From positions 124,001 through 188,000 of the IMG/VR virus record IMGVR_UViG_3300015265_000001: a stretch of DNA of 64,000 nt. One strand, given 5' to 3'. Made by a program: the position numbers and the translations under genes. Positions 1 to 64,000 of the stretch are shown here, piece after piece (within the stretch, counting starts at the first letter, position 1; every line of letters begins with the position of its first letter). Under the pieces are notes generated by a model, which saw only the letters and a program-made list of their open reading frames with translations, was not told the DNA's origin and searched no databases.

Positions 1-17
1 ACAGCATCATTGCGTGT

Positions 18-1025
18 ATGCAAGACATCCATGCGCTGATCCTCAAGAATGACCCCGCCACGCCAGAGTTTGGGCTGTGGTTCAACAAGTATTGCCGTGT
101 TCCCTTTACCACGATCAGTAACGTGGCGGGTAAGAACAAACGCCTGGTAGTGCCTCAGCGGCTGGACTACATTGGCATTCAGTTCTCTGATGCTGAAATC
201 CAACGGGCACGTCGTGGTAGTTCCAGTAAGTTTGAAGCCGAGTTTAAATACTCCTTCTACTTCAACGAATTCACCAATTGGGAGTTCTTCTACCCACTGG
301 ACGTTTATCAGGATGAGATCCCAGAGAAATGGATCCCTATTCCTAATGAACAGTTCACTCGTCCTTTCAACGTACGGACGGCTCCAGAAGTAGCGTGGGG
401 GTTGTCTAACCAAACCACTCGCCAAACGGAAGCCCCCTACTTCCTGAAGTTACCCAAGCACGATCCTTGGGTTATGGCACGCATGCCTTTCGTGCAGCCG
501 ATCATTCAGGCACGTCTTGCAGTAGAAGACGTTGAGGGTCAGGAGCTGGTTAACATCTTCGACATCCCTGGCTTTAAATGGAGCGAACAGGTTAAAGCGT
601 ACATGCTGCGTCGTCACAAAGTGGCGTTTACCCAGTATGCCACGCCGTTCCTGATCTGGGTGTACAGTAATGACCTGCGCATTCTCCCTACTCAACTGAG
701 TATGGATGAGACAGGCTCTGTAACGCTCTCTCGCAAGCCTACGATGAAAAACGTGCACCACATCGTGGTAACGCTTGATTATTCGATACGCGACTACACA
801 GACGACTTCTGGGACGATCTGAGCAAGAACCCCCAGGACCTCAATCTGTTGCCCGCTATCTTCCCATGGTACCACTGGAATAAACTTCCGCAACCATGGC
901 TGAATCACATCAACCAAATCCGCAAGGACATCGACAAAGGCTTAGGCCTGCCGGGGGATAATCCTACCCGGTACATGATGAACCTCGGGCTTAACAGTTA
1001 TGTATTGGTAGAGGACAAACGTTAA
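18..1025 (+). CDS. Probable virion structural protein; may start upstream of the window
   Basis: 335-aa ORF, frame open back to the window edge; first of four tightly coupled genes preceding DnaB/MCP, a position occupied by structural genes in phiKZ-like phages. Confidence 0.4.
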   Translation: MQDIHALILKNDPATPEFGLWFNKYCRVPFTTISNVAGKNKRLVVPQRLDYIGIQFSDAEIQRARRGSSSKFEAEFKYSFYFNEFTNWEFFYPLDVYQDEIPEKWIPIPNEQFTRPFNVRTAPEVAWGLSNQTTRQTEAPYFLKLPKHDPWVMARMPFVQPIIQARLAVEDVEGQELVNIFDIPGFKWSEQVKAYMLRRHKVAFTQYATPFLIWVYSNDLRILPTQLSMDETGSVTLSRKPTMKNVHHIVVTLDYSIRDYTDDFWDDLSKNPQDLNLLPAIFPWYHWNKLPQPWLNHINQIRKDIDKGLGLPGDNPTRYMMNLGLNSYVLVEDKR

Positions 1026-2314
1026 TGGGACTCAAGGCCACGCCGCTGGGGTCGGTCATTCCGCCAGAACCGGAACGCCCCAAGATTTACAGTAACACGT
1101 ATAAACACTCCATCGTAGACTCGGCCTATACACCTGAGACCAGTCTGCTGTCGATGGTGGACGGTACTCCGCGATTGATGGAGTACTACCGGCGCAAGCT
1201 GATGCCAGATGAAGAACTCAGCCAGTTCCAACCGGATAACGCTGCTGTTTACCAAAGCTACACCCGCATCAAGAATTTGGTCGGTAAACAGGACGGTGCA
1301 GGGGCTTACGCATTTGACCCTACCAAGGGTGAAAGTGCGACAACCTTTGAAATGTGGCTTGCGTTCGATCTCAATCCCCTTCAGTGGGATGTGGCGATCA
1401 TGGATGCGGGCGAGGGTCGAGCTGGGCTCTACCAGATCAAAGAGCAACCAGAAATCCGCAACGATACTTCAAACAAGGTTTACCTCTGCACCTTTGAGAA
1501 ACTCGGTATCCTTACCGAAGACATCATGGCACAGCTGGAGATCCGTGTTGTTGAAGAACTGGTCTACTCGAAAGACTCGGCACTGCATGGTGGGATCTCC
1601 ATCATTACTCAGCCGGAGTTCAACACGGCCAAGGAACTGTTCAACTGGCGGTTGACGATTGCCAACTACATCATGAACGAGTTCTACTGGAACCCTGAGC
1701 GCACCATTGCCTGGGAAGACAAGAACGGTCGGAAGATCTACGACCAGTACCTGGTTAAGTTCCTGGCAGGACAAATGCCAGCGGACCTACGTACGTCTTA
1801 TCCACCGATCAACCTGTTCTCTACCCAATACGGTGGACGGGAGTACGGTGGTTTCGGTGACATCAATATCTGGGAAGTTCTGATGCGTGGGGATTTCAAT
1901 CTCCTGCCAGTTGCCAAGAACTCCACGATAACGATCGTGTCGACCAACCGCCTGATCAATACCCGTCAATACGGTAACTTGCGTTCCAGCAAGTTTGATT
2001 GGGTGGTAGTGGCTGACCCAGAACGTTATCAGATTCAACGGGCGTACTTCAACATGGATGGCTTCCCACTGTTAGCCTCCAGTCCGCAGTACACAACTAC
2101 CTACTTGTTCACCCCTGAGTTCTACGAGGGCCAACCACAGACTGATTTCGAACGTCTGGTGGTGGATGCCCTGAAGAACCATCTGGTTGATCGGGAGAAA
2201 CTCCTGAACTACTGCAAGGGGTTCTTTGAACTGGACAAGTGGCAACAACTTTACCACGGCGCGATCCTGTTGCTGTTGATTCAGGTGAGCCGTAAGTTCG
2301 GACCTCCTCTATGA
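1025..2314 (+). CDS. Probable virion structural protein
   Basis: 429-aa ORF coupled to upstream stop (TAATG); positional inference only. Confidence 0.45.
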   Translation: MGLKATPLGSVIPPEPERPKIYSNTYKHSIVDSAYTPETSLLSMVDGTPRLMEYYRRKLMPDEELSQFQPDNAAVYQSYTRIKNLVGKQDGAGAYAFDPTKGESATTFEMWLAFDLNPLQWDVAIMDAGEGRAGLYQIKEQPEIRNDTSNKVYLCTFEKLGILTEDIMAQLEIRVVEELVYSKDSALHGGISIITQPEFNTAKELFNWRLTIANYIMNEFYWNPERTIAWEDKNGRKIYDQYLVKFLAGQMPADLRTSYPPINLFSTQYGGREYGGFGDINIWEVLMRGDFNLLPVAKNSTITIVSTNRLINTRQYGNLRSSKFDWVVVADPERYQIQRAYFNMDGFPLLASSPQYTTTYLFTPEFYEGQPQTDFERLVVDALKNHLVDREKLLNYCKGFFELDKWQQLYHGAILLLLIQVSRKFGPPL

Positions 2315-3051
2315 AAATGCTCTATCCTCGTTACGGAGCCGTACGGTCTCGGTTGATCGAACTGTACGGTGTTTTGAATAACCGCGTCTACGGGGTCTGG
2401 GTGGCCCCGAAGAGTTTGATGACCATTGAAGACCTCCGTGGGCGGTACCACAACAACCAAGCGGGGTTTGCCAACGATCACAACTACTACGACGAACCTC
2501 AGCTTCGTCAAATGAAGGTGCCCCAGATCTTGGGGTTCCTCCCTAACGTCTTGTCTCCGGATGAACTGGGGTTTAACAAAGCCAACGAAACAGTGCCGGG
2601 TATTTACGAAAGCATTCAAGAGTACCTGGCGTTGTGGTGCGAGATGATCAGAACAGTTCCAGAGTTCAAATCACCACCTCGTGAAGAACTGCGCTTGCTG
2701 GAACATTTGGCGTACATGCTGTTTCCGGCTTACAAGAAGATTAAGCCGTTTGTAACCAACCAGGCTATTCGTGATGCCGCTAAGGACAGCAGGCAGCAAG
2801 AAGGTATGGGTCTGGCATCTCTTGGTATGCTGCTTACCATGAGCCCTATGCTCCACAAGGGCACGGGTAACGATATCAGCTTTGTGAGTCACCTGGATGA
2901 CTTGGACGGTCATGAGAAAGCGCAGTTTGCTATCGACAACGGTCCGGTAAACCCAGGTAACTTCTTCCCATCGATCAAGATCTCTTCTGACAGTCTGACT
3001 CGCGTGGATGTTTCACAAGACAACAATGACTGGATTTTCAGAGGAGATTAA
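2311..3051 (+). CDS. Conserved hypothetical or virion protein
   Basis: 246 aa, ATGA overlap with upstream gene. Confidence 0.45.
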   Translation: MKMLYPRYGAVRSRLIELYGVLNNRVYGVWVAPKSLMTIEDLRGRYHNNQAGFANDHNYYDEPQLRQMKVPQILGFLPNVLSPDELGFNKANETVPGIYESIQEYLALWCEMIRTVPEFKSPPREELRLLEHLAYMLFPAYKKIKPFVTNQAIRDAAKDSRQQEGMGLASLGMLLTMSPMLHKGTGNDISFVSHLDDLDGHEKAQFAIDNGPVNPGNFFPSIKISSDSLTRVDVSQDNNDWIFRGD

Positions 3052-3054
3052 GTC

Positions 3055-4413
3055 ATGGAAATGCCAAAGCCGATAGCCAACATCATTGCGCACGCAAATG
3101 CCATTGATGCAGTTGGTTATGAGAAGATTTTTACCGTTGACGCGACGATCATTACCCCGACTGAGCAGATCCCGTTGTTGATCCCTAACGGGTTTGCTTG
3201 TTTGGCGTTGTTTGGTCCTGCTCATGGGGGTGGCGTCTCTCACAGCGATAACGCTCGTATCAAGGCCCAGATCCAGCCGGGTGTTTACATGCGTAAGGTA
3301 CTGCCCAATAAAGACAACCTCTTTATCGAGGTGGTTGAACGGGTAGGTATCACGCAGATCATGCGTCGTTGGCGTGCAGTTCCTTTGGGAGATGCAGACC
3401 CGGAGATGCAGGGTGGTAACTCCGCTCTGGCAGACCTGACAACCAAAGATGCAACCAACATGATTACCGTGACCTTTCAGTTGTTTGAAACGGGCTATGC
3501 CCTGCTCAAGAACGAACTGGTTGCAGACACCCTGTTGATGGCGACTCTTAAGGATGTGCTGCACGGGATCCTGACGGAGTACGGTCAGCAATTGACGTTG
3601 ACGGGGGCTGATGCTTTCAAAGGGGTCAATATTGAAGAGCCGGTAGACAACACTCGGGTCTTCAGTCATGTGGCTATTCCTGCTGCGGTTCCACTGCCTA
3701 AGCTGGCTATGTGGGTACAGGAACATGACGAGTTTGGTTTCTACAGTACGGGGTTGGGTTGCTACTACCGGAAGGGTATGTGGTGGATCTACCCTCTGTA
3801 CCGCACAGGGCGTTACGAGAAGGCTCCAAAGGTGCTGAACGTATACCGAGTGCCAGAAGACGTTATCCCTACTCTGAAGCGCTCGTATTACGTTGAAGGG
3901 AAGGTGGTGACGGTCCTGTCGACTGGTGGCGGGGCTACCAAGGATGGTAGTGACATCAAGAAACAAAACGTGGGTACTGGTAAGCGGGTAATCACGTCTG
4001 ATGCAGCCATGGCAGAAACCGGTGTGTATTACAACAAAGGTCAAGCCATGACCACCCGTGCTGACTCTCTGTCGGAGTACCAGACGTCTAAGCGTGCCAG
4101 TGGCGAGGAAGTGATGGGTTACCATTCGGAACCTACCAACAACCTCTGCAAGCTGTTAACTGAGAACGCCAAGAACGACGGTAACCTCGTACAGGTAGCC
4201 TGGCACAACTCTGATGCTTCCTTGATCGATCCGGCTATGCCGGTGCGTTACTACTACATGAGCGGCAGTAATAACCTGGTGTATCGGGAAGGCACTGTTC
4301 ATGTGATCAAGACCGAGTGGCAGATGGATACCCAAAGCGCAGGGCAACCTACCTTCAGAGAGATTTCTCTCTTAGGGCTGTTCATTTCCGATGAAGAGAT
4401 TCCTGCGGAATAA
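3055..4413 (+). CDS. Probable tail/baseplate structural protein (hub-like)
   Basis: 452 aa, GGAG RBS, beta-rich composition; last gene of the block. Function from recalled synteny. Confidence 0.4.
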   Translation: MEMPKPIANIIAHANAIDAVGYEKIFTVDATIITPTEQIPLLIPNGFACLALFGPAHGGGVSHSDNARIKAQIQPGVYMRKVLPNKDNLFIEVVERVGITQIMRRWRAVPLGDADPEMQGGNSALADLTTKDATNMITVTFQLFETGYALLKNELVADTLLMATLKDVLHGILTEYGQQLTLTGADAFKGVNIEEPVDNTRVFSHVAIPAAVPLPKLAMWVQEHDEFGFYSTGLGCYYRKGMWWIYPLYRTGRYEKAPKVLNVYRVPEDVIPTLKRSYYVEGKVVTVLSTGGGATKDGSDIKKQNVGTGKRVITSDAAMAETGVYYNKGQAMTTRADSLSEYQTSKRASGEEVMGYHSEPTNNLCKLLTENAKNDGNLVQVAWHNSDASLIDPAMPVRYYYMSGSNNLVYREGTVHVIKTEWQMDTQSAGQPTFREISLLGLFISDEEIPAE

Positions 4414-4417
4414 ATCT

Positions 4418-4495
4418 TCAGCCGACTCCCTATGCCTATGCTCGAAAGAGTAAACTCTTGGGAAACCAGGGGGGCCCAGAGGGCGAGTTGGCTGA
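4418..4495 (+). ncRNA. Candidate structured RNA: three-way junction with two GAAA tetraloops
   Basis: Closing stem TCAGCCGACTC/GAGTTGGCTGA; hairpins TGCTC-GAAA-GAGTA and CTCTTGG-GAAA-CCAGGGG; junction closed by GCC/GGC; terminator follows. Confidence 0.5.
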
Positions 4496-4507
4496 TATAA
4501 ACTAAGC

Positions 4508-4540
4508 CCCTTACCGTAGGTAAGGGTTTCCTTGTTCTGT
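4508..4540 (+). terminator. Intrinsic terminator
   Basis: CCCTTACC-GTA-GGTAAGGG followed by a T-rich tract. Confidence 0.65.
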
Positions 4541-4561
4541 TCTTAAGGGGAATTAGCAATT

Positions 4562-4705
4562 ATGTTAAACGACCTTACCAAGAAAAAGATCAAGTTTTCT
4601 GATTTGATCTTCCCAAAGCCCTCCAAAAAGCAAGAAGAGGCTCGCGCGGCCTTGGCCAAGCCAGAACACGACAAACTGATTGAAAACGCTCTGCGCGTCT
4701 TGTAG
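4562..4705 (+). CDS. Small basic hypothetical protein (47 aa), not in ORF track
   Basis: MLNDLTKKKIKFSDLIFPKPSKKQEEARAALAKPEHDKLIENALRVL; AAGGGG RBS. Confidence 0.55.
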   Translation: MLNDLTKKKIKFSDLIFPKPSKKQEEARAALAKPEHDKLIENALRVL

Positions 4706-4723
4706 GCTGTTATAGCGGCTATA

Positions 4724-4763
4724 TTAATACCCTATCCGCTCCTATGAGCGGATAGGGTATTAA
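4724..4763. terminator. Perfect 18-bp inverted repeat between convergent genes
   Basis: TTAATACCCTATCCGCTC-CTAT-GAGCGGATAGGGTATTAA; no U-tract on either side. Confidence 0.6.
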
Positions 4764-4779
4764 GCTCCATTAGAGTTCT

Positions 4780-6327
4780 TTATGCTGCTACATCAAAGTG
4801 ATCGAAATCATTTTCAAGGTCGCCATTGGCGTTGAGTCGTTGAGTCAAGCTGCGTCGGAATGCTGGTTTCTTGCCAATATCGTGTTCCAAACCTTTCTCG
4901 GGATGCAGGTCGTAGATGCCGAACCGTTCTTCTGGCAAACAACCCTCGCCCCGTTGTTTACCCACACACCAAGTGAAGTAAACCTTAAAGGTTGTTTTAG
5001 CCACATGGATGGTAATAACCACATCCACTTCGTTGGTGATCTTGGTCGAGGTTTCAGTAAGCGACTTACCGGAAACTTCTCGAGCGAAGTACACCTCGGA
5101 TTCTTCGTCCGATTCCTGTAGCTTCATCTTCGCCGCTGGCGAGAGTTGATGAGGGGTCAGGAAGCAGATACCGCGAGCAATGATGAAACCCCTGATCTTC
5201 CGGAAGTGCAATTGCAGCTTGTCGGACTTTGTTTCACCAGGGATCTTGTCGATGTTTTGCAGACCGCAGTAGTCGTAGGCCCAGAAGATGATCTCGTGGC
5301 CTTTGAGTTCCAGTTGACGGCAACGGGCGAACATGGTGTTGGCCGAGTCTTTACTGGAATCAATTTGGTTGATGATGAGATACCAACCATTTTCTTTAAA
5401 GCAGCTAACGATGGCATCAACGATGTCCATGTTCTCAGCAGACTGGAAGTCAGCAGCAATGCCGTGACGGGCTGAGAGCGCCAGCTTATACATGCGCATG
5501 ATGATCAGGTCCATGGTGTCTTCGGCAGACTCCAGGAGGATCGTAGGGATCTTGGCTTTATCCCGCAGCATCGGTTTGTTGTACAGACCAATACTGGCAA
5601 CCATATGACTTGTAGCGAGAGACTTACCCCGGTTAGTCAATGCTTCAATCATGTACATCTTGCCACGACGGAAACCGCCGTCAGGATTCAGAGACTGGTT
5701 CAAACCATGAAGACCTGACTTCATGATACCTTCGAGGCTGTTCTCGCGTTTGGCCATATCAATAATGGCATTAAACGAGTCAGGTGTTTCAGAAGTAACC
5801 TGTGCAACAATTTCAGACTGACGTTCTTCCAGACCTTGGTTGACGCCAGCTTGTACCAAGTCGATTAGGTTAGCCCAATCGTCTTTCCCCATGTCGCTGA
5901 TATCTTTGAAGTAAAAGTCCTTGATGGCCTTCTTGAACTTCTTGGAGAACTCTTCACCTTCCGAGTTCAAACGGATCTCAGAGATATGCTGGTAGATAAC
6001 CTTTCGCGTCTGTTCATCAGACGGATAGTCTTCCAGACCGTGGGTGATTGCTTCCTTGAGGCTCTCATCATTTTTGACAAACATGCTGACACGTTGCAAT
6101 AACGATGATTTTATGACCAGTACATCTTCTTCGGGCTGTTCCAACAGCCAGCGGATAGTTGCGCGAATGCTATCCCGGATGCCTTTGTCTTGAGTAAAGA
6201 CATCGGAGTTAGGGACAGGCAAATCGTTTAACGTATCTACCAGTTCCGTGATTAAGTTGGTGTCCTTCAGCTTCTTAGCCTGATATAGCGCAGACAACAA
6301 CTTAACCAGTACCAATAAATCGTTCAT
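4780..6327 (-). CDS. dnaB: DnaB-like replicative helicase
   Basis: GFRRGKMYMIEALTNRGKS Walker A, ILLESAE, FWAYDY and LTPHQL motifs; next to MCP as in phiKZ-like phages. Confidence 0.85.
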   Translation of the reverse strand: MNDLLVLVKLLSALYQAKKLKDTNLITELVDTLNDLPVPNSDVFTQDKGIRDSIRATIRWLLEQPEEDVLVIKSSLLQRVSMFVKNDESLKEAITHGLEDYPSDEQTRKVIYQHISEIRLNSEGEEFSKKFKKAIKDFYFKDISDMGKDDWANLIDLVQAGVNQGLEERQSEIVAQVTSETPDSFNAIIDMAKRENSLEGIMKSGLHGLNQSLNPDGGFRRGKMYMIEALTNRGKSLATSHMVASIGLYNKPMLRDKAKIPTILLESAEDTMDLIIMRMYKLALSARHGIAADFQSAENMDIVDAIVSCFKENGWYLIINQIDSSKDSANTMFARCRQLELKGHEIIFWAYDYCGLQNIDKIPGETKSDKLQLHFRKIRGFIIARGICFLTPHQLSPAAKMKLQESDEESEVYFAREVSGKSLTETSTKITNEVDVVITIHVAKTTFKVYFTWCVGKQRGEGCLPEERFGIYDLHPEKGLEHDIGKKPAFRRSLTQRLNANGDLENDFDHFDVAA

Positions 6328-6350
6328 TAGGAAACTCCTAGGAGCTGAAA

Positions 6351-6899
6351 ATGATTCTTAAGACCCCACAAGGGAAGTCAGTCCGTATTTTTTACCTGAC
6401 CAGCGATATGCAACGTTTGCTGGCCAGTCAATCGATTCCTTACAGCGATCTTGCAAAGCTGTCAACATATCATCAGAAGTTGACCTTCGGTGAAATTGCA
6501 AGCATCCTGAAATTCCAGTATTTGGTGGCTCAACGTCTCGGCGTACTCATGCTCGATCCCAAACATGTGTTTGGTGAGGGCTACAACGCCGGCATGGTTG
6601 AAGCTGCATTTAATAGCCTGGACGGTGAAAGCTTATCCGGCGTTATTCAGGAAAGCACCTCATTCAGTTGCATCGATGCTGGCATGAATACCATCATCTT
6701 TCTATTTAATGGGGAGAACACTCCTAAGGCTCCTGGCTTCGACACGCTGGAGTGTGCCACTTTCTCCAGCGCTTTGCTGGAAACGATCTTTGCTAAAGTG
6801 GGGTACATGGAATCCCACAATGGCAAAATCCCAAAACCTAACCAGGGTGAGTTTACCTTGGCTGAGGTTTACAAACTGGTTAGTATCCAAAACCCGTAA
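6351..6899 (+). CDS. Hypothetical protein between helicase and major capsid gene
   Basis: 182 aa, AGGAG RBS. Confidence 0.6.
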   Translation: MILKTPQGKSVRIFYLTSDMQRLLASQSIPYSDLAKLSTYHQKLTFGEIASILKFQYLVAQRLGVLMLDPKHVFGEGYNAGMVEAAFNSLDGESLSGVIQESTSFSCIDAGMNTIIFLFNGENTPKAPGFDTLECATFSSALLETIFAKVGYMESHNGKIPKPNQGEFTLAEVYKLVSIQNP

Positions 6900-6912
6900 C
6901 TTCACTGTATTT

Positions 6913-6933
6913 TATGTGTAGCGCTAATACACA
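6913..6933 (+). promoter_or_regulatory. Possible late promoter (TATG) with 5' hairpin upstream of MCP
   Basis: TATG at 6913-6916 matches the phiKZ late-promoter core; TGTGTA/TACACA hairpin follows. The motif is short and weak. Confidence 0.35.
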
Positions 6934-6977
6934 GACAAATATATATTTGCAATCATCCTCAGTAAAGGATTCGAGTC

Positions 6978-9170
6978 ATGGCCTTTAAACAAATCAACGC
7001 GTCTCTGAAGAATACCGGAAACCTCTTCAGCGCCGTTCGCAGCGCCCTGGGCAACCAATCGCTCAACTCCGTCATCGGGGCTGAGAGCTTCCAAACGTTT
7101 GAAGAGGGTATCGGCAAGATCGACGGCGTTGAAAGCCATCAGCTGATGACCCTGTTCAAGTCCGTCACTCCGAAGTCGTACGACGCCGTCGCAGGCTCGC
7201 TGAATCGTTCCGGCGTTCCTGGCACCGAAATGGCGATCATGAACGAAGCCGCCAAGGCTCTGGCCGAAGTTACTGGTATCGAGGGTTTCTCGCTCCAGAA
7301 CTTCAAAGGCAGCGAGATGGACATCAAGGCTGCGAACCTGACGCTGAATGCTCAGTCGCACCTGCAAACCCCTGGCGCTGAAGCGCTGTTCTCCACCATC
7401 ACCGTTCGTTACGAAGACGAAGGCGCCAACCTGGTAGTCCGCGCCGCGGGTATCGGTTCGTACGCCTACGGCAACAGCGCCTGGCAGTCGGCTTCCGAAC
7501 TGCGTCCGATCTTCGGTCTGCTGCGTACCGGCGACATGTTCAAGGACGAAGTCCTGGCCGTGCACCCGGTGTTCCCAGAAGACAGCGCTGACGACAACCG
7601 TGACTTCTTCGTCGACGAAGCCATCGTTGCTCGTACCACTGCGACCTACCCGGAAGCAGACGCCTACAACCGTAGCTCCCACGCTACTCAGTACCTGAAA
7701 GTTCCGAACACCATTCCGAACCTTCTGGCTCTGACCCAGGTTCCAGGCCAGCGTCCATGGACCAGCACTGACGAACTCGAGTCGAACAGCCTCGTGGTCA
7801 AAGAAGTCATCGTCGGCGCCAAGCTGGGCGCTAACGCTGTCAACTTCTTCATCAACACCTTCTCGATCTCGAACAACACCTTCGGCCCTACCAGCCAAGG
7901 CCAAGGTTCCGACGACCGTGAAGTCAACCTGCACCTGCGCGCTCTGCCAGGTTTCAGCGTTCTGGACAAAACCGGCGCTACCGTCGGCGAAACCCTGTTC
8001 GCTACCTTCAAAACTGCCGGTTACGAGCCTCTGCTGAACATCAGCATGAACGGCAACTACCAGCGCCAGACCAACGAACTGCGTCTGAACGCAGGTCAGG
8101 TCACTGTTCACGGTCTGCGCGACCTGACCAATGGCAACGTGATCACCATGCACAAAGCCGACGCTACTCAGAAGGGTCTGATCAAGTCCCTGACGAACGG
8201 CGCCGTGGTCGGTATCGACCTGGGTGGTAACGTTTCGAACACCTCGCGCGGTAACTTCGGCTACCGTATCGAAGTATTCGATGCTGACAAGCGTCTGTCC
8301 GTACGCCGCAACAGCCCGGTATCGGTGAAATACCCAGTATCGGCCGACGACGTCAACCAGGGTTCCCTGGACTTCGCGATTCAGCAGATGTCGATCGCGA
8401 TCAACAACCAGTGCTCGAAGAAAGCGTTCGATGTGGCTCAGGAACACCTGAAGTACATCACCTCGATCGACGGCTCTCCAGTTGTTGGTAACCAGCAGGG
8501 CTCCAACGTTCTGCCAGGTCAGCACTACGTATCGGCTGCGGCCGTTAACCGTTCGTTCAAGATCAAGGACCGTGTATCGTCCCTGGACTCGATCGACGTG
8601 TTCGACAACGTTGCTTCTGTGTTCCTGAACGAAATCAGCGACATCACCGCTGCGCTGAACACCAAGTCCGGCCTGGCTGCGATCGCTGAATACGGCGGCA
8701 CCGACAAGATCGAATGGACCGTTGTGGTTCACCAGAACTTGGCGCGCTTCCTGATGCGTTCGGGCGACGCTCGTTCCCTGGGTCCAGTGACCCCGATGCA
8801 AATCGTTGAGACCAACTTCGACAGCCAAATCGGCCAACTGCTGATCGTTCCGAAGAACACCTCCACCAACGACTTCATCAACCCGCTGGGCGGCATCGGC
8901 GTGAACATCTCGAAAGAGAACATCGTCGTGCAGGGTAACGTGACTCGTGACCAACAGGACTTCGGTGTGGTCATGACCATGCCTACCTACCGTCACTGGC
9001 CGCTGAACGTCATCATCGGCTCGCTGATCATCGAAGATGCTCACGAGTTCCTGGGTGACGATGGCCTGCTGACCAAGCTGGCTAAACAGATCGTTCAAGT
9101 CGAAGGTCTGACCGACGGCATCAACGCTCTGGTTACCGCTACCGAAGGTAACGCACCAGTAAACCCGTAA
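6978..9170 (+). CDS. Major capsid protein precursor
   Basis: 730 aa, extreme C-ending codon bias, AAGGA RBS, strong terminator, G-X-E maturation-like sites near the N-terminus, phiKZ gp120-like size and position. Confidence 0.85.
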   Translation: MAFKQINASLKNTGNLFSAVRSALGNQSLNSVIGAESFQTFEEGIGKIDGVESHQLMTLFKSVTPKSYDAVAGSLNRSGVPGTEMAIMNEAAKALAEVTGIEGFSLQNFKGSEMDIKAANLTLNAQSHLQTPGAEALFSTITVRYEDEGANLVVRAAGIGSYAYGNSAWQSASELRPIFGLLRTGDMFKDEVLAVHPVFPEDSADDNRDFFVDEAIVARTTATYPEADAYNRSSHATQYLKVPNTIPNLLALTQVPGQRPWTSTDELESNSLVVKEVIVGAKLGANAVNFFINTFSISNNTFGPTSQGQGSDDREVNLHLRALPGFSVLDKTGATVGETLFATFKTAGYEPLLNISMNGNYQRQTNELRLNAGQVTVHGLRDLTNGNVITMHKADATQKGLIKSLTNGAVVGIDLGGNVSNTSRGNFGYRIEVFDADKRLSVRRNSPVSVKYPVSADDVNQGSLDFAIQQMSIAINNQCSKKAFDVAQEHLKYITSIDGSPVVGNQQGSNVLPGQHYVSAAAVNRSFKIKDRVSSLDSIDVFDNVASVFLNEISDITAALNTKSGLAAIAEYGGTDKIEWTVVVHQNLARFLMRSGDARSLGPVTPMQIVETNFDSQIGQLLIVPKNTSTNDFINPLGGIGVNISKENIVVQGNVTRDQQDFGVVMTMPTYRHWPLNVIIGSLIIEDAHEFLGDDGLLTKLAKQIVQVEGLTDGINALVTATEGNAPVNP

Positions 9171-9173
9171 TAA

Positions 9174-9245
9174 GGGTTGCGGCAGCCTACTACGGGGTTC
9201 TTGATCCTGAGTAGGCTCCGTGGTGTTGTAAGGCTGCGGTAACCC
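9174..9245 (+). other. Long structured 3' element after MCP
   Basis: Stacked helices 9174-9180/9239-9245, 9182-9188/9231-9237 and 9189-9197/9216-9224; alternative 8-bp helix 9184-9191/9210-9217. Confidence 0.5.
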
Positions 9246-9260
9246 CTGTAAAGGGAATGA

Positions 9261-9313
9261 ACATACCCTCCTCCTCTGCCTTCGGGTGGGGGAGGGGGTT
9301 ATGTCTCTTTTTT
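9261..9313 (+). terminator. Intrinsic terminator (UUCG loop)
   Basis: CCCTCCTCCTCTGCC-TTCG-GGTGGGGGAGGGGG followed by a T-run. Confidence 0.85.
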
Positions 9314-9332
9314 GCATTTTGTCTTTTCATTA

Positions 9333-9357
9333 TAATTTTTGAAACCTACATTATTAG
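9333..9357 (+). promoter_or_regulatory. Early phage promoter
   Basis: TAATTTTTGAAACCTACATTATTAG, identical to 52535-52559; resembles phiKZ TATATTAC-type early promoters. Confidence 0.75.
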
Positions 9358-9411
9358 AGCAGACTACGTATTACAAATAGGCTTTTAAGGAAGTCGAAAG
9401 AGGTTCTCGCC

Positions 9412-10548
9412 ATGGCTACTGAATTGAATAGCTTCCAGCTCAAATACCGGGTTACCAATATCTCTAACAAAGAGATCATTGTGAAAGTCAAAGGTGGTTT
9501 GAGTTATATCGTGCAACGTGGTCAAGAAGCCACTTATATCAGTGAACAACAAATCCATGTGGTCATCGAGAACGTCTATCTGGACAATCTGATGATTGAC
9601 GTGAATGCCGCCCTGACCAAGCTCGATAAATCCATATTAGCGGAAATGAGTAAGGAACAGGAGCGCCTGCGTAAATCGAATAGCGATTACCACATTCGCA
9701 TGCCAGTGACGTTGCAGGTTCAATTGGATCTGCACCAGGGTATGGTGGAACGCAACAATGCGATTCACAGCGAACTGTTGGGCATTACGCTGTACCTGGG
9801 TAGTTCGAACATGGACCAACCATGTCTGAACACTCCGGCCTTTACCATGCAGGAACTCTTCGAGAATCCTGGTGATGAGTCGATCCAGGGCAAAGCTGCT
9901 TTGCACTACTTTGTGTACATCAACGACCCAAATCGGGTCAGTAAACCACTCTATACGAACATCATGGGTAAATCGACTGAGGTCCCGATTGACTATGATG
10001 CAAACAAACAACCCGGATTGTATGTTGGTATTTCTCGCGGTATTGAACCACGGGGGACCCAATATTACGCCTTCGGTGAATTGGACGATCAGAAATTAAC
10101 GCATCTGGGTCTGTTCAAAACAAAAGCCGAGTGTGACGCAGGAGGAAATACGGAACGGTTCTTGACGGCAGAGAGCAAGAACCGAGAGCTGAACAAAGAC
10201 ATCAACAGCATGCGTACCCAGATTGAAAACCTGTCTGAGACATTGGCTAAATCTGAATCCAATGTCTTTCGCCTGACGAATGACATGACAAAATTGAAAG
10301 ACGAACACAAAATCGAGCTGAACACCATTAAACTGGAACATCGCATTGAGGCTAACACCTTGAAGCATTCCGGCAAGATGGCTTCGGACCTGTTCAAGTT
10401 CGAGACGCGTATCAAGGACACAGTGAACAAGGCGAACACTGAGCTTGTAAAACAGAAGGGCGCGCAGAACTCCTGGGGGGATTTTGCGAAGGCCGTAGGC
10501 ACCTTGGCAGGTGTGGCAATCACGGGGTATAAGCTGCTAACAGCATAA
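9412..10548 (+). CDS. Conserved hypothetical protein, C-terminal coiled coil and hydrophobic tail
   Basis: 378 aa; heptad-rich C-terminal half ending AVGTLAGVAITGYKLLTA. Confidence 0.6.
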   Translation: MATELNSFQLKYRVTNISNKEIIVKVKGGLSYIVQRGQEATYISEQQIHVVIENVYLDNLMIDVNAALTKLDKSILAEMSKEQERLRKSNSDYHIRMPVTLQVQLDLHQGMVERNNAIHSELLGITLYLGSSNMDQPCLNTPAFTMQELFENPGDESIQGKAALHYFVYINDPNRVSKPLYTNIMGKSTEVPIDYDANKQPGLYVGISRGIEPRGTQYYAFGELDDQKLTHLGLFKTKAECDAGGNTERFLTAESKNRELNKDINSMRTQIENLSETLAKSESNVFRLTNDMTKLKDEHKIELNTIKLEHRIEANTLKHSGKMASDLFKFETRIKDTVNKANTELVKQKGAQNSWGDFAKAVGTLAGVAITGYKLLTA

Positions 10549-10558
10549 CGGAGCATCC

Positions 10559-12220
10559 ATGTCATCCAAATTAGCCAGAGCCATTGATAACTCAATGCCA
10601 CGGTTTAACACAACGATAACCGAGGGGTTTCATCAGAACGAGTTCGAGGGTGCTGTTTACTATTATGAGAATGCTCTGAAGATGATCTTCAAGAGTATCG
10701 AAAAACGCGGTGTCTTCTTTATTGGTGTGGACGAAGTTGATCCAGACGAATATATCAGCCACCTGATTCAAAGCAGTACGAAGTTGTTTGACATCCACAA
10801 GGAAACACTGTACCCGGTTAAGTTGAAGTTTGAATACGTCAACCGAGCTGGTGAGATCATCGAGATGCAGCAGTACACCATGCTGCCGTATACCGATATC
10901 TACGGAGACCTGTGGTTGCGTGGTACGCAGTACAGCTTGCAGTTTGTGTTGGCTGAGCGTGGGCTGCCGGTAACAAAAGAAAACGCCTTGTTCGTTAAGG
11001 TGTTGGGCTTCAAGTTCAAGATTGGTACCGAACACTTCAAGTTCTCCCAAGTCCTCACCGATACGGGTAACCTGACGTACAAGACTACCGAGTTGAACCT
11101 GGCAGCCAACCGTTTCTACAGCCCCACTGAGTCACGCAAGATCACAGACACCAAAACACCTATGCCGCTGTTGGCATGGTATACCTTTGCTGACATGGGG
11201 TTCAGCAAGGCGATCGATCTCTTTGGCGAATGCGACTATGAGATCGCGCCGGTAGACGTACTGGTGTCTGAATGCCGTCCGGAAGACCGCTGGGAGATCT
11301 TTACCCGCGCCAGCCGTTCTGGTAATGCCAAGTACTTGGGGGAGTTTGTTCCTCATGACTACGGCATCGCAATACGCAACAAATCAAGCAAACGGAAAGA
11401 ACTCAGTGCAATGGGCTTGCAGTATGCCAGTGCTCTGTTGTTTGTAGTCGATTGCCTTTCGTCGTACTTCGATATTGACAACATCGATAACCCGAACTAC
11501 TGGAAGTTGATCATTGGTCGTTGCTCGGTTAAAGCCGGTGACAGTAATGATTACATCATGCGCTTGATGAATGAGCACTTTGATTCCATTAACGAGTACC
11601 TCGACGAAGACTCGATTAAGAAGTTTGCCAGTCAGTCGATCGTAGTGAGCAACATGTTTGAGTTGTTTAACTACATCATCGCCAACCGTAGTGAGATTGT
11701 ACAAACCACGGATCGGGCTGACATGTTCCACAAGGAACTGGCGAGTTTGGAGTTTACGTTGGACAAGCTGATTACAGCCGCCAACAAGTTCAAGCACGAA
11801 ATCAAAAACAACTCCGAGCTTAACCAGAAAAAGGTAGCTCGTTTCCTGACTAACAACTTTCACATTAAGGAGATTGACAATTCGCGCACAACCAATCTCA
11901 TTCAGGAAGCGACGCCAACCGATTGCCCGTATGTGGACTATGTGTTGGGTTGTATGCCTCAACATCGTGTTTACACGAATTCGACCAAAGCGAAGAAGCG
12001 TGGTGAGTTTGATACCACAGACAGTGCAGGCAGCGCACACGCGAGCATTGCATTTGTAAACAGCTTCCTTCGGGTAACTGGACCCTACCCGGACGGTCGA
12101 GGCTATCTCAACCCATGCGTCTATCTCGTTCAAGGCAAGACAACGGCGCTGGATCCTTCGCTGAAGTGGCTGTATCTGAAAACGGATAAACGCCTACGCC
12201 ACCGTGAACCCTTTGCTTAA
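10559..12220 (+). CDS. Probable non-virion multisubunit RNA polymerase beta-subunit fragment (phiKZ gp123-like)
   Basis: 553 aa; N-terminus (ARAIDNSMPRFN..I.EG, YTMLPY, YSLQFVLAERG) resembles the recalled family; size and position two genes after MCP agree. Confidence 0.65.
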   Translation: MSSKLARAIDNSMPRFNTTITEGFHQNEFEGAVYYYENALKMIFKSIEKRGVFFIGVDEVDPDEYISHLIQSSTKLFDIHKETLYPVKLKFEYVNRAGEIIEMQQYTMLPYTDIYGDLWLRGTQYSLQFVLAERGLPVTKENALFVKVLGFKFKIGTEHFKFSQVLTDTGNLTYKTTELNLAANRFYSPTESRKITDTKTPMPLLAWYTFADMGFSKAIDLFGECDYEIAPVDVLVSECRPEDRWEIFTRASRSGNAKYLGEFVPHDYGIAIRNKSSKRKELSAMGLQYASALLFVVDCLSSYFDIDNIDNPNYWKLIIGRCSVKAGDSNDYIMRLMNEHFDSINEYLDEDSIKKFASQSIVVSNMFELFNYIIANRSEIVQTTDRADMFHKELASLEFTLDKLITAANKFKHEIKNNSELNQKKVARFLTNNFHIKEIDNSRTTNLIQEATPTDCPYVDYVLGCMPQHRVYTNSTKAKKRGEFDTTDSAGSAHASIAFVNSFLRVTGPYPDGRGYLNPCVYLVQGKTTALDPSLKWLYLKTDKRLRHREPFA

Positions 12221-12244
12221 GACAGGGGGTGTTAGGAGTGTGTA

Positions 12245-14566
12245 ATGATTAAACCAACAAACCCAGCTGCTGTGCAGATACCAGATGGGAACAACATGGG
12301 GATGAACAATCCCATGAACCCAATGAATCGCACAGGTTACAACACCCCGGGAGCGCAACAATCCAACCTTTCCCCCGGGGATGTCATCCGCAACATCATG
12401 TCGCAAAACCTGAACAGTAACAATGGTACTGGCGGTGGTTTTAACTGGGGTAACGTTGGTGGTGGTCTCTATGAAGACGAGGCACTCCGCTCGCTGCGCA
12501 CCAGTCAGGAAAGCGACCCAACCAGCAACGCCTATCTGATCGATCGGGTAGCTGGTGCAATGCAAATGTTTCTGCAACAAGTTTACCACCGTGCAGGTCC
12601 TTTCTTCGAAGAGTACCGCAAAGCCCGTGAAGACTTCCGTCTGAACGAGATGCAGCAGGTTGACGAAATCCGTAATGCCTATATTGAAGACGTGTGTAAA
12701 CAACACGAATTCACCCGCATCATTGCAATCAATGCCATGCCGTTCTTTGGTAAGGGTCTGATTGAATTGCTGCGGAATGGTAACCGGGATCAGCTGCAAC
12801 AGGCGGAGTACCTGAACACGGCGTTTATTGCTTGTCGCAACATTTTGTTCTTTGAAATGATCAACTGGCTGATGAAGTCGCCAAACGGCCGACGCTACAC
12901 CAATCGGCTGACTAAAGCTATTCAGGTGAAAATCAGTAACCTGGAAAACTTTAAGGAAGCGGCTGCTGCTGTATACGACCTCTTTAACCAGACGTCGCCA
13001 TACAACAACCTGGAGTTCAAACGTCCTGAGTCGACCCGTACCGATTACAACATGCTTTACGGTCCGGCGTCTGAATATGTACAGCGTTCGTTTGAGCCGC
13101 AGGTGGTTCCATCGGCAGCGTATCAAGATGAAGCCATGCGCGACATCTATCAGATGATCAATAATAACGCAAACACCCGGGGCCAGTTCCACCGACCGAC
13201 CCAGGACAAATCACTTGTGATTGGAGGTGAGATTATGAAGAGTTGGGATGAGGTACGAGGTGACTTCAACAACCTGACCCCAGACAACCGTAGCGAGTTC
13301 CGACTCAGCCGGTTCTTTTACAACATCGGTAAACCAAATCACTACTTCATCGCGGAGAGTGACTGGAAGAAGATCCAACACGCCTATCGGCGCCATGAAG
13401 AACAGAAGGCAGAAGAAACGGTCCTCCAGGGCTGCTTCCGTATTGTCATTATCGATCTCGACGGCGACGGTGGCTGGTTCAGTACTATCGTTCGCAAAGA
13501 GGGCCTCGATATGCAAACTGTCCTCACGGACCCAGCTAAATTGCTACCCCTGCTGGAAAACCCTGACGAGTTGGATGACTCCTGGGTTGTTAAGCCGTTC
13601 CCGCTGGAAGACGTTGTGGTCGAGAAGACCATGGACATTCCAATCGAAACCGTCGAGAAGATGGAAAAAGCCGTTCCGCTCATCGCAGTTGCAGAGCCGA
13701 TCGTCAGCAACTCCAGTCGTCAACTGGAAAGCACCATCGACACCGTCAACGGTCGTCTTGCATCCCACTTCACCAAAGTCAACGCCGTGGGCTTCCACGC
13801 TGTTAACTGGGACACGTACATCTGCAAGAGCAAGGAAGAAAAAGACACGCTGTACGGTGATCTGACGTTCCTGTTCAAGGACAACGACACTCGTGCAAGC
13901 TTCGTCAATGCTGTAGCAGCGGTTAATCGTTATGGCGAGCAGAAACGTGTAAGCGGTGAACTGATCAAGTTCATCGGTGATCATCTGACGCAAGTCATCA
14001 ACAACTGGCTCATTAACTGCGCGGGCTACAACCCGAACAAGAACGGCCACGGTCATCTGTCGGTTAACAACATCCTGACTGATTACCGTCCGCTGATCGA
14101 CTGGCTGAAAGAGCGTGATCCAGAAACTGCTCTGCACCTGCTGGAAGTAGATCGTGCAAACTACCTCAACGAGGCGGTGCGCATGTTCGACTACAACAAC
14201 CCGTACGTGCTGGCAGAAGGTCAAGAGCCGTCGGCAATTGATCTGCTCAAGACCGAACTGGAACTGACTGTTGGTCGTCACATGTATGTCAATGTGATCA
14301 ACAAGCGGACGGGTCCAGCGTACGTTGAAGCTAACGTACCGGTGCGCATCAAACGCAGCAAGTGGCCGGAATACTTCAAGATGATTGAAGACGGTTTCGA
14401 TGAAACCATGACGGAAGATGATGACGTCGCCGTGACTGACAAACTGCTGCGCTTCTCTGAAAGCGGCGGTATGTGGCTGTTCAGTTATTCCACGATCGAT
14501 CGTAACGTTGCAACTCTGCGTTTCGTATCGCGTGAAAAGCCGCTCTGCTTGTTGTCGCTGAGTTAA
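12245..14566 (+). CDS. Large conserved hypothetical protein with Asn/Met/Gly-rich disordered N-terminus
   Basis: 773 aa, AGGAG RBS. Confidence 0.6.
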   Translation: MIKPTNPAAVQIPDGNNMGMNNPMNPMNRTGYNTPGAQQSNLSPGDVIRNIMSQNLNSNNGTGGGFNWGNVGGGLYEDEALRSLRTSQESDPTSNAYLIDRVAGAMQMFLQQVYHRAGPFFEEYRKAREDFRLNEMQQVDEIRNAYIEDVCKQHEFTRIIAINAMPFFGKGLIELLRNGNRDQLQQAEYLNTAFIACRNILFFEMINWLMKSPNGRRYTNRLTKAIQVKISNLENFKEAAAAVYDLFNQTSPYNNLEFKRPESTRTDYNMLYGPASEYVQRSFEPQVVPSAAYQDEAMRDIYQMINNNANTRGQFHRPTQDKSLVIGGEIMKSWDEVRGDFNNLTPDNRSEFRLSRFFYNIGKPNHYFIAESDWKKIQHAYRRHEEQKAEETVLQGCFRIVIIDLDGDGGWFSTIVRKEGLDMQTVLTDPAKLLPLLENPDELDDSWVVKPFPLEDVVVEKTMDIPIETVEKMEKAVPLIAVAEPIVSNSSRQLESTIDTVNGRLASHFTKVNAVGFHAVNWDTYICKSKEEKDTLYGDLTFLFKDNDTRASFVNAVAAVNRYGEQKRVSGELIKFIGDHLTQVINNWLINCAGYNPNKNGHGHLSVNNILTDYRPLIDWLKERDPETALHLLEVDRANYLNEAVRMFDYNNPYVLAEGQEPSAIDLLKTELELTVGRHMYVNVINKRTGPAYVEANVPVRIKRSKWPEYFKMIEDGFDETMTEDDDVAVTDKLLRFSESGGMWLFSYSTIDRNVATLRFVSREKPLCLLSLS

Positions 14567-14586
14567 ATATCTGCGCAGATATTTAA
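14563..14586. repeat. Perfect 24-bp palindrome with no spacer
   Basis: TTAAATATCTGC|GCAGATATTTAA, overlapping the stop codon. Confidence 0.85.
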
Positions 14587-14591
14587 GGCAA

Positions 14592-14641
14592 GTAACCTAC
14601 CGGGGATTTACCCGGTAGGTTACGCCTATTTCTTTTTTTTT
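14592..14641 (+). terminator. Intrinsic terminator
   Basis: GTAACCTACCGGG-GATTTA-CCCGGTAGGTTAC followed by a long T-run. Confidence 0.85.
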
Positions 14642-14646
14642 GATTT

Positions 14647-14690
14647 TTTAAGATACAGAGTTTCTCACGTCTATATTACTTGGGTGATTA
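14647..14690 (+). promoter_or_regulatory. Extended early promoter, copy 1
   Basis: TTTAAGATACAG-N12-CTATATTAC-nTGnGTGATTA; 36/44 identical to 50617-50660. Confidence 0.75.
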
Positions 14691-14735
14691 AGACAATTAA
14701 GTCTTTCATACTTAACCCCAATGGGAGTAACAAAC

Positions 14736-15068
14736 ATGACTTCTTTCAATGCTGCTGAACGCGCCGCCGCTGCACAATCTTTCCGTGGTGTGCGTGACGA
14801 TGGTGTACGTATCGGTCAAATCGCTGGTGTTGCTGGTGCACTCCTCGGCGCAGCAGCTTGCGTTAATCAGGGCAGTTCTCTGGCTAGCGGTCTGGTAGGT
14901 GGCTTGGCAGGCAGTGTTGCCGGCTACGCTGTGGGTACCCTCTGGGGTGTGGCCGAAGTTAACGCCACTGGCAAGATCATCTCTGGCACCATGTCCGGCC
15001 TGTTCGGCGTGGGTGTAGCCAGCACGGTCTGCTCTATCGTGGACTGCTTCGTAAACGAGCCCAAGTAA
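14736..15068 (+). CDS. Glycine-zipper membrane protein (110 aa)
   Basis: GxxxG arrays in three hydrophobic segments; GGAG RBS favours the 14736 start; homologous to the C-terminus of 50720-51856. Confidence 0.75.
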   Translation: MTSFNAAERAAAAQSFRGVRDDGVRIGQIAGVAGALLGAAACVNQGSSLASGLVGGLAGSVAGYAVGTLWGVAEVNATGKIISGTMSGLFGVGVASTVCSIVDCFVNEPK

Positions 15069-15085
15069 TAGGGGTTCGATGAATG

Positions 15086-15117
15086 AATAAAGGGAGCCTC
15101 GGTTCCCTTTATTTTTT
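15086..15117 (+). terminator. Intrinsic terminator
   Basis: AATAAAGGGAGC-CTCG-GTTCCCTTTATT followed by TTTT. Confidence 0.8.
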
Positions 15118-15138
15118 GTCCTTTGCGAGGATATAAAC

Positions 15139-15504
15139 ATGTTACTCAAACTTCATCCGCAGTCAGTAATGGGCATACCTGCGATTGATCAGATCATTGA
15201 TTACTTCCAGGGTTTAATAGTTACAGGGGCCTGGCCTGCTGACATTCGTTGCACGCGGGATATTATCACTGAACTGGACATTGTAGTAAGTGAGAGCGAT
15301 TTCGCCAACACACTGAATACCCACCACGCGTTCCTCTATGTAGGAACTCCTCAGGCGCTCCCCAGGACGTTTGCAAGCTTCTATAGACACCAACCCTTCA
15401 AGGACTGGGTGATCCTCCTTAAACCCAAGGATAATCACCTTGCTGATCCGGTGTATATTTTCTCTAAAGATAGTACACCACCTTCTCACCCTACGCTTCA
15501 TTAG
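15139..15504 (+). CDS. Small protein with nucleotidyltransferase-like motif
   Basis: LIVTGA...RDIITELDIVVSESDF parallels LSAGA...RDETNDLDVDVLPGVF of 43033-43473; GAGGA RBS. Confidence 0.45.
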   Translation: MLLKLHPQSVMGIPAIDQIIDYFQGLIVTGAWPADIRCTRDIITELDIVVSESDFANTLNTHHAFLYVGTPQALPRTFASFYRHQPFKDWVILLKPKDNHLADPVYIFSKDSTPPSHPTLH

Positions 15505-15513
15505 GAGAATTGC

Positions 15514-16098
15514 ATGACTGATTTACCAGAAAAGAACTACAAGCATTTGACCGATGAAGACCTGGGTATTCTCCTGGGCGGTTATCGCGTCATTAAGTTC
15601 AAGGACGACCCCAAAGAACTTAAAGGTGTAGATGTACCTACCGGTCTGGAACTGGTCTACGAGATTCAACGTCGGTTAAAGAAGTCGGGACCTAACCTCA
15701 GCTGGGATCAAGCGGTAGAACGTCGTCAATCCCCTACGCCAGATTTGTTGGAGTTCGCACTCCCGCAGATCATGCCGTTTCCGGATAAGGTTCTTCAAAC
15801 TACGCCTGAACAAATGCGCCGGACATTTGAAACGATGTATGAAAAATTGGTGGTCAGTAATAACCTCCCGGATTACTGGCCTTCCCTTGGTGAGGCGTCG
15901 CATATGTTCTCCGTCTTCCTTATGGCTGGTATCGACACGTTAGCGAGAACTGGACTGCTCCCTAGCGATTGTTGCGTTGTCTTTAGTAAAGAAACCAACC
16001 CAGTTCTTATGGAAATCAATAAGGAGCGGGCGTTAAAGTGTCTTAAACCTATCTTCTGCTTCTTGGCGAAGAAAGGTGAATTGAAGGAAGTTATTTGA
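15514..16098 (+). CDS. Hypothetical protein sharing an N-terminal module with 16199-16831
   Basis: 194 aa, AGGAG RBS. Confidence 0.65.
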   Translation: MTDLPEKNYKHLTDEDLGILLGGYRVIKFKDDPKELKGVDVPTGLELVYEIQRRLKKSGPNLSWDQAVERRQSPTPDLLEFALPQIMPFPDKVLQTTPEQMRRTFETMYEKLVVSNNLPDYWPSLGEASHMFSVFLMAGIDTLARTGLLPSDCCVVFSKETNPVLMEINKERALKCLKPIFCFLAKKGELKEVI

Positions 16099-16103
16099 TA
16101 CAT

Positions 16104-16144
16104 CTGTGCCGGGTTACCGGCACGGTAAACCTTCTTTATTTTTT
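16104..16144 (+). terminator. Probable intrinsic terminator
   Basis: CTGTGCCGG-GTTA-CCGGCACGG with a downstream T-rich tract. Confidence 0.6.
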
Positions 16145-16198
16145 GCCCTCGTTAACATCCTTTGTAGAAACCCACCTGTAACCAAAGAGAGATAATCG

Positions 16199-16831
16199 AT
16201 GTCTACTAACTACCCGCATCTCACCAATGGTGACGTCGCCAACCTGTTGTCCGACCACCGTCTCACGCAAGTTCATCCACGCTCTCAGCGTTACGCCAAC
16301 GATCCGTGCCCTACTGGCGACGGTCTGATTGCTCTGGCCAAAGAACGTCTGATCGCTGTCGCCGACAAGCCTGGCGCTGAAGCAGCGCCAGAAGCTGCCC
16401 GCATGACCCCTGAAGCGGCCATGAACAACGTTGCCACGGTCACTGACCTTGACACCCTGACCGCGCACTTCGCCGATCTGCTGATCGAAGCAGCGCCACT
16501 GGCGGCCGGTAATGAACTCTCCAGCGCGCTGGGTGATTTGAAGTCTCGCGTACTGACGGCTGTTGCCGCCACCATCGAACCTGTCGAGAAAGAAGTACGG
16601 GTTGAAGTACCCGCTGCCGGTCCAACCGACGCCGACCTGGTTGCCCGTTACGACGGCATCAACAGCCTCGAACAACTCGAAGAAGTTCTGAGCGCCGGTC
16701 ATGGCGAAGAAGTTCTGCTGGCACTCGTGGGCATGGCCGATCGCATCCGTGCTTCCGTCATTGCTGCTCAGGCGCCAGTTGAAAAGACGGCTGAAGAACC
16801 TGCACCAGAACAAGCCGCTGAACAACAGTAA
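16199..16831 (+). CDS. Ala/Glu/Pro-rich acidic protein, probably highly expressed
   Basis: 210 aa, MCP-like codon bias, own terminator. Confidence 0.7.
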   Translation: MSTNYPHLTNGDVANLLSDHRLTQVHPRSQRYANDPCPTGDGLIALAKERLIAVADKPGAEAAPEAARMTPEAAMNNVATVTDLDTLTAHFADLLIEAAPLAAGNELSSALGDLKSRVLTAVAATIEPVEKEVRVEVPAAGPTDADLVARYDGINSLEQLEEVLSAGHGEEVLLALVGMADRIRASVIAAQAPVEKTAEEPAPEQAAEQQ

Positions 16832-16843
16832 GCAGCCATAAGG

Positions 16844-16898
16844 CTAACCCTCCTCTCCTTTACGGGAGAGGAGGGTTAGTTACGGTTATTTCTTTTTT
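16844..16898. terminator. Terminator between convergent genes
   Basis: CTAACCCTCCTCTCCT-TTAC-GGGAGAGGAGGGTTAG; T-run on the + side. Confidence 0.8.
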
Positions 16899-16903
16899 GC
16901 TAC

Positions 16904-19900
16904 TTAGCTTTTATCTTTGCCATCCCACGGGTTGTAGTTCTTACCACCCGGTTCGTCATCTGCCGGAGGCGTGTCATCGTCGTTTGAAGTATCATCTTCA
17001 ACAGGCGATGTGTCATCGTCAACAACAGGAGCGTCAGTATCGCTGTTATCCCCGAGAGGATTATCAACGTCTTGATCACCGGTACCCGGACCCGCGCCCA
17101 GATCATCATCAGGAGATCCAGTAAGCGAGCTATCATCAGCAGGCAACCCACCATTTTCACCCCCTTCCAGGCCTTCTGGTTCTTCAGGCGCAAGTTTCTT
17201 GGCCAGCTTTTCTTCGTACTGCTTCTTAAGCTTCTTGTTGGAGTCAACCACTCCGTTAATGAGCTCTGCTGCGAAGGCCGCGGTGTTGATACGCTGATGC
17301 AGCATTTTCTGCACAAGCGATGCGATACCGCCACCTTTACCCTCGTTAACAATCTCATCAAACGGCATCGGCAAGTTAAACCGACGGAAAGCTTCAGTGG
17401 TCAGAGCAGACTTCACCATAGCCTTGATCTCGGTGTCAGAGAAATCTTCGGAGTTGATGTTGAGCGTCTTCAAGATCTGAGGCAGTACACCGTTATTACC
17501 CGCAGCCTCTTCCCAAGCCTGCACCAGCGCAGTTACCGCGTCCAAGCTATCCTTCAGCTTGTTGGTCGATTCAGTGCTGGTAGGAACTGGTAGGTAGACG
17601 TAGATCGAGGTAAAGAAGTCCGCCAAGATAACCTTGACTTTATCCTCATCGCTGCCTTCCAAAGGTTCCTTGCTATCAGGTTTCCACAGGTTCTTGTTGT
17701 CCAGAATACACTGAACAAGGTCTTGCATCAGAGGACCGTTGACTCGGGTATGCTTACGCATGAAGTCAATCAAGAAGTCACAAATGGTTTCCTGCCAGCT
17801 GATGGCCTGGTTAAACACCATCTCGTATTCAGTAACCGCTTCAATCTTGAAGTTGTTCTGATCGTCCGACACGTCCAGCCATGCACGGGGCAGGTTGAAG
17901 TAGTTGGAGATGGAGTTCATTACCGCGTCACGACTGGCCTGGTCAACAGGCTGGAAGTTATCCTTCGGTTTACCCTGGGTGCTAATATCCGGTGTAGGCA
18001 AGTGAACGTTGTCACCCGCATTCACCTTAACCGACAGAGACGCTTCCCGCAGCGCATCCACTACCTGAGGAACCGACAGTTGAGCCGTCGACAGGATAGA
18101 GTGCAACTTAGGGTTGGTGTCAAAGAAGGTAGCCCGTGCAACCGCAATGGTTTGTTCTGGGTCAGCATCCTCCTTCTCGATGTTAATAACCATCTCGGTA
18201 TGAGGTTGCGCTGCTTCCAGGTTAGCCAGTGCGTCAGCCAGGTCATAGGCCGCCAGACGAGCAATGTGCATCTTCGCCGCTTGGGTCAAGGACTGACCAA
18301 TCCCCAGACGGTTGTACTTGATGGCGCCGTAAGAAACGGCTTCACCCGGTACGTACAGGCAACGAACGCCCTGCTTCTTGAAGATACGCGACAGGAAGAT
18401 CTTGTTGACCTCCTCATCAAGGGTAATGCTGATGCTGCTACCTTTGTCGCTATAAACAGCAGAGATGAACTGACGAACAAGGCTTTTCTCGGCCATGTCG
18501 GCAAACTCAGACATGTCGAAGTCACAAGGATTACCCGACTGCACATTGCGCAAGCTGGAGATCAGCGAGTTATCGCTACCCATCTTGTTCTTGTTAGTGA
18601 TGCCTTCCTTATTCTTCTTCAGCGACTGGTAGAACTCTGGGTCGTCAGTGTTCTTGAGGAACGCACCAGTTTCTGGATCGAGCAGGATGATGTAGTCATC
18701 GATCTTGCCGTTACTGCCGTTGAAGTGGATCGGGAAGATCGCTTCAGACGGAATGTGCCAGCTCAGACCACGGCCGTAAGGCGCAACACTCAACGAATCG
18801 TTCGACTTGATGAACTGCAACGACTGTGAACGAATATTGCGAGAACGGAACACCGAAGCATTCAACGAGTTCAGTTGCTCTTCGTTGAGGTTTTGGGTGG
18901 TCGCCAACTCAGGCTTGGACTTGGAGGACTTAGGTTCCTTCTTGTCTTTACCGCCTTTCTTGTCCGCTTCTTCCTGAGCTTTAGCTGCTTCGTCGTCCCG
19001 CTGCTTTTGAGACTTCATTGCAGAGGAGATGATGTTATCAAAACTCTCTGCACCCATGACCGACTTGATGTCCTGGTCACGCCGTGACTCCTGGAACTTC
19101 TGGAGGTACAGCACAGCCGGGTTATCGGTAATGGTAATGTTGAACAGGTTATCCGTATCGAACTCGGGGTCGAAGATCGGGAATTCGTTCTCAACGAAGT
19201 CAGAACCGGCAGTAAATAACGCCTCCAGACCGCTCACAGAACTGTTAGTAGCCCCTGGAGTTTTAGCCGCATACGGGTTACGAACAAAACGACCCTTGTT
19301 CTTGACCAGAGTCTTGCCTTTGTCTGTATGAACAAACTCGCGTTCCAGCTCACTTTTAGCTCGGTTGAATTCCTCGTTACCCGTCCGTTTGGAAGGGTCG
19401 AGTTCAGAGCCGTTGATGAGGTAATCCAGGCCAGGACGACTCAAGTTGAAGATCGCGTAGGACCCAGTATTCCACATGATATCGTCGAGCATCTTCTTTA
19501 AAAGCGACTCGATCTTATAGTCATTGGTGTAATAATCGTCCCAGATGGCCAGCAGACTGGTGTGCAAAGCCGCGTTTTTAATTTTGGTGCTCTGGGTGTC
19601 GTAGGTCAACATTTTGTCCTGTTTCCCGTTAGGGTAGAGGATGATCGTGTTCCAGATCAAGTTGGCCTTATCAATCATCGGCGTAATGGCCCGCAGGTCA
19701 TAGGCCGAGTTGATATTGTTACTGATAATGTTACTCAGTCGATTAAGCTTGTATTCGTTGACGGTCTTAGTGCCGCCAGCCTCCTCACGATCAGGAGCAA
19801 CCCCATTTTTAGGTACCGCGTTGCGTAAGGTGGCCGCCACGGCAGGGGGAACGTTTTTGATGTTCTCACGAATCTTGGTGTAGTCGACCGTTGTGTTACC

Positions 19901-19930
19901 ACGGGTCGCAGCGCGCGTTTCGAAACCCAT
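16904..19930 (-). CDS. Portal protein (phiKZ gp129-like)
   Basis: About 1008 aa from ATG 19930 (GAGGT RBS); acidic disordered C-tail, G-X-E sites; divergent from a ~750-aa structural gene as in phiKZ-like genomes. Confidence 0.6.
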   Translation of the reverse strand: MGFETRAATRGNTTVDYTKIRENIKNVPPAVAATLRNAVPKNGVAPDREEAGGTKTVNEYKLNRLSNIISNNINSAYDLRAITPMIDKANLIWNTIILYPNGKQDKMLTYDTQSTKIKNAALHTSLLAIWDDYYTNDYKIESLLKKMLDDIMWNTGSYAIFNLSRPGLDYLINGSELDPSKRTGNEEFNRAKSELEREFVHTDKGKTLVKNKGRFVRNPYAAKTPGATNSSVSGLEALFTAGSDFVENEFPIFDPEFDTDNLFNITITDNPAVLYLQKFQESRRDQDIKSVMGAESFDNIISSAMKSQKQRDDEAAKAQEEADKKGGKDKKEPKSSKSKPELATTQNLNEEQLNSLNASVFRSRNIRSQSLQFIKSNDSLSVAPYGRGLSWHIPSEAIFPIHFNGSNGKIDDYIILLDPETGAFLKNTDDPEFYQSLKKNKEGITNKNKMGSDNSLISSLRNVQSGNPCDFDMSEFADMAEKSLVRQFISAVYSDKGSSISITLDEEVNKIFLSRIFKKQGVRCLYVPGEAVSYGAIKYNRLGIGQSLTQAAKMHIARLAAYDLADALANLEAAQPHTEMVINIEKEDADPEQTIAVARATFFDTNPKLHSILSTAQLSVPQVVDALREASLSVKVNAGDNVHLPTPDISTQGKPKDNFQPVDQASRDAVMNSISNYFNLPRAWLDVSDDQNNFKIEAVTEYEMVFNQAISWQETICDFLIDFMRKHTRVNGPLMQDLVQCILDNKNLWKPDSKEPLEGSDEDKVKVILADFFTSIYVYLPVPTSTESTNKLKDSLDAVTALVQAWEEAAGNNGVLPQILKTLNINSEDFSDTEIKAMVKSALTTEAFRRFNLPMPFDEIVNEGKGGGIASLVQKMLHQRINTAAFAAELINGVVDSNKKLKKQYEEKLAKKLAPEEPEGLEGGENGGLPADDSSLTGSPDDDLGAGPGTGDQDVDNPLGDNSDTDAPVVDDDTSPVEDDTSNDDDTPPADDEPGGKNYNPWDGKDKS

Positions 19931-19951
19931 ATAAACCTCACGAGTTAAACT

Positions 19952-22225
19952 ATGAATAGTGTCGATCTGGATAAGTATCACACGGACACTTTCAGCCTAG
20001 TTCGAACCATGGTTATCAAAATCGAGGCCTTGGCCGAACGAGATAACCTGGTGTTAACTAACGCTGGGTATTCCGTGTCTTCGGACAAAACGACATGGCG
20101 TTATTACATGAACCTCAATGGGGATTACCACCCCACTGATGAAGTAATGTGGATCAACTCCATCGATACTGATGAGCGGATTATTTTCAACAAAGATAAT
20201 CTGAAGTTGCACATTGCAACTAATCGAGAGTACAGTAAGGGTGGTTACTGGTTCAACCGTTTGGTTGACGTGTACCCTGGGCAGTCTGCGCTGATTAACG
20301 GCATACTCGCACCGATCCCGTACTCTGAAACCATCGAGGCCAAAGACTATAAGATTCTGCGCTACAATAAGAATCTAGTGAGCTGGAACGAGGAACAGCT
20401 CATCCCGAAATTGCAGCAGTTTATCGATAGCAACGCCAGTCATACGCTAAAGAATGACTACGTCGCTACTGACGACCTGTGGCTGCCCTGGATGATCGAA
20501 GAGAAGTACGCGTTCCTTATTGCGTGCATCAACGCCATTCGTCTGGAAGACTGCTACACGCGGTATACCCACGAGTTCTTCGTGTGGAGTCACATCGACT
20601 CCTTTGGTAACTTCTCGCAGTACAAGGCCAGCTTGACTCGCGAACAAACAATGTGGCTGTTTCGTAACATTGCCTGGATCCGTAATAACCCAGGACAACA
20701 GTACACGTTTGACAAGCTGATGAAGAACCTGTTGACCAAAGCCAATATTCCTTTGGCTCGGTTTGACATGGTTGAGAGCACTGAGAAACAGCTCGAAGAC
20801 CTGACCCCTACACCGCTGTACCGTCGTATGCAAATGAACCTGTCTGAGGTCTACGGACGTACAGCCTCGTTCATTGATACCGAAGCTATGATCGCCAAGC
20901 AACAGATCATGGCCAAGGACAACTACGACCAGACTGATTTCTACCTGGATGACGCCCTGGTTAAAGGTCGGTACAGCCTCCACTCCGAGTTGCCTACCAA
21001 GGCGCTTGAATCGTCCATGATGGACTACACCAACCGACACATCGATACATTGATGAAGGTGGTGTACAACGAGTGGATCTACCTGGCAGGCAACAAGATC
21101 TTCAACGGCAAGGTGATTACGGTAGACCCCAAGAGCGGTAAGCAGTACCGTCTGCCCGTGGGTGACGCCTTCTACATCTGGAAGTACCTGGTGGAATATG
21201 CCAAGGGCCAAAACCCTCTGGTAATCGAACCGGCTTACTACCAGAACGTGCTGAAACTCAAGCCTCCGACTATTGACGAGATCATTGATATCGGCGGTCC
21301 CGATTTCATTCGTCCTTATGTTGCCGCTGATATCCAAAAGCTCTGGTTCCCAGTAGCACCGTTCTTGGCACCGGATTATCTGATCCAGTACGCCACTGAC
21401 GTCTACCGGACCATGTGGAAGCACAAGAAGCTCTACAGCCAGTTCTACGATCTGAACAAACGGGCGCGGGTGAAGAACAGCTGTAAGCTGATGTACGACT
21501 CGGGCATCGTCACCCTGAGTAACTTCACCGATTACGACTCACTGCTGAAAAGCTATGAGTTGGATTTCACCGACTACACCGCTGAAGAGGCACGTAACTT
21601 CTCCTGGGACATCTTTAAACGGATTACCGGGTGGGATACCAACGCTACACCGTCGACACGGGTTAAGCAGAGCGATCTGATTGACATCATGTCTGAGTTG
21701 TCGTCCTACACGATTCACATCGTTAAAGACATCAATGACGGTACGGACCAGACTGAGTTGATCAACGAGACCCTTATTGGTGACTCTCGTTGGGTAGGGG
21801 TAGGTAATGGTAGTTATGGCGATTTCACCAATGTCATGATTACCCAGCATTCCAACATGGACAGTATCCATGCGTTGGAAGCAAACATCCCTATCATCAG
21901 CAACCCTGATCCGGTGTTGGTGGCGGACAGCGAGATGAATATTGATATCATCACGCATGACATCTTCAAGCCAGTTAACCTGAGCAACAACCTCGCGGCC
22001 TATGCGGTTAAGCTGTATGACAACAGCTATTTCCGTGTGTTGCCAGAAGGCGCTCTGGATCCGCTGGTGATTCCGCCTACTTACTACGGTGAGTTGGAAC
22101 CTGAAGAGTACGTCATCCCTGGCACTTACTACGGCACCTTGGCGCCTGAAGAAGATCCAGTGGTGCCGCCTAAAGTTATTCCTCGTACCTACTACGGCGA
22201 TTTGAAGCCTAACGGCGATCTCTGA
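19952..22225 (+). CDS. Virion structural protein, probable baseplate component (phiKZ gp128-like)
   Basis: 757 aa; N-terminal WRYYMNLNGDYH motif recalled from this family; C-terminal triple VIPxTYYGxLxP repeat. Confidence 0.55.
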   Translation: MNSVDLDKYHTDTFSLVRTMVIKIEALAERDNLVLTNAGYSVSSDKTTWRYYMNLNGDYHPTDEVMWINSIDTDERIIFNKDNLKLHIATNREYSKGGYWFNRLVDVYPGQSALINGILAPIPYSETIEAKDYKILRYNKNLVSWNEEQLIPKLQQFIDSNASHTLKNDYVATDDLWLPWMIEEKYAFLIACINAIRLEDCYTRYTHEFFVWSHIDSFGNFSQYKASLTREQTMWLFRNIAWIRNNPGQQYTFDKLMKNLLTKANIPLARFDMVESTEKQLEDLTPTPLYRRMQMNLSEVYGRTASFIDTEAMIAKQQIMAKDNYDQTDFYLDDALVKGRYSLHSELPTKALESSMMDYTNRHIDTLMKVVYNEWIYLAGNKIFNGKVITVDPKSGKQYRLPVGDAFYIWKYLVEYAKGQNPLVIEPAYYQNVLKLKPPTIDEIIDIGGPDFIRPYVAADIQKLWFPVAPFLAPDYLIQYATDVYRTMWKHKKLYSQFYDLNKRARVKNSCKLMYDSGIVTLSNFTDYDSLLKSYELDFTDYTAEEARNFSWDIFKRITGWDTNATPSTRVKQSDLIDIMSELSSYTIHIVKDINDGTDQTELINETLIGDSRWVGVGNGSYGDFTNVMITQHSNMDSIHALEANIPIISNPDPVLVADSEMNIDIITHDIFKPVNLSNNLAAYAVKLYDNSYFRVLPEGALDPLVIPPTYYGELEPEEYVIPGTYYGTLAPEEDPVVPPKVIPRTYYGDLKPNGDL

Positions 22226-22235
22226 GGATCACACC

Positions 22236-22637
22236 TTGAACAGAAAAGTCTTGGCGCTGGTAAAACAGCGCTACTGTGAAGACAAAAGGATTCAGGATCG
22301 CAATTCGGTTAGCCTGTCGTTTACGCAGGTACAGCCCAACGGCGATCCGGTGTTCTATGTCGATGACGGCAAACAAGGTGAGGTGTATGTTTACCATCGC
22401 ACGGACATGAGTGGGTTTACTGCTTTCCGTGCGATGGACATTCCCGCCGACTACCGTCTGCAATTGGAGAGTAACCCCAACAAAGCTTTCATCGCGAATT
22501 GGGTTTACCGTTTTACCGGGCATCGTCTTCTGCCCGAAGATATTCGTTATTTAACTCTGGAAAAAAGCGCAGTCGTGGTGACGTTAGCCCCGGATTCTAT
22601 GCGCTTTAAGAACAGTTTCCGCATAACCCGACTATAG
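22236..22637 (+). CDS. Hypothetical protein
   Basis: 133 aa, TTG start, GAGGA RBS. Confidence 0.55.
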   Translation: MNRKVLALVKQRYCEDKRIQDRNSVSLSFTQVQPNGDPVFYVDDGKQGEVYVYHRTDMSGFTAFRAMDIPADYRLQLESNPNKAFIANWVYRFTGHRLLPEDIRYLTLEKSAVVVTLAPDSMRFKNSFRITRL

Positions 22638-22649
22638 GGATTTTTGATT

Positions 22650-23579
22650 ATGGCTCTTTCTGCAACCGAACTTCAAGACCAGAACCGTTCTGAGGTTCCT
22701 ACTCAGTCGGTGACCAACACAGCCTGGGGTGGGCTGATTGCAAAGTGCTCCAATACCAAACAGAACTTCACTCTGCCGCAGTGGACCACCCTCAACGAAT
22801 TCCACGGCATCCTGGCAGAAGAGTCGATCGGCCTGAAGAACGGTAACGACTTCACGCTGAAGTACTTCGGTATCGGTATCCGCGGTGCTGATGCGATCGG
22901 CAAGACCGGCCTGGGTACTACCCTGTTGAAGGTCAACCAGCACCAGCCGAAAGACGGTAACCTGTTCGTACCGATTCCTTTCGCCTGCCGTCCGGTTGAT
23001 AGCGACTTCAACACCGTTAACCGTGCCAAGTACCGTATGCGTACTGTTGAAGACATCAACGGCGTTGCCTACGCGTTCTACTGGCTCAAGGTGATCAACT
23101 TCGCCAGTTACAACCCTCAAGTGGTTGTGATCACTCGCGATGATGACAACAACGAAACACCTGTGCCGTACATTCCGGTGAAGGACGATCTGTTCAATCC
23201 ACAGCCTGTGGACTTCACCAGTACCGGTTCGGTGCCGATCAGCAACCAGTACATGAACAACTCGGCTATCCTGGACTGCTCGTTGGATCAAACCGACCTG
23301 CGCGAAATGGAAAATGCCTGCCGGGTTAAATACGGCGACGCCAGTCTGGCTGCTCCAAACGAAGTGGGCGTGGCCTACGGCATCGACACCAAGACCGACG
23401 GTTCTATCGGCCAGGGTGCAACCATCCGTTACGACGAAGTACTGAGCGCGGTCTATGCTCACTACATCACCGAGCGTGATGCCCGTGCTGCACTGAACAA
23501 CGTGCGCATCCAGTACGCTTTCGACCACGGCGCCAGCGAACCAATGCTGCTGCACACCAACGCCACCACCGGGGCATAA
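22650..23579 (+). CDS. Virion structural protein
   Basis: 309 aa from ATG 22650 (AGGGA RBS); high-expression codon bias; structural block. Confidence 0.55.
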   Translation: MALSATELQDQNRSEVPTQSVTNTAWGGLIAKCSNTKQNFTLPQWTTLNEFHGILAEESIGLKNGNDFTLKYFGIGIRGADAIGKTGLGTTLLKVNQHQPKDGNLFVPIPFACRPVDSDFNTVNRAKYRMRTVEDINGVAYAFYWLKVINFASYNPQVVVITRDDDNNETPVPYIPVKDDLFNPQPVDFTSTGSVPISNQYMNNSAILDCSLDQTDLREMENACRVKYGDASLAAPNEVGVAYGIDTKTDGSIGQGATIRYDEVLSAVYAHYITERDARAALNNVRIQYAFDHGASEPMLLHTNATTGA

Positions 23580-23588
23580 GGAGGCTTC

Positions 23589-24203
23589 ATGGAGTTTCCT
23601 GAGATTCTTAAAGGGGCCCATGTGCCCCTGACCCCAAGCATGACCAGTGACGAGGCAATTACACTGGCGAACGGATTCTATCAGACGTCGTTGGATCCTT
23701 CTCTGTTCAAGAAGTCGCAAACCTTCTGGAACGCCGAGATGGTTCTACAAATCGATTTGATCGATCCGAAGACCCGTGAAGTCATTGCGAACTTCGTTAA
23801 CAAGTCTTCCAAAGTTACGCCGGTTACAGTGGATGGTCCGCTGGAGCTGGACAACCCTTTGGTCAGCGTAGAGCCTGCTGAATTGATGGGACCTGTCATT
23901 GCCCTCAGTTCAGCAGTGGAGCTGGAGTTTCTGGATGCGGTAGGTTCGGGTAACACCTACCCTACCACCGGCACTGACAACAACGTAGCCTTTGACCTGA
24001 AGAACCTGCTCAATGCTTATCAATTCATCGGTGGCTGGGTTTCCGGCACTCTGGGTGAACGAGCAGTGGGGGGTTTCCGACTGGTCTATAAAGGTTCAAG
24101 TGAAAACGCGCCAGCAGAGTTCCCGATGGACCCATCTCCAATGGTGGCAATCATCGAGATCCTGCACGGCGAACAAAAAGGATTCATATGCCTGAGGACG
24201 TAA
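23589..24203 (+). CDS. Hypothetical, possibly virion protein
   Basis: 204 aa, GGAGG RBS. Confidence 0.55.
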   Translation: MEFPEILKGAHVPLTPSMTSDEAITLANGFYQTSLDPSLFKKSQTFWNAEMVLQIDLIDPKTREVIANFVNKSSKVTPVTVDGPLELDNPLVSVEPAELMGPVIALSSAVELEFLDAVGSGNTYPTTGTDNNVAFDLKNLLNAYQFIGGWVSGTLGERAVGGFRLVYKGSSENAPAEFPMDPSPMVAIIEILHGEQKGFICLRT

Positions 24204-24775
24204 AGTCCCCCGATGCGGTACGGGTCCAAGGAAACGACCCGTCCACTACGAACATGGGGGCGTTTATCGTAGATGTCAATATCGCCGAGCCTGCCCCTTT
24301 TAAACTGGTGTATGCGAACACGATTTACGGCGACAAGTGTATCTACGATATTCCCGTGCAATACGACGACACTGCGGGTACAAGTGTCTTGGCGCGCAGC
24401 TATGGATTGGCGCGCGCTAACAACACCCTGATCGATATCTATGAACCTGATACTGGGATTGTAGAAGATAACTTCCTGGGGATGTCGGCATTAACCTTCA
24501 AACAACTGATTCAGTTTGTGGGCTTGTTGACCGGTGGCTATATTGAGCGGGGCATTCATGTGAGTATGGTGCTTCCCAATCTGGCGAAAGGCGTTGTGGG
24601 TGCCAACTTCAAAGGCACTCAAAAGGAAGATGTCCGCAAAGGGTTGTTGGAATTCCCTTTGCTGGACTGGAATGGCATCGATCTCACTTTAGCGGATGAG
24701 CACACCATTGACGCTGGTGCAGTTACCCTCTACCGTGCTATCCAGATCGCCAAGAATTATGGAGTATGGAAATGA
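24188..24775 (+). CDS. ruvC: RuvC-like Holliday junction resolvase
   Basis: VRVQGNDPSTTNMG (cf. ILGIDPG), IVEDNF (catalytic E), PNLAKGVVG..GTQKEDV (cf. VKxAVxGxGxAxKxQV), ADEHTIDA (final Asp helix). Confidence 0.75.
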   Translation: MPEDVKSPDAVRVQGNDPSTTNMGAFIVDVNIAEPAPFKLVYANTIYGDKCIYDIPVQYDDTAGTSVLARSYGLARANNTLIDIYEPDTGIVEDNFLGMSALTFKQLIQFVGLLTGGYIERGIHVSMVLPNLAKGVVGANFKGTQKEDVRKGLLEFPLLDWNGIDLTLADEHTIDAGAVTLYRAIQIAKNYGVWK

Positions 24776-25377
24776 GCACCCAAGAACCTGTAAAACCAGG
24801 GGAGGAGGTCGTAGATCCGCTGCGTGCTCCGGGAACGGTTGTAAAGACTGTGGTCGAAGAGATCCCAGTCGTCCTGGAAGCGCCTGTAAGCCCTGCTGAA
24901 GAACCAGTTGAACCAACCCCAGCCTTTGCTGAACAACCAGCCGCTGTAGTGACCGTAGAGCCCGCTACGGTTAAGAAGATTACACAGACGGTCGCTCCTG
25001 TTGGTATTGAGCGAGAAGTCTTTGGTATGTGGTCGGTGATGTTGCGTAATGCCGGTGGTATCCTGGCGGCTGTAACTACGTGCATCATCGCCATCGTAAA
25101 CGCTTACACTACCTACAAATCCGTAACCGGTGGAAACGGGTGGCCTTCCGAGACCATCATGTTCATCGCCAACGTCGGTCCTATTGTGGTGGCGTGGACG
25201 TTCATGAACTCCAGCAAGACCATTTCCACCATCATGCAAGTGCGTGGTGTGCAAGATCGTTTGAAGAACGCCATGTCGGGGTTTGTGGCTAACCCGAATG
25301 ATACCAATCAACAAAGACGCTCGACGGATCGACCAGAGACGCCACCTCCAGGTCCTCCGACTCCACCGCAATACTGA
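24766..25377 (+). CDS. Two-TM membrane protein, holin candidate
   Basis: Pro/Glu-rich N-terminus, two hydrophobic segments, basic C-terminal region; converges on the spanin-like pair. Confidence 0.4.
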   Translation: MEMSTQEPVKPGEEVVDPLRAPGTVVKTVVEEIPVVLEAPVSPAEEPVEPTPAFAEQPAAVVTVEPATVKKITQTVAPVGIEREVFGMWSVMLRNAGGILAAVTTCIIAIVNAYTTYKSVTGGNGWPSETIMFIANVGPIVVAWTFMNSSKTISTIMQVRGVQDRLKNAMSGFVANPNDTNQQRRSTDRPETPPPGPPTPPQY

Positions 25378-25392
25378 TCAACCGTACATATA

Positions 25393-25426
25393 CCTAACCA
25401 GGAGCCCCTAAAGGCTCCTGGTTAGG
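25393..25426. terminator. Perfect 14-bp hairpin between convergent genes
   Basis: CCTAACCAGGAGCC-CCTAAA-GGCTCCTGGTTAGG; no U-tract. Confidence 0.6.
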
Positions 25427-25475
25427 CTATTACGCATTACATCCCATTATTACCCATTACTTCCTAGTTGCTGCG

Positions 25476-26036
25476 TTACTGCGGTTGTTTATCCTGGACG
25501 GTCGTCTGGATAGGAGGGGGAGTTGATGGCACAATCGCTTTCTGAATAGCTGCCTTTACCCCATCGGGCTTCAGGGAGTCACTCTTTTTCTCCAACCCGG
25601 AGATGATAAAGTTGATATTCGATACCAACTGTGCAATCGTTTGTTTGGCAGCCCAGTTCTCCAGGTTCTGTTGGTCCAGCTTTTGTGTCGTCAAGATCAG
25701 CTGGGTTACAGTTAACTGGTAACAATATTTCTTGTCGGTTGCCTTGAGGCAATCGTTGTCGTCAAGAAAGGCTGTCAGAGGCGCGGTAAGACTAATGGGG
25801 GGATTCGGTTCCACCTTTTGGAGCTGGGGCATCACCGCTGTCAGATCCGCTCGAGTTCTTTCCAGCTGCATGCGGTAGCTGTCGATCTCGACCTGGATTG
25901 CCTGAGCTTGCAGGTACGTCTGAGCTTCGTTTACTGTCGTCTGGTGGGAGCACCCCGACATTAATGATAGTAGAAGGAGGAGAATTACCTGCGTAACCTT
26001 TCCCTTTGACTTCCATTTTGGCGGGATCCAACCCAT
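25476..26036 (-). CDS. Outer-membrane lipoprotein, o-spanin candidate
   Basis: From ATG 26036: basic n-region, VILLLLLSL h-region, MSG-C lipobox; coiled-coil stretches; 5' end lies inside the i-spanin-like gene. Confidence 0.6.
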   Translation of the reverse strand: MGWIPPKWKSKGKVTQVILLLLLSLMSGCSHQTTVNEAQTYLQAQAIQVEIDSYRMQLERTRADLTAVMPQLQKVEPNPPISLTAPLTAFLDDNDCLKATDKKYCYQLTVTQLILTTQKLDQQNLENWAAKQTIAQLVSNINFIISGLEKKSDSLKPDGVKAAIQKAIVPSTPPPIQTTVQDKQPQ

Positions 26037-26340
26037 AGCGCCGCATAATTTCATCGTAAACATCATCACGATCACCTTTTTGCAGGTCATACGTTCGGCT
26101 TAAGGTTTCCCTGAGTTGGACCGATTCGTTTGCCTGGCGTTCAAAATTGTCAGCAGCGTTCTTGAGCTGCTTGCTGACTTCCTGGAGAGTGGACAGCGAC
26201 TTCTCATCGAGATTGCTGGAGGTCTGGCGAGGGAAAGCCCAGGTGAGTCCAACCAGCGCGATGAGTATCAGCATAAACAGCGTGCTGACAATACTTCTCA
26301 GCTTATCCGTGAAGAACATGTCTTTGATCTCCGCACCCAT
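25792..26340 (-). CDS. Type II membrane protein, i-spanin candidate
   Basis: Single N-terminal TM (IVSTLFMLILIALVGLTWAF) then coiled coil; overlaps a lipoprotein gene in another frame. Confidence 0.6.
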   Translation of the reverse strand: MGAEIKDMFFTDKLRSIVSTLFMLILIALVGLTWAFPRQTSSNLDEKSLSTLQEVSKQLKNAADNFERQANESVQLRETLSRTYDLQKGDRDDVYDEIMRRYGLDPAKMEVKGKGYAGNSPPSTIINVGVLPPDDSKRSSDVPASSGNPGRDRQLPHAAGKNSSGSDSGDAPAPKGGTESPH

Positions 26341-26345
26341 GTGGT

Positions 26346-27584
26346 TTAGTCCTCTTGAATCAGACCACGTATGTAAAGAAAATACCCTGTGTGAAGAGCA
26401 CTCGGTTTGTACCGGTTTGTATACCCGTGGAAGAGATGACCTTCGTTATAGGGCCCGGTTGTTTCGTTGACGTATTTCCGTTGAGTACCAATGTCTAGGT
26501 CAAGCAGTCTCCTGTTGATGATCTTGCGCGTGAAGTACTTAGGGATAAGCCCACCGCCTGTAAGGAACGGAAGCGGTCGGGTTTCTCCGGTGTGGTACGT
26601 GAAGGGATACTGGTAAACAACCAGCGGTTTAACCTCTGTGTAGAGATGAGGGTTGTCCAACACAATCAAGAAGCTTGAAGGGTCGGTTAGAAGCTTGGTG
26701 AAGAACTCTTCAGTACTGAAGAAATCGTCAGATACAACTTGACGTTCTTTATCGATAATTGAGGACAGATCGATAAAGTCTTTCGAATCAAAGATCCGCG
26801 AGAACCAATCCACCATTTCAGTGTTGATTGCCGCAGAGTTCTCACCGCGTACCTGCAAGATATCGTTGAGGTACAGACGACCGCCAATCGATGCCCATAC
26901 TGTCTTGCCTTTAAAGGACACCGGCGAGGTAATGTGCAGGAAGCGATAGGTATCGTGGCCTTCGTACTGGATCATCTCTTTGGTGATCGGGTAGCAGGTC
27001 AGTTCAGACACGGTGTTGAAGTTGATGTTGCCAACGTGAATGTTGTCGCTGACGTTGAAGTGCTTACCGGCGTTCAGCAAGTAGACGCACTCGTTACCTT
27101 CAACTGCTCGCACCAGGTGGTTGTTAACGGTCCACAGGGTACGGTTAACGAGCTTCTTGTAATCCACCGCAGAGCCATCGGTTTTAGTTACCCGGATGTC
27201 TTTGGCGTTATGAACGGTCAGGTGTTCTTGATGGTCGTCACCGCGGTTGGCATCACCTGGCAGCAGAGAAAACCATTTGTACTGGATGTCGTGATAGGTC
27301 GCGAAACGGTACTCGGAACCTGGAAGATCGTTGGAAGTAATCAGTGGGACGCTGGCGTTAGCAGTCAACCAATCCTGAATCACTCCAGTGAAGGAAGTGA
27401 GTTGATTCTGATAGTAAGAAGCATCCAGAGCTACATCCTGAAAAGCCAACTCATCATGAATCACGATGATCAGTTTATCAAACTGGGTGAAAAGGTCCTT
27501 TGTTTGAACCGCACTGATATCTAAAAGCTCTTCTCCTCTTGGGACCGACCGGCTGATACCGACCGCCCTTTTATACGTATACAT
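26346..27584 (-). CDS. Probable virion structural protein
   Basis: 412 aa, AAGGAG RBS; divergent from the tail block. Confidence 0.5.
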   Translation of the reverse strand: MYTYKRAVGISRSVPRGEELLDISAVQTKDLFTQFDKLIIVIHDELAFQDVALDASYYQNQLTSFTGVIQDWLTANASVPLITSNDLPGSEYRFATYHDIQYKWFSLLPGDANRGDDHQEHLTVHNAKDIRVTKTDGSAVDYKKLVNRTLWTVNNHLVRAVEGNECVYLLNAGKHFNVSDNIHVGNINFNTVSELTCYPITKEMIQYEGHDTYRFLHITSPVSFKGKTVWASIGGRLYLNDILQVRGENSAAINTEMVDWFSRIFDSKDFIDLSSIIDKERQVVSDDFFSTEEFFTKLLTDPSSFLIVLDNPHLYTEVKPLVVYQYPFTYHTGETRPLPFLTGGGLIPKYFTRKIINRRLLDLDIGTQRKYVNETTGPYNEGHLFHGYTNRYKPSALHTGYFLYIRGLIQED

Positions 27585-27705
27585 TGGGCTAGACTCCTTG
27601 CGATTCTATGAAAAAACTAGCCCCTACAGGCTACTGTAGAGGCCGGTATCACTATGTGGGGCAGGTCATAAGATGCCCTTTTTTATTGCGCCTAGGAGCT
27701 TTGAA

Positions 27706-28488
27706 ATGGCCAACATTGTTTATGATTGGAACCCCTTCCAGCAAAACATCAACAACCGCATCACCGACGAAGTCATCAAGACCGGTGACTTTGCTGCTGG
27801 ACGGGCGGAATTTGTACCACGTGCAGCTCCTTTCTTCAGCCGTAACTTCCAACTGTTTCGTCAGGGCAGCAATACACCACTGATCCTGGGTTACGACTAC
27901 TGCTTCGCCCACTCCTTCGACAAGTTCATCGGCGGGTACGTTCAACAGAACGGTGCGGCAGTACCGGGCTATAACCGTAACGTCTTCGGCTCCATTATCA
28001 TGCTGCGTCCGCAGGCTGGTGATGTGCTGCTACCGAAGTACGACACCATCGGCGGACCGTTTACACTGAACGAAGTGGCGTTTGCAGAGCTGGTGGCCAA
28101 CATCGTTAACTCGCCTCGTGTGGCGGACTGGGCGGACCTCGATCCGGTTACTATTCCGGTGGACTTCCCGCCTGATCCACATGACCACCCTGTCGATCAG
28201 ACTTATGACTACTACGAGATGATGACTCAGATAAAGAGTCTCATCCTGGCGGTCACTGACAACAGCCAAAGTGTCACCCTGAAGTCGCTGTTGGAAGAAC
28301 ATATCGAGCTGCCGCTGATCGAAGCTCACTTGGCCCAGAAATCCGACATCGGGCTTCCGTTGACCCCGAACATGGCCGCTGCTGAGAAGACAGATCTCAA
28401 CGGCAACAGTGCCAACCTTATCGTTACCGTCGATGTCCTGAAAGAGGCATTCCGCCAACTGGCGAACGGTACCCTGAACCTTAACTAA
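27706..28488 (+). CDS. Tail/baseplate protein, short member of the tail paralog family
   Basis: 260 aa from ATG 27706 (AGGAG RBS); shares N.I.DE...P..APFF and W..L....PP..HxH with the next two genes. Confidence 0.6.
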   Translation: MANIVYDWNPFQQNINNRITDEVIKTGDFAAGRAEFVPRAAPFFSRNFQLFRQGSNTPLILGYDYCFAHSFDKFIGGYVQQNGAAVPGYNRNVFGSIIMLRPQAGDVLLPKYDTIGGPFTLNEVAFAELVANIVNSPRVADWADLDPVTIPVDFPPDPHDHPVDQTYDYYEMMTQIKSLILAVTDNSQSVTLKSLLEEHIELPLIEAHLAQKSDIGLPLTPNMAAAEKTDLNGNSANLIVTVDVLKEAFRQLANGTLNLN

Positions 28489-28498
28489 GGAACTGGAT

Positions 28499-31400
28499 AT
28501 GCAATTCCCTATTGTCCGTGAATATCAAGAGGACCTTGAAGGGCTTAATCCGGAAAACAAAATCCTGGATGAGCCCAAGTCCACACCAGCAGGTATTTGG
28601 TCTCGGATCATTGTTCCTGACCACGCACCGTTCTTTGTCGACTCGTTGGCAGTTAAAGCACCCAATGGCCAACCTCTGGACATGGGCGTGCATTACCAGA
28701 TCTTCAGCATCATGCCGCGCCTGACTGATCTGGCCGGTCAATCCGTAGCCTGCTTCATTGAGCTGCTGGATCCGGACCTCACCGACGTGCTGCTTGATTA
28801 TCACGTCGTTGGGGAATACTCGTTAATTGACAACCGCCTGCTGCAAATGATTTTCTCGGCTGTTAATGACGATCGTCCAGTGTTCTGGGAGAACCTCAAG
28901 AACAAACCTGTGGTGTTCCCACCGCACCTGCACAGCCATAGCCTGATCCGTACGGTTGTGTGCTGGCAGGATACGCTGGAAGTCATGGACCTTTACCTGG
29001 CCATGAAAGCAGCGAACGGTCGCGAACCAACGCAGATCCGTATCGACCACTTCTACGACCTGCTGACTCACTACATCACCGTCTACAGTGATATGCTGAC
29101 CGAGTTCTTGACCCGTCACATGCGGACCAACAACGAACACGGTTTGACGGCTTTGCAAGTTGGACTGGAAAAGGTTGACAACTACGAAACCGCCACCAGC
29201 GGTAACGTGTTGCAGGCGCGCAGCGATATGCACCTGACCCCTCAAGGGTTGGAAACCATTATCGAGACCTTTGGTTTCGATAGCTCGCAATACCTGAAGA
29301 CCGGTCTGTTGCCTATCTCTCGTTTTGGTAACACCAACTTCATTCCCGCCAACATCGACGGCTCGTTTGAAGGCTTCGGTGGGTTCAGTGAAACGGCTGG
29401 GATCACGCTGGAGTCGGACGGCTCGATGGCTTTTCTGTGGAACCGTTTCGACGGACGCACCACAGGCTTGTACTACTCGGTCCTGACAGATTCCGATGGT
29501 CCCAATGGCCAACTGCTGTACACCGGCTACAAGTACAACCATGCCCGTATCAACATCGACGGTGCTAGCGTGAACTTGATTGCACAGGGTAGTGGTGAAG
29601 ACGTTATCCTGGTGGGCGACAACGTTAAAGAACTGTACTACATCGGGGTAACCAACGGCTCCTTGGATCCGGCGAAACACGTGTACTCTCCGATTGACCT
29701 GAGACCGCTGGTTAACGCCATTTCCAGCAACCCAGGTTCGTTGAAGGTTAGCCAGCTCTTCCCGTTTATTAGCATCGCATTAATCGGGCAGTGGATCTAC
29801 GTCTTCCACAGTGCGTCTACGGGAACACCCGTTGCGAGTCCTAACCTCACCTTTGACATGCGGTTCAAGTTCTTCTACCGCGTTCCTTTGGCCAGCGTTA
29901 AGGCACAGACCCCAGTAACTGCGACTCGTCAGAACGTGACATTCCAGGATGCTGAAGGCGTACAGTGGAACAACTCACCATACTTCCGCTGGTGCGACAA
30001 GATTCTGGACGGTAACGGTAACGTGGCTAAATGCCTCTTCCCGTTTGTTCAGGGATCTAACGGCATGATCGGTTTCTATCGTTCGGCCATTACTCTGGTG
30101 GCGGAGAACCCATCGGTACCAGGTCAGTTTGCAATGAAGTTCGTGTCGGCGTTCTACGCCGCGCTAACCGGGGCAACGCTCAACACCCAGTTCAGTTATG
30201 TGCCGGAGTTGAATTATAACTTCGACCCTAATACGGGCGTGATGAGTCTGACGTCCAAGACAGCCATTTTCCCGGTTGACTTCTCTAAACCTTCTCCGGC
30301 AGTAGGTTACGAGCAAAACCAGTTCATGTACAACTCGGTATTCCTGTACGCCGGGCAAGGTGGTAACGTGCTCGCGGATGGTCGCTATGCGGCCTCAGGT
30401 TCTCCAGGTTATGCAGGGTTCCCGCGGTTAGGGTTGGTAGGTGTTCCACCGGGTTCTCACAACCGACACACCACAATCTCTAGACTGTGGGGGGTGGCTA
30501 AAGATTTCACTCAGAAATCCTGGAACGAGGTTCTTACCAGCCCGTTGGCATCGTCGACAAACCCACGGGCTCAAGCCTATGTTCCAACGGGTGAGTTCTA
30601 CGTTGCCGGTGGTCGCAACCAGCAGATCTATTCGAAGCTGTTCTTCAAAACCATCGCGGGTCGTTTTGCAGTGCGACCGGAGGTTACCAACCTCATTGTG
30701 GGGCAGGTAGTTTCTCGTCCTCTGACCGGTGATATCCGGCCGGTGAACGCACTGCCAGGCATGGGGATGGCGACGGTAGTGTTCGCTACACCTTATCTGA
30801 CGCAGTATGGGGTGGATGTGGGGGATGGTGCGTTCTGCATGAACTCTCAGACCAAGCACTTAGACAGAACGCGAGTGGGAACCGCTTGGCCTGCTAACAC
30901 GGCTAACCCAAATGACGTTCTCTTGGTTGCCAACCACAACAACCGCATTGAAGCAGATGGGACGGTAACCATTGTTCCTACTCTCGAGATCCTCTACCAA
31001 GAGAACATCGTCAATGCACTGCTGGGTCAGATCCAATTCACCGGGATGGCTACACGGTTCAAGTTCATTTCGATCTGTGATCCGACCTATTCCTCGATGT
31101 CGGCTCGAGCCGGTTGGCTGCCGGTCTGTGTGTCGGTTCAGTACGCACCTACGGGCGGCGCTGATATCAACACACTGTACTCGACGTTCATGACCATCCA
31201 GCCTACCTATGCTGCTGTTAACGGGCGTTGGCAGGTTACCGGATTTACCGTGCTCGATATCGTTCATGGCATTGGTCCCGGTCAGGCGGTTTATGAAAGT
31301 CAGCGTATCTATGGTTCCACCTACGACTATGAGACAGCATCGTCGATGCACTGCCCAATGCGTTGCCGGTATTATCTGAACGGCAATGCGTTGCAGGTCT

Positions 31401-32044
31401 ACATGGGTTCCGGGATAATGTCGTTTACGGCGGGCGATCAGTTTGTTCTTGACTGGATTTTTACCTACAACGATCGAAACACTCGGCGTTGGAGTAGTAA
31501 CACCAGACAGGAAACGAGCACCTCCACACCGTCGGTCTGCATTACTCCGGATAACGGCATCAGTCGTTCCTTTGGCTGGGCTGAATCCACAGGTGGGGCC
31601 GCGCTGATTCAGGCAGGTCCGGTTAACAACGCGGTGGTGGGTTCGGTTTATCCACAAACAGGTTGGATCATCTTCTTCAAAACCGCTATCAACGTGATCT
31701 TCAATGGTCGGCCATTTGTAATCCCGGCCGGCTCCATTGACTTGCGTGACATCGATTCTGCTCCGCAGAACAAAACGTTTTACATTTATGCGTTCCTCAG
31801 GGACGGTGTGGCGCAGTATGAGGTCACTACTCTGAAGCGGTTGGAAAGTCAGTACCAACTGTGGGTCGGCAAGGTCACCACGAACGCCAGTCAGATTCTC
31901 ACCATTGACCGGTACAACGTGATTGCCATGAACGGCCATCGCATCAGTGAGCTGAAACGCGGTAACTCCATTCCAGCGTCGTCTGGTTTGGTCGTCGAGG
32001 AAGGACAAATCCCTTGGTTCTACCAGAGTGAAATCCTTCCTTAA
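28499..32044 (+). CDS. Long tail (fibre-associated) protein, paralog 1
   Basis: 1181 aa; shared N-module, GSFEG block and C-terminal IDLRDID.APQNKTFY block. Confidence 0.7.
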   Translation: MQFPIVREYQEDLEGLNPENKILDEPKSTPAGIWSRIIVPDHAPFFVDSLAVKAPNGQPLDMGVHYQIFSIMPRLTDLAGQSVACFIELLDPDLTDVLLDYHVVGEYSLIDNRLLQMIFSAVNDDRPVFWENLKNKPVVFPPHLHSHSLIRTVVCWQDTLEVMDLYLAMKAANGREPTQIRIDHFYDLLTHYITVYSDMLTEFLTRHMRTNNEHGLTALQVGLEKVDNYETATSGNVLQARSDMHLTPQGLETIIETFGFDSSQYLKTGLLPISRFGNTNFIPANIDGSFEGFGGFSETAGITLESDGSMAFLWNRFDGRTTGLYYSVLTDSDGPNGQLLYTGYKYNHARINIDGASVNLIAQGSGEDVILVGDNVKELYYIGVTNGSLDPAKHVYSPIDLRPLVNAISSNPGSLKVSQLFPFISIALIGQWIYVFHSASTGTPVASPNLTFDMRFKFFYRVPLASVKAQTPVTATRQNVTFQDAEGVQWNNSPYFRWCDKILDGNGNVAKCLFPFVQGSNGMIGFYRSAITLVAENPSVPGQFAMKFVSAFYAALTGATLNTQFSYVPELNYNFDPNTGVMSLTSKTAIFPVDFSKPSPAVGYEQNQFMYNSVFLYAGQGGNVLADGRYAASGSPGYAGFPRLGLVGVPPGSHNRHTTISRLWGVAKDFTQKSWNEVLTSPLASSTNPRAQAYVPTGEFYVAGGRNQQIYSKLFFKTIAGRFAVRPEVTNLIVGQVVSRPLTGDIRPVNALPGMGMATVVFATPYLTQYGVDVGDGAFCMNSQTKHLDRTRVGTAWPANTANPNDVLLVANHNNRIEADGTVTIVPTLEILYQENIVNALLGQIQFTGMATRFKFISICDPTYSSMSARAGWLPVCVSVQYAPTGGADINTLYSTFMTIQPTYAAVNGRWQVTGFTVLDIVHGIGPGQAVYESQRIYGSTYDYETASSMHCPMRCRYYLNGNALQVYMGSGIMSFTAGDQFVLDWIFTYNDRNTRRWSSNTRQETSTSTPSVCITPDNGISRSFGWAESTGGAALIQAGPVNNAVVGSVYPQTGWIIFFKTAINVIFNGRPFVIPAGSIDLRDIDSAPQNKTFYIYAFLRDGVAQYEVTTLKRLESQYQLWVGKVTTNASQILTIDRYNVIAMNGHRISELKRGNSIPASSGLVVEEGQIPWFYQSEILP
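31758..31785 (+). repeat. 28-bp exact direct repeat, copy 1
   Basis: CTGCTCCGCAGAACAAAACGTTTTACAT, also at 35422-35449. Confidence 0.85.
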
Positions 32045-32055
32045 AACTTAGGTCC

Positions 32056-32095
32056 GGATAGCCGGGGAGTATTCCTCCCTGGCGTCCTCTCTTTT
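32056..32095 (+). terminator. Probable terminator
   Basis: GCCGGGGAG-TATTC-CTCCCTGGC followed by CTCTCTTTT. Confidence 0.55.
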
Positions 32096-32111
32096 GAATA
32101 AGGTTAAAGTG

Positions 32112-35100
32112 ATGGATTCCATTCCGCTCTTAGTGTTCGACATCCGTGGTGAAAATCCTGTCAACACCATTCCCGGTGAGAAGATCCCACTCAAGGATAA
32201 AACCTTGAACTGGACCATTCCTAACGGGTCCCCTTTCTTTAACGAACCTGGCTTGCTCGTGGTTCGTAACCAAGCGGGTGGTATTCTCACCCGTGATCGT
32301 GACTACTACGTAGAAGGTGAGTTCGTTCCTTTCTGCGAGATCACCGGTCGTTCTATTTGTTCCTTTATCCGTGTCTCTGACGCTATCCTGGCCGGCAACG
32401 ACTTCATCACCGTTGACTACCAGAGTATCGGGGCCTGGTTCGTACCCCGTAACGATCTGCAAGACTGGCTGGACCAGATGCACAAGGGTAAAACTCCGAT
32501 CCCTTGGAGCAAGGTGTTCTACGTACCACCTACCCTGCCACCAGAGTACCACACGCACAACATCAAAACTGAAATCATGGATTGGTATGATTTCACGTAC
32601 TTCTTCGCTGAGCTGGAGGGCATCCGCAGTACTCGGGATCCTGACTTCGATGACAAGTTGACTGCTGCGGTAGAAGACGCCTACAACAAGTTGTATGCTG
32701 CACGTGATCAACAACTGATCAGGCTGCAAGCGCATGACAAGAACTACAACAACCCGCACGGGGCTGACGCGTTCGACATTGACATGGGTAACCATGACAA
32801 CTACCACACTGCCACCCTTGCAGAGGACCTGGCAGGTGTCAGGAGCGACGTTCTCAGTACACCCCATGGCGTGGTAGCCCTGGCGAAGAGCTACGTCCCA
32901 GACACCGATAAGGCGATGCTGGCGGGTATCTTCCCGATCAGCTCGTATAGTGGCGAATCTTTCCTGCCTCCAAACATCAGTGGTTCGTTTGAAGGGATGG
33001 GTCAGCAAACTGAATGTTCGGGTATCTGCCTGGAACCAAGCGGCCTGATGATGGTGTTGTCTAACCACAACGACGGCCGGACTAAGGGTTTGTATTTTTC
33101 AGTGGTTGAGGATTACAACAAGGACAGCATCCGGGTCACCTACAGTAACTACAAGTATCGTCCACCAGCGCTCACTGCATTGGGGATCGATGTTGACCGC
33201 ATTATTGCGGGTAGTGGCAACAAGGTGATCATGACGGGTGTAGCGGGAACCAACGACTGGTTTATCTGCTTAACCAACGGTTCGTTTGATCCGGGTGGCC
33301 ACGCTTACGTCCGTTGCGACATGAGTGCTGTCAACGCATACTTCGGTTCGCCCTACGGTAATGCTACCGTGTTTGGCCACAACGACCAAGCCACCATTCA
33401 CCACATGGGTACTTACCTGGTGTTGGTGCAGGCGTACGTGGCAGAGGGTGGTGTGCCTAAAAGTCGCTTCTACCGTGTGAGAACAGCGGATGTTGTCAAT
33501 GGATTGGGGGTGGCATGGGAAGCTATTCCACTGACCTACCAGGACTGGGACGGTACTCAATACAACGGTGTGCTGGACTATCAAGCGCAACAAGTCTTCA
33601 AAGACGGTAACGGGCAGATTGTTAGATTCGGTCGCTTCACGATGCAACAGCCTATTACCTGGCTGTCGATTCTGCGTCGAGACTTGAACCTGTCGTGGCC
33701 GCAAACCGGTGGGGGTGGTAACTACTACTTCCACACACTTCAGTACTTCCACATGGTCTATTATGACCGTCCGGTAGATCCGTTGTTTGTTCAGATCCTA
33801 CCGGGAATTACTGAGATGTTCTATCTCTTCAATCCTGCCACAGGAGTAATGTCCAGACAGGGTAAGAGTCCAGCAATCTCGCTTAACTTCTCAGTGAGTG
33901 ACGGCGAAGCATACATCCGTCAATATCGACACCTCTACAACCAGTTGGTTGCTTATCAACAGCCATCAACTGTAATGTTGGCAACAGGTGAAATGGTGTC
34001 GACGTGTGTATTTGAGGGTGCGGCTGAGTTCCCATGCCGACTGAACATCGTCAAAATGAAGGGTATTACTAGCGCCGAACAATGGATGTCTCGACTGTTG
34101 GACAGCGATACCACTCAGGTTGAGCGTAATGTGCTCCACACCCCTTCGGTGCAGCCAGCGACCAAGAATGGTGTTTACACGACGGCCATGACGTTTGAAG
34201 CTGATGGCGAAGTATTCTGCGCGGCGGATATGTCAACACCAGATCTGATCCGTAAGGTGTTCTTCCGCAAGGTAAGTGGTGGCTACGCAGTCAGAGACGG
34301 CGTCAACAACTTGACCTTAGGTGCAAACATCTACTCACGTCCCCTTACCACCGAGATTTACTCAACCAACCTGACGCGTGTTGACGGCATGTTGGGGATT
34401 ACTGGTAGTGGTGCTGAATTGGCCGCAGCTGGTGTGGATCAGGGCAGTGGGTCGGCAAGCTTCTGCGCCTACTCAAGTCTGTATCCGGCAAGTCAGCATC
34501 TGCCGCAATGCCCAGAACTGCGAGCGCCAGCGAGTGGTAACGTGCTGGTTTCATTCCCACGGACGTACACCAAAGCACTGGACACGATCAACAAGGTAGC
34601 GACCTACTCGGCAACCAGTTTCTATGGTTTCCGGCAGAACGTTATTGATCAGATCAGAGCGTTGACCGGGAATGCCAGTAAATGGGCATTCACGATTAAC
34701 CATTTGGGTGCCGAGAACGGCGGGATGTTCCGTGGGTTGAATCACTCGGTAGTCATGGTCAACTGGATTGTAGAAGGCACGGCTCGTTTCCGGTCTCGGT
34801 TGTTGATCGGTGTTCCTGTTGTGGAAGCCCCGAATGCTAACCACCCTGGTGTGTACCTCATCACCAGCTTTAACTGGGCGTCTGCTCCGGCTGATGTTTC
34901 TACGTGTCCATGGGCAGTACTACAAGGATACGAGCAGTGGCAGAAGCTAGACACTATCTACGTTGCTAAGCCATTACTGTCGGGTTATCGGGATGGTAAC
35001 AACCTGAAGATCTCGATGGTGTCTGGACATGAGCACGTGGTGGCCACTTCTCGTCAAGTTCCTATTGCTATTTTCGACCTGAACCTGGGCAACAGCCAGA

Positions 35101-35708
35101 TCGAGAACATGGCAATCGGGTCTCTTGCTCGTGATCGGGGTGACGTTGCCGTGATGTGGCCGGGTGTTGGGATGACAGATGTCAGTATCACTAACCAGGA
35201 CGGTTTTGACGGTAAGTTAATTACCCAAACCCTGTTCCCGTATCAGTTCACGGGTGGTGGTGCTGCGATTCATGCGAGGTCTGGGGTCGGTTATATCGTC
35301 CCTACGTCGGTATATCCGGAGATTGGTTGGTTGTTGTTTATCCAAGACAACATTCGGATGATGATCAACGGAACGGCTTACTCGATTCAGGGTGGGACGA
35401 TCGACCTTCGGGATATTGACCCTGCTCCGCAGAACAAAACGTTTTACATGTACGCAACAATCGAGGATGAAACACCTAAGTATCTGTTGTCGGCAGTACC
35501 GCTTCGCAAGAGCGGCTCCATGTTGCGGGTAGCGACCATCGTTACCAACGATAAACAGATCTTGACCATCACTCGCGAACAACCGTTTATGGTGGGCGAT
35601 CTGCTGCTGAGCTATACCCGTGAAGGTGGGACCATCCCTATGTCCACGGGCTACCCTCAAGACGAAGGCTTGTTTGTATTCCTTCGTCAGGGCGAGCTGT
35701 TGCCTTAA
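32112..35708 (+). CDS. Long tail (fibre-associated) protein, paralog 2
   Basis: About 1198 aa from ATG 32112; same conserved blocks as paralog 1. Confidence 0.7.
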   Translation: MDSIPLLVFDIRGENPVNTIPGEKIPLKDKTLNWTIPNGSPFFNEPGLLVVRNQAGGILTRDRDYYVEGEFVPFCEITGRSICSFIRVSDAILAGNDFITVDYQSIGAWFVPRNDLQDWLDQMHKGKTPIPWSKVFYVPPTLPPEYHTHNIKTEIMDWYDFTYFFAELEGIRSTRDPDFDDKLTAAVEDAYNKLYAARDQQLIRLQAHDKNYNNPHGADAFDIDMGNHDNYHTATLAEDLAGVRSDVLSTPHGVVALAKSYVPDTDKAMLAGIFPISSYSGESFLPPNISGSFEGMGQQTECSGICLEPSGLMMVLSNHNDGRTKGLYFSVVEDYNKDSIRVTYSNYKYRPPALTALGIDVDRIIAGSGNKVIMTGVAGTNDWFICLTNGSFDPGGHAYVRCDMSAVNAYFGSPYGNATVFGHNDQATIHHMGTYLVLVQAYVAEGGVPKSRFYRVRTADVVNGLGVAWEAIPLTYQDWDGTQYNGVLDYQAQQVFKDGNGQIVRFGRFTMQQPITWLSILRRDLNLSWPQTGGGGNYYFHTLQYFHMVYYDRPVDPLFVQILPGITEMFYLFNPATGVMSRQGKSPAISLNFSVSDGEAYIRQYRHLYNQLVAYQQPSTVMLATGEMVSTCVFEGAAEFPCRLNIVKMKGITSAEQWMSRLLDSDTTQVERNVLHTPSVQPATKNGVYTTAMTFEADGEVFCAADMSTPDLIRKVFFRKVSGGYAVRDGVNNLTLGANIYSRPLTTEIYSTNLTRVDGMLGITGSGAELAAAGVDQGSGSASFCAYSSLYPASQHLPQCPELRAPASGNVLVSFPRTYTKALDTINKVATYSATSFYGFRQNVIDQIRALTGNASKWAFTINHLGAENGGMFRGLNHSVVMVNWIVEGTARFRSRLLIGVPVVEAPNANHPGVYLITSFNWASAPADVSTCPWAVLQGYEQWQKLDTIYVAKPLLSGYRDGNNLKISMVSGHEHVVATSRQVPIAIFDLNLGNSQIENMAIGSLARDRGDVAVMWPGVGMTDVSITNQDGFDGKLITQTLFPYQFTGGGAAIHARSGVGYIVPTSVYPEIGWLLFIQDNIRMMINGTAYSIQGGTIDLRDIDPAPQNKTFYMYATIEDETPKYLLSAVPLRKSGSMLRVATIVTNDKQILTITREQPFMVGDLLLSYTREGGTIPMSTGYPQDEGLFVFLRQGELLP
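35422..35449 (+). repeat. 28-bp exact direct repeat, copy 2
   Basis: Identical to 31758-31785. Confidence 0.85.
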
Positions 35709-35715
35709 CACATCC

Positions 35716-35739
35716 GGGGGGACTTCGGTCCCCCTATTT
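35716..35739 (+). terminator. Terminator (UUCG loop)
   Basis: GGGGGGAC-TTCG-GTCCCCCT followed by ATTT. Confidence 0.65.
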
Positions 35740-35754
35740 CAACGGAGAGTGGCT

Positions 35755-38637
35755 ATGATTATTTTGGGTGGGGAACCGCCATTCATCGAAAACCCCGCAC
35801 CTCGGTTTGGTGAGGTGATCAAGAAGTTCAATCAGCTCACTTACGCCATTCGAGTGGCCACGGAAGAATTCAACCGCAACAACGCAGAAAAGCTGGAAGC
35901 CATTGGAGATGGTGTCGATGTGTTCGTTAACACGGTCTCCATCCCAATCGACGCACACTTGGCTTCCCGTGGCGCACAACACGGCGAGACCAAGAAGTCG
36001 ATTGGCCTGAGCAAGAAGGATAACTTCCGGACGGCTACCAAGCAAGAACAGATCGACCTGGCACCAGTACAAGCCTTTGTAACCCCAGAGGGTGCCAAAG
36101 CTTCCCTGGTGGCTAACAACGCGTCGTTTGTATTGTCGGACTACCAGCTGAACGACCTGTATCAGTTTGCGTCGTTCTTTTATCCCGATCAATACCCTAT
36201 TCCTACGCCTACTCGGGTGGAGCCGGTTCGCTACTTTGGTGCCAGCAAGAAAGCAGGTATGTTGTTGAACACAGACCGACTGATCTTCTCGCCGTACTCT
36301 GATCCTGCTCAGTATCAGAATCAGTCGATCTTTACCAGTATGCCGCTGGGTGGTTCCAAAGGTTCTAAGCTGGGTGAGATCACGGGACTCAGTACCAACT
36401 TCCTGACGTCCTCCTGGAACACGGTAGGGTGTAGCGCCGCTGATGGCTCTGCGGTCTTCTTTAAGCCATTGGCTGACAGGCAGATCTACCAGTACAAGAA
36501 CTCGCTGGGCATGGCGGGGGGTAATTTCAACTACCTGCTGTTCAACCTCTTTGCGGCTACAGTCTATAAAGGCTTAGCAGTATCGAGTTCGTATGCAGGT
36601 ACTGTGCTGACGTTGAACCACAAGTTCTTCTACGTGGCCAACTCCACCACGGACCCGACACTGGTCGACCTGGTTAACTCCAGCTACCAGGCGTTGTTCG
36701 ATCGCATGGATACAGCCGCTTACAACGCCCCAGCCAACGGCAGTCAATCCATTGATTTGGCGAAGTACGTGAATCTACCCGCTGGTGCAGTGATGACTCT
36801 GGCCGGTGGCAGTCATGGTGTGGTCACCACTCTGTTCTGGAACGTGGTCAATGCTGAGATCTACATGCACGTGGCCGTGTCGGTGCAGGTAACCTTGGGT
36901 GCGGTTTCTCGTAACCTGGTGTTCAGCTTTATCGAGTCTGTGATTCCTGGCAGTCTTGGCGCTGGCGGCACCGCAACCTTCCGTCAATTGGGAACTCGTA
37001 CCAAGGACACCTTGGGCGCTGACCTGCTGCCGGTAGGTCAGTCCAACTGGTTTAAAGACGGCAACCGTTACGACTTGTTGAACTTGGTGCAATACCCAGG
37101 CGCAATGTTGGCTTCTGGTGAGATGGTTAAAGCTTGCTCCACCAAGAACGGCATGCGGGTTAAACGCTTCGCTACTGCTTACAAAGGTATCAAGGACTTC
37201 CTGCTGGCTAACCGCCCTACGGTCGACCCTAAGCTGGCAGTGCCGGAGATCTATGCTCCTAGCCGTCATGCAGCCTTTGGTTTGCTGCCTGAGCGTATCG
37301 TGCCGTTTACCAACGGTGGCGGTCAGTCGTCTTTCCTGGTATACGGAGCGAATGCTAAAACAGGTCGTTTCGGTTGGCAGGAGTTTGGCTGGGTATCTGA
37401 CAGCATTGTCAGTACACAGAGCGGGGATGGCACCTTTGGGATCCGTTTGCCAGACTCGATTGACGACAACGAAAACATGGCAGACATGCCAGCCAGTATG
37501 TCGGTGTATGTGAATCAGTCGGGTGCCGGCGTTGCTGCTTCTGCGCTGGTGTTTAACGAGAACAACCACTTTGTCGGTCGGAGTTCTTTCCAGTTCTCTA
37601 ACCACATCCTGACTGTGGGTGCGCCTGTAGCTCTGGCCATTGGTAGCGTCATGGCGATCAAGGCAGCGAGTGGTAGTGTTATGCCACGTGCAGCCATTGC
37701 CAACCCACTGCAAGACCCAGCATTGCGTTCGCCACAGATCCAGGTCTTTGGTCTGACGCCTGGTCGTGCGCTACTGGTGATCAGTGATGGTCTCTGCTAT
37801 GCGGAAGCGGCAGTAGTAGGTCTGGCTGTGTCGGGTTCTACGGCTACCCTGGACTTTACCGCTACAGGCGGTCTGAAGCTGTATCAGGTAACCCCGGGCA
37901 ATCAACCGGCAATGACGGGTAACCGTTCTTCCGCTTCGGGTGACGACGTCTGGCTAACCTACTCGGACCTCCTGGCTGTGCAGGTTAACACCAACACCTT
38001 CCAGGTAGTGGTGACACGTGCTTTCGGTAATGTCTACGGCGATCTGAGCTTCACCGTCAATGGCTTTACCACGTCGACCCCATCGTTTGTTAATGGGACT
38101 GTCAACAAGGCGCGTCTGTATCAGCGTACGGATGCTTTCGACACGGTTGATGAGATCTATCCCCCACTGCTCTTGGCGGGTAAAGGTGTTTACCAGCATC
38201 TGCCGGGCAACAGTCGTTTTGCTACATTGATGACTGAAGTAGGCGGCGGTCCAGGAAAGGTCGATCCTTTCAACGTTAACGAAACCGGTTGGGTGCGTTT
38301 ACCAGCTGGTGCTCGTGTGGTGTTGAACGGCCGTACCACGATCTTGGATCGCGACTATGCGGTTAAGGTAGGGACCACTGGTACTTACTACTGCTACCTG
38401 CAACGCCTCGGCACTACGCTGATTGCGATCGCTTCCACGGTGGTTCGTCAGCCAGCTAACAACGAGGTGATGTTTGGTATTGCAACCAACGGTATCCTGG
38501 TGCTGCAAAAGAACTACATCGTGATGGACAGTAAATCCATCAGCGCGACACGACATGGTTCCGCGATTCCTTACTTTGCCGATAACGGCGGACAGGGTGT
38601 CAACCAGTTCTTTACTCGACGCGACGTGAAGACGTAA
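35755..38637 (+). CDS. Long tail (fibre-associated) protein, divergent paralog 3
   Basis: 960 aa from ATG 35755 (GGAG RBS); H..SRGAQHG..K..IGL.K.DN..TA block and C-terminal GW....NGR..TYY...GSAIP echo paralogs 1 and 2. Confidence 0.65.
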   Translation: MIILGGEPPFIENPAPRFGEVIKKFNQLTYAIRVATEEFNRNNAEKLEAIGDGVDVFVNTVSIPIDAHLASRGAQHGETKKSIGLSKKDNFRTATKQEQIDLAPVQAFVTPEGAKASLVANNASFVLSDYQLNDLYQFASFFYPDQYPIPTPTRVEPVRYFGASKKAGMLLNTDRLIFSPYSDPAQYQNQSIFTSMPLGGSKGSKLGEITGLSTNFLTSSWNTVGCSAADGSAVFFKPLADRQIYQYKNSLGMAGGNFNYLLFNLFAATVYKGLAVSSSYAGTVLTLNHKFFYVANSTTDPTLVDLVNSSYQALFDRMDTAAYNAPANGSQSIDLAKYVNLPAGAVMTLAGGSHGVVTTLFWNVVNAEIYMHVAVSVQVTLGAVSRNLVFSFIESVIPGSLGAGGTATFRQLGTRTKDTLGADLLPVGQSNWFKDGNRYDLLNLVQYPGAMLASGEMVKACSTKNGMRVKRFATAYKGIKDFLLANRPTVDPKLAVPEIYAPSRHAAFGLLPERIVPFTNGGGQSSFLVYGANAKTGRFGWQEFGWVSDSIVSTQSGDGTFGIRLPDSIDDNENMADMPASMSVYVNQSGAGVAASALVFNENNHFVGRSSFQFSNHILTVGAPVALAIGSVMAIKAASGSVMPRAAIANPLQDPALRSPQIQVFGLTPGRALLVISDGLCYAEAAVVGLAVSGSTATLDFTATGGLKLYQVTPGNQPAMTGNRSSASGDDVWLTYSDLLAVQVNTNTFQVVVTRAFGNVYGDLSFTVNGFTTSTPSFVNGTVNKARLYQRTDAFDTVDEIYPPLLLAGKGVYQHLPGNSRFATLMTEVGGGPGKVDPFNVNETGWVRLPAGARVVLNGRTTILDRDYAVKVGTTGTYYCYLQRLGTTLIAIASTVVRQPANNEVMFGIATNGILVLQKNYIVMDSKSISATRHGSAIPYFADNGGQGVNQFFTRRDVKT

Positions 38638-38644
38638 ATAACCC

Positions 38645-38678
38645 CTACCCCTACAGCCCCGCAAGGCTGTAGGGGTAG
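38645..38678. terminator. Perfect 14-bp hairpin between convergent genes
   Basis: CTACCCCTACAGCC-CCGCAA-GGCTGTAGGGGTAG; no U-tract. Confidence 0.6.
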
Positions 38679-38686
38679 TAAGGTTG

Positions 38687-39688
38687 TTAACCCCCACCAA
38701 CTGGTGCGCCAGAAGTACCGTCGCCACTTTCCACACCAATATGTGTGTGGAGGTTCAGGCTGACAGTTGCGGTCTGAACATCGGTGAGACCTTTGACAAG
38801 ACCCGTGCTGGTGGAGTTACCAGTACGGTTAGTATCACCCGTTTGATCGTAATCACCCTGTTGAGTGAAATCACCTTCCTGATCGTAGTTGCCCGTTTGG
38901 GTTGTATTACCCGTGTGTTCCCAATCGCCTTTCCAGCGTGTCAGTTTTACATCAGCGTCAATCTGATCAGCTTGCAACTGAAGCAGCTTGGTCTTGATGT
39001 TGATACCTTCCGTTGCAAACAGTTGGAGCAACAGAGGCATGAACACCGTCATGGTCTTCTTGTCAATCTTGAAGACCGCACCATCGGCATTGGAATAAGT
39101 GAAGGTGTGATTCAACTCATCCCAGACGATATACCCCTGTTCGCTACCCCCGAAGGTCATCACCCCATCCATCGCATTGATCTGGATGTCAAAGGCTACC
39201 TTCTCACCATTGGCTTGGGACGTCCGCAAAGCCATCAACCCTTCGTGGGTTGAGATCTTCATCTGGTAGGTGTTGTTGATGTCGTTAGGGGTGTTCTCGC
39301 TAACCTCTGGCGATGCACTCCAATTGTAGAACACCGTCTCCAGTCGCATGGTCTCGGTGTTAACACCGTCCAGCGTCCAGTACAGCTTGTTCTGACCGGG
39401 TACCTGGTAGATAGCTACCTTACTGCCTTCCCGTACGTCAGGAGAGCTGGTACGGTTGCTGTCGGTCATGTTCTTCCAAGTGGCGGGAAGAACGTTACTG
39501 TGCATCAGGTTACTCTTAACCTGCTCCCCTTGAGCGTTGAGGCTCGTTCTTTCTTTCTGCTGAGGGTTAGCGCTGATACGACCATCAGCGTTGGGAAACA
39601 GACTTGGGAGGTAAACGAAGATCTGATCGGTATTGGTATCTTTGGTCGCTGCGACCACACCAATACCAATGCAGTGCATTATGTTCAT
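38687..39688 (-). CDS. Baseplate central spike (gp5/gpV/VgrG-type)
   Basis: OB-fold-like N-terminus (PDVREGSKVAIY), 6-residue repeats GNTTQT/GNYDQE/GDFTQQ/GDYDQT, terminal LHTH iron-binding apex; ATG 39688 has an AGGA RBS. Confidence 0.8.
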   Translation of the reverse strand: MNIMHCIGIGVVAATKDTNTDQIFVYLPSLFPNADGRISANPQQKERTSLNAQGEQVKSNLMHSNVLPATWKNMTDSNRTSSPDVREGSKVAIYQVPGQNKLYWTLDGVNTETMRLETVFYNWSASPEVSENTPNDINNTYQMKISTHEGLMALRTSQANGEKVAFDIQINAMDGVMTFGGSEQGYIVWDELNHTFTYSNADGAVFKIDKKTMTVFMPLLLQLFATEGINIKTKLLQLQADQIDADVKLTRWKGDWEHTGNTTQTGNYDQEGDFTQQGDYDQTGDTNRTGNSTSTGLVKGLTDVQTATVSLNLHTHIGVESGDGTSGAPVGGG

Positions 39689-39741
39689 ACTTGACGTCCT
39701 ATTCTGTAGACCCTTCAAATTTTCTTAAAAAAGAATTCGTT

Positions 39742-42207
39742 ATGCTACTTAAATTAATTCTAGAGAACTATGTTCCGCTCTTGAGTAGCAATATTCATAA
39801 AGTGGAACTTGACACCGAACATATGATCAACCTCTTTATCTCCCTGAACGGGGTGGGTAAAAGTTCGATCCTTAAGGAAATGAATCCGCTGCCACCTGAG
39901 AACGGCAATTACGAGAACGGACGCAAGTTTGTTCAGTGGAAGGTAGGTAGCAAGGTCTACACGATGGATTCGTACACCGGCATCGGGAACGGCCACAGTT
40001 TCAAGATAGATGACGGGGAAGAACTTAACAAGAACGGTACTTACAGCTCGCAGAAAGAACTGTGTGAAAACCACTTCGGTTTAGACAACGGCCTGGTCAA
40101 GGTGATTAGCGGTATCCGTATTGCGGATCGTCTATCTGCCATGTCGGCAAGTCGCCGTAAAGATATCCTGATGCAGATCTATCCGAACAACACGGATTAT
40201 GCACTGGGTGTTTATAACCGACTGAAGTCTGCACGTAACGAACTGAAGGCGGCGATCAAGAATCAGATCGGGCGTTACACCGAGGAGAACCGTAAGCTCT
40301 CCTACATCAACGAGTGCGGTGTAGAAGAACTCGAACGCCGTGTTAAGGGTGTGGAAGAAGAACTGAAGCAGTCCTTGTTGCTGCGCGGTAGTTTGGAGTC
40401 TGTTAAGCTTAATCCAGAGACCGCTCGTAAGAAACTGGAACTCGACCAACTGACCGATCAGTTGCTTGCGAATAAGCTGAGTGGTGTATGGCAGAGCAAG
40501 CGAGAGTACATCGACGCGATCGACACGTCTCGTCGTATTCTGGAAGGCTATCGGGATAAAGCCAACGTGCTGCAAGGTGTGATCAGCGAACACGCTGGTA
40601 TGCTGGAAGGATTGGAAGAGTTCCTCAAAGATCCGGATGCGTTTAAAGCACAGACCAAGCACGTTAAGGGTGATATCGCTGAGACCTTGATCAAGCTGGA
40701 AGTGATCGAGCAGAGTCTCAAGCAATACCCGGTCTTTAACGACCCTGAGAACCCGCTGGACGGGTTAGCGCAGATCATCCCTGCACTGATGCCTTTCCTG
40801 GATCGCGTGACACCTGCGAGCACTCAGGAGCTTACAGGTAACCAGTACAAGGATTATCAGAAACGCATGGAAGTAGTCGGGACTGAGTTAAAGAGCTTTA
40901 CCAACGACCTCGCCAACATGAAGCACCAGTTGGAGCATTATGAACAGGCGGAAACCGTTGAGTGTCCAGACTGCACGCATGAGTTCAAGTTGGGGATGAC
41001 ACCTCAGAAACTGGCGAACCTGAAATCCAACATTGAGTACTCGATCAAGAAGATTGAGAAGTTGGAAAAGGAACGGGACGAACTCAAAGAGAAATTGGAT
41101 AACGACGCGGAATGGTTTATTTCGATGAACCAGTTGTTTACCTTTATCCGTGAGAACAACCACGTCAGGATTCTACCAGAACTGATCAAACAGTTTGAAG
41201 TAGGCCGTCATGCCAGTCCTCGGTTGCAGAACGCTCTGGAGCTTGTTAGCCGCAAAGCTGAACTCCTAGGCTACCGCAACACCCTGGCGGAAGAAGAAAA
41301 GCTTCTGGACGCACGGATAGCCCTCCTGGACCGTAATAAGGTATTGGACGTTGCCATTTACGTCAGTACCACAGAAAAAGAGCTCGTGGATGTTAACAAC
41401 AAAATCCTCTTCTACCGAGCCAAGATTGATGCCCTCAGTAATACCTTGCGGGGCATTCAAACCTATGGGGAGGATTTAAGGCGGTTAGAGCAATTGCGGT
41501 TCGAGATCCTGCAAGGTTTAGAGTGCGAGGGTAAGGTAAATCTGCGTGCAGCTGTGGATCAGCGCATCAGTGAACTGACCACGGACAAAGAACACTACAT
41601 GACCTCGATCATCAAGAGCAAGTCCCTGACAGCGGTGGTTCAATCCATTTCAGCTGACATCGACCGCTTGAAACGCCGGTTAACCATTGTCGAAGTGCTC
41701 ATGGATGGTCTCTGCCCTAACAAGGGTTTGATCGGTAAGTTGATGAGTGATTTCATCAGTGCCATCTGTGGCAACATGAATGCCGTGGTTAACAAGATCT
41801 GGAATACCCCGCTGTATATCAAACCGTGCAGCAAAGAGAACGGTGATCTGACATATCGCTTTCCTGTGGTCAAGGGTGAGAAAAACCCTACACCGGACGT
41901 GGCAGATTGCAGCGGCGGCGAACAGGACATTTTGGATTGGGCATTTCGCTTTGTGTTACTGGGGTACCTCGGGTTTCCACTCCCCTTAATCATGGATGAA
42001 GTGGGTCCGTTTCTGGACGAAATCAAACGCGGCAGGTTCTTTAACTTTGTGGAGGAATACACACAGAGTAACGACGCCCGCCAACTGTTCTTGGTGTCCC
42101 ATTACTTCAATCAACTCGGGGTCTTCCGTGACCCTAACATCATCGCCTTGCGGTACGAAGGTCTTACCCTCCCGGGTGAGGTCAACCAGCACTCAATAGT
42201 AATTTAA
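39742..42207 (+). CDS. sbcC: SbcC/Rad50-like SMC ATPase
   Basis: LNGVGKS Walker A, coiled coils, CPDC zinc hook, SGGEQ signature, LIMDE Walker B, VSH switch. Confidence 0.92.
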   Translation: MLLKLILENYVPLLSSNIHKVELDTEHMINLFISLNGVGKSSILKEMNPLPPENGNYENGRKFVQWKVGSKVYTMDSYTGIGNGHSFKIDDGEELNKNGTYSSQKELCENHFGLDNGLVKVISGIRIADRLSAMSASRRKDILMQIYPNNTDYALGVYNRLKSARNELKAAIKNQIGRYTEENRKLSYINECGVEELERRVKGVEEELKQSLLLRGSLESVKLNPETARKKLELDQLTDQLLANKLSGVWQSKREYIDAIDTSRRILEGYRDKANVLQGVISEHAGMLEGLEEFLKDPDAFKAQTKHVKGDIAETLIKLEVIEQSLKQYPVFNDPENPLDGLAQIIPALMPFLDRVTPASTQELTGNQYKDYQKRMEVVGTELKSFTNDLANMKHQLEHYEQAETVECPDCTHEFKLGMTPQKLANLKSNIEYSIKKIEKLEKERDELKEKLDNDAEWFISMNQLFTFIRENNHVRILPELIKQFEVGRHASPRLQNALELVSRKAELLGYRNTLAEEEKLLDARIALLDRNKVLDVAIYVSTTEKELVDVNNKILFYRAKIDALSNTLRGIQTYGEDLRRLEQLRFEILQGLECEGKVNLRAAVDQRISELTTDKEHYMTSIIKSKSLTAVVQSISADIDRLKRRLTIVEVLMDGLCPNKGLIGKLMSDFISAICGNMNAVVNKIWNTPLYIKPCSKENGDLTYRFPVVKGEKNPTPDVADCSGGEQDILDWAFRFVLLGYLGFPLPLIMDEVGPFLDEIKRGRFFNFVEEYTQSNDARQLFLVSHYFNQLGVFRDPNIIALRYEGLTLPGEVNQHSIVI

Positions 42208-42218
42208 ACCTATATTAC
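42201..42218 (+). promoter_or_regulatory. Early phage promoter
   Basis: AATTTAAACCTATATTAC; same family as 9333, 14671, 50410, 50641 and 52535. Confidence 0.7.
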
Positions 42219-42226
42219 TAAGTGGT

Positions 42227-42252
42227 AGAGATAACGCTTGTTGTTATCTCTT
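42227..42252 (+). promoter_or_regulatory. Leader hairpin or terminator whose 3' arm is also complementary to the downstream RBS
   Basis: AGAGATAAC-N7-GTTATCTCT-TTT; AAGAGATAACG recurs at 42306-42316. Confidence 0.55.
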
Positions 42253-42319
42253 TTAGGTGTATTCGTACTGCAAGCCTCTGTTTATGACAGCTTACATACT
42301 TCTGGAAGAGATAACGATC

Positions 42320-42601
42320 ATGCAAAGCGCACAGATCCCAATCATGCAAAACCTCGACGGGTCTTACTCGCCTAACAACCTCGGTCTTGGGGTTGCGGTG
42401 GTGACCTACAACTACGACATCAGCGGCAAAACCGCTATCATCAACTTCGATGGCATGAACCAGGCTGTTCTGACCTTCGACGCTACTGGCACTACTGTGG
42501 TGTCCTACCACATGCTGAACCTGATGGCCTCCGCTCAGGACATGGCCACCGTTGAAAACATCGCCCGTTACCTGGCGAATGCACAAGCTACCCTGCATTG
42601 A
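42320..42601 (+). CDS. Small hypothetical protein (93 aa), probably highly expressed
   Basis: ATG 42320 after GGAAGAG; strong C-ending codon bias. Confidence 0.7.
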   Translation: MQSAQIPIMQNLDGSYSPNNLGLGVAVVTYNYDISGKTAIINFDGMNQAVLTFDATGTTVVSYHMLNLMASAQDMATVENIARYLANAQATLH

Positions 42602-42608
42602 GAGCAAT

Positions 42609-43079
42609 ATGAATGTACTAAGGTTCTTTAGCAAAGATCCTGATCAGTTCACCGAACCTTTTGAACCAGTGATGGCGCACTTCGCGTTGGCTGGACAAAA
42701 GGTTCAGGTCGAGCTGGGTCTTGTTAAGGATAATAACAGGCTGTATTTCTTGATCGGGAAACGGTTCTCCAGCGACGGACCGCTGATAATTCTAGATCGG
42801 AGGCCCGTATCCTCCGTATCTCAACAGACGTTTATGGCGCGTCCTAAACGCTGGAGCGAAAATGCTCTATATGGGCGTGAGTTTCTCCGCCATGCTTTTG
42901 AAGACTTTGTTTTGAAATCGCCATTCTCTGGCTTTATAAGAAAGAACGTGAATCCACTGGATATCACGCAGTTGTTTGCCAATCTGCGGAACTTAAGTTC
43001 CAACTTAATTAACTTCCAATCGGGTATAGGTCATGAAAAAGGACGACGTGATTGTGCAGTACAGAGCGTTGGTTCGTGA
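42609..43079 (+). CDS. Hypothetical protein
   Basis: 156 aa from ATG 42609; overlaps the next gene by 47 bp. Confidence 0.5.
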   Translation: MNVLRFFSKDPDQFTEPFEPVMAHFALAGQKVQVELGLVKDNNRLYFLIGKRFSSDGPLIILDRRPVSSVSQQTFMARPKRWSENALYGREFLRHAFEDFVLKSPFSGFIRKNVNPLDITQLFANLRNLSSNLINFQSGIGHEKGRRDCAVQSVGS

Positions 43080-43473
43080 GCTGGGAGAGAACGCACACAA
43101 CGTAGTACTGAGCGCTGGAGCCGCTGCTGTAATGATGGGCATCCGCGATGAAACCAACGACCTCGACGTTGACGTGCTGCCAGGTGTATTCAAATGGGCA
43201 GCAACCACCAAAACCGTCATCGAAGAAGAAGGTTTCAATGCGCGGGTTGTTTACGCTGAGCATATCGATCTGCACGTATTGGATGAAGACCGTGGGAAAG
43301 TCTGCATCGAAGGCGTATGGACGTACAGTCCCCGTGAGTTGATTAATCAACGACGTGAACTGATTAAAACACCAGGTCGTGATGTCGGTAAGTTGGTACG
43401 CGATCAAGTCGAAGTGTCGTTGCTTGAAGGCATCGCACGTATGGGCAATAAATTCACCGCTAAAGCTGTTTAG
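43033..43473 (+). CDS. Minimal pol-beta-superfamily nucleotidyltransferase, apparently active
   Basis: hhSAGAAA...DLDV, third acid in HIDLH, C-terminal K..RD..E helix as in AbiEii/MenT-type NTases. Confidence 0.65.
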   Translation: MKKDDVIVQYRALVRELGENAHNVVLSAGAAAVMMGIRDETNDLDVDVLPGVFKWAATTKTVIEEEGFNARVVYAEHIDLHVLDEDRGKVCIEGVWTYSPRELINQRRELIKTPGRDVGKLVRDQVEVSLLEGIARMGNKFTAKAV

Positions 43474-43482
43474 GAAAGCATC

Positions 43483-43950
43483 ATGTTTAAACTTGAAGTA
43501 GACGTATGGCAGGCTGCCAATGACCGCATCGTGCAACAACTGGCCGTCCTGACCGACCAATACAAAATCCCCCTCGACAGCATCTGCGTTGGCGGTAGTG
43601 CGGCAATGGTTCTGATGAAGATCCGTAATGAAGCGCGTGCTATTAACGTGTGGGTCGATTCGCCGTACTTTGATCGTCTGGCCGAAGATCAAAAAGTACT
43701 GATACACCCGCTGCGCGATGTGGTGGTACAAATCCCGGACACTCCCATCTACGTCCGTCTCCGCAATCGCTACTTCGAAAGTCGTACCCTGGAAAACGGC
43801 GTAGAAGTATTCGGTGAACTGGCGCTGCTGCTACAGAAGCGCACCAGTTACATCGATCCAGCTCGGCCACCGAAACAGAAGTTGAAAGACTTCCGCGATA
43901 TCCAGATCCTGAACGACATCATGGCTACGCGTAACAAGGTTGCATCCTGA
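43483..43950 (+). CDS. Degenerate nucleotidyltransferase paralog
   Basis: VGGSAA and KD..DI retained, but DxD replaced by A-I-N. Confidence 0.6.
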   Translation: MFKLEVDVWQAANDRIVQQLAVLTDQYKIPLDSICVGGSAAMVLMKIRNEARAINVWVDSPYFDRLAEDQKVLIHPLRDVVVQIPDTPIYVRLRNRYFESRTLENGVEVFGELALLLQKRTSYIDPARPPKQKLKDFRDIQILNDIMATRNKVAS

Positions 43951-43952
43951 CT

Positions 43953-43993
43953 GATTAGGCATTGGTGGGTAACTCCCCAGTGCCTAATCCTTT
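43953..43993 (+). terminator. Terminator
   Basis: GATTAGGCATTGG.../CCAGTGCCTAATC followed by CTTT. Confidence 0.7.
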
Positions 43994-44023
43994 ATAGCGC
44001 GTTTTGGTTTTTAGGTAACAGCA

Positions 44024-44314
44024 ATGACCGCTATTATTCCAACACTATTGGGTATCTTCTGTTTTTTGTTTTTGCTTGAAATGATGACCGGTCCGTGGAA
44101 ATGGGTGGATCGGTTACTGGGTTGGGATGACCACCCAAATGAGAAAGAGATCACTCAGATCCGGCTCAGCATATTGCTGGAGCAAGAGGATCTCAGCGTT
44201 AAGAACGACAGAGTCATCTGTAATGAATGCCAGCGGGAGAGTTGCGGCTTCTGCAACAATGGTCGCGTTATTCACCAGGCTCAAGAACTGCTGGACAAGA
44301 GGAATGAACTATGA
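44024..44314 (+). CDS. Small membrane-anchored protein with CxxC...CxxC
   Basis: N-terminal TM; CNEC and CGFC. Confidence 0.6.
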   Translation: MTAIIPTLLGIFCFLFLLEMMTGPWKWVDRLLGWDDHPNEKEITQIRLSILLEQEDLSVKNDRVICNECQRESCGFCNNGRVIHQAQELLDKRNEL

Positions 44315-46245
44315 ATGCCTATGAGGAGATGAAAGCGCTCCATGACGAGATTGCTCGTCTCAACACTGAGTTCCATATGCAGAACAAGGAACCCATCCCA
44401 AACGCTGAGTTCGACAAGAAGGTATTGCGGTTCGAAGAACTGACAGAGCTCTATCCGGACATTGCTCGTCACTTGGTGGGGGACGAAGCCCCAGTTACCA
44501 TGGCCAACCCCATTACGGCCCTAGAGCTGGTCGAGTTCAAAGAGCCAATGCTCAGTCTGAAAAAGGCATTGAGCATTGAGGCCCTGGATAAATGGCGCGA
44601 CAAACTCCCGCCCGGCACAATCGTTATCTACGAACTGAAGCTGGATGGTTTAGCGTTGGATCTGCTGTATGAGAACCGTAAGCTGTTTCGGATGTGTACA
44701 CGTCGAGATGGGTTGTTCGGTGAGGATGTCACTCACTCGGCCAACCTGTTTAGCAATGTGCCTCTGACGCTTCCTATGCACTTCCCTGAGACGTTTTCTA
44801 TTCGGGGTGAAGCGGTATTGCCATTTGCTGACTTCCTCGCCTATAACGAGGCTGTAGAGAAGCCGATGGTCACTCCGCGTAATGCGGCAAGTGGATGGGT
44901 GCGCACCAGTCGCGGTAACCAGAATCCTGAAACCATTGGTAAGTTGAAGTTCTTTGCTTATGGTTCCAGCGAGCGGTTTGATTGTGAGCTCTACATGGAC
45001 TTACGCACTGTTTGGCGTGAGGCTGGTTTCGATGTGGCTCCTGTGTTGTCCCTGGAAGATCTGAAGAGCGGTGAACGCGATCTATATCTGCCAACAGACG
45101 GGGTGGTTGGTAAGGTCAACAGCTTTGCCGAACAAGACCGCTTGGGGGAGACCAACAAGTACCCTAACTGGGGTATCGCTTACAAGTATCCGGATGAAGA
45201 AGTCGAAGCGGCTTACGACACCACTATCTGGAAGACAGGTAAGACAGGGCGCGTTAACCCAACGATCATCTATCATCCGGTTAAGGTAGGTGGAGTGACC
45301 TGTAGTCGAGCAAGCATTGATAACTATCACCAGTTCATGGCCTTAGGACTGCGTGAGGACTCGACCCTGGCCGTTCGTCGCAATAACGATGTTATCCCCC
45401 GGGTGCATCGTGTCGTTGATCCTGGAGCAGGAGAGCGTGTTAAAGCACCGGATACCTGTCCGAGTTGTGGAACCACTCTGCGACTCAAGACCAGTGATGC
45501 TAGCGCATTCCTTTACTGTGATAACGTAGCGGAATGTCCGAGTCAGTTGCTGAACCGTTGCCTGTCGTTTGTCAGCCGGGGTTGTCTCGATATTGACGGC
45601 CTAGGTCCAGTCTTGTTGTCTGAGCTGATCGAGCGAGAAGACATCGAGTATCCAGCGGATATCCTGTTCTTGGAGCCGACGTATATCCATGCGTCTATCT
45701 GGGACAACATTCGCAAGGTCGACCACATACCCATGCACAAGGCTATCTTCGCGATGGGTTTGCCGGGTATTGAAGTCATCCGCGCCAAGAAACTTGCTAC
45801 GGCCATGAACCAGGCCGGTGTTCGTCCTTTCCCGGAAGAAATCATCCACTGGCTGAGCAATAAGGATAACCTGAAAAAGATCAAAGGGTTTGGTAACAAG
45901 CTCGCTGATCCAATTGCCAGAGCTATGGAGACGGACGCTATTTTGAATAACGCAAACCGGTTATTCAAAAGGGTTTATCCGTTTTACAAGGAGGAAGCAA
46001 CCGAACAAAAGATTTGTATCACCGGCGAAGTGGGCCTTGCTCGTGAAGGCTTGAAGGACTCCCTGGAACTGGTGGGTATCGAGTTGGTGGATAACCTCAC
46101 CAAAGACTGCCAGTTGCTCCTAGTGGGGGAGAAACCAGGAGAGAAGAAACAGTTAAAAGCAACCGCGCTGGGTATCCCTATGGTAACTATTGCCAGGGTT
46201 TCCAGTATTGAAGATTTGGTCGACCAGATCAATAACCGCAAATAA
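44311..46245 (+). CDS. ligA: NAD+-dependent DNA ligase
   Basis: KLDG adenylation motif, RGE, DGVV, AYK, OB-fold GKTG, CPSC...C...C zinc finger, C-terminal BRCT. Confidence 0.95.
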   Translation: MNAYEEMKALHDEIARLNTEFHMQNKEPIPNAEFDKKVLRFEELTELYPDIARHLVGDEAPVTMANPITALELVEFKEPMLSLKKALSIEALDKWRDKLPPGTIVIYELKLDGLALDLLYENRKLFRMCTRRDGLFGEDVTHSANLFSNVPLTLPMHFPETFSIRGEAVLPFADFLAYNEAVEKPMVTPRNAASGWVRTSRGNQNPETIGKLKFFAYGSSERFDCELYMDLRTVWREAGFDVAPVLSLEDLKSGERDLYLPTDGVVGKVNSFAEQDRLGETNKYPNWGIAYKYPDEEVEAAYDTTIWKTGKTGRVNPTIIYHPVKVGGVTCSRASIDNYHQFMALGLREDSTLAVRRNNDVIPRVHRVVDPGAGERVKAPDTCPSCGTTLRLKTSDASAFLYCDNVAECPSQLLNRCLSFVSRGCLDIDGLGPVLLSELIEREDIEYPADILFLEPTYIHASIWDNIRKVDHIPMHKAIFAMGLPGIEVIRAKKLATAMNQAGVRPFPEEIIHWLSNKDNLKKIKGFGNKLADPIARAMETDAILNNANRLFKRVYPFYKEEATEQKICITGEVGLAREGLKDSLELVGIELVDNLTKDCQLLLVGEKPGEKKQLKATALGIPMVTIARVSSIEDLVDQINNRK

Positions 46246-46257
46246 GGGACGCAACTC

Positions 46258-47679
46258 ATGACCACCGCAACCGAAAAGAAAGCAAATGCACCTGATCTCA
46301 AAGCAGTACCAGCACCCAAGCAAATGGACAAAACGCCTAAGCCGGCTGAAAAAGCTGCCGACAAAGGTAAAGCGGTTCCTGGCGATCAGCCTAAATCTGT
46401 GAAGATCGTTAACTCCAGCGTGTCCGGCAAACCCCTCAAGCAGGTGATGACCGTCGAACAGGCTGTCGACAAGATCAAGTCCGAACTGCCGGCCGTTGCC
46501 AATGAATGGAACCTCGATAAGTTCGGCGGCTCGTTCACGCCCAAGTATCACACCAAAGAAGAGCTGGCCGCTCTGAAGACTCCGTGGGTAATGGTCAAGG
46601 GCGTTCTGATTGAACCGTCCCAGACCGATATCCCCGAATCCTACCGCATCCAGACGAATAGCGGACAGACCTTCTGGCTCCACACCACACCGACGCTGAC
46701 GACCCCCGCCACACCGCGTACGTTCTCGCACTTCCTCGTCGAAATTGACGGGTTTGTTGTGCAGTTCCTGCTCGATGACAAATCGTCGGTTGATATCCAG
46801 AGCTTCGATATTGGCCGCGCTGGCTTTGGTGCTAATGTTCGTCCGTCTCAGGGGTCTAACCAGGTGGTGCTGATCAACTCCGACAGTACCCACGACACCT
46901 TCCTCGGCGACGTAATGCTCGAGAATCAGTCGACACGTGGCTGTGTATTCAGCCAGTCTACGGTCAGCTCTCGTCCTCGTTATACCGACCATAAGGCACC
47001 GTGGCTGGATCGCGACAGCGGGCACCGTCAGAAGCTGAAGTGGTCGCATATCAGCCGGTCTACCGTCTACAATTCGGTGCTGGTTGACTCGCTGTATCTG
47101 CGTGACTGCGCCATCGATAACAGCAACATCAAGACCACCGAAACATTCCGCGCCGATACCTGCACCATCAAGGATTCGACCATCAAGGGCAATGTGGCGG
47201 ATCTGAAGTTCGCTAATCTGGAACGGACCTACATTCCGTCGACGGGTTCGGTACTGATCGTTAATACGCGCATGACCGACGAATCGCTGGGCGAGCGTCC
47301 GGTGTACATTCCAAACAAGTTCAGTACGCTGAAGGTCGATCTGCCGTTCGACCATCTCTTCATGCGTCGTGAAAGTGTGAAGAAGGTCGTTCTCGGCACC
47401 GGCTACCACAAACCAGTCGAACTGGATGTGGATGCAACGCTGGAAGAAACCGATGCCGCCGTACGCGCAGTGTTGCGTGGCTCTTCGTATCACAACCCGC
47501 TCGATCCGGACATGAAGGACCCAGTGGTGTCCAACTTGATCCATTATGTAGTGCAGTCGCTGCGTTCGCGTCTGCGTGTGGTCAAAATGCTCGACAGCAC
47601 CGTGCGTACCGCTCGTGTGGTCACCGGCGAGATTCATCGCGAGGATTACGATGATGACTTTAGACCTCGTCCTTTCTAA
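46258..47679 (+). CDS. Hypothetical protein with probable beta-solenoid region
   Basis: K/P/A-rich N-tail; short-period S/T-x-I/V repeats (NSVLVDS, DCAIDNSNIK, TCTIKDSTIKG). Confidence 0.6.
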   Translation: MTTATEKKANAPDLKAVPAPKQMDKTPKPAEKAADKGKAVPGDQPKSVKIVNSSVSGKPLKQVMTVEQAVDKIKSELPAVANEWNLDKFGGSFTPKYHTKEELAALKTPWVMVKGVLIEPSQTDIPESYRIQTNSGQTFWLHTTPTLTTPATPRTFSHFLVEIDGFVVQFLLDDKSSVDIQSFDIGRAGFGANVRPSQGSNQVVLINSDSTHDTFLGDVMLENQSTRGCVFSQSTVSSRPRYTDHKAPWLDRDSGHRQKLKWSHISRSTVYNSVLVDSLYLRDCAIDNSNIKTTETFRADTCTIKDSTIKGNVADLKFANLERTYIPSTGSVLIVNTRMTDESLGERPVYIPNKFSTLKVDLPFDHLFMRRESVKKVVLGTGYHKPVELDVDATLEETDAAVRAVLRGSSYHNPLDPDMKDPVVSNLIHYVVQSLRSRLRVVKMLDSTVRTARVVTGEIHREDYDDDFRPRPF

Positions 47680-47690
47680 CCCTTAGCTAG

Positions 47691-47721
47691 TAGCCTGCCC
47701 TATTAACAGTAGGGCAGGTTT
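47691..47721. terminator. Intergenic hairpin
   Basis: AGCCTGCCCTA/TAGGGCAGGTT; no U-tract. Confidence 0.5.
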
Positions 47722-47732
47722 AAGAGATTACC

Positions 47733-48215
47733 ATGAGTAAAAAACAACCCCCTATTACCTACAAGGTGCATACGGATGGCAGTGCGCTGGGTAACCCAGG
47801 TCCTGGAGGTTATGGGATTGTAGCGAGATGCGGAGACGAGGTTGTCACACTCTCGAAGGGTTACTACCGCACAACTAACAACCGTATGGAGTTGCTAGCG
47901 GTTATTGTTGCATTGGAGGAGTTCGCCAAGCCAGGTACAGTCTTTGAAGTTACGACCGATTCGATGTACGTGATCAATTCGGCTACTAAGTGGCTGAGTG
48001 GTTGGGCGCGTAGCAATTGGATCGCCTGGAAGACCCAACAGCCTATTAAGAACAAAGACCTCTGGCAACGCATTCAGCCTTTGCTGAAAGCTAACAAGGT
48101 TAAGTTCTTCTGGGTACGTGGGCACACTGGTGTACCAGATAACGAACTGGCGGATAAACTGGCTGTAGCTGCCGCTAATAATCCAACTGAAACTGATGAA
48201 GGTTTCATGGGGTGA
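47733..48215 (+). CDS. rnhA: Ribonuclease HI
   Basis: TDGSALGNPGPGG, TTNNRMEL, TDS, KNKDLW, WVRGH..NELAD. Confidence 0.97.
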   Translation: MSKKQPPITYKVHTDGSALGNPGPGGYGIVARCGDEVVTLSKGYYRTTNNRMELLAVIVALEEFAKPGTVFEVTTDSMYVINSATKWLSGWARSNWIAWKTQQPIKNKDLWQRIQPLLKANKVKFFWVRGHTGVPDNELADKLAVAAANNPTETDEGFMG

Positions 48216-48219
48216 TCAA

Positions 48220-48450
48220 ATGAGCGAACAGTGCTACATTTGTAAATTCGTAATGGAAGATAACGCGGGGACGGAGTTTATCCCCTACCAACTTCCAGAG
48301 CTGAGTGATTACCCTGTTATGGTTTGTGCTGTTTGCGAGCGATCTAAAGAGCACCAGGACAACGTGGAAATGACTGACCTCAACCACAGAGCCGAAGCCA
48401 GTCACCAGGAATACATGGCGTCGCTTCACGAAGAAGAAAACAACGATTAA
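48220..48450 (+). CDS. Small zinc-ribbon protein
   Basis: CYIC...CAVC; start at ATG 48220. Confidence 0.6.
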   Translation: MSEQCYICKFVMEDNAGTEFIPYQLPELSDYPVMVCAVCERSKEHQDNVEMTDLNHRAEASHQEYMASLHEEENND

Positions 48451-48472
48451 CTATCATTGGGGGCTAGGGGTA

Positions 48473-49408
48473 ATGGGAACTGATATGGAATTTAAGCCGG
48501 TCTTGTGTATCTACCACAAAGACTGCCTGGATGGCATCGGAGCGGCTTGGGTCGTTTGGCGTCACTTCAAGAACATGGGCATTGAGATCGAACTCGTTGC
48601 CGCGAACTACAAAGACAAGATGCCCGACGTAGATGGCAAGGTGGTTTACGTAGTGGATTTCAGTTATCCTCGCCCTCTCATGGAAGACATGCTGCGTCGT
48701 GCCCATGATGTGGTGGTACTGGATCACCACACGTCGGCGAAGAAAAACCTCGAAGGACTCTTTGTGGTAGACGAGAGCCATTCGGGGGCAATGCTGGCCT
48801 GGAAGTATTTCAACCATACTCCTCCGCCACAAGGTTTGTTGTACGTTGAAGATCGTGACCTGTGGAAGTTCAAATACCCAGAGACCAATAACTGGGTAAC
48901 CGCGGCGTTCTCGTATCCTTTCAACGTCGAGCAGTTCGATGCGTTGATGAATACTGATCCATTGGACCTTATTCATGAAGGCAAAATACTGTTGCGTAAA
49001 CATCAGCAGGATTGTTCGCGAGTAGCCCTGAACACCCGCACGATGAAATGCATGGGCTATGAAGTACCTGTGGTCAACGCTAACATCTTCTTTGCGTCTG
49101 ACCTGGGTCACCTCCTTTCTGCAAACGCCCCGTTCGCGCTGATCTACATGGATCTGCCTGGCGGGCGTAAGTATTCCATTCGTTGTCAGAAAGACACTGA
49201 CTTCGATGTATCGCTTATCGCCGAGTACTTTGGTGGTGGCGGTCATAAAGACGCGTCCGGTTTCACGATCGCTTATGACGACAAGCGCTTTGCTCGCAGC
49301 CATGAGGTGCTTGATTACACCGTCTGGGAGAAGATCAAGGGAACCTGCGGCTACATGATGTACAGCCTCAAAACTGAACTCAAAGCAATTGCTGGGATCT
49401 TCAAATGA
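48473..49408 (+). CDS. DHH/DHHA1 phosphoesterase
   Basis: HKDCLDG, VDF, LDHH, SGA, DRDLW and GGGGHKDASG motifs. Confidence 0.9.
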   Translation: MGTDMEFKPVLCIYHKDCLDGIGAAWVVWRHFKNMGIEIELVAANYKDKMPDVDGKVVYVVDFSYPRPLMEDMLRRAHDVVVLDHHTSAKKNLEGLFVVDESHSGAMLAWKYFNHTPPPQGLLYVEDRDLWKFKYPETNNWVTAAFSYPFNVEQFDALMNTDPLDLIHEGKILLRKHQQDCSRVALNTRTMKCMGYEVPVVNANIFFASDLGHLLSANAPFALIYMDLPGGRKYSIRCQKDTDFDVSLIAEYFGGGGHKDASGFTIAYDDKRFARSHEVLDYTVWEKIKGTCGYMMYSLKTELKAIAGIFK

Positions 49409-49698
49409 AAAACAAGGCAGTTAAGTTCTTTCGTTATGCCGGTGTCTGGCGTTATAAGGAAATCGGTAAGGATGTAGCAGACGCAGTTGATACCCGGATG
49501 TTGGAAACCGTTCTGGGTGTTATGGGCGGGCCTTTGGTGTATGTCTGCCGCGATACCGGTAAACCAGAGTTTACCAAACTGCGCATTGAAGTACGTAACG
49601 GCTTTATCATCCGGGCTTCTGTAGCCGAAGACGATAACGTTCCTTTTGCAGAAGGTAAAGAGGTGGAAGAATTCTTCATCCGCCCATTGATGAATTAA
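49405..49698 (+). CDS. Hypothetical protein
   Basis: 97 aa, ATGA overlap. Confidence 0.6.
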   Translation: MKNKAVKFFRYAGVWRYKEIGKDVADAVDTRMLETVLGVMGGPLVYVCRDTGKPEFTKLRIEVRNGFIIRASVAEDDNVPFAEGKEVEEFFIRPLMN

Positions 49699-49709
49699 GG
49701 AAACCAGGT

Positions 49710-49877
49710 ATGGAAAGCGAATATGTGTTTGCTATCTCGGACGAAGGTACCCTGTGTCCAGTCCCAGGCAATGAGGCGCTTTACGAAGCAGTTAAAGACG
49801 CCTGCCATCGTTTGAGGCCACGCGTCGGTTCCGGTAAGACCATGGTACGCGTGGAAGTTAAACGTATCAAGGACTAA
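49710..49877 (+). CDS. Small hypothetical protein (55 aa), not in ORF track
   Basis: MESEYVFAISDEGTLCPVPG...KRIKD; AAGGA RBS; fills the gap exactly. Confidence 0.6.
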   Translation: MESEYVFAISDEGTLCPVPGNEALYEAVKDACHRLRPRVGSGKTMVRVEVKRIKD

Positions 49878-49882
49878 CCACA

Positions 49883-50332
49883 ATGGAACTCGATTACAGT
49901 TATGTGAGCGTGCAGCTTAAACCAGAGCTACAGGCGGACATCATCAACGCTATGGTGTTGGCGGGTGTTTCTCCGGAAGCTAAGCACGAGCTGCACTGCA
50001 CGATGGTTTACGATAAGCGTGACATCGACAAACCGCTGTGCAACCTGATGCCTCCATCTAAGGAATTCAAGGCGAACGTTATCTCCTTGGAAACCCTGGG
50101 TGATGGCATGGTGTTTCATCTTACCAGCACTGATATGCTGGAAGAGTTCCGCCGGTTGAAAGATGAGGGTTACGTGCATTCGTACGGAACACCTTTGTTC
50201 CACATGTCGTTGAAGTATGATTTCGATAAACACGACATCCTCGCCATCAACCATGCGTTCGCTGATTGGGGTGGCCGTACGTTGATCTTCCACAACGAAC
50301 AGTTCGGCATCAAGAAACCCAAGAAGAAGTAA
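49883..50332 (+). CDS. acb1: 2H phosphoesterase, Acb1 (T4 gp57B)-like
   Basis: 149 aa; LHCTMVYD and G..HSY...FHMSLKYD match T4 Acb1 IHSTICYS and G..HDF...PHITLSYN in order and approximate spacing (recalled sequence). Confidence 0.7.
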   Translation: MELDYSYVSVQLKPELQADIINAMVLAGVSPEAKHELHCTMVYDKRDIDKPLCNLMPPSKEFKANVISLETLGDGMVFHLTSTDMLEEFRRLKDEGYVHSYGTPLFHMSLKYDFDKHDILAINHAFADWGGRTLIFHNEQFGIKKPKKK

Positions 50333-50339
50333 CCCGGTA

Positions 50340-50389
50340 CTACTCCTACTCCCTTTACGGGGAGTAGGAGTAGGCTACCTTTATTTTTT
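50340..50389 (+). terminator. Intrinsic terminator
   Basis: CTACTCCTACTCCCT-TTAC-GGGGAGTAGGAGTAG followed by a T-run. Confidence 0.85.
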
Positions 50390-50409
50390 GCATTTTAACT
50401 TACAGCTTA

Positions 50410-50427
50410 TTTCAAGGCTACATTATT
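50410..50427 (+). promoter_or_regulatory. Early phage promoter
   Basis: TTTCAAGGCTACATTATT; variant of TTTGAAACCTACATTATT. Confidence 0.65.
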
Positions 50428-50467
50428 CGTGTGTATAAACAACATACTTCTCTTTGGGAGAAACATA

Positions 50468-50608
50468 ATGAAAGCTGCCTTCGTGCTTGTAGGTCTGATT
50501 TGCGTTGTAGTGTCCTGCGGCCTGATCGCAGTACATCATGAACCTTCCGATGCTGGCAATAGCTCCGAGTACATTACCCGGGGCATTTTGAACGCTACTA
50601 AACACTAA
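50468..50608 (+). CDS. 46-aa membrane peptide or small lipoprotein, not in ORF track
   Basis: MKAAFVLVGLICVVVS-C lipobox-like signal; GGGAG RBS. Confidence 0.6.
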   Translation: MKAAFVLVGLICVVVSCGLIAVHHEPSDAGNSSEYITRGILNATKH

Positions 50609-50616
50609 CGGGTAAA

Positions 50617-50660
50617 TTTAAGATACAGTCGATTTCATGTCTATATTACCTGTGTGATTA
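50617..50660 (+). promoter_or_regulatory. Extended early promoter, copy 2
   Basis: 36/44 identical to 14647-14690, ungapped. Confidence 0.75.
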
Positions 50661-50719
50661 TTCAATAAAGATTATTCGCAATGACGAATGATCTAACCTC
50701 ACTTGAAAGGAGTACCGCT

Positions 50720-51856
50720 ATGAACACTAAGAACGTACAAGTTGAAAACACCGCATCCATGCTGGTAGCGGTAGTCTCCAACCTTCGTACTGAAAGTGCA
50801 CCGGAGGCCACTCAAATGGCCTATGTGAAATCGGTGATGCTGGACCAATCCCAGGTTCCTACCCGGGATCGTCAAGTGGTGCTGCAACTGGTGAACAACC
50901 AGCTCGGCACCAAATGGACTTTCAACCAGATCAAGAAAGCTGGTGAGTTTGTCCCAGGTGATACCGGCCCGGTCAAAGTTCAAGAACTGAACGGCGTCTC
51001 CCAGGTCAACGTCGGCGGCCAGCCAAATGAAGCTTCCTTCGTGGAGCCCAAGCTGACTGCCGATCACGCTCACCAACAATCGACTTCCCAGTCGACCACC
51101 ACTGCTCCTGACCACAACGGTCAAACCACCTCCAACGCAAACGAACAGGATGACAACACCATGAACGCACAAGCCAACATGAACAACGACACCGCCCAAT
51201 CCGTACAGGGTTTCGAAGTCGCCATGATCGCCGTCGGCCGCACCACCCCAGAACAGCGCGCTGCTGCCTGGATCGCTTACCTGGCTACCTCCCCTGAGCT
51301 GACCGCCAAGTGGGACGCCTTCCTGCTGGCCGCTGACAAAGCCACGTCGTTCGACGAAAACTTCATCACCTTCAGCGACAACCTGGGCGAAGAAGAAGGC
51401 AGCCAAGCTGTTCACGGCTTCATGCGCTGGTGTGCAGCCAACCAGCCGAAAGACGATGCTCACTACGCCGACAAGTCGCGTTTCAGCCTGATGGGTGATC
51501 GTGACGAAGGCGTTCGCACCAGCTGGATTGCAGCCGGTAGCGCAGTGATCGGCGGCGGCATGGAAATGTTCGCTCGCGGTGGTCTGACCGCTGGTTCGGC
51601 AATCGGTACTCTGGCAGGTTCCGTCGGCGCGTTCTTCGCCGGTGAACAAGTCGACGAGCACGTCGAAAGCCAATTCGGTCGTTACGTGGTCGGCGGCATG
51701 ATCGGTCTGGCCCTGGGTGGCGCAGGTTCGGCCCTGGGTCGCAGCCTGCTGCCTGGCAACAGCCTGATCAACATGGGTACCGCTGAAGTGGTTCCTGCTG
51801 CGATCGAAGTTCTGCCTGCCCCACAACAAGGCCAGGTCGGCTTCTTCGGCCTGTAA
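50720..51856 (+). CDS. Multidomain protein with C-terminal glycine-zipper membrane domain
   Basis: 378 aa from ATG 50720 (AAGGAG RBS); Q/T/N linker; C-terminal domain homologous to 14736-15068; strong codon bias. Confidence 0.75.
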   Translation: MNTKNVQVENTASMLVAVVSNLRTESAPEATQMAYVKSVMLDQSQVPTRDRQVVLQLVNNQLGTKWTFNQIKKAGEFVPGDTGPVKVQELNGVSQVNVGGQPNEASFVEPKLTADHAHQQSTSQSTTTAPDHNGQTTSNANEQDDNTMNAQANMNNDTAQSVQGFEVAMIAVGRTTPEQRAAAWIAYLATSPELTAKWDAFLLAADKATSFDENFITFSDNLGEEEGSQAVHGFMRWCAANQPKDDAHYADKSRFSLMGDRDEGVRTSWIAAGSAVIGGGMEMFARGGLTAGSAIGTLAGSVGAFFAGEQVDEHVESQFGRYVVGGMIGLALGGAGSALGRSLLPGNSLINMGTAEVVPAAIEVLPAPQQGQVGFFGL

Positions 51857-51869
51857 CCTGCCGTAGCTG

Positions 51870-51904
51870 TAAGGGGGATCTCCGGATCCCCTTATTTCTT
51901 ATTT
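51870..51904 (+). terminator. Intrinsic terminator
   Basis: GGGGGATC-TCCG-GATCCCCT followed by TATTTCTT. Confidence 0.75.
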
Positions 51905-51956
51905 GCACAAACCCCTTTTGTATAACAACCTAATTAACCTATTTTGAGGGAACAAA

Positions 51957-52274
51957 ATGAACAACGAATTTAAAGTCCGCGATAAAGTTATTGTGGCAAA
52001 CGAAGAAAACCCCAACGCCAACCGCATGGTTGAGCTGGTGGCCTATGTACAACCCGGCAATACCGTGTTCCACTACGACAGCTACTTCACTGCTGGTAAT
52101 GAAGGTGGCTGGATCGTAACTGCTGAAGACCTGGTTCACAAGACCAACTTCCGCGGTGAGATCATCAGCGACTTCGCTCTGGTGAAGCCATCTGAGATCC
52201 GTGAACTGGCTGCCGAGGATCTCGCCTTCCTCCCAAAGCTTAAAGTGAACAACCGCTACATGAACGCAGCCTAA
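51957..52274 (+). CDS. Small beta-barrel (SH3/KOW-like) protein, paralog of 52814-53140
   Basis: FKVRDKVIV...MVEL..YV.PG...GGWIVTAEDL. Confidence 0.65.
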   Translation: MNNEFKVRDKVIVANEENPNANRMVELVAYVQPGNTVFHYDSYFTAGNEGGWIVTAEDLVHKTNFRGEIISDFALVKPSEIRELAAEDLAFLPKLKVNNRYMNAA

Positions 52275-52331
52275 CATTGTTTTACTGCTGCGCTCATCTT
52301 ATCCCTTACCCGCAATAAAAGGATTTTACCC

Positions 52332-52481
52332 GTGGTCGGAAAACGTCGTCATGCCAACCCCCTCCCTGCTAGCATGTACTCCAGCAATGGCAGTGCAGAC
52401 TATCAACGTTACATCAAGGGTGTTGCGCCGCAATCCAAAGGCAACTTACTAAAGGCGATCCTTAATTGGATCTGGGGATAG
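52332..52481 (+). CDS. 49-aa peptide with amphipathic C-terminus, not in ORF track
   Basis: GTG start, AAGGA RBS; ends NLLKAILNWIWG. Confidence 0.5.
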   Translation: MVGKRRHANPLPASMYSSNGSADYQRYIKGVAPQSKGNLLKAILNWIWG

Positions 52482-52485
52482 CGGT

Positions 52486-52517
52486 TACTACTTCCTTGGC
52501 ATGCCAAGGAAGTAGTA
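52486..52517. repeat. Perfect 32-bp palindrome, probable terminator
   Basis: TACTACTTCCTTGGCA|TGCCAAGGAAGTAGTA. Confidence 0.85.
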
Positions 52518-52534
52518 CCGTTCACACTTCCTTT

Positions 52535-52559
52535 TAATTTTTGAAACCTACATTATTAG
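52535..52559 (+). promoter_or_regulatory. Early phage promoter
   Basis: 25-bp exact match to 9333-9357. Confidence 0.75.
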
Positions 52560-52567
52560 GATGTAAC

Positions 52568-52804
52568 ATGGGCCAGGTATTGCCGTTTATTAGTAAGAAA
52601 GAGCAGGAACGTATTAAACGTGAATTGTTCCTACTTGACTACCTACAACGGTATGTCAAGGATCACGAGATTGTAAGCATGGCGCGTATGTTGGGTGGTA
52701 CCTACACGTTCAACTATACACGCACGGCAGTAATGGTAACGTTCGGTAAAGAAGAAAAGCAATTGGTACTCGACGAAGTAACTCGTCGCAATCTGACTAT
52801 CTAG
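52568..52804 (+). CDS. Hypothetical protein (78 aa)
   Basis: ATG 52568 directly after the promoter; AGGA RBS. Confidence 0.6.
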   Translation: MGQVLPFISKKEQERIKRELFLLDYLQRYVKDHEIVSMARMLGGTYTFNYTRTAVMVTFGKEEKQLVLDEVTRRNLTI

Positions 52805-52813
52805 GAAATAAAC

Positions 52814-53140
52814 ATGGATAAACAGAACCTGAAAGAAGGGGATCTTTGTCTGATTGTAAGTTGTGATCCCAATATTGAAATCAACAATATGGGGCGGTGT
52901 GTAACGCTTGAGAAGTTTGTTCCTGCTGGGTCACCACATCTGTCATACAACGGCAGCCACTACCGCACTATCGCTGAAGATGGGTGGATAGTAAGCGGTG
53001 ACGATCTTTGGTGTTGGACGCTACAGAAAGGTTACTTCAAAAGCACAGAAACTGGTGTTTATGCTCGCCGTCTGAGAAAGATTGGCGACCAAGATGGACT
53101 TGACGTCAAATCAACTGAGAAGGAAAAAGAAAATGCGTGA
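52814..53140 (+). CDS. Small beta-barrel protein, paralog of 51957-52274
   Basis: LKEGDLCLIV...CVTL..FV.AG...DGWIVSGDDL. Confidence 0.65.
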   Translation: MDKQNLKEGDLCLIVSCDPNIEINNMGRCVTLEKFVPAGSPHLSYNGSHYRTIAEDGWIVSGDDLWCWTLQKGYFKSTETGVYARRLRKIGDQDGLDVKSTEKEKENA

Positions 53141-53822
53141 ATACAACGGCCGTAAAGATTTCGCAATGCTCTCTGATTATGACCTGTCTCAGCAATTGAA
53201 CCAGCTGATCGACTGGGCCAATCTGTCGGAGAACGCCAAACAGATGCTGGCAACGGTGAGCAGACGTATGGAGTTTGCCGACCACAATGCTCCGCTGGTT
53301 CCACAAGCTGATCGCGACCAGAACCTGGTCCTCTGTTTCGAACCGCTCGAAAATCGCTCCTTCATGGATGCTTTGCAACACCACCTGCGCGATGCCTTCT
53401 GCCGAGACCGCACCGAGACCCCACGGGGAGATTTTGCTAACAAAGTTCTGTCCCTGATGGATCAGCTCGCCGTTAACGACTTCCATCACAGTTCGCCGTA
53501 CTACCATAAATACAATCTCCTTATCAAGAACGTGTTCGTGGAGTACAAACCGGATTACAGCGACTGCCGTATTATTTGTTTGGGCAAAATCGAACACGGC
53601 ACTATGTCGGCCATGATGATCCGCCGTGGCGATTGCTATCCGTTCTACATCCGCTTTACCGACGGTGTTCGCGACGTTACCCCAGGCGATTTCCTGTTCT
53701 GGAACTACAACGAAGTTTATCGTGATATCACCATCGATACCGTACATCAAACGGTTGCCACCGAAATCCACATGTACAGTGCCGGCAAAACCTTGCGGTA
53801 TCTGCATGGTAGCCAGGGGTAA
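53133..53822 (+). CDS. Hypothetical protein
   Basis: 229 aa from ATG 53133; AAGGA RBS. Confidence 0.6.
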   Translation: MREYNGRKDFAMLSDYDLSQQLNQLIDWANLSENAKQMLATVSRRMEFADHNAPLVPQADRDQNLVLCFEPLENRSFMDALQHHLRDAFCRDRTETPRGDFANKVLSLMDQLAVNDFHHSSPYYHKYNLLIKNVFVEYKPDYSDCRIICLGKIEHGTMSAMMIRRGDCYPFYIRFTDGVRDVTPGDFLFWNYNEVYRDITIDTVHQTVATEIHMYSAGKTLRYLHGSQG

Positions 53823-53827
53823 GTAAA

Positions 53828-54181
53828 ATGACCGTTGAGCGATCGAGTCTGTTACGTGTCAGGTATCTGATTATCAATGCGATAGTGGGTTCTGACAAGA
53901 AAGTCAACATGCGGCGTCTTGGTCGGTTTGTGTTGCTGGGTTCGAGACCACCTCGGTCAAAAACCACTCCGGCTCGGGAAGCCCTGCTGAAGAACATTAT
54001 CGATTCTGGTGCTGAAGCCAAAATAAATGAGTGGCTGGCGTTGGGGTACCGAATCGATTTCGTAATAGGGCATATGAAAGGTTATGCCTTCCGTAAATCA
54101 TCTCTCCTGGTTCCAGCCATTACTGAACCCTTTGAAGGTGACGGTTGGTTCCTTTATCCATTCTTAGAGACAGGTAAGTAA
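53828..54181 (+). CDS. Hypothetical protein
   Basis: 117 aa, tight operon spacing. Confidence 0.5.
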   Translation: MTVERSSLLRVRYLIINAIVGSDKKVNMRRLGRFVLLGSRPPRSKTTPAREALLKNIIDSGAEAKINEWLALGYRIDFVIGHMKGYAFRKSSLLVPAITEPFEGDGWFLYPFLETGK

Positions 54182-54182
54182 C

Positions 54183-55025
54183 ATGCTGAAAATCAATCTG
54201 CGTGATCATTGCAATCGACAGGATGCGCGTTTCGATATTGTCGCCATCTGTCATACAGCGTTAACCCACGGTCTCTCTCCAGCGAAAGTGGAAGAGATCA
54301 AAGGCAAGCTGATCTGGGACCTGAGTACTCCGGCACGCGATGGCGACGGTGAATCATCGGCGTTGTTTATTGCCAATCGCCTGAAACGGTCCTGGAACGT
54401 TGATCTGATCTTGGATTACAACGCTGGCGTCGACGGCAAGCTGAGTGATAGCCATCACGGGTATTCCAGCAGCTGGGTCAACAGCGTGTACACCATCGCG
54501 TTCCGGCATCCCATTCATGTTGAATCTGCTGAACTCGCAGGAATGCGTAATCGGCTGGCCGCCTACGAGAAAGTGTTCGGCTGTGCCGGGATGTCGATCG
54601 AGGAGATTCTGAGTCTGGCCAGTGACAAACAGCCGGTTGTCGATGACGGTGCCGGTAATCGTCGTGGCCAAGCGCAGTTCGATGAGCCTGATGAGCCATC
54701 GCTGTTTGTAGAAGGTGATGAAGAACGACTCAACCCGTACTGGGTGCTGTACACCACCAACTACCATCGCGGCCTGCTCACCAAGGAACAAGTCGAGAAC
54801 GTCGGCAACAACATGCTGACCCAACTCCAACAGTGTTCCGCAGAACGTCTGGCGGAAATCGGCCCTCGCGGTATCCCCAAAGTTCTCACCAAATACGGTC
54901 ATGTGTCTATGGCCTGGGTGGTCTACTTCAAGAACACCCAGAAACCTGACCTCAACTTCGCTCAGATTACTCGTCTGGGTCTAACTGTCGCTGAACAAGT
55001 AAAGGAGTACACCCCTCGTGGCTAA
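54183..55025 (+). CDS. Hypothetical protein
   Basis: 280 aa; RLAAYE...S.EEI motif. Confidence 0.6.
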   Translation: MLKINLRDHCNRQDARFDIVAICHTALTHGLSPAKVEEIKGKLIWDLSTPARDGDGESSALFIANRLKRSWNVDLILDYNAGVDGKLSDSHHGYSSSWVNSVYTIAFRHPIHVESAELAGMRNRLAAYEKVFGCAGMSIEEILSLASDKQPVVDDGAGNRRGQAQFDEPDEPSLFVEGDEERLNPYWVLYTTNYHRGLLTKEQVENVGNNMLTQLQQCSAERLAEIGPRGIPKVLTKYGHVSMAWVVYFKNTQKPDLNFAQITRLGLTVAEQVKEYTPRG

Positions 55026-56919
55026 TCTTAAAGTAATCGACCTCGTTCCTTACTTCACCGATCCCAAAAAGTGGATTGCTGAAAGCCGCAGGTTCTGGGA
55101 AGATCATCAGGTTTCCGTTGTAGAGGCTCTGGAAGAACTGATGGGTAAAAATCAGTTCCATCTTCAATCCTCACTCACCCTGATCGGTAACGAAATCGTT
55201 AACGCTCACGTTTATGACCGAGAACAGTGCTTTTTGATCCTCGGTCGGGGCAAAGATTTCAACAACTTCAGTTTCGACAACACTGGTGTTCGTGAGGCCT
55301 GTGTTTGTTATCTGAAGGGCAATCCTAAATTCGACCAGTTGTTCCATGTTGCCTACATCCCCAAACAAATCGAACAGGATAAGCAAGCAATGCTGACTTT
55401 TAATCTGAACCGCTTTATCGAGGTCGACGGTAACAACCGAATTGTGTTCAACGTGGAAAAGCTCCACGAGAACTTTCTGAAGCAGTTCGGTGGCGAACAT
55501 GGGCGTGTCATTCGGTCTTTTATTAACGACATTACCTCTAATCCAGAAATCAAGCTCATGGTTGAGGCGTTTGACCCACATAACCGTGCGACTGTAGACC
55601 TGGTCTGGAAAGAGCCGGTTGCTGGCGAAAACTGGACTATGGTCAAATGGAATGAGTACAAGTGGAATAAGTTGTACTCCTATTCCATTCAACGCGTGGA
55701 TTTCCGTGTTGGTGTGAACCCTATCGCCACCATCAAAGAGTATGTCAATATTTCTTTGGTCCCATTCATGAACGCCCATGGGGGTTTCGACATTCCGAAG
55801 ATTGACGCATGCGTCAAAAACAATCCGGCTTACGAGAATTTTAGTGATCGCGAAAAGGATGTCTTCGACGAGTTCAAGGTTGAATACAGCGCGGGGGCTA
55901 ACAACCGCGACGTTGCAGGCATCTTCGGTAACCCTCGACCACCGATGGCGTTTTACCTGGTATTGGGGGATCTGGACCAGGATACTCTCGGTGCGTATCA
56001 ATACTGCTTGGCAGGCAAAGGGTTCCACCTCATCGCCATTGCTGTTAACAAACAAGCTGATCGGCCAGCTGACTCTTTCGGTGCATATGCGGGCGGCCAA
56101 TTCGGTTACTACGGTGGCGCTCAGCTTAACCAGCAGAGCCTGCATCCTCAAGATCAGTGGCTACATGTCAATAGCGACATGCTGATCGAGTTGTTGAACC
56201 ACTATGCGCTGACGCAAGTAGTGCCGTTCCCTGAAAATGCTCCTCGCCACCAACTGCCGCAAGGTATGGATCTGCTCAAGTTGGTCCAGCTGCGTCTGGG
56301 CGCTGATCGCATGCATCGCGGTATTCCGGGTATGCCTGGGTTCAACCACATGTACGACCACATCCACAGCCGTGTTCACAACTATGGTCCGGATATATTC
56401 AACCAGCCGTATGCCTTCCGCAACCCACAAGGGGGTATGTTCAGCCAGGACACGTATTTCCAACCGGCGGTAACGAGCGGGCGCTATGCTCGTCATTCTC
56501 GTACCGGCGCTTGGACGTGGTATCCGAACGTGCCGTTTAACGCTGTCTATACCGTCGACAAATCGAGTATCAGCCCTCGTGACAGAACTCGTGAACTTAT
56601 CGGTCAGATAGCCAACACCTTGGATAAACACCGTCCTGGCAGCGGTCGTGCTATCGACGTCATGATGGAAGAGATCGCCTTTGCGTTGGCTAACCACGAA
56701 GAGCCCAAAGTGCTTGAGTTGTTAGGTCAAGACAAGGTGATTCTATTTGTTGGCGGGCCTCTGGACGTCGATCAGACTTACTTGGCGTCAGCTTATGGCT
56801 CGTTTAGCAACTGGATTCTGCTCCCTTCGGAAATCGATCCTGAGCACCCAAAGGCGGGTATTGCGGGTATTGCTCGTGCCACACACATGCCACAGAAGTT
56901 GCCAGTTGACTTCTACTAA
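55018..56919 (+). CDS. Large hypothetical protein
   Basis: 633 aa, GTG start, AAGGAG RBS; G/Q/P/N-rich segment near the C-terminal third. Confidence 0.65.
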   Translation: MANLKVIDLVPYFTDPKKWIAESRRFWEDHQVSVVEALEELMGKNQFHLQSSLTLIGNEIVNAHVYDREQCFLILGRGKDFNNFSFDNTGVREACVCYLKGNPKFDQLFHVAYIPKQIEQDKQAMLTFNLNRFIEVDGNNRIVFNVEKLHENFLKQFGGEHGRVIRSFINDITSNPEIKLMVEAFDPHNRATVDLVWKEPVAGENWTMVKWNEYKWNKLYSYSIQRVDFRVGVNPIATIKEYVNISLVPFMNAHGGFDIPKIDACVKNNPAYENFSDREKDVFDEFKVEYSAGANNRDVAGIFGNPRPPMAFYLVLGDLDQDTLGAYQYCLAGKGFHLIAIAVNKQADRPADSFGAYAGGQFGYYGGAQLNQQSLHPQDQWLHVNSDMLIELLNHYALTQVVPFPENAPRHQLPQGMDLLKLVQLRLGADRMHRGIPGMPGFNHMYDHIHSRVHNYGPDIFNQPYAFRNPQGGMFSQDTYFQPAVTSGRYARHSRTGAWTWYPNVPFNAVYTVDKSSISPRDRTRELIGQIANTLDKHRPGSGRAIDVMMEEIAFALANHEEPKVLELLGQDKVILFVGGPLDVDQTYLASAYGSFSNWILLPSEIDPEHPKAGIAGIARATHMPQKLPVDFY

Positions 56920-56928
56920 GTAGCAACC

Positions 56929-56964
56929 GGGCTGTAGGGTAATTCCTGCGGCCCCTTTCTTTTT
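56929..56964 (+). terminator. Intrinsic terminator
   Basis: GGGCTGTAGG-GTAATT-CCTGCGGCCC followed by CTTTCTTTTT. Confidence 0.8.
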
Positions 56965-56986
56965 ATTCAGTCAAGGAATAACAATC

Positions 56987-57481
56987 ATGGATCCAATTGA
57001 AATCGAAGCAGCTTTGTCTCCTATCGAGCAAGAAAACCAGGTACTGGAGTATTTCAAAAATAACTTCACTACCAATCCTAAGAAGCTGTGCAAAATGGCG
57101 GTTCGTATTTGGAACGATCAGCCGCCGTTCATCCAGAAGGGTTTGTTGCAGAACATCCTCGACGCTGTTGATCCGGTCAACATGCTGCGGGATTTCTTCA
57201 AAATGATGGACGAGTGGAAACAAGTCGTTCCCGCTCTGATTGCTGATGGTGCGCACGGCATGATCGTCGACAAGAAGAACACCATCTTCGGCGTCGAGAT
57301 CAAAGCCAATGAAAAATGGCTGCGTGCTAATGATCTTTGGAACCCCGACCAGGAAGCTGATATCCAGGACGAGGTTATGAAACAATGGATGGCCGATCAG
57401 GGGTTGAAACACTTCCATGGCAAGATTGTCCTATTTGACAACTTTGGCTTTAGCGGGATGTGCCGCGAAATTTGTCTCTGA
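56987..57481 (+). CDS. Paralog family A, member 1
   Basis: NFTTNPKKL.KM, LIADGAHG and ANEKWL motifs. Confidence 0.7.
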   Translation: MDPIEIEAALSPIEQENQVLEYFKNNFTTNPKKLCKMAVRIWNDQPPFIQKGLLQNILDAVDPVNMLRDFFKMMDEWKQVVPALIADGAHGMIVDKKNTIFGVEIKANEKWLRANDLWNPDQEADIQDEVMKQWMADQGLKHFHGKIVLFDNFGFSGMCREICL

Positions 57482-57494
57482 GATGGAGGACAGA

Positions 57495-58112
57495 ATGGAT
57501 TACGTATTTGATGAAACACTGTCTCCTTTTAACCAGGAGCTGCATGTACTGGATTGGTTCCAGCGTAACTTTACGACCAATCCCAAGAAACTGAAGAAGA
57601 TGAATGAACGTATTCGTCCTCAGTTGCCAACCTGGATCCAGAAGAGCCTGTGTGACACCCTGGCGCGTTCTGCTGACCCGGTTAAGTTCATGCGTCACGC
57701 TTTCCGTGATCTCGCCGCCTACCCGGCTATCATGGCTCGTCTGATCGCCGAGGGTAACCACGGCATGATCATGATGGGTCCTGAAGTGTTCGGTTTCAGT
57801 CTCGATACCAACGAGAAGTGGCTGAATGCGGATAAGACCGGTAAGTGGACCCAAGACGATGAAAGCGACATCATCGACAAGGCTCTGCAATACTGGATGA
57901 TCAAAGAACGTCGTCGCAAGGTAACCTGCCGTATTACGTTGTTTGCTGACTTCGGGTTCTCCGGTATTCCTTACGAGACCACTCACAAACTCAGCGACCG
58001 GCTGTGGAATGAGTTGTTGCCACACTGGAAGAAAGAGGACGAGGCACGTGACAATCTCGAACTCCAGTATTTGTTGAACCCTGAATTGCGGGAGCAACAG
58101 AATAATGGATGA
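57495..58112 (+). CDS. Paralog family A, member 2
   Basis: Start 57495 (GGAGGA RBS) aligns with the member 1 N-terminus; same motifs. Confidence 0.7.
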   Translation: MDYVFDETLSPFNQELHVLDWFQRNFTTNPKKLKKMNERIRPQLPTWIQKSLCDTLARSADPVKFMRHAFRDLAAYPAIMARLIAEGNHGMIMMGPEVFGFSLDTNEKWLNADKTGKWTQDDESDIIDKALQYWMIKERRRKVTCRITLFADFGFSGIPYETTHKLSDRLWNELLPHWKKEDEARDNLELQYLLNPELREQQNNG

Positions 58113-58461
58113 TAAACCTCAGTTTAGTTACGAGGTTGCGGAGATTGTTGGTAAGCGCCTGGAGAAGATGCTTGAGGGGTTGAATAGAGAACATGCGATG
58201 GCTGCTATTGAAGAGTTCATCGACGACTACACGCACAGTTTCTTCGGCATTAGTGTCATTGATACGTTGCGTAAGGTCAAGTTCGCCGATCAGGGTCGTT
58301 CTCAGTGCATCCAGCCGTTGGCTAAAGGTCGTGCTGTGTTGGTGTCGGCTTATGGCTTTAATGTCAAAACTGATACCAAGTGCAAGTGTGGGCGGGCTTT
58401 CATTGTTTTGGATGAAAGAACCCGCGAAGACCGGGATAAAGAAATGGAAAGTATGGGGTAG
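58105..58461 (+). CDS. Hypothetical protein with possible zinc ligands
   Basis: 118 aa; C...CKCG. Confidence 0.55.
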   Translation: MDDKPQFSYEVAEIVGKRLEKMLEGLNREHAMAAIEEFIDDYTHSFFGISVIDTLRKVKFADQGRSQCIQPLAKGRAVLVSAYGFNVKTDTKCKCGRAFIVLDERTREDRDKEMESMG

Positions 58462-58466
58462 TCATT

Positions 58467-58949
58467 ATGTCCGAAGATGAAAAGAAACGTCGCATCCTTC
58501 ATATTGACAGCATTAGCATTACTCGTAGCGGCGGTGATAACGGGTCTACACCGCCTGAGAAGCGTGGGCCGGGTGATCTGGAGTGTGGTCCGCCAGATAA
58601 AGCCGAAACGCCAAACACGTTAGCAGACTTGTTCAAAGCAATGGATTACAGTCATAGCAAACCAGGTCAAGTGTTCGACGATATACGCGCAATGAATCTT
58701 CATCTGCCACCGGCCCATCGTCATGTCTTCCCTGGCGCAGTACTGGATTACTCCAAACTGTCTGCGGAGATGCTTGGCAGGACGTGGCAGGATATCGAGA
58801 TGGAGCGAATCAAAGGACTCATCAGGGATAATCCTGATATGGCCAACGATGAGCTCTATATGCTCGTTATGGGGCTGTCAAGTGGTCCCGCGCTCTATCA
58901 GACGACTAAGTGTCCAAAATGCAACCAGGGCGATTCTGAGAAGGATTAA
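58467..58949 (+). CDS. Hypothetical protein
   Basis: 160 aa; terminal CPKC. Confidence 0.55.
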   Translation: MSEDEKKRRILHIDSISITRSGGDNGSTPPEKRGPGDLECGPPDKAETPNTLADLFKAMDYSHSKPGQVFDDIRAMNLHLPPAHRHVFPGAVLDYSKLSAEMLGRTWQDIEMERIKGLIRDNPDMANDELYMLVMGLSSGPALYQTTKCPKCNQGDSEKD

Positions 58950-58970
58950 ACACAACTACCGAGGTGTCCA

Positions 58971-59321
58971 ATGAACAAAGCATTACTAGACCGTATGGCA
59001 AGTAGTATCACCCTCACGCTTGATTCGGGCAAAGAGTATGTCGTTAAGCCCGTACCGGTTGCGTCAGCGGAGGAGTTTGCCACTCTGGGGATTACCGATC
59101 CTGATGATCCTAAACATGGCGTGCTGGCTCTGGTGGAGGTTAATCTGTCTACCCCCACCATCGAAATGCTGATGAACAATTTCGAGCCGTCCGATGTGAA
59201 GTACGACATCAAAAGCAATCGGTTTGTTCATTGGAAGAACCCCCTGGCCGATCGTCCTTTGCGGGAAGAACTCTGGGGTAAACTCGCTGACCATTTGACC
59301 AAGGATTCGAGCAATGAATAA
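58971..59321 (+). CDS. Hypothetical protein
   Basis: 116 aa, GAGGT RBS. Confidence 0.6.
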   Translation: MNKALLDRMASSITLTLDSGKEYVVKPVPVASAEEFATLGITDPDDPKHGVLALVEVNLSTPTIEMLMNNFEPSDVKYDIKSNRFVHWKNPLADRPLREELWGKLADHLTKDSSNE

Positions 59322-60066
59322 AGATACCCCTTTCTATATTCCGGATGAAGACGAACCCAGCGTGTTCAGTTCTGTGGTCCGTGCTGATAACGAGTACCCT
59401 GGGAGCGGCGGCTTTAACCACCACCTGTGGAGCTGGCCGGATTGGCGTAAGGAAAAACGTTGGAACCGTCATTTCGAACACTGGCGCGCTAAGAATCCGG
59501 ATGCCAACCCTCTGCACTGTCCTCCGTGCTTTGGTTCTGACACTACATCAAGTGAAGGTCTGAAGCTTATTGTTCGACTGCGCGGTGAAATTCAGGATCC
59601 GGATTATCCAGTCTTTGATCCAGCACCCACAATGTTCATTGGCGATACTCGCCAGATCAGCCTGCGCTGGGTGTTGCAGACAGCCAAGACTACTGGTATC
59701 AGTCCAGATGAAGCAGTCCTGATTGCAGAGAAGGAACGCGACTTGGGTGGTCTCACACTGCATGATCAGGGGCAGTGGTGTCATTACTGGTGGAAGAAGA
59801 TCATGGATCTGCCGGGTATCGCTTACCCGATCTGGCGTTACAGGGCAGATAAGGATTATGTAGCTGTACCTTATCTGCTGATGCCGGGTCCTCTGAGCGA
59901 ATCGATCGTTATCGTGCAGGGCCATCAAACTAACCCGAAAATCACTTACAAGCTGGTTACCATCCGACAGCGGGGCGGTGAGGTCGTCGGTGAGTTTACC
60001 GGATATGAGGGGTTCGATCGGGAGCAGCTGGATACCTTGCTCGACACTTTCTGGGCGGGCTTTTAA
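59314..60066 (+). CDS. Trp-rich hypothetical protein
   Basis: 250 aa, AAGGA RBS. Confidence 0.6.
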   Translation: MNKDTPFYIPDEDEPSVFSSVVRADNEYPGSGGFNHHLWSWPDWRKEKRWNRHFEHWRAKNPDANPLHCPPCFGSDTTSSEGLKLIVRLRGEIQDPDYPVFDPAPTMFIGDTRQISLRWVLQTAKTTGISPDEAVLIAEKERDLGGLTLHDQGQWCHYWWKKIMDLPGIAYPIWRYRADKDYVAVPYLLMPGPLSESIVIVQGHQTNPKITYKLVTIRQRGGEVVGEFTGYEGFDREQLDTLLDTFWAGF

Positions 60067-60078
60067 TTAGGAGCTGTT

Positions 60079-60264
60079 ATGAAGATCGATATGGAAAAAC
60101 GCTTTGGTCCTGGCGGCTCTGATGAGCAAGTCACGGACATGGTGAAGCGGGTGGCTGAAGAAGTTCGTTTTGGTCACACCGGTCCTACCTTGGATATTCT
60201 CGAAATCACAAAGAAAGGAAAACGTTTTCATGAAAAAGAAAAGAACGTTCGGGGTAAGTCCTAA
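60079..60264 (+). CDS. Small hypothetical protein
   Basis: 61 aa, AGGAG RBS. Confidence 0.55.
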   Translation: MKIDMEKRFGPGGSDEQVTDMVKRVAEEVRFGHTGPTLDILEITKKGKRFHEKEKNVRGKS

Positions 60265-61360
60265 AGGCGCGCTCGTTCTTCGTGAACGCGAGGAACAACG
60301 TCGCGCTAATCTCCCACGGGTAGAAGCTATGCGCGATGGGGCGTTGAAACGTGTTGAAGAGAATCCATTGCTCAAACTGATGGCGGAGTTTCCAATGCTG
60401 CCGGTTATTGACCTGGATAAAGTAATTGATCCGTCGGTTAAAGATGCACTGGATATCTCGTTGCTGACAGTACGTGGCGGCGGCCTCGGTAAAATGCCTT
60501 GGGACAAGCATATCACGGGTCGGCATTACAACACTCAGCCGGCTGCTGACGAAGATTTCTTGAAGAAGGTGACTGATCATCTGATCCGACCCTTAAAGGT
60601 CTTCGACCCTGCCTGGGAAGGTAAGGCGATCAATATGCCCAACAACCAGGAGGATATCCATTTCACCTTTGACCCACTCACTTCCTTCAATGATAAGCTG
60701 CAAATCGAGCTTGTCGAGAACGATAACCAGCCAATCAGCAATTGGTTGAACTCCTGGTATCCAGGTGGTGTGTTGGTCGACCCAGCTGAACGTGCCCTGT
60801 CGCCAAACTCTGCTGGGCTTGCGTATCGCATGAAAATGGCGAATGCCCGGGGTGAAGTTGGTCATGATGACAACAACTATCGGGACTTCTTTGATACGAT
60901 CACTTCGTGGTACACCCGTGACGCAACGCCTGTTGAATACCGGCTCTATACCTCCGAAGTGAAGATCTGCGCCGACATGGAAAAGCTGATGAAGTATTTC
61001 AGCGAATTCAAAGAACGGCATGGGGTGCGTCTTAGTGGTCTTGATATCACCCTCGGTTTTGAAGAGGATAACCGCTACAAGCTGATGGTTACGGAAGTCT
61101 TCTACCAAGAGAAGAAAATGCTGTTGTTAGAAGTCGTTACCACCGTTCCCAACATGCGGCAGATGGGTTATGTACGGCTCTTCAAGGACCCTGGTACCGT
61201 CAGGGCTCGTCACGATGGCGAACGCGATATCTCGTATACGTTCAATACGTTCTTCAGCGACTTTAACGTGTTCGGTCGTGATCAACTGTCGCAGTTCCTG
61301 GACATTGTTGTGTACTGCCTCGACAAAGGCGTTCGTGAAGACATTTCGTATTACGGGTAG
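60230..61360 (+). CDS. Hypothetical protein
   Basis: 376 aa from ATG 60230; AAGGA RBS. Confidence 0.6.
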   Translation: MKKKRTFGVSPKGALVLREREEQRRANLPRVEAMRDGALKRVEENPLLKLMAEFPMLPVIDLDKVIDPSVKDALDISLLTVRGGGLGKMPWDKHITGRHYNTQPAADEDFLKKVTDHLIRPLKVFDPAWEGKAINMPNNQEDIHFTFDPLTSFNDKLQIELVENDNQPISNWLNSWYPGGVLVDPAERALSPNSAGLAYRMKMANARGEVGHDDNNYRDFFDTITSWYTRDATPVEYRLYTSEVKICADMEKLMKYFSEFKERHGVRLSGLDITLGFEEDNRYKLMVTEVFYQEKKMLLLEVVTTVPNMRQMGYVRLFKDPGTVRARHDGERDISYTFNTFFSDFNVFGRDQLSQFLDIVVYCLDKGVREDISYYG

Positions 61361-61365
61361 GTTAT

Positions 61366-61875
61366 ATGCAACAGATACCTGAGGGGGCGTACGAAGACCC
61401 CTTTGCTGACGAAGCGGTTATTCTTCAGTACTACAAGGACAACTGGCCAAAGAACCTCAAGAAATTGAAGTCGATGGCAGTGCAGTTGTCCAAAGAACCA
61501 GGTCAGAAACGTTACCTGGTTGAAGGTATCCTGAACTCCATCCAACGCTCTTCTCGACCGGATGCATACTTGCGGGAATGCTTTAAGCAGCACGACGATT
61601 ATTCCGTTTTGATTCCTGAGTTTATCGCTGAGGGTCATCACGGTATTCTGTTTGTTAATCGCGTGCTGTATCCCGTTACAGTAGTGGCCAACAAGAAGTG
61701 GTTGCGTAAAAGCGACAAGTGGGACTTCCAGCAGGAACTCGAGATCATGGAGTCCCTGGCTAAGGAATGGATGAAGGAAAACGGCAAAGTACGTTTGGAC
61801 GGTAAGATGCTGTTGTTCCCCGTGTTCGGGTTCAGTGGTCTCTACCGTAAACTAGTGATGGAATTGAAGGGGTAA
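61366..61875 (+). CDS. Paralog family A, member 3
   Basis: NWPKNLKKLKSM, FIAEGHHG, ANKKWL, LFPVFGFSG. Confidence 0.7.
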   Translation: MQQIPEGAYEDPFADEAVILQYYKDNWPKNLKKLKSMAVQLSKEPGQKRYLVEGILNSIQRSSRPDAYLRECFKQHDDYSVLIPEFIAEGHHGILFVNRVLYPVTVVANKKWLRKSDKWDFQQELEIMESLAKEWMKENGKVRLDGKMLLFPVFGFSGLYRKLVMELKG

Positions 61876-61880
61876 TAATT

Positions 61881-62825
61881 ATGAGTCTGGCTAATGTAAC
61901 TACCGCTACTCAACTGGAAGAGGAAGCGTCTCGTCTGGCGCGTTTCAAACATCACGAAATGATGGAAACCCTGTTCGACCAGGATCTTCCAAAGATGGTG
62001 GAAGAAGAATGGCTGAAGGTACTCGGCGGTAAGCGAGTCCCTGCGGCATTGATCAGCGACATCAGAACGCTGGTCGAGCGTTTCAACTACATGGCTGTTC
62101 GTCTGAAAGCCTACGAAAATCGCTACAGCCTCCAAGTGTTCGAGAACCCCAAGCTCCTGGAAGTACTCGAGCGCACGCCCCGTAGTGACGAGCCACCGCT
62201 CGATGAAAACCACATGGGCTGGATCCATGATCGCGATCCGCTGACCTGGCGAGAACTGATTCATCCGGACGTCCCCACTGAGGGTATCGCCAACGTCATC
62301 GAAAGCTTTGTCACTCACTCGGCAGAAAAGCTGGGCCTAGACGAACGCGATATCCTTAACCTGCGTGCCGGCGCTGAACGACTGAGCTTCATGCTGCCGC
62401 GTCTGAAGCAGTTCGAGGGTACCCTGGGGCTGGGTGATTTCTCCACCCGTGATATCGAAACTTTCGTCAAGGATAACAAAGATCGCTTCGATGATCTCAA
62501 AGCACAGGTGCAATGCTATCGCGTCGGTGATGGTCCTGAACCAGATGCTTTCGAGGTGCGTAACTTCGGTACCCGTTCCATCCGCATTCTCAGCAAGGCG
62601 TGGCTGGAGTGGTATTCGCGGTCTACCCCGAATCAAACCGTCGATTCCTGCATCAATGCATGTGGTCGTCGCGTGGTGGAGAAACTCTTCCCTAGCGCTG
62701 AAAGTCGTGTTGGGTTGACCTGGTCCATCGGTACTGAAGATCAGTGGCGCAACTACCGTGGTGAGGAGGAACCTCTCTTCCCTATGGAAATCCGCATTAC
62801 CCGTGTAACCAAAACAGTTCTTTAA
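61881..62825 (+). CDS. Hypothetical protein with internal duplication
   Basis: ERFNYMAVRLKAYE and ERLSFMLPRLKQFE. Confidence 0.6.
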   Translation: MSLANVTTATQLEEEASRLARFKHHEMMETLFDQDLPKMVEEEWLKVLGGKRVPAALISDIRTLVERFNYMAVRLKAYENRYSLQVFENPKLLEVLERTPRSDEPPLDENHMGWIHDRDPLTWRELIHPDVPTEGIANVIESFVTHSAEKLGLDERDILNLRAGAERLSFMLPRLKQFEGTLGLGDFSTRDIETFVKDNKDRFDDLKAQVQCYRVGDGPEPDAFEVRNFGTRSIRILSKAWLEWYSRSTPNQTVDSCINACGRRVVEKLFPSAESRVGLTWSIGTEDQWRNYRGEEEPLFPMEIRITRVTKTVL

Positions 62826-62836
62826 GGAGCCGGCTC

Positions 62837-63316
62837 ATGCACTTGATGTCTGAAGACGCGTTCCGGCGTCTCAAGGAACGTTGGGATAAATGCGTTGAGC
62901 GTATCAACGATCCCAAAATGGTCGACGTGGAGATTACCCTCTCCATGTTGTTACTCAACAAACTTGACGAACTGGTCACGATCTTCTCCTGCCAGGGTCA
63001 CCCCACTCCTCAAAAGCCACGAGCTGTTGGCTCCATGATGTTTGGGGTGCGAGATCCTAAAGCAGTCTACCGTTTTTACGAACTGCTTAAAGAAACCCTC
63101 GAGACCGAAAAACAGGCGGTTAGTCTGGTACTGCAATATAAGAAAGATATTACATTGCGAGGTACCCCTAACCAACCCTGGTACCCGGTCTGGATTGTAC
63201 GCTGGCAGATTCTTCATGAGACCGCCGCGGAGACGTGGCTTAAAGTCAACAACGCAGCGGTTCAAGTAGCCGCAGAATTCAAAGGGGAAGGTCATGTCAG
63301 CAATCAAGCAGGATAA
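62837..63316 (+). CDS. TYW3-like (tRNA methyltransferase fold) protein
   Basis: VDVEITLSMLLLNKLDELVTIFSCQGH resembles the TYW3 N-terminal D.xI..LL..IN.....T.SSCSGR motif (recalled). Confidence 0.5.
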   Translation: MHLMSEDAFRRLKERWDKCVERINDPKMVDVEITLSMLLLNKLDELVTIFSCQGHPTPQKPRAVGSMMFGVRDPKAVYRFYELLKETLETEKQAVSLVLQYKKDITLRGTPNQPWYPVWIVRWQILHETAAETWLKVNNAAVQVAAEFKGEGHVSNQAG

Positions 63317-63455
63317 CACGATTCCAATGCCAACCGATCCGATGTGGTGCCTGGCTCGTAAACCGCCGGGTATCCGCAAGCAGATCCGTCCTCGTCAACC
63401 TGTACCTCTGGCCGACCCTGCTAAGGCTCAGGAAGACAAAGGTCTTTACCTCTAG
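63294..63455 (+). CDS. 53-aa Pro/basic peptide, not in ORF track
   Basis: GGGGAAGG RBS; fills the gap. Confidence 0.5.
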   Translation: MSAIKQDNTIPMPTDPMWCLARKPPGIRKQIRPRQPVPLADPAKAQEDKGLYL

Positions 63456-63464
63456 GAGATAGTC

Positions 63465-63677
63465 ATGAACAAAGAAGTAGAAGAAGTGCTACAGACCGTT
63501 GTCGAGGAGAAAGCTAAGCAAGTGCTCGTCCTTGGCGTTGGTATCGCGGCTGGTGCTATCAGGGCGATGGTTAGCGACGTTAAGCTTCGTGCTATGGCTA
63601 TCGAGGCTAAAGCCACTACCGTCCGCCGGCCCTCCTCTTACGCAAGAAAGGCCAAGAAAGGTCGTAAAAGTACTTAG
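63465..63677 (+). CDS. Small protein, hydrophobic core and basic tail
   Basis: 70 aa, AGGAG RBS. Confidence 0.55.
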   Translation: MNKEVEEVLQTVVEEKAKQVLVLGVGIAAGAIRAMVSDVKLRAMAIEAKATTVRRPSSYARKAKKGRKST

Positions 63678-63687
63678 GGGAATAATA

Positions 63688-63906
63688 ATGAGTAAAGAAA
63701 TCAGCGAAATCGTTGCATCGATCGGGTCTCAGCAACACGAAGACATGAGCAAGAACATCCTCTTGGTTGGTACTCATCAGGGTGCCAGTATGGTGATGGC
63801 TAACCTGGTTAAAGGTATCAAGGGAACCTTTACCGAAGCAGTTACCAAATTTTCTGCTCGCCCACAACGCTCATATCCACAAAAGAAAAAGAAGGGCCGT
63901 AGTTAA
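63688..63906 (+). CDS. Small protein with basic tail
   Basis: 72 aa from ATG 63688; AGGGG RBS. Confidence 0.55.
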   Translation: MSKEISEIVASIGSQQHEDMSKNILLVGTHQGASMVMANLVKGIKGTFTEAVTKFSARPQRSYPQKKKKGRS

Positions 63907-64000
63907 TGAAAATTTACGTTATTGGTTTTATCGCTTTTGTCTACGTGTTCTGGTATCACAGACTGTACGTTCCTGCGCATCTCGAATACATGAGAAAGAA
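63906..64000 (+). CDS. Partial membrane protein running off the window
   Basis: TAATG coupling; MKIYVIGFIAFVYVFWYHR... Confidence 0.45.
   Translation, partial: MKIYVIGFIAFVYVFWYHRLYVPAHLEYMRK

What the first reader, a model, noticed from the sequence alone, without database searches (positions are those of the whole stretch)
4418..4540. Candidate small structured RNA: GAAA-capped three-way junction before a terminator
Seen: about 80 intergenic nt fold into an 11-bp closing stem, a CCCU/AGGG helix with an internal loop, a GCC/GGC-closed junction and two hairpins that both end in GAAA tetraloops, followed by an intrinsic terminator. A competing helix AAGAG-UAAA-CUCUU (4446-4459) would break both hairpins, so two states are possible. 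Two TATG motifs (4431, 4437) match the phiKZ late-promoter core, and G4434 is exactly where the junction helix starts. Established: GNRA loops dock into receptors, and CCCUA../GAGGG resembles the IC3-type receptor. Inference: an independently folded ncRNA or 3' regulatory switch. I do not recognise the family.
Basis: partly seen in the sequence, partly recalled or inferred. Interest (0 to 1): 0.65.

Follow-up and report, generated by a model that had tools for sequence, protein, structure and literature searches.

The report
Conserved structured RNA before a phage terminator

Summary
The window comes from a 227-kb jumbo phage (IMG/VR record). Its nearest named relative is Pseudomonas phage EL.

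- Bases 4418-4495 fold as drawn: an 11-bp closing stem, two GAAA hairpins and a GCC/GGC junction. The fold scores z = -4.0 against shuffles.

**What about 20 related sequences show.**
- The non-coding stretch is under selection. Core identity is 0.91, 0.69 and 0.55, against 0.62, 0.48 and 0.45 at neighbouring third codon positions.
- It is single-copy and always lies directly after the phiKZ gp101-like virion gene.
- Covariation supports hairpin P2 (93-98% paired, GNRA loop in 16 of 20) and the terminator, and supports P1 more weakly.
- The closing stem exists only in the window's own sub-lineage.
- The junction helices are not conserved, and the competing "switch" helix shows no covariation.
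- Rfam and tRNA searches find nothing, and no RNA-seq data cover the locus.

**Best reading.** This is a structured 3'-terminal or intercistronic RNA module. Its P2 hairpin and G-tract core are probably a recognition site. It ends at a leaky terminator that gates read-through into a variable slot of accessory genes (here a conserved 47-aa gene). It may also be released as a small RNA of about 100 nt, either from the TATG motifs or by processing.

It is a new family of a known kind, of moderate interest.

The parts
3055..4413 (+). Upstream gene (452 aa, phrog_3245). It is the orthologue of phiKZ gp101 and EL gp071 and is annotated as a virion structural protein in some phages. The element always follows its stop codon.
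4418..4428 (+). 5' arm of the 11-bp closing stem. It is lineage-specific. The UCAG(Y)C letters themselves are conserved more widely.
   Evidence: fold; the pairing is kept only in win, L008, L009 and L010
4431..4440 (+). Tandem TATG (CCTATG-CCTATG). The TAT..TAT letters are invariant or nearly so across relatives. They match the phiKZ late-promoter core (-3 TATG +1). In distant relatives the motif reads TATAC or TATTG. This tandem is unique in the genome.
   Evidence: PMC4666361
4440..4451 (+). Hairpin P1 (G-U, C-G, U-A, C-G; loop GAAA). It starts exactly at the G of the second TATG. It covaries among close relatives (CUC/GAG, UUC/GGA, UUCA/UGAA) and is variable or weak in distant ones.
4455..4472 (+). 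Hairpin P2 (7 bp; loop GAAA at 4462-4465). This is the conserved core. It is 93-98% paired, shows compensatory G-C/C-G changes at the loop-closing pair, and has a GNRA loop in 16 of 20 distinct sequences. Its many G-U pairs mean it can form only in + strand RNA.
4469..4487 (+). G-rich tract (GGGGGG..AGAGGGCGAG here; GGGKGGGGAG.. in relatives), conserved in sequence. In L027, L035 and L026 it forms the 5' arm of a terminator-like hairpin.
4485..4495 (+). 3' arm of the closing stem (GAGUUGGCUGA). In the sister sub-lineage this position holds a local hairpin, GUGGG-GAAA-UUCAC.
4496..4507 (+). A/U-rich linker (UAUAAACUAAGC), conserved as AUAUWAACUA(A)G.
4508..4540 (+). Intrinsic terminator T1. It is an 8-bp G+C-rich hairpin (4508-4526, loop GUA) with a pyrimidine/U-rich tail, UUUCCUUGUUCUG. 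The stem covaries fully in relatives. The tail resembles the tails of the genome's other terminators and the phiKZ terminator tail.
   Evidence: PMC10914365
4562..4705 (+). Conserved 47-aa gene. Its Shine-Dalgarno sequence AAGGGGA lies 28 nt after T1, so it can be transcribed only by read-through of T1.
4724..4763 (.). Strong 18-bp bidirectional terminator T2. It closes both the + strand unit and the convergent DnaB-like helicase gene (4780-6327, - strand).

Best explanation
The stretch from the stop codon at 4413 to the terminator tail near 4535 is transcribed as the 3' end of the late virion-gene operon. It forms a conserved, structured intercistronic RNA module.

**Anatomy.** The invariant core is hairpin P2 (GNRA loop) with the G-rich tract that follows it. 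P1 and the lineage-specific outer pairings add further stable structure. The module ends at a moderately weak intrinsic terminator, T1.

**Proposed mechanism (inferred).**
- The stacked hairpins and T1 define the 3' end of the operon mRNA and protect it.
- They also limit read-through into the variable accessory-gene slot that follows. In this genome that slot holds the 47-aa gene.
- The terminator stem drifts freely while P2 and the G-tract keep their sequence. P2 and the G-tract are therefore probably a recognition site for a trans-acting factor, which would tune termination or RNA stability.
- A discrete fragment of about 95-125 nt (P1-P2-G tract-T1) probably accumulates. It would arise by cleavage in the single-stranded UAUG region or from the TATG motifs acting as an internal late promoter.

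**Shown:** conservation, strand, P2/T1/P1 pairing, single copy, synteny.
**Inferred:** transcription, 3'-end formation, factor binding, release of a fragment.
For: - **Selection.** Core identity to the window is 0.91, 0.85, 0.69 and 0.55-0.64. Third-position identity in the adjacent gene is 0.62, 0.64, 0.48 and 0.42-0.46.
- **Pairing.** P2 is 98% paired on A2 and 93% on A3, with compensatory changes. All 8 pairs of the terminator change on both sides.
- **Strand.** P2 has many G-U pairs, and the reverse strand folds poorly.
- **Single copy and synteny.** Covariance model R1 finds one significant match per genome, all at the site after the gp101-like gene. The scores are 63.5 bits in the own genome, 44-64 bits in four complete relatives, and 20.9 bits (E = 0.008) in EL. 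The remaining matches have E above 0.7. Motif searches find no second copy.
- **The letters between the stop codon and the TAT motif take part in strong helices in three separate lineages.** The helices are the closing stem in the window group (z = -2 to -3), a 17-bp hairpin in L029 (z = -7.3) and a 16-bp helix in L031 (z = -5.4). This implies that the functional RNA starts upstream of the TAT motif.
- **The element follows the upstream gene, not the downstream one.** Downstream genes differ between relatives, and L026 and L035 have no same-strand gene after it.
- **Need for read-through.** The real 47-aa gene lies 28 nt after T1.
- **Precedent.** Short UTR-derived RNAs bounded by terminators are documented in phiKZ, 201phi2-1 and PAK_P3 (PMC10914365, PMC11512511).
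Against: - No expression data exist. All public runs that hold the locus are DNA contigs.
- No partner for P2 and the G-tract has been identified.
- A simple stability element would not need sequence conservation.
- The architecture around P2 differs a great deal between lineages, so "one structure, one function" is not demonstrated.
- EL matches the model only weakly (20.9 bits).
- phiKZ, RisingSun, FishSpeaker and OBP lack the element.
Confidence: 0.45

Rival explanations
1. The locus is an autonomous short transcription unit. The tandem TATG is a late promoter of the phage's non-virion RNA polymerase, with G4434 or G4440 as +1. Transcription makes a 94-100-nt RNA capped at its 5' end by hairpin P1. 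Most transcripts stop at T1, giving a small RNA. The transcripts that read through express the 47-aa gene. This would be a promoter-proximal attenuator, like the phiKZ and 201phi2-1 units where a start site is followed at once by a termination site.
For: - TATG with G as +1 is the established phiKZ late-promoter core and is bound by the beta-like subunit (PMC4666361, PMC12809450).
- The TAT..TAT letters are the most conserved in the 5' part of the element.
- P1 begins exactly at the G of the second TATG in the 12 close relatives and in L025.
- A terminator lies within about 100 nt in the sequences examined.
- phiKZ has 17 such candidate short RNAs and 201phi2-1 has 11.
- A second tandem TATG preceded by a T-rich stretch lies upstream of another gene, at G000:65342.
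Against: - The motif reads TATAC, TATTG or TATAA in L029, L030, EL, L033 and L048.
- Strong helices in the window group, L029 and L031 use bases upstream of the motif, or the motif itself. An RNA that begins at the motif would not contain them.
- L026 and L035 have no same-strand gene downstream.
- The putative RNA 4440-4535 alone folds with z of only -1.5.
- The late-promoter consensus of EL-like phages is unknown, and TATG is a frequent tetramer.
Confidence: 0.25
2. An independently folded three-way-junction RNA has GAAA loops that dock into a CCCUA/GAGGG receptor. It acts as a ligand- or Mg-responsive two-state switch ahead of the terminator.
For: - The three-way junction is thermodynamically strong in this genome (z = -4.04).
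- It recurs in L008, L009 and L010.
- GNRA loops are kept on P2 in 16 of 20 sequences and on P1 in most.
Against: - The closing stem and junction helices are absent from most relatives.
- The sister sub-lineage has a local third hairpin in place of the 3' arm.
- The competing helix shows no covariation.
- No conserved antiterminator pairs with the terminator's 5' arm, because the terminator sequences differ completely between relatives.
- Downstream genes vary or are absent.
- No Rfam riboswitch or ribozyme matches.
- Stable tetraloops are common on this genome's hairpins in general.
Confidence: 0.07
3. P2 and the G-tract form an antitermination or trans-acting regulatory RNA. One version is a nut/boxB-like or put-like site that makes the phage polymerase resistant to T1 and later terminators. 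The other is a small RNA whose G-rich tract mimics the G-rich arm of the phage's CCYCCC/GGGRGG terminators.
For: - The layout is promoter-like motif, then GNRA hairpins, then terminator, then genes.
- P2 and the G-tract keep their sequence while the terminator stem drifts.
- The genome's other terminators carry C-rich and G-rich arms.
- Antitermination has been suspected in 201phi2-1.
Against: - This rests purely on analogy.
- No candidate binding protein is known.
- A duplex scan against all translation-initiation regions gave no outlier.
- L026 and L035 have nothing to antiterminate into.
Confidence: 0.1
4. There is no specific function beyond transcription termination. On this view the extra hairpins and G-tract are decaying remnants of older terminators, conserved only through short divergence times.
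For: - In L027, L035 and L026 the G-tract is itself the 5' arm of a terminator-like hairpin.
- The architecture is fluid between lineages.
Against: - P2 keeps its pairing through compensatory changes, and keeps its GNRA loop, in relatives whose flanking protein is only 55-60% identical and whose third positions are near saturation.
Confidence: 0.08

Closest known systems
phiKZ and 201phi2-1 short RNAs made by premature termination just after a start site (for example phiKZ P112/T102, 71 nt; TU237/T131, 141 nt)
   Same: - The phage family is the same (nucleus-forming jumbo phages with their own RNA polymerases).
- A TATG-type motif is followed within about 100 nt by an intrinsic terminator, with a gene after it that needs read-through.
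- The expected product is a structured RNA shorter than 250 nt.
   Different: - The locus is different. It lies after the gp101 orthologue, where phiKZ has no intergenic gap.
- The published examples were not compared in sequence, because their coordinates were not to hand.
- Here the bases upstream of the motif take part in the structure.
- No transcript data exist for this element.
3'UTR-derived phage small RNAs (PAK_P3 ncRNA1 and ncRNA2; phiKZ 3'UTR_PHIKZ298)
   Same: - It lies at the 3' end of a late gene.
- It is bounded by a terminator.
- Release by processing, without its own start site, is plausible.
   Different: - The phages and sequences are unrelated.
- Those RNAs were found by RNA-seq and Northern blot. 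This element is defined only by comparative sequence analysis.
201phi2-1 sRNA005 / phiKZ sRNA upstream of gp182 (reported as conserved in EL and phiPA3)
   Same: It is a small structured RNA candidate conserved across jumbo-phage genera, next to a virion gene and a terminator.
   Different: - That RNA lies upstream of the 664-aa gp182 tail gene. This element lies downstream of the gp101 orthologue and upstream of small accessory genes.
- The phiKZ gp181-gp182 spacer shows no P2 or G-tract motif, only a standard terminator.
Lambda nut (boxA/boxB) and HK022 put antitermination RNAs
   Same: One or two short hairpins with GNRA-type loops lie between a promoter-like site and a terminator, with genes beyond it.
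   Different: - Those systems act on the host RNA polymerase, through N and the Nus factors or directly.
- This phage family transcribes with its own non-canonical polymerases.
- There is no boxA, no N-like protein and no functional evidence.

Membership tests
Any Rfam 15 family (riboswitches, ribozymes, phage RNAs) | A match to a curated covariance model at or near its gathering score | tested here: not met
   with E up to 10 on 3900-5100, the only hit that overlaps the element is a group-II fragment at 16.8 bits (gathering score 32, E = 0.99); no gathering-level hit anywhere in the 64-kb window; no tRNA or tmRNA.
Three-way-junction riboswitch / transcription attenuator | A conserved closing helix and junction that form the aptamer | tested here: not met
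   the outer stem is 65% paired and its core pairs are unpaired in 7-11 of 15 sequences; the junction helix is 60% paired; the consensus keeps only P2 and the terminator; the closing duplex is significant only in win, L008 and L009.
Three-way-junction riboswitch / transcription attenuator | A conserved alternative pairing (antiterminator or switch helix) | tested here: not met
   the competing helix is 69.9% paired against 69.1% in shuffles, and 231 of 500 shuffles do as well. By inspection, the terminator's 5' arms are unrelated between relatives, so no conserved antiterminator is possible.
Three-way-junction riboswitch / transcription attenuator | Consistent association with one class of regulated downstream gene | tested here: not met
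   the downstream genes differ (47, 53, 125 and 178 aa, unrelated). L026 and L035 have no same-strand gene downstream.
GNRA tetraloop-receptor module | Conserved GNRA loops | tested here: met
   The P2 loop is GAAA, GAGA, GGAA or GGGA in 16 of 20 distinct sequences. The exceptions are GAAG, GAAU, GACA and L048, whose loop does not read as a GNRA tetraloop. The P1 loop is GAAA in the close clade and GUAA in L027 and L035.
GNRA tetraloop-receptor module | A conserved receptor helix (proposed CCCUA/GAGGG) | tested here: not met
   helices 2 and 3 are 60-67% paired, and the sequence is not kept outside the close clade. The receptor geometry itself cannot be tested with these tools.
phiKZ-type late promoter (non-virion RNA polymerase) | A TATG motif with G as the transcription start | tested here: inconclusive
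   The motif is present twice (4431 and 4437) and TAT..TAT is conserved. It reads TATAC, TATTG or TATAA in five relatives. The start site cannot be tested because no RNA data exist.
Intrinsic terminator of the jumbo-phage type | A G+C-rich hairpin followed by a T/pyrimidine-rich tail, with the stem kept by covariation | tested here: met
   predicts it; all 8 stem pairs change on both sides. The tail, UUUCCUUGUUCUG, resembles the tails of this genome's other terminators and the phiKZ tail CCTTATTTTGT. Actual 3' ends were not testable.
201phi2-1 sRNA005 / phiKZ gp182-upstream sRNA | A position in the 5'UTR of the gp182-family tail gene, with shared sequence | tested here: not met
   the upstream gene here is the gp101 orthologue; the downstream gene in EL is the 81-aa gp072; the phiKZ gp181-gp182 spacer has no P2 or G-tract motif.
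Small protein-coding gene (22-codon frame from ATG 4432) | A reading frame kept among relatives, with a ribosome-binding site | tested here: not met
   One-base indels shift the frame between close relatives (L006, L009; L012 against L013). No Shine-Dalgarno sequence precedes the ATG.

The most novel reading that the evidence does not exclude
The P2 hairpin and G-tract may be the recognition site of an unknown factor that controls termination by the phage's own non-canonical RNA polymerase. That would be a nut/boxB-like processive antitermination or attenuation system in nucleus-forming jumbo phages. Alternatively, the released RNA may act in trans by mimicking the G-rich arm of the phage's terminators.
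Probability: 0.1. Interest if true: 0.75.

Novelty: new member of a known kind. Interest (0 to 1): 0.4.

Why it matters
Nucleus-forming jumbo phages transcribe their genomes with their own RNA polymerases. Almost nothing is known about how termination, read-through and mRNA stability are controlled for those enzymes.

Transcriptomics of phiKZ and 201phi2-1 has shown many short, terminator-bounded RNAs of unknown function.

This element has three useful properties:
- It is a comparatively well-defined, evolutionarily constrained example, with a small covarying core (one GNRA hairpin plus a G-tract).
- It is single-copy.
- It is present in a cultured phage (EL, about 83.74-83.85 kb), so its role in 3'-end formation, read-through or factor binding can be tested directly.

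The attractive three-way junction is a lineage-specific elaboration, not the conserved fold.

Tried and rejected
- **Rfam and tRNA.** Rfam at permissive and gathering thresholds, and ARAGORN, found nothing relevant.
- **Repeated element.** The tandem TATG, the G-tract, the linker and the terminator tail have no second copy of the element in the 227-kb genome. The covariance model finds one copy per genome.
- **Reverse-strand function.** Rejected. P2 has many G-U pairs and the reverse strand folds at z = -1.7.
- **Small peptide from ATG 4432 (22 codons).** Rejected because of frameshifting indels among close relatives and the lack of a Shine-Dalgarno sequence.
- **A 5-codon mini-frame before the terminator.** Rejected by reading the sequences: most relatives have no start codon there.
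- **DNA-level origin or packaging signal.** There is no GC-skew feature at 128 kb, and the genome ends (terminal repeats) are elsewhere.
- **G-quadruplex.** By inspection, four G3 tracts are present in some relatives (L025, L028, L031, L003) but not in the window, L026, L029 or L030.
- **RsmA/CsrA (GGA) or RegB (GGAG) sites.** The motifs are not invariant. The window itself lacks GGAG and lacks GGA in the loops.
- **Conserved antiterminator with the terminator's 5' arm.** Not possible, because those arms are unrelated between relatives.
- **Trans targets.** A duplex scan of the putative RNA against 225 translation-initiation regions gave no outlier. The method is weak.
- **Expression.** No RNA run holds the locus. 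The runs laid are DNA contigs and show no ends.
- **Genome-wide late-promoter consensus.** The k-mer analysis recovered only an early-promoter-like motif, AT-rich plus CCTATATTAC. PHROG scans of genes behind TATG sites were uninformative.
- **Wider distribution.** phiKZ has no gap at the orthologous site. RisingSun, FishSpeaker and OBP lack the motif. A pattern scan of IMG/VR added only one new member, L076. The metagenome scan gave mostly records already held and only one new distant sequence, L048.
- **Supplementary tables.** The tables with the phiKZ short-RNA coordinates are not held.

Full report
**Source and setting**

The window is bases 124,001-188,000 of a 226,985-bp virus record with direct terminal repeats. 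The genes around the finding place it among nucleus-forming jumbo phages.
- The upstream frame 3055-4413 (452 aa, phrog_3245) is 54% identical to phage EL gp071. It is the orthologue of phiKZ gp101.
- A divergent DnaB-like helicase lies convergently at 4780-6327.
- The finding occupies the gap 4414-4561. It is followed by a 47-aa frame (4562-4705) and a strong 18-bp bidirectional terminator at 4724-4763.

**The observation**

The parts are:
- the 11-bp stem, 4418-4428 with 4485-4495;
- P1 at 4440-4451 and P2 at 4455-4472, both capped by GAAA;
- GCC/GGC at 4434-4436 and 4473-4475;
- TATG at 4431 and 4437;
- the competing helix at 4446-4459;
- a terminator hairpin at 4508-4526 with the tail UUUCCUUGUUCUG.

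The 78-nt junction folds at -39.0 kcal/mol against -24.9 +/- 3.5 for dinucleotide shuffles, which is z = -4.04. P1 plus P2 alone give z = -3.63. The reverse strand gives only z = -1.68.

**Relatives**

Protein-anchored scans of IMG/VR and of JGI metagenomes gave loci whose gp101-like protein is 50-90% identical to the window's. Together with EL and one pattern hit (L076), these make about 20 distinct intergenic sequences.

All of them carry, directly after the stop codon:
1. a pyrimidine-rich stretch ending in UCAG-like letters;
2. a TAT..TAT motif (TATG-N2-TATG in the close clade; TATTG, TATAC or TATAA further out);
3. a variable first hairpin;
4. a second hairpin with a GNRA loop;
5. a G-rich tract (GGGKGGGGAG...);
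6. a U-rich and then an A/U-rich linker;
7. a terminator hairpin with a CCUU-type tail.

The core is conserved well above the neutral expectation. Identity to the window is 0.91, 0.85, 0.69 and 0.55-0.64. Third codon positions of the adjacent gene give 0.62, 0.64, 0.48 and 0.42-0.46.

The element is single-copy. A covariance model built from 19 sequences finds one significant match per genome, always at this syntenic site. It scores 63.5 bits in the own genome and 44-64 bits in four complete relatives. In EL it scores 20.9 bits, E = 0.008. All other matches have E above 0.7.

phiKZ has no spacer at the orthologous position. RisingSun, FishSpeaker and OBP lack the motif.

**Which helices are real**

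Counts on an alignment made without reference to structure:

| Helix | Cells paired | Notes |
|---|---|---|
| P2 | 98% | Compensatory changes, including G-C to C-G at the loop-closing pair |
| Terminator | 84% | All eight pairs change on both sides |
| P1 | 75% | CUC/GAG, UUC/GGA and UUCA/UGAA in the close clade |
| Closing stem | 65% | Central pairs unpaired in 7-11 of 15 sequences |
| Junction helix | 60% | |

- The RNAalifold consensus keeps only P2 and the terminator.
- On the 19-sequence core alignment, P2 is 93% paired.
- A direct test of 5'-flank to 3'-region duplexes against shuffles is significant only for the window, L008 and L009. L010 belongs to the same sub-lineage by its near-identical sequence.
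- In the sister sub-lineage the 3' arm is replaced by a local hairpin, GUGGG-GAAA-UUCAC.
- The competing helix that would make a switch is no better than shuffled: 69.9% against 69.1%.

The three-way junction is therefore a lineage-specific elaboration. The family-wide structure is P2 plus the G-tract plus the terminator. P2's frequent G-U pairs fix the functional strand as +.

**What it probably is**

Four observations shape the interpretation.
1. The element travels with the upstream gene, not the downstream one. Downstream genes are unrelated between relatives (47, 53, 125 and 178 aa). L026 and L035 have no same-strand gene after the element.
2. In this genome the 47-aa gene is real. Its protein is conserved, including the C-terminal AKPEHDKLIESALRVL. 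It begins 28 nt after the terminator, so the terminator must be leaky or regulated.
3. The letters between the stop codon and the TAT motif take part in strong helices in three independent lineages. These are the window group's closing stem, a 17-bp hairpin in L029 (z = -7.3) and a 16-bp helix with the G-tract in L031 (z = -5.4). An RNA that begins at the TAT motif would not contain these letters, so the structured species most likely reads in from the upstream operon.
4. The terminator stem changes sequence freely, while P2's loop, its closing pairs and the G-tract stay fixed. This suggests recognition by a partner and not mere stability.

I therefore favour a structured 3'-terminal or intercistronic module. 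It would set and protect the operon's 3' end and gate read-through into a variable accessory-gene slot. P2 and the G-tract would be a recognition site (confidence about 0.45).

**The promoter question**

TATG with G as +1 is the established late-promoter core of the phiKZ non-virion polymerase (PMC4666361, PMC12809450).
- In favour: the TAT letters are the most conserved in the 5' half. P1 starts exactly at the G of the second TATG in 13 sequences. phiKZ and 201phi2-1 produce many short RNAs from a start site followed at once by a terminator (PMC10914365, PMC11512511).
- Against: the motif reads TATAC, TATTG or TATAA in five relatives. There are also the upstream-flank helices noted above.

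An internal promoter making an RNA of about 95-100 nt is therefore a serious rival, or a co-existing route (0.25). Cleavage in the single-stranded UAUG region would give the same product. No public RNA data exist to decide between them.

**Comparison with what is known**

No Rfam family, tRNA or tmRNA matches.
- The nearest known kind is the class of terminator-bounded short RNAs of jumbo and other Pseudomonas phages. These include 5'UTR-derived RNAs in phiKZ and 201phi2-1 and 3'UTR-derived RNAs in PAK_P3.
- It is not the conserved sRNA005/gp182 RNA. That RNA sits before a different gene, and the phiKZ spacer there shows only a standard terminator.
- The resemblance to lambda nut or HK022 put is only architectural.
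- The terminator tail here matches the style of the genome's other terminators and of phiKZ's.

**Verdict**

There is a real, conserved, strand-specific structured RNA element of an uncatalogued family. The three-way junction, the tetraloop receptor and the two-state switch are not supported by comparison. It is a new member of a known kind, with interest 0.4. The decisive experiments are feasible in phage EL.

Noticed in passing
window 4562-4705 (+): A 47-aa gene is conserved as a protein in the close relatives and, more distantly, in L013. The C-terminal AKPEHDKLIESALRVL is nearly invariant. It has no Pfam or PHROG match. It sits between two terminators, so it depends on read-through of the first.
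   Followed up: partly
window 4724-4763: An 18-bp perfect hairpin serves as a bidirectional terminator between the + strand unit and the convergent helicase gene. Its - strand tail, TATAGCCGCTATAAC, is of the 'TTATRGCYGC' type seen after many long hairpins in this genome.
   Followed up: partly
G000:C1 15386, 39432, 44462, 166209 (= window 42209) and 225170, among others: A recurrent intergenic motif: an AT-rich run followed by CCTATATTAC. It resembles the phiKZ early (virion RNA polymerase) promoter as I recall it. It is probably the early-promoter consensus of this phage.
   Followed up: partly
G000:C1 9983, 87526(-), 119642, 140879(-) (= window 16879) and 109384, among others: Many 13-20-bp terminator hairpins are followed by (C)TTATGGCTGCTT or TTATAGCCGC. 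The tail contains TATG, so it may be a terminator tail (compare the phiKZ YTTATKYYGT), a re-initiation promoter, or both.
   Followed up: no
G000:C1 65342-65351 (outside the window): A second tandem TATG (TATGCTATG) is preceded by a T-rich stretch and followed by a small hairpin. It lies 25-30 nt upstream of a 137-aa gene and is similar in layout to 4431-4440.
   Followed up: no
L011 (IMGVR_UViG_3300048924_000100), about 150-350 nt after the stop codon: An extra 65-aa frame sits between the element's terminator and the 47-aa gene homologue. EL has four small genes in this slot, RisingSun has an HNH endonuclease, and FishSpeaker and OBP have none. The slot between the gp101-like gene and the helicase gene is a hotspot for accessory genes.
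   Followed up: partly
window 4427-4466 (run X2): In a soil metagenome that holds a close relative, two assembled contigs end at 4427 and begin at 4466, inside the element. This is consistent with strain-level mosaicism at this spot.
   Followed up: no
L029:3848-3885 and L031:3833-3899: Distant relatives have evolved very strong lineage-specific helices that include the TAT motif. L029 has a 17-bp perfect hairpin (z = -7.3). L031 has a 16-bp helix between the post-stop C-rich flank and the G-tract (z = -5.4).
   Followed up: partly

What the first reader, a model, noticed from the sequence alone, without database searches (positions are those of the whole stretch)
14647..15068. Two distant homologous glycine-zipper genes share a private 44-bp extended promoter (partner at 50617-51856)
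Seen: 14647-14690 and 50617-50660 align ungapped at 36/44 (TTTAAGATACAG-N12-CTATATTAC-nTGnGTGATTA). The upstream TTTAAGATACAG box and downstream GTGATTA are absent from the other four early promoters. Seen: the downstream proteins are homologous (RDDGVRIGQIA/RDEGVRTSWIA, GLAGSV/TLAGSV, GKIISGTMSGL/GRYVVGGMIGL). One is a stand-alone 110-aa domain and the other carries it after about 270 aa. Both genes have MCP-like codon bias and their own terminator. Inference: a co-regulated, highly expressed early inner-membrane module. It could be a two-component oligomeric pore or membrane-remodelling system for superinfection exclusion, or act on the early-infection vesicle known in nucleus-forming jumbo phages. 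Promoter conservation exceeds coding conservation, which suggests selection rather than duplication alone.
Basis: partly seen in the sequence, partly recalled or inferred. Interest (0 to 1): 0.75.

Follow-up and report, generated by a model that had tools for sequence, protein, structure and literature searches.

The report
Full-length early promoter, jumbo phage
The 44-bp element is the complete form of the early promoter of an uncultured nucleus-forming jumbo phage related to Pseudomonas phage EL; it precedes four genes per genome rather than two, and two of those genes are remote paralogues with a three-helix glycine-zipper domain of unknown function that phages EL and RisingSun also carry.

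Summary
The sequence observation is real: 36/44 identity, with exact 12-, 9- and 7-nt boxes and none expected by chance. "Private to two genes" is wrong. The whole 226,985-bp genome has four copies plus a degenerate fifth, all on the + strand. Four near-complete relatives have the same number. Two copies precede unrelated genes.

The element matches the published three-part early promoter that nucleus-forming jumbo phages use for their virion RNA polymerase: a -30 box, a T-rich -20, a CTATATTAC -10 and a GTG start. Its last 7 nt (GTGATTA) are probably transcribed. They would form the 5' arm of a stem-loop starting at +1.

The boxes stay 25-28/28 identical in orthologues whose coding DNA is only 53-80% identical.

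The two proteins are probable remote homologues, with eight glycine columns and an RDxG motif in register. The family has 82 clusters at 50% identity, in short and long forms. It includes EL gp082/gp127 and RisingSun gp122, and probably RisingSun gp87. It was not detected in phiKZ, Goslar or 201phi2-1.

Early timing, membrane location and any pore, exclusion or vesicle role remain inference. Interest is moderate.

The parts
14592..14623 (+). Intrinsic-terminator-like hairpin (13 bp) plus T-run ending the upstream 773-aa gene. It insulates the short gene's transcription unit.
   Evidence: conserved in relatives
14647..14658 (+). -30 box TTTAAGATACAG of class-I early promoter, copy B
   Evidence: Invariant in 5 orthologous sites. 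It aligns with the upstream block of the 201phi2-1 early-promoter consensus, which lies at the same 12-nt spacing.
14659..14683 (+). T-rich -20 region (TTTCTCA), extended -10 core CTATATTAC (14671-14679) and a 4-nt spacer
   Evidence: literature
14684..14709 (+). Predicted transcript start (G at 14684, inferred) and 5'-terminal stem-loop: GUGA / AAGAC-loop-GUCUU / UCAU.
   Evidence: 9 pairs, 17 sequences, 1 compensatory pair; z = -2.7 against shuffles, paired from nt 1
14736..15068 (+). Short glycine-zipper gene (110 aa) with Shine-Dalgarno GGGAG at 14723-14727. Predicted as three helices after an RDDGVR motif.
   Evidence: Syntenic 118-aa counterpart in EL is gp082.
15085..15114 (+). Terminator-like hairpin plus T-run ending the monocistronic short-gene unit
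50394..50437 (+). Weaker early promoter: -30-like TTTAACTTACAG, core CTACATTAT at 50418-50426, then GTGTATA
50468..50608 (+). Conserved 46-aa hydrophobic peptide with a lipobox-like VVSC. It lies between the weak promoter and the class-I promoter.
   Evidence: conserved in five of the seven relatives' loci checked, including one distant relative
50617..50653 (+). Class-I early promoter, copy C: -30 box 50617-50628, T-rich -20, core CTATATTAC 50641-50649, 4-nt spacer
50654..50719 (+). Predicted 5'UTR of the long gene. It starts GTGATTA, has a conserved 10-bp hairpin at 50669-50694, and Shine-Dalgarno AAGGAG at 50707-50712.
   Evidence: 10 pairs, 3 with compensatory changes across 8 sequences
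50720..51856 (+). Long gene (378 aa): two helical N-terminal domains, a disordered linker, and the glycine-zipper three-helix domain at residues ~250-348 (nt 51467-51763)
   Evidence: EL gp127 is the syntenic homologue.
51872..51893 (+). Terminator-like hairpin plus T-run after the long gene

Best explanation
The 44-bp element is not a private regulatory tag. It is the full-length form of the early promoter that this phage's virion RNA polymerase is expected to use.

Layout:
- a -30 box (TTTAAGATACA[G/T]);
- 12 nt containing the T-rich -20 motif;
- an extended -10 (CTATATTAC);
- 4 nt;
- a GTG where transcription probably starts.

The remaining ATTA is already RNA. Together with the following ~20 nt it forms a stem-loop that begins at the first nucleotide of the mRNA. 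A stem-loop in that position typically protects a transcript from 5'-end-dependent decay.

Promoter, 5' stem-loop, good ribosome-binding site and terminator together make a compact high-output early expression cassette. Each genome of this clade has four such cassettes. Two of them drive the short (110 aa) and long (378 aa) members of one remote paralogous family. Its shared domain is three Gly/Ala-rich helices preceded by an RD-x-G motif. Both proteins are probably made early and in quantity.

Shown: the sequence architecture, copy number, conservation, paralogy and phylogenetic spread.

Inferred: the start site, early timing, the stabilising role of the stem-loop, and that the domain is membrane-associated and self-assembling.
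For: Copy number:
- Four full copies in the genome, and four in each of four near-complete relatives, always on one strand.
- The downstream genes fall into unrelated families.

Promoter identity:
- The layout matches published early-promoter consensus sequences of related phages, for example 201phi2-1 TTAWTAVAA_HYWTTTRARR_BTATATTACDWHDGTG and EL WTTTYAAACCTACATTATY.
- Published descriptions give conserved -10, -20 and -30 regions, with an AT-rich motif centred near -10.
- The genome encodes a chimallin homologue (48% identity to those of EL and RisingSun) and an RNA polymerase beta-like protein.
- About 17 early-type cores exist, all on the + strand, with graded -30 boxes. EL and RisingSun show the same picture.

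Selection:
- The three boxes are 28/28 identical where coding DNA is 71-80% identical, and 25-26/28 where it is 53-59% identical.
- The spacers differ by site and follow orthology.

Stem-loop:
- All four class-I transcripts pair from nt 1 (z = -2.1 to -3.0). Only two of the other 14 pair from nt 1, both weakly (z = -0.5, -0.6).
- One compensatory variant keeps the stem: AAGATC/GATCTT.

Proteins:
- BLASTP E = 6e-5; Smith-Waterman z = 7 with 0 of 2000 shuffles reaching it; hhalign E = 6e-5.
- An HMM of the long-form domain scores 4 of 6 short proteins above all 2000 composition-matched shuffles.
- Eight invariant glycine columns plus RD-x-G lie in register.
- 82 clusters at 50% identity, in two architectures.
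- EL has both forms in the same synteny, each behind an extended promoter.
- RisingSun has the long form (gp122) and a glycine-rich 123-aa protein (gp87) in the short-gene position, each behind an extended promoter. The profile did not detect gp87.
Against: - No transcript data exist. The only RNA-labelled public runs holding related sequence look like DNA and gave no 5' ends. The start site, early timing and strength are therefore inferred by analogy.
- The -30 boxes are not just strong versus weak. A second, unrelated conserved box (TGTTKGGGTWAG) sits at the same position before chimallin and one other gene. The box may therefore encode class-specific regulation rather than sheer strength.
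- Covariation for the class-I stem-loop is thin (1 compensatory pair of 9). Its conservation could reflect DNA or protein recognition rather than RNA structure.
- The short gene's codon adaptation is only moderately above the median.
- Homology of the two proteins rests on weak scores (hhalign probability 65%).
- Hydropathy is borderline for transmembrane helices (19-residue Kyte-Doolittle maxima 1.83 and 1.41). Model confidence is low (pLDDT 55 and ~67).
Confidence: 0.7

Rival explanations
1. One reading: the extended element is a dedicated co-regulatory signal that ties the two glycine-zipper genes into one two-component module.
For: - Both genes carry the element in every relative examined, including distant ones with 33-41% protein identity.
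- In RisingSun the only two genome matches (up to 2 mismatches) to a lineage-adapted pattern are exactly its two glycine-zipper genes.
- EL's two genes also have it, the long one in degenerate form.
Against: - In this genome and four relatives the identical cassette also precedes two unrelated gene families, which themselves vary between relatives.
- Related -30 boxes occur at other early promoters here and in EL and RisingSun.
- The RisingSun pattern was derived from the short-gene promoters, so that count is biased.
- The complex prediction gave no answer.
Confidence: 0.12
2. The -30 boxes define discrete regulons within the early class. Class I (TTTAAGATACA) and class II (TGTTKGGGTWAG) would be read by different specificity determinants, such as a polymerase subunit or packaged factor, or by an early repressor or activator. 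That would give different timing or shut-off rather than different strength.
For: - Two unrelated boxes sit at the same 12-nt spacing from the core. Each is conserved at orthologous sites in relatives.
- Class II precedes chimallin and the gene with the highest codon adaptation.
Against: - Intermediate, degenerate class-I boxes exist. This fits a graded affinity element.
- No candidate factor was identified and there are no expression data.
Confidence: 0.25
3. The element is a host sigma-70 promoter (TTAAGA, 18 nt, TATATT) used before or alongside the phage polymerase.
For: The consensus scan flags both sites at 9/12 matches.
Against: - The match is weak, with a suboptimal 18-nt spacer.
- Conservation covers 11-12 nt of the box and the full CTATATTAC plus GTG. 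This fits the phage motif, not the hexamers.
- In EL, a Pseudomonas phage, the box is TTTAACTTACAG and the core CTAAATAAT.
- Published work describes early transcription in this phage family as independent of host polymerase.
Confidence: 0.05
4. The similarity is only shared descent. A promoter-plus-leader cassette was recently copied or gene-converted between sites, with no selection on the extended parts.
For: - Three of the four copies share about 66 bp, including the leader hairpin.
- A soil-metagenome contig matches window 14647-14712 alone, inside another gene context.
Against: - The variable spacers are site-specific and track orthology across genomes, so the copies have evolved separately for a long time.
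- The boxes stay 25-28/28 identical at 53-80% coding identity.
- The architecture persists in EL and RisingSun.
Confidence: 0.08

Closest known systems
Early (virion RNA polymerase) promoters of nucleus-forming jumbo phages: phiKZ TATATTAC, the 201phi2-1 three-part motif, and the predicted EL, OBP and N1M2 motifs
   Same: - Extended -10 core (C)TATATTAC, a T-rich -20 (TTTYA) and a conserved -30 block 12 nt upstream of the core, followed by N4-5 and GTG.
- All copies lie on one strand, before presumed early operons, and often directly after a terminator.
   Different: - The -30 box sequence is lineage-specific.
- It comes in at least two discrete conserved classes.
- Class I is coupled to a conserved 5'-terminal stem-loop. 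I did not find such a coupling described in the papers read.
- Nothing here is mapped experimentally.
Pseudomonas phage EL gp082 (118 aa) and gp127 (404 aa); Erwinia phage RisingSun gp87 and gp122; two short forms in Klebsiella phage Miami (RefSeq locus-tag numbering). All are annotated hypothetical.
   Same: - Same two architectures.
- Same synteny: the short gene follows the 773-aa gene homologue, and the long gene follows DHH phosphoesterase plus a 2H/'RNA ligase' gene.
- The EL and RisingSun genes have the same kind of extended promoter.
- The profile gives E = 1.5e-23 for the EL long form, 7.6e-9 for the EL short form and 1.1e-6 for RisingSun gp122.
- The viral structure library also returns EL Q2Z0Z9 and a Joad protein.
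   Different: - Only about 20-45% identity.
- RisingSun gp87 is linked by synteny and composition only; the profile did not detect it.
- EL's long-form promoter has a degenerate -30 box.
- None of these proteins has a described function, so they name the family but do not explain it.
5'-terminal stem-loops that stabilise bacterial mRNAs (the ompA-leader type; named from my own knowledge, not tested here)
   Same: A stable hairpin that starts at or within a nucleotide or two of the predicted 5' end, on a short leader of a highly expressed gene.
   Different: - The 5' end is inferred, not mapped.
- The stem sequence is almost invariant, which could equally mean recognition by a protein or by the polymerase.
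Glycine-zipper membrane proteins: Pfam Gly-zipper_2TM (Rick_17kDa_Anti), Gly-zipper_Omp and Gly-zipper_YMGG; glycine-zipper pore-forming or translocating effectors
   Same: - Repeated small-xxx-small spacing on three Gly/Ala-rich helices.
- Language-model neighbours include Gly-zipper_Omp, YMGG, MamC and colicin clusters, at lead-only scores of 0.70-0.74.
   Different: - No Pfam model reaches significance (best E about 1).
- The conserved RD-x-G motif and the three-helix register are specific to this phage family.
- Hydropathy is borderline.
Early membrane proteins of T4 that block superinfection (Imm, Sp)
   Same: Small envelope-directed proteins made immediately after infection (background). 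Here the long gene is preceded by a conserved lipobox-like peptide gene with its own early promoter.
   Different: There is no sequence or fold relationship and no functional data. This is an analogy only.

Membership tests
Early promoter for the virion RNA polymerase of nucleus-forming jumbo phages | AT-rich extended -10 motif of TATATTAC type | tested here: met
   CTATATTAC is exact at all four class-I sites and five other sites, all on the + strand. Consensus.
Early promoter for the virion RNA polymerase of nucleus-forming jumbo phages | T-rich -20 element and conserved -30 region at fixed spacing | tested here: met
   TTTCA-type motif within the 12-nt spacer. The -30 box lies exactly 12 nt from the core in 22 sites across 6 genomes and in distant relatives. 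Compare the 201phi2-1 consensus.
Early promoter for the virion RNA polymerase of nucleus-forming jumbo phages | Genome belongs to a phage with chimallin and its own multisubunit RNA polymerase | tested here: met
   The 672-aa protein is 48% identical to 'nuclear shell protein' of EL-like phages. PF00562 match above cut-off.
Early promoter for the virion RNA polymerase of nucleus-forming jumbo phages | Primary 5' end about 10 nt downstream of the motif centre, appearing early and independent of host polymerase | not testable with these tools
   Public runs holding the sequence are metagenomic DNA or DNA-like and gave no ends.
Pfam glycine-zipper families (PF05433, PF13488, PF13441) | Profile match above the curated cut-off | tested here: not met
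   The best match among these three families is PF05433 at E = 1.4, about 7.5 bits against a cut-off of 24.2. PF13488 and PF13441 gave no match. No Pfam hit for the long protein.
One paralogous domain family (short and long forms) | Similarity beyond composition, collinear over the whole domain | tested here: met
   - BLASTP 6e-5 with composition adjustment, in a 75-residue ungapped alignment; the Smith-Waterman alignment spans 84 residues; 0 of 2000 shuffles reach the score.
- hhalign 6e-5, probability 65%.
- HMM test against shuffles.
- Eight invariant Gly columns plus RD-x-G.
- Intermediates bridge the two forms.
- The strength is moderate, not decisive.
Integral inner-membrane protein | Hydrophobic helices long and hydrophobic enough to span a bilayer | tested here: inconclusive
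   Three predicted helices of 19-29 residues in each protein. The 19-residue hydropathy maximum is 1.83 (short) and 1.41 (long), around or below the usual 1.6 threshold. No dedicated topology predictor was available.
Hetero-oligomeric two-component module | Predicted or measured interaction of the short protein with the long protein's domain | tested here: inconclusive
   The complex prediction returned 'no answer' (score 0.00, pLDDT below 50), which is not evidence either way.
Holin / pinholin | Late expression and linkage to an endolysin or spanin cassette | tested here: not met
   Both genes sit behind early-type promoters. No protein family library match indicating a lysis gene was found among the neighbours that were scanned (15139-15504, 15514-16098, 49883-50332, 51957-52274).
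Host sigma-70 promoter | Good -35 and -10 hexamers at 16-18 nt | tested here: inconclusive
   Only 9/12 with an 18-nt spacer. The conservation pattern fits the phage motif better.

The most novel reading that the evidence does not exclude
The early promoters of this phage lineage may be split into discrete regulons by interchangeable -30 boxes: class I before four cassette genes, class II before chimallin. The class-I regulon, with its conserved 5' stem-loop, would deliver a burst of a short plus long glycine-zipper pair that assembles in the membrane of the early-infection vesicle or the inner membrane. There it could form one of the still unidentified conduits for nucleotide import or mRNA export, or a block to superinfection.
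Probability: 0.07. Interest if true: 0.85.

Novelty: new variant of a known kind. Interest (0 to 1): 0.4.

Why it matters
For annotation, it supplies a ready-made rule for finding the strongest early transcription units in EL-, RisingSun- and Miami-like jumbo phages and their many uncultured soil relatives. The rule is: -30 box, 12 nt, core, 4 nt, GTG, stem-loop.

For biology, it flags a conserved and completely uncharacterised pair of probably abundant early proteins. The pair is present in two cultured phages, EL and RisingSun, where it can be tested directly. The membrane stage of early infection in this phage family currently has no known phage-encoded membrane components (review read).

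The existence of two discrete conserved -30 box classes suggests that early transcription in these phages is more finely partitioned than a single early class.

For engineering, the cassette is a compact, insulated, polymerase-specific expression unit.

Tried and rejected
- **Nucleotide and protein BLAST against GenBank phages.** Both loci, both proteins and a distant family member gave no match. Relatives were reached only through profile searches, metagenome collections and synteny.
- **Public sequencing runs.** The RNA-labelled wastewater runs behave like DNA and cover only scraps. No 5' ends could be read.
- **Pfam, PHROGs and PDB sequence searches.** Nothing significant for either protein. 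The exception is PHROG 29858 (unknown function, E = 2.6e-4) for the long one.
- **Structure.** The short protein's model is too uncertain (pLDDT 55) to search with. The long protein's model only recovered uncharacterised proteins of related phages in the viral library.
- **Complex prediction** of the short protein with the long protein's domain gave no answer.
- **ESM Atlas neighbours.** All scores were below the level at which hits are more than leads.
- **The 773-aa neighbour as major capsid protein.** This is not established, so 'MCP-like codon bias' was re-expressed as CAI against that gene.
- **Supplementary TSS tables** of the 201phi2-1 and phiKZ transcriptome papers are not held. The start-site offset therefore rests on the papers' text.
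- **Rejected: a link to RisingSun gp123.** That gene is annotated as a Cor exclusion protein. The gene downstream of the long gene here shows no similarity to it.
- **Rejected: a third paralogue in this genome.** The profile finds only the two.

Full report
**1. What is in the sequence**

Window 14647-14690 and 50617-50660 align without gaps at 36/44. Three blocks are exact: TTTAAGATACAG, CTATATTAC and GTGATTA. The combined pattern hits only these two places in the window, and none of 100 dinucleotide-preserving shuffles gave a hit.

Each element lies before a gene with a good ribosome-binding site: the 110-aa gene at 14736-15068 and the 378-aa gene at 50720-51856. Each gene is followed by a hairpin plus T-run. 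The short gene is also preceded by the terminator of the upstream 773-aa gene, so it is a self-contained unit.

The upstream ATGs at 14721 and 50681 are not the real starts. The Shine-Dalgarno sequences precede 14736 and 50720, and some relatives lack the upstream ATG.

**2. The genome**

The window is positions 124001-188000 of a 226,985-bp virus record with terminal repeats, from a rhizosphere metagenome.

- It encodes a 672-aa protein 48% identical to the 'nuclear shell protein' (chimallin) of EL-like phages and RisingSun.
- It has a tubulin-like gene and a multisubunit RNA polymerase beta-like gene.

It is therefore an uncultured nucleus-forming jumbo phage. Its nearest cultured relatives are Pseudomonas phage EL and Erwinia phage RisingSun.

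**3. The element is not private**

Genome-wide, the full element occurs four times, at 44439, 138647, 174617 and 225147, all on the + strand. A degenerate fifth copy sits at 202557. Each of four near-complete relatives from IMG/VR also has exactly four perfect copies on one strand.

The genes behind the copies are as follows:
- a ~300-aa protein; in some relatives only its 120-aa C-terminal domain, or an unrelated 141-aa protein;
- the short glycine-zipper protein;
- the long glycine-zipper protein;
- a 122-aa protein, or a 64-aa one in one relative.

The first and last families show no similarity to the glycine-zipper proteins and have no family assignment.

**4. What the element is**

Published work describes early promoters of this phage family as follows:
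- an AT-rich, roughly 10-nt motif centred near -10;
- in phiKZ, an extended -10 plus a T-rich stretch upstream of -19;
- in 201phi2-1, conservation at -10, -20 and -30.

A published table gives 201phi2-1 as TTAWTAVAA_HYWTTTRARR_BTATATTACDWHDGTG and EL as WTTTYAAACCTACATTATY.

The present element has the same layout. A box ends 12 nt before the core, a TTTCA-type motif lies in that spacer, then come CTATATTAC, four nucleotides and GTG. Right-aligned, ATACA of the box matches WTAVA of the 201phi2-1 upstream block.

A relaxed scan finds 15 such cores. Together with those at 202581, 225171 and 174641 this gives about 17, all on the + strand. Several carry weaker versions of the same box: TTTAACTTACAG at window 50394, plus GTTAACTTACAG, ATTAAGTTGTAG and ATTAAGTTATAA. 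EL and RisingSun show the same graded picture.

A second, unrelated box (TGTTKGGGTWAG) occupies the same position before chimallin and a 146-aa gene. It is conserved at two sites per genome in three of four relatives. The -30 position therefore carries at least two discrete conserved classes.

**5. Selection**

For both genes, the 28 nt of the three blocks are 28/28 identical in orthologues with 71-80% coding-DNA identity. They are 25-26/28 identical in orthologues with 53-59% coding identity and 33-41% protein identity. Within the genome the two elements are 82% identical, while the aligned domain codons are 42% identical.

The spacers differ between sites but are similar between orthologous sites. 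The copies have therefore evolved separately under constraint rather than by recent copying.

**6. The downstream 7 nt belong to the RNA**

Suppose transcription starts at the G of GTG. This is inferred from the motif being centred near -10 and from GTG being part of several published consensus sequences. Then three of the four transcripts begin with GUGA-UU-AAGAC-loop-GUCUU-UCAY, a nine-pair stem-loop that starts at nucleotide 1.

- All four class-I leaders pair from nt 1, with z = -2.1 to -3.0 against shuffles. Only two of the other 14 early leaders pair from nt 1, both weakly (z = -0.5, -0.6).
- One relative carries AAGATC/GATCTT, which keeps the stem. A distant relative of the short gene keeps AAGAC/GUCUU with a different loop.
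- The long gene's leader has instead a conserved 10-bp hairpin at 50669-50694, with compensatory changes at three pairs across eight sequences.

I read these as leader structures that raise output, most simply by protecting the 5' end. That role is inference. Near-invariance of the stem sequence would also fit recognition by a protein.

**7. The proteins**

Evidence bearing on homology:
- BLASTP with composition adjustment gives E = 6e-5 over 75 ungapped residues. The Smith-Waterman local alignment spans 84 residues.
- The Smith-Waterman score is seven standard deviations above 2000 shuffles.
- Profile-profile comparison gives E = 6e-5, with probability only 65%.
- An HMM built from long-form domains alone scores four of six short proteins above every one of 2000 composition-matched shuffles. 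It ranks the short gene second among all six-frame ORFs of the genome.
- The joint alignment has eight invariant glycine columns and a nearly invariant G-x-R-D-x-G in register.

A profile search of 1.84 billion representatives finds 82 clusters at 50% identity. These are about 55 long forms (350-600 aa, domain C-terminal) and about 25 short forms (103-130 aa). The contigs checked for sampled members reach about 217-220 kb.

I conclude probable remote homology, not mere composition. Only these two copies exist in this genome.

AlphaFold predicts three helices for the domain in both proteins, at low confidence. For the long protein it predicts two confident helical N-terminal domains separated by a disordered linker. 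Hydropathy is borderline for membrane spanning, and no Pfam glycine-zipper model matches.

**8. Cultured relatives**

- **EL.** The gene after the 773-aa homologue (gp081) is a 118-aa glycine-rich protein (gp082). It lies behind terminator, TTTAACTTACAG, N12, CTAAATAAT, N4, GTGAATA. The profile also finds EL gp127 (404 aa, E = 1.5e-23) after DHH phosphoesterase and a 2H/'RNA ligase' gene, the same synteny as window 48473-51856. It has a more degenerate box and again GTGAATA plus a hairpin.
- **RisingSun.** It has the long form gp122 (E = 1.1e-6) and a glycine-rich 123-aa protein, gp87, in the short-gene position. The profile did not detect gp87. Both lie behind extended promoters.
- **Miami.** It has two short forms.
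- **Not detected** in phiKZ, Goslar, 201phi2-1 or FishSpeaker at this sensitivity.

**9. What could not be settled**

- No transcript ends could be obtained.
- The interaction prediction gave no answer.
- Fold and language-model searches gave only leads.
- Membrane location, oligomerisation and any role in superinfection exclusion or at the early-infection vesicle remain hypotheses. A review states that the vesicle's channels are still unidentified.
- One piece of context fits an envelope role. A conserved 46-aa lipobox-like peptide gene with its own early promoter sits immediately upstream of the long gene.

**10. Verdict**

New here:
- the lineage-specific -30 box classes;
- the coupling of class I to a 5'-terminal stem-loop;
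- the recognition of a conserved short/long paralogue pair, testable in EL and RisingSun.

Interest is moderate.

Noticed in passing
genome 39409-39441 and 73995-74027 (outside the window; loci L033 and L032): A second conserved -30 box, TGTTKGGGTWAG, lies 12 nt upstream of the early core. It precedes the chimallin gene and a 146-aa gene with the highest codon adaptation in the genome (PHROG 13587). Two copies per genome occur in three of four relatives.
   Followed up: partly
window 50468-50608: A 46-aa hydrophobic peptide with a lipobox-like VVSC and a conserved EYITRGI motif. It has its own weaker early promoter (core at 50418) and lies directly upstream of the long glycine-zipper gene. It is conserved in five of the seven relatives' loci checked, including one distant relative.
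   Followed up: partly
window 49883-50332 and 48473-49408: A 149-aa 2H phosphoesterase matches the anti-CBASS Acb1 family (PF23474, 34.9 bits against a cut-off of 27). EL and RisingSun annotate the counterpart as 'RNA ligase'. It is preceded by a DHH-type protein, and the same gene order is conserved in EL gp125-gp127 and in distant metagenomic relatives.
   Followed up: partly
genome 44518-45405 (L029) and relatives L007, L014: The gene behind class-I copy A also exists in two architectures. It is ~296-304 aa here and in two relatives, but a 120-aa C-terminal-domain-only version in two others. One relative has an unrelated 141-aa gene at that slot, so the cassette looks like a landing pad for variable early genes.
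   Followed up: partly
window 12245-14566: The 773-aa gene upstream of the short gene is 37% identical to EL gp081 and belongs to PHROG 13213. It is 'hypothetical' in all 27 related GenBank records and has no PDB sequence match, so it should not be assumed to be the major capsid protein.
   Followed up: partly
window 14712-15149, minus strand: A 145-aa antisense ORF fully overlaps the short glycine-zipper gene and is longer than it. A length-based gene caller picks it in place of the real gene. It is probably spurious.
   Followed up: no
genome 202557-202600 (L031); EL 164017: The degenerate fifth copy (TTTAAGATGAGG ... CTATATTAC ... GTGTATC) precedes a conserved 187-aa gene. Relative G002 has the same degenerate copy (TTTAAGATAAGG, locus L023) before a homologous 187-aa gene, and EL has a similar box (TTTAACTTGAGG), which suggests an old, separately conserved variant.
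   Followed up: no
RisingSun 126344-126745 (L046): The gene just downstream of RisingSun's long glycine-zipper gene is annotated 'Cor superinfection exclusion protein'. The gene in the same position here (window 51957-52274) shows no similarity to it.
   Followed up: yes

What the first reader, a model, noticed from the sequence alone, without database searches (positions are those of the whole stretch)
49883..50332. Acb1-like 2H phosphoesterase: probable anti-CBASS enzyme in a jumbo phage
Seen: HCT and HMS motifs with Acb1-like context, spacing and length (149 aa). Established: T4 Acb1 (gp57B) hydrolyses CBASS cyclic di- and trinucleotides. Inference: signalling-based abortive defences act outside any phage nucleus, so a nucleus-forming-type phage would still benefit. 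The second motif is HxS rather than HxT, which may shift substrate range.
Basis: partly seen in the sequence, partly recalled or inferred. Interest (0 to 1): 0.65.

Follow-up and report, generated by a model that had tools for sequence, protein, structure and literature searches.

The report
Acb1-family phosphodiesterase in jumbo phage
A 149-residue gene in a 227-kb soil phage that encodes the nuclear-shell protein belongs to the known Acb1 family of enzymes that cut bacterial immune signalling nucleotides; it is a divergent, biochemically untested member of a known family, not a new kind of system.

Summary

The genome is a complete 226,985-bp phage with a chimallin homologue, so "jumbo, nucleus-forming type" holds. 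The gene is under strong purifying selection (dN/dS 0.05-0.10).

It belongs to a distinct jumbo-phage clade (EL, RisingSun, OBP, pTD1, Miami, EJP2...). That clade always has HxS in motif 2, lacks counterparts of T4 W74 and W147, and has only a short basic tail where Acb1 has its lid. HxS lies within the canonical 2H motif, so it does not by itself predict a substrate shift.

No member of this clade has been assayed. UniProt, Pfam and a 2025 structural survey already label relatives as Acb1 or 2H PDEs. Verdict: a new member of a known kind, probably cleaving cyclic oligonucleotide signals, with substrate range unknown.

The parts
49883..50332 (+). Acb1-family 2H phosphodiesterase gene (149 aa, stop included)
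   Evidence: ORF; Pfam PF23474 34.9 bits, cut-off 27; AF2 model pLDDT 88.8; best structural matches 9Q2Y and 7T27; dN/dS 0.05-0.10
49994..50002 (+). First catalytic motif, His38-Cys39-Thr40
   Evidence: H38 invariant and T40 near-invariant in 23 homologues. Both invariant across 13 diverse members including T4 and PDE-9. Align to T4 H44/T46
50201..50209 (+). Second catalytic motif, His107-Met108-Ser109 (HxS, a clade signature)
   Evidence: Invariant in 23 homologues. Aligns to T4 H113/T115. HxS in all 15 jumbo-clade members, HxT in T4-type and PDE-9
50168..50185 (+). Conserved G96-x2-H99-x-Y101 segment before motif 2; Y101 aligns to the base-stacking F107 of T4 Acb1
   Evidence: G96 and H99 invariant across 13 members including T4 and PDE-9. 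hhalign pairs H99/Y101 with T4 H105/F107. F107 role from PMC9117128
50312..50329 (+). Short lysine-rich C-terminal tail (residues 144-149) where T4/FBB1 Acb1 has its Trp-containing lid
   Evidence: The last strand of the model ends at residue 143, and the final residue block (141-149) has mean pLDDT 73. No Trp in the tail, which is shorter or absent in EL and RisingSun. Lid definition
49869..49873 (+). Shine-Dalgarno-like AAGGA, 9 nt before the ATG
   Evidence: Read directly from the sequence
50336..50389 (+). Intrinsic-terminator-like hairpin (15-bp perfect inner stem) followed by a T-run, right after the stop codon
   Evidence: RNA fold -33.8 kcal/mol, z -6.4, 0 of 200 shuffles as stable. 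The simple pattern scan missed it
48473..49408 (+). Context: DHH/DHHA1 phosphoesterase, co-directional upstream neighbour
   Evidence: Pfam DHH 6e-7 and DHHA1 5e-5, phrog_4771 3e-83. Same-strand position upstream of the 2H gene kept in 8 metagenomic relatives and in phage EL. Subfamily ambiguous
49405..49877 (+). Context: two small ORFs (97 aa at 49405..49698, 55 aa at 49710..49877) packed between the DHH and 2H genes
   Evidence: orf97 is 84-91% identical in the four close relatives. No family and no convincing fold match

Best explanation
The gene encodes a small, single-domain, metal-independent 2H phosphodiesterase of the Acb1 family (PF23474). Shown here: the fold, the family assignment, the intact catalytic tetrad H38/T40/H107/S109, and strong purifying selection. 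Inferred: like T4/FBB1 Acb1 and the jumbo-phage enzyme BCSR5 2H PDE-9, it binds a 3'-5'-linked cyclic di- or trinucleotide made by host CD-NTases (CBASS), and possibly cA3 from type III CRISPR. It would open the ring through a 2',3'-cyclic phosphate intermediate, so the effector is never activated. Because these signals and effectors are cytoplasmic, the chimallin shell gives no protection against them, and a signal-degrading enzyme is useful to a nucleus-forming phage. The protein belongs to a separate jumbo-phage clade (HxS in motif 2, no W74 or W147 equivalents, only a short basic tail in place of a lid). Its substrate range probably differs from T4 Acb1 and cannot be predicted from sequence.
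Confidence: 0.6

Rival explanations
1. It is a housekeeping nucleic-acid enzyme: a 2',3'-cyclic phosphodiesterase or RNA-end healing enzyme. It would work with the neighbouring RNase H, DHH/DHHA1 phosphoesterase and ligase in primer removal, RNA turnover or nucleotide salvage, not in immune evasion.
For: It is the last gene of a tightly packed co-directional array containing SbcC-like, NAD-ligase, RNase H and DHH genes. That block is syntenic with phage EL ORF122-127 and with 8 metagenomic relatives. The gene tree follows the apparent order of phage relatedness, which suggests vertical inheritance. Two aromatic ligand clamps and the lid of T4 Acb1 are missing. Eight of 13 clade members also weakly match the 2'-5' RNA ligase superfamily model. 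Some viral 2H PDE groups cleave no immune messenger.
Against: The window protein matches no LigT, CPDase or 2'-5' ligase Pfam model even at E 10, and does match Acb1. The closest structures are the two cGAMP-cleaving phage enzymes. It has the compact ~150-aa Acb1 size, not the 170-190 aa of LigT-type enzymes. The gene was not detected in phiKZ-type chimalliviruses, so it is not essential core machinery. In other phages its neighbours differ entirely (DHFR, chimallin/RNAP, NAMPT/Sir2), so the replication-module context is lineage-specific. T4 acb1 also occupies a fixed place in a conserved genome.
Confidence: 0.2
2. It is an immune-signal phosphodiesterase with a target spectrum shifted away from canonical CBASS dinucleotides. 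It might act mainly on cA3 or other cyclic oligoadenylates of type III CRISPR, or on 2'-5'-linked signals, or have a narrow range that spares 2'3'-c-di-AMP so that it does not trigger Panoptes.
For: Substrate range tracks the 2H core rather than the lid, and differs even within the T4 Acb1 structural group; PDE-9 spares 2'3'-c-di-AMP. This clade has a different pocket (no W74 equivalent) and almost no lid. Type III CRISPR with the cA3-activated NucC is a documented defence against nucleus-forming phages.
Against: This is pure inference, and no residue-level or experimental evidence selects any particular substrate. T4 Acb1 already cleaves cA3, so the rival overlaps with the main explanation. 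The 3D pocket of the model could not be inspected with the tools at hand.
Confidence: 0.15
3. It is a catalytically dead or purely structural (virion) protein, as suggested by the GenBank label 'putative structural protein' on the RisingSun, Joad and pEa_SNUABM homologues.
For: Only the database labels.
Against: The catalytic tetrad is invariant across the clade under strong purifying selection. RisingSun gp120 is not among the proteins detected by mass spectrometry in the phage lysate. The gene does not lie among structural genes.
Confidence: 0.02

Closest known systems
T4 / Erwinia phage FBB1 Acb1 (gp57B; PDB 7T26, 7T27; Hobbs et al. 2022, PMC9117128)
   Different: Only about 14-15% identity. 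Second motif is HxS, not HxT. No aromatic at the W74 position. No W147-containing C-terminal lid, only a 6-residue Lys-rich tail. E141 equivalent unresolved. Not found by single-sequence search. Host phage is a chimallin-encoding jumbo phage, not a T4-like phage. Activity untested.
2H PDE-9 of Burkholderia jumbo phage BCSR5 (PDB 9Q2G, 9Q2Y; Doherty et al. 2025, bioRxiv 10.1101/2025.08.21.671373)
   Different: PDE-9 has a 15-residue N-terminal lid that the window protein lacks (its strand 1 starts at residue 3). PDE-9 keeps the Trp equivalent to T4 W74 and has HxT in motif 2. It falls outside the HxS clade in the tree.
Orthologues in isolated jumbo phages: EL ORF126, RisingSun gp120, OBP_061, AH04_67, pTD1 gp030, Miami gp080, EJP2_129, BF gp110
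   Same: Same clade (HxS motif 2; 25-48% identity). EL shares the whole ligase / RNase H / DHH / 2H gene order. EL, RisingSun, OBP, AH04, pTD1 and Miami encode chimallin. UniProt names several of them Anti-CBASS protein Acb1.
   Different: None has been characterised. Annotations vary ('RNA ligase', 'hypothetical', 'putative structural protein', 'phosphoesterase'). Gene neighbourhoods differ outside the EL-like lineage. AH04_67 carries an extra ~90-residue N-terminal extension.
Generic 2H phosphoesterases (E. coli LigT/ThpR, Arabidopsis CPDase 1FSI, CNPase, AKAP18, Usb1)
   Same: Same superfamily fold and H-x-T/S-x catalytic motifs. Metal-independent transesterification and hydrolysis chemistry.

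Membership tests
Acb1 family in the broad sense (Pfam PF23474) | Score above Pfam's curated gathering threshold, with no better-scoring family | tested here: met
   34.9 bits against a cut-off of 27, E 1.5e-8, the only family listed at E up to 10. The six-frame genome search gives 34.3 bits. 13 of 13 diverse clade members match.
Acb1 family in the broad sense (Pfam PF23474) | Compact single-domain 2H fold (~150 aa, six central strands) closest to solved Acb1-type structures | tested here: met
   AF2 pLDDT 88.8 with 6 strands and 3 helices. The top hits by two aligners are 9Q2Y/9Q2G and 7T26/7T27.
Acb1 family in the broad sense (Pfam PF23474) | Two H-x-T/S catalytic motifs forming the active-site tetrad | tested here: met
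   H38/T40 and H107/S109, invariant or nearly so, aligned to T4 H44/T46/H113/T115. Ser is an accepted alternative.
Acb1 family in the broad sense (Pfam PF23474) | Hydrolysis of CBASS cyclic di- or trinucleotides and protection of the phage from CBASS | not testable with these tools
   Needs enzyme assays and phage genetics. No clade member has been assayed.
T4-type Acb1 in the strict sense (T4 gp57B / FBB1) | Aromatic base-stacking residues Y12 and F107 | tested here: met
   Y7 is near-invariant in the 13-member alignment. Y101 (Tyr, Phe or Trp across the HxS clade) aligns to F107.
T4-type Acb1 in the strict sense (T4 gp57B / FBB1) | Aromatic clamps W74 (Phe in FBB1) and W147 | tested here: not met
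   W74 aligns to Glu70 (hhalign) or Leu72 (MAFFT via PDE-9). There is no Trp or other aromatic in the tail after residue 141. This rests on sequence alignment only; the 3D pocket was not inspected.
T4-type Acb1 in the strict sense (T4 gp57B / FBB1) | Ordered C-terminal lid (residues 145-152) closing over the ligand | tested here: not met
   Only 6 Lys-rich residues follow the last strand. EL and RisingSun have even less. There is also no N-terminal lid of the PDE-9 kind.
T4-type Acb1 in the strict sense (T4 gp57B / FBB1) | E141 contact to adenine N6 (cleavage 3' of adenosine) | tested here: inconclusive
   The C-terminal third is outside the hhalign region. Glu139 is present here and in most clade members but not all, and its equivalence to E141 or E138 cannot be settled without a superposition.
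LigT / 2'-5' RNA ligase-like / CPDase 2H enzymes | Match to PF02834, PF13563 or related models, and best structural similarity to these enzymes | tested here: not met
   [not shown]
Chimalliviridae-type (nucleus-forming) jumbo phage, for the genome | Genome over 200 kb that encodes the nuclear shell protein chimallin | tested here: met
   226,985 bp, complete, with DTR. tblastn with the OBP nuclear shell protein gives E 4e-46 and 26% identity over 593 aa at C1:74214-75956. PhuZ, the non-virion RNAP and actual nucleus formation were not tested.

The most novel reading that the evidence does not exclude
The HxS, lid-poor clade found in chimallin-encoding phages may be a functionally distinct Acb1 subfamily. 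Its specificity could be tuned to the defences that still reach nucleus-forming phages, for example cA3 from type III CRISPR or CBASS-NucC, while sparing 2'3'-c-di-AMP so as not to trip Panoptes. In the EL-like lineage it might also act in series with the co-directional DHH/DHHA1 phosphoesterase, which would digest the linear products to mononucleotides. That would be a two-enzyme signal-erasing module not yet described in phages.
Probability: 0.12. Interest if true: 0.6.

Novelty: new member of a known kind. Interest (0 to 1): 0.3.

Why it matters
Nucleus-forming jumbo phages are shielded from DNA-targeting defences but remain exposed to cytoplasmic, signal-based abortive systems. A 2026 review still lists Tad1 as the only anti-defence protein described in jumbo phages. 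A conserved, strongly selected Acb1-family enzyme in many chimallin-encoding lineages (EL, RisingSun, OBP, pTD1, Miami and this soil phage) is a concrete, testable candidate for how they deal with CBASS and type III CRISPR signals. Its altered pocket and near-absent lid make it a useful natural variant for learning what sets substrate range in viral 2H phosphodiesterases. The idea and the family assignment are already in databases and recent literature, so the value lies in characterisation, not discovery.

Tried and rejected
1. Single-sequence phmmer against the PDB returned only designer pentatricopeptide repeats. Each repeat scored about 4 bits and the scores were summed, so the hit is spurious. 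The clade profile search was needed to reach Acb1.

2. Megablast of the locus against isolated phages found no near-identical record. NCBIfam has no model for the protein.

3. The 'putative structural protein' label on the RisingSun, Joad and SNUABM homologues is unsupported. RisingSun gp120 is absent from the published MS table.

4. 'RNA ligase' (PHROG 755 and RefSeq) is a legacy name of the 2H superfamily, not evidence of ligase activity.

5. The DHH neighbour as a nanoRNase partner is not established. The DHH and GGGH motifs are present, but the nearest models are ambiguous: archaeal RecJ for the N-terminal half at 1.4e-6, and NrnA/TmPDE only for the DHHA1 motif, all far below cut-offs. I therefore did not run a complex prediction.

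7. Chimallin search with the OBP protein in BCSR5, EJP2 and BF found nothing. The same search also missed phiKZ, a known positive, so these negatives are uninformative. The PF23474 negatives in phiKZ, 201phi2-1 and PhiPA3 carry the same caveat, although tblastn agrees.

8. For expression, only rhizosphere, soil and microbial-mat DNA runs hold the sequence and no RNA run does. Read laying was not used because contigs cannot show expression.

9. The sigma-70 promoter and simple terminator scans were at or below the shuffle background.

10. Doherty's structural-group assignment of AH04_67, pTD1 gp030 and EJP2_129 is only in figures and could not be read.

11. The large representative-protein search was not used because family scans settled the assignment.

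12. I first took BCSR5 for a ~70-kb phage from a paper abstract. The record shows 227,351 bp.

Full report
**Observation.** The window holds one ATG-started ORF at 49883..50332 on the + strand, 149 aa long. An AAGGA ribosome-binding box lies 9 nt upstream. Directly after the stop codon there is a very stable hairpin followed by a T-run: a 15-bp perfect stem, -33.8 kcal/mol, z -6.4. His-Cys-Thr occupies residues 38-40 and His-Met-Ser residues 107-109. The two histidines are 69 residues apart, exactly as in T4 Acb1, which has H44 and H113.

**More than chance.** Against Pfam the protein matches only Acb1 (PF23474), with E 1.5e-8 and 34.9 bits against a curated cut-off of 27. PHROGs places it in phrog_755, which carries the legacy name 'RNA ligase' (3e-17). 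A word-based search of 5.8 billion proteins returned 22 homologues at 51-89% identity. All of them carry the precomputed PF23474 assignment, and several lie on contigs of 214-243 kb. In the alignment of these, H38, H107, M108 and S109 are invariant and T40 is nearly so. Against the four closest relatives dN/dS is 0.045-0.095. This is an expressed-type, constrained gene with an intact active site.

**Which 2H family.**

- Sequence profiles. A profile of the clade finds the Acb1 chain 9Q2G as its best PDB hit, with both motifs aligned, although the E-value is marginal at 0.03. An hhalign of a 33-sequence jumbo-clade profile against a 31-sequence T4-type Acb1 profile gives 95.9% probability and E 6e-9 over residues 18-117. 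It pairs H38/T40 with H44/T46, H99/Y101 with H105/F107, and H107/S109 with H113/T115.
- Pfam across the clade. All 13 diverse members, including T4 and PDE-9 as controls, match Acb1 best. Eight also hit the generic 2'-5' RNA ligase superfamily model weakly, which is expected for any 2H protein.

The margin is modest but consistent across methods. In the viral structure library the nearest protein is the RisingSun homologue (TM 0.87-0.90), which UniProt already names 'Anti-CBASS protein Acb1', as it does several other jumbo-phage members.

**What the closest solved enzyme does.** 9Q2G and 9Q2Y are '2H PDE-9' of Doherty et al. 2025 (bioRxiv 10.1101/2025.08.21.671373). This enzyme falls in the same structural group as T4 Acb1. 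It cleaves 3'3'-cGAMP robustly, is poor on 2'3'-c-di-AMP so it does not trigger Panoptes, and uses an N-terminal rather than a C-terminal lid. Its source, Burkholderia phage BCSR5, is itself a 227,351-bp phage. That paper's list of 75 structure-detected phage 2H PDEs includes AH04_67, pTD1 gp030 and EJP2_129. All three are homologues of the window protein in my tblastn, but none was purified.

**The genome.** The window is bases 124001-188000 of a complete 226,985-bp virus record with direct terminal repeats. The window carries phiKZ-like core PHROGs: a DnaB-like helicase, a polymerase, an SbcC-like protein, an NAD-ligase and virion proteins. Outside the window the genome encodes a chimallin homologue, with E 4e-46 against the annotated nuclear shell protein of phage OBP. 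'Jumbo phage of the nucleus-forming type' is thus supported at the gene-content level; nucleus formation itself is untested. The DNA occurs in rhizosphere and soil metagenomes, and no RNA run holds it.

**A distinct clade.** tblastn found homologues in 67 isolated phage records, all below 60% identity and nearly all from genomes of 180-366 kb: EL-like 48%, RisingSun/Joad 39%, then the EJP2, Miami, pTD1, OBP, AH04, BF and Aeromonas PS1 groups. Chimallin is detectable in EL, RisingSun, Miami and pTD1 and is annotated in OBP and AH04 about 3 kb from the 2H gene. All 15 members I aligned have HxS (HMS, HIS or HVS) in the second motif, whereas T4-type Acb1 and PDE-9 have HxT. In a maximum-likelihood tree the HxS sequences group together (84/84) apart from PDE-9 and T4-type Acb1. 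Within that group the branching runs from the window clade to EL to RisingSun to the rest, which suggests vertical descent. The gene was not detected in phiKZ, 201phi2-1 or PhiPA3, so it is not part of the universal chimallivirus core. A failed positive control in a related search is a warning that such negatives are soft.

**How it differs from characterised Acb1.** Hobbs et al. 2022 (PMC9117128) define four groups of features: the catalytic tetrad; four aromatic base clamps (T4 Y12, W74, F107, W147); E141, which contacts adenine N6; and a C-terminal lid at 145-152.

- The tetrad is kept, with T to S at the fourth position.
- Equivalents of Y12 (Y7) and F107 (Y101) are conserved.
- W74 aligns to Glu70 or Leu72.
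- There is no Trp or lid. Only six Lys-rich residues follow the last strand, and EL and RisingSun have fewer.
- There is no N-terminal lid like that of PDE-9, since strand 1 starts at residue 3.
- E141 could not be mapped.

The HxS itself is inside the canonical superfamily definition H-x-T/S-x (PMC5434554). The pocket and lid differences are the more plausible source of any shift, given that Doherty et al. find the core governs specificity and that a lid-less T4 Acb1 lost activity in vivo.

**Context.** The gene is the last in a tightly spaced co-directional array: NAD-ligase, a 473-aa protein, RNase H (Pfam 2e-41), a 76-aa CxxC...CxxC ORF, a DHH/DHHA1 phosphoesterase (phrog_4771 3e-83), orf97, orf55, then the 2H gene and the hairpin. 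This order is shared with phage EL ORF122-127. DHH lies upstream of 2H on the same strand in all eight metagenomic relatives, even where DHH identity is only 38%. The arrangement is absent elsewhere. RisingSun has DHFR next door, OBP and AH04 have chimallin and an RNAP subunit, and EJP2 and BF have NAMPT, Sir2 and Nudix genes. The DHH subfamily is ambiguous between RecJ-like and NrnA/TmPDE-like, so a functional coupling with the 2H enzyme is only a hypothesis. This replication-module setting is the main argument for the housekeeping rival.

**Conclusion.** Membership of the Acb1 family in the Pfam sense is well supported. Membership of the T4-type subgroup is not, because two clamps and the lid are missing. 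The most likely function is metal-independent ring-opening of cytoplasmic cyclic oligonucleotide immune signals, with a confidence of about 0.6. A further 0.15 goes to a shifted immune-signal spectrum and 0.2 to a housekeeping RNA or nucleotide role.

The concept is already in the literature: reviews note that jumbo phages encode phosphodiesterases that may disrupt signalling, and that type III CRISPR with NucC restricts nucleus-forming phages. AntiDefenseFinder-type annotations of acb1 in jumbo phages have also been published. The finding is therefore a new, divergent, untested member of a known kind.

Noticed in passing
window 48473..49408 (+): DHH/DHHA1 phosphoesterase with intact DHH and GGGH motifs. 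It lies upstream of the 2H gene on the same strand in phage EL and in all 8 metagenomic relatives. Its subfamily is ambiguous between archaeal RecJ-like and NrnA/TmPDE-like. It could be a replication nuclease, or it could finish degrading the linear oligonucleotides released by the 2H enzyme.
   Followed up: partly
[not shown]
   Followed up: partly
window 48220..48450 (+): Unlisted 76-aa ORF with two CxxC pairs (zinc-ribbon-like), packed between RNase H (4-nt gap) and DHH (22-nt gap). It shows that the array is continuous, not a discrete four-gene operon.
   Followed up: no
window 50681..51856 (+): 391-aa protein downstream of the terminator, with a low-complexity middle and a glycine-rich hydrophobic C-terminus (glycine-zipper-like). 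It is conserved in relatives and matches weakly within phage EL ORF127. No Pfam or NCBIfam family matches.
   Followed up: no
window 28499..32044 and 32094..35708 (+): Two adjacent ~1,200-aa paralogues both match phrog_3573, with virion or tail-like N-terminal parts. They look like a tandem duplication of a large structural gene.
   Followed up: no
L055 (Escherichia phage EJP2) 3486..3917; L060 (Serratia phage BF) 3486..3932: In these ~350-kb phages the Acb1-family homologue sits between nicotinamide phosphoribosyltransferase and Sir2/Nudix genes. That is an NAD-metabolism cluster which may itself be counter-defence.
   Followed up: no
L059 (Erwinia phage AH04) 3129..3854; L058 (Pseudomonas phage OBP) 3393..3854: In AH04 and OBP the homologue lies about 3 kb downstream of the annotated nuclear shell protein and an RNAP subunit. 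AH04_67 has an extra ~90-residue N-terminal extension of unknown function.
   Followed up: no
L010 (Burkholderia phage BCSR5, record 54466-54684): BCSR5 has a second, sub-threshold PF23474 match (E 0.02, 11.8 bits) besides PDE-9. It may be a second divergent 2H protein.
   Followed up: no
phage records: Annotation of this family is inconsistent across databases: 'RNA ligase' (RefSeq and PHROG 755), 'putative structural protein', 'hypothetical protein', 'phosphoesterase', and 'Anti-CBASS protein Acb1' (UniProt). The first two labels are unsupported.
   Followed up: yes
The genome search: The OBP chimallin query failed to detect the known chimallin of phiKZ, because the loose first-look filter found no candidate. 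Negative results of this tool for very divergent proteins should not be read as absence.
   Followed up: yes
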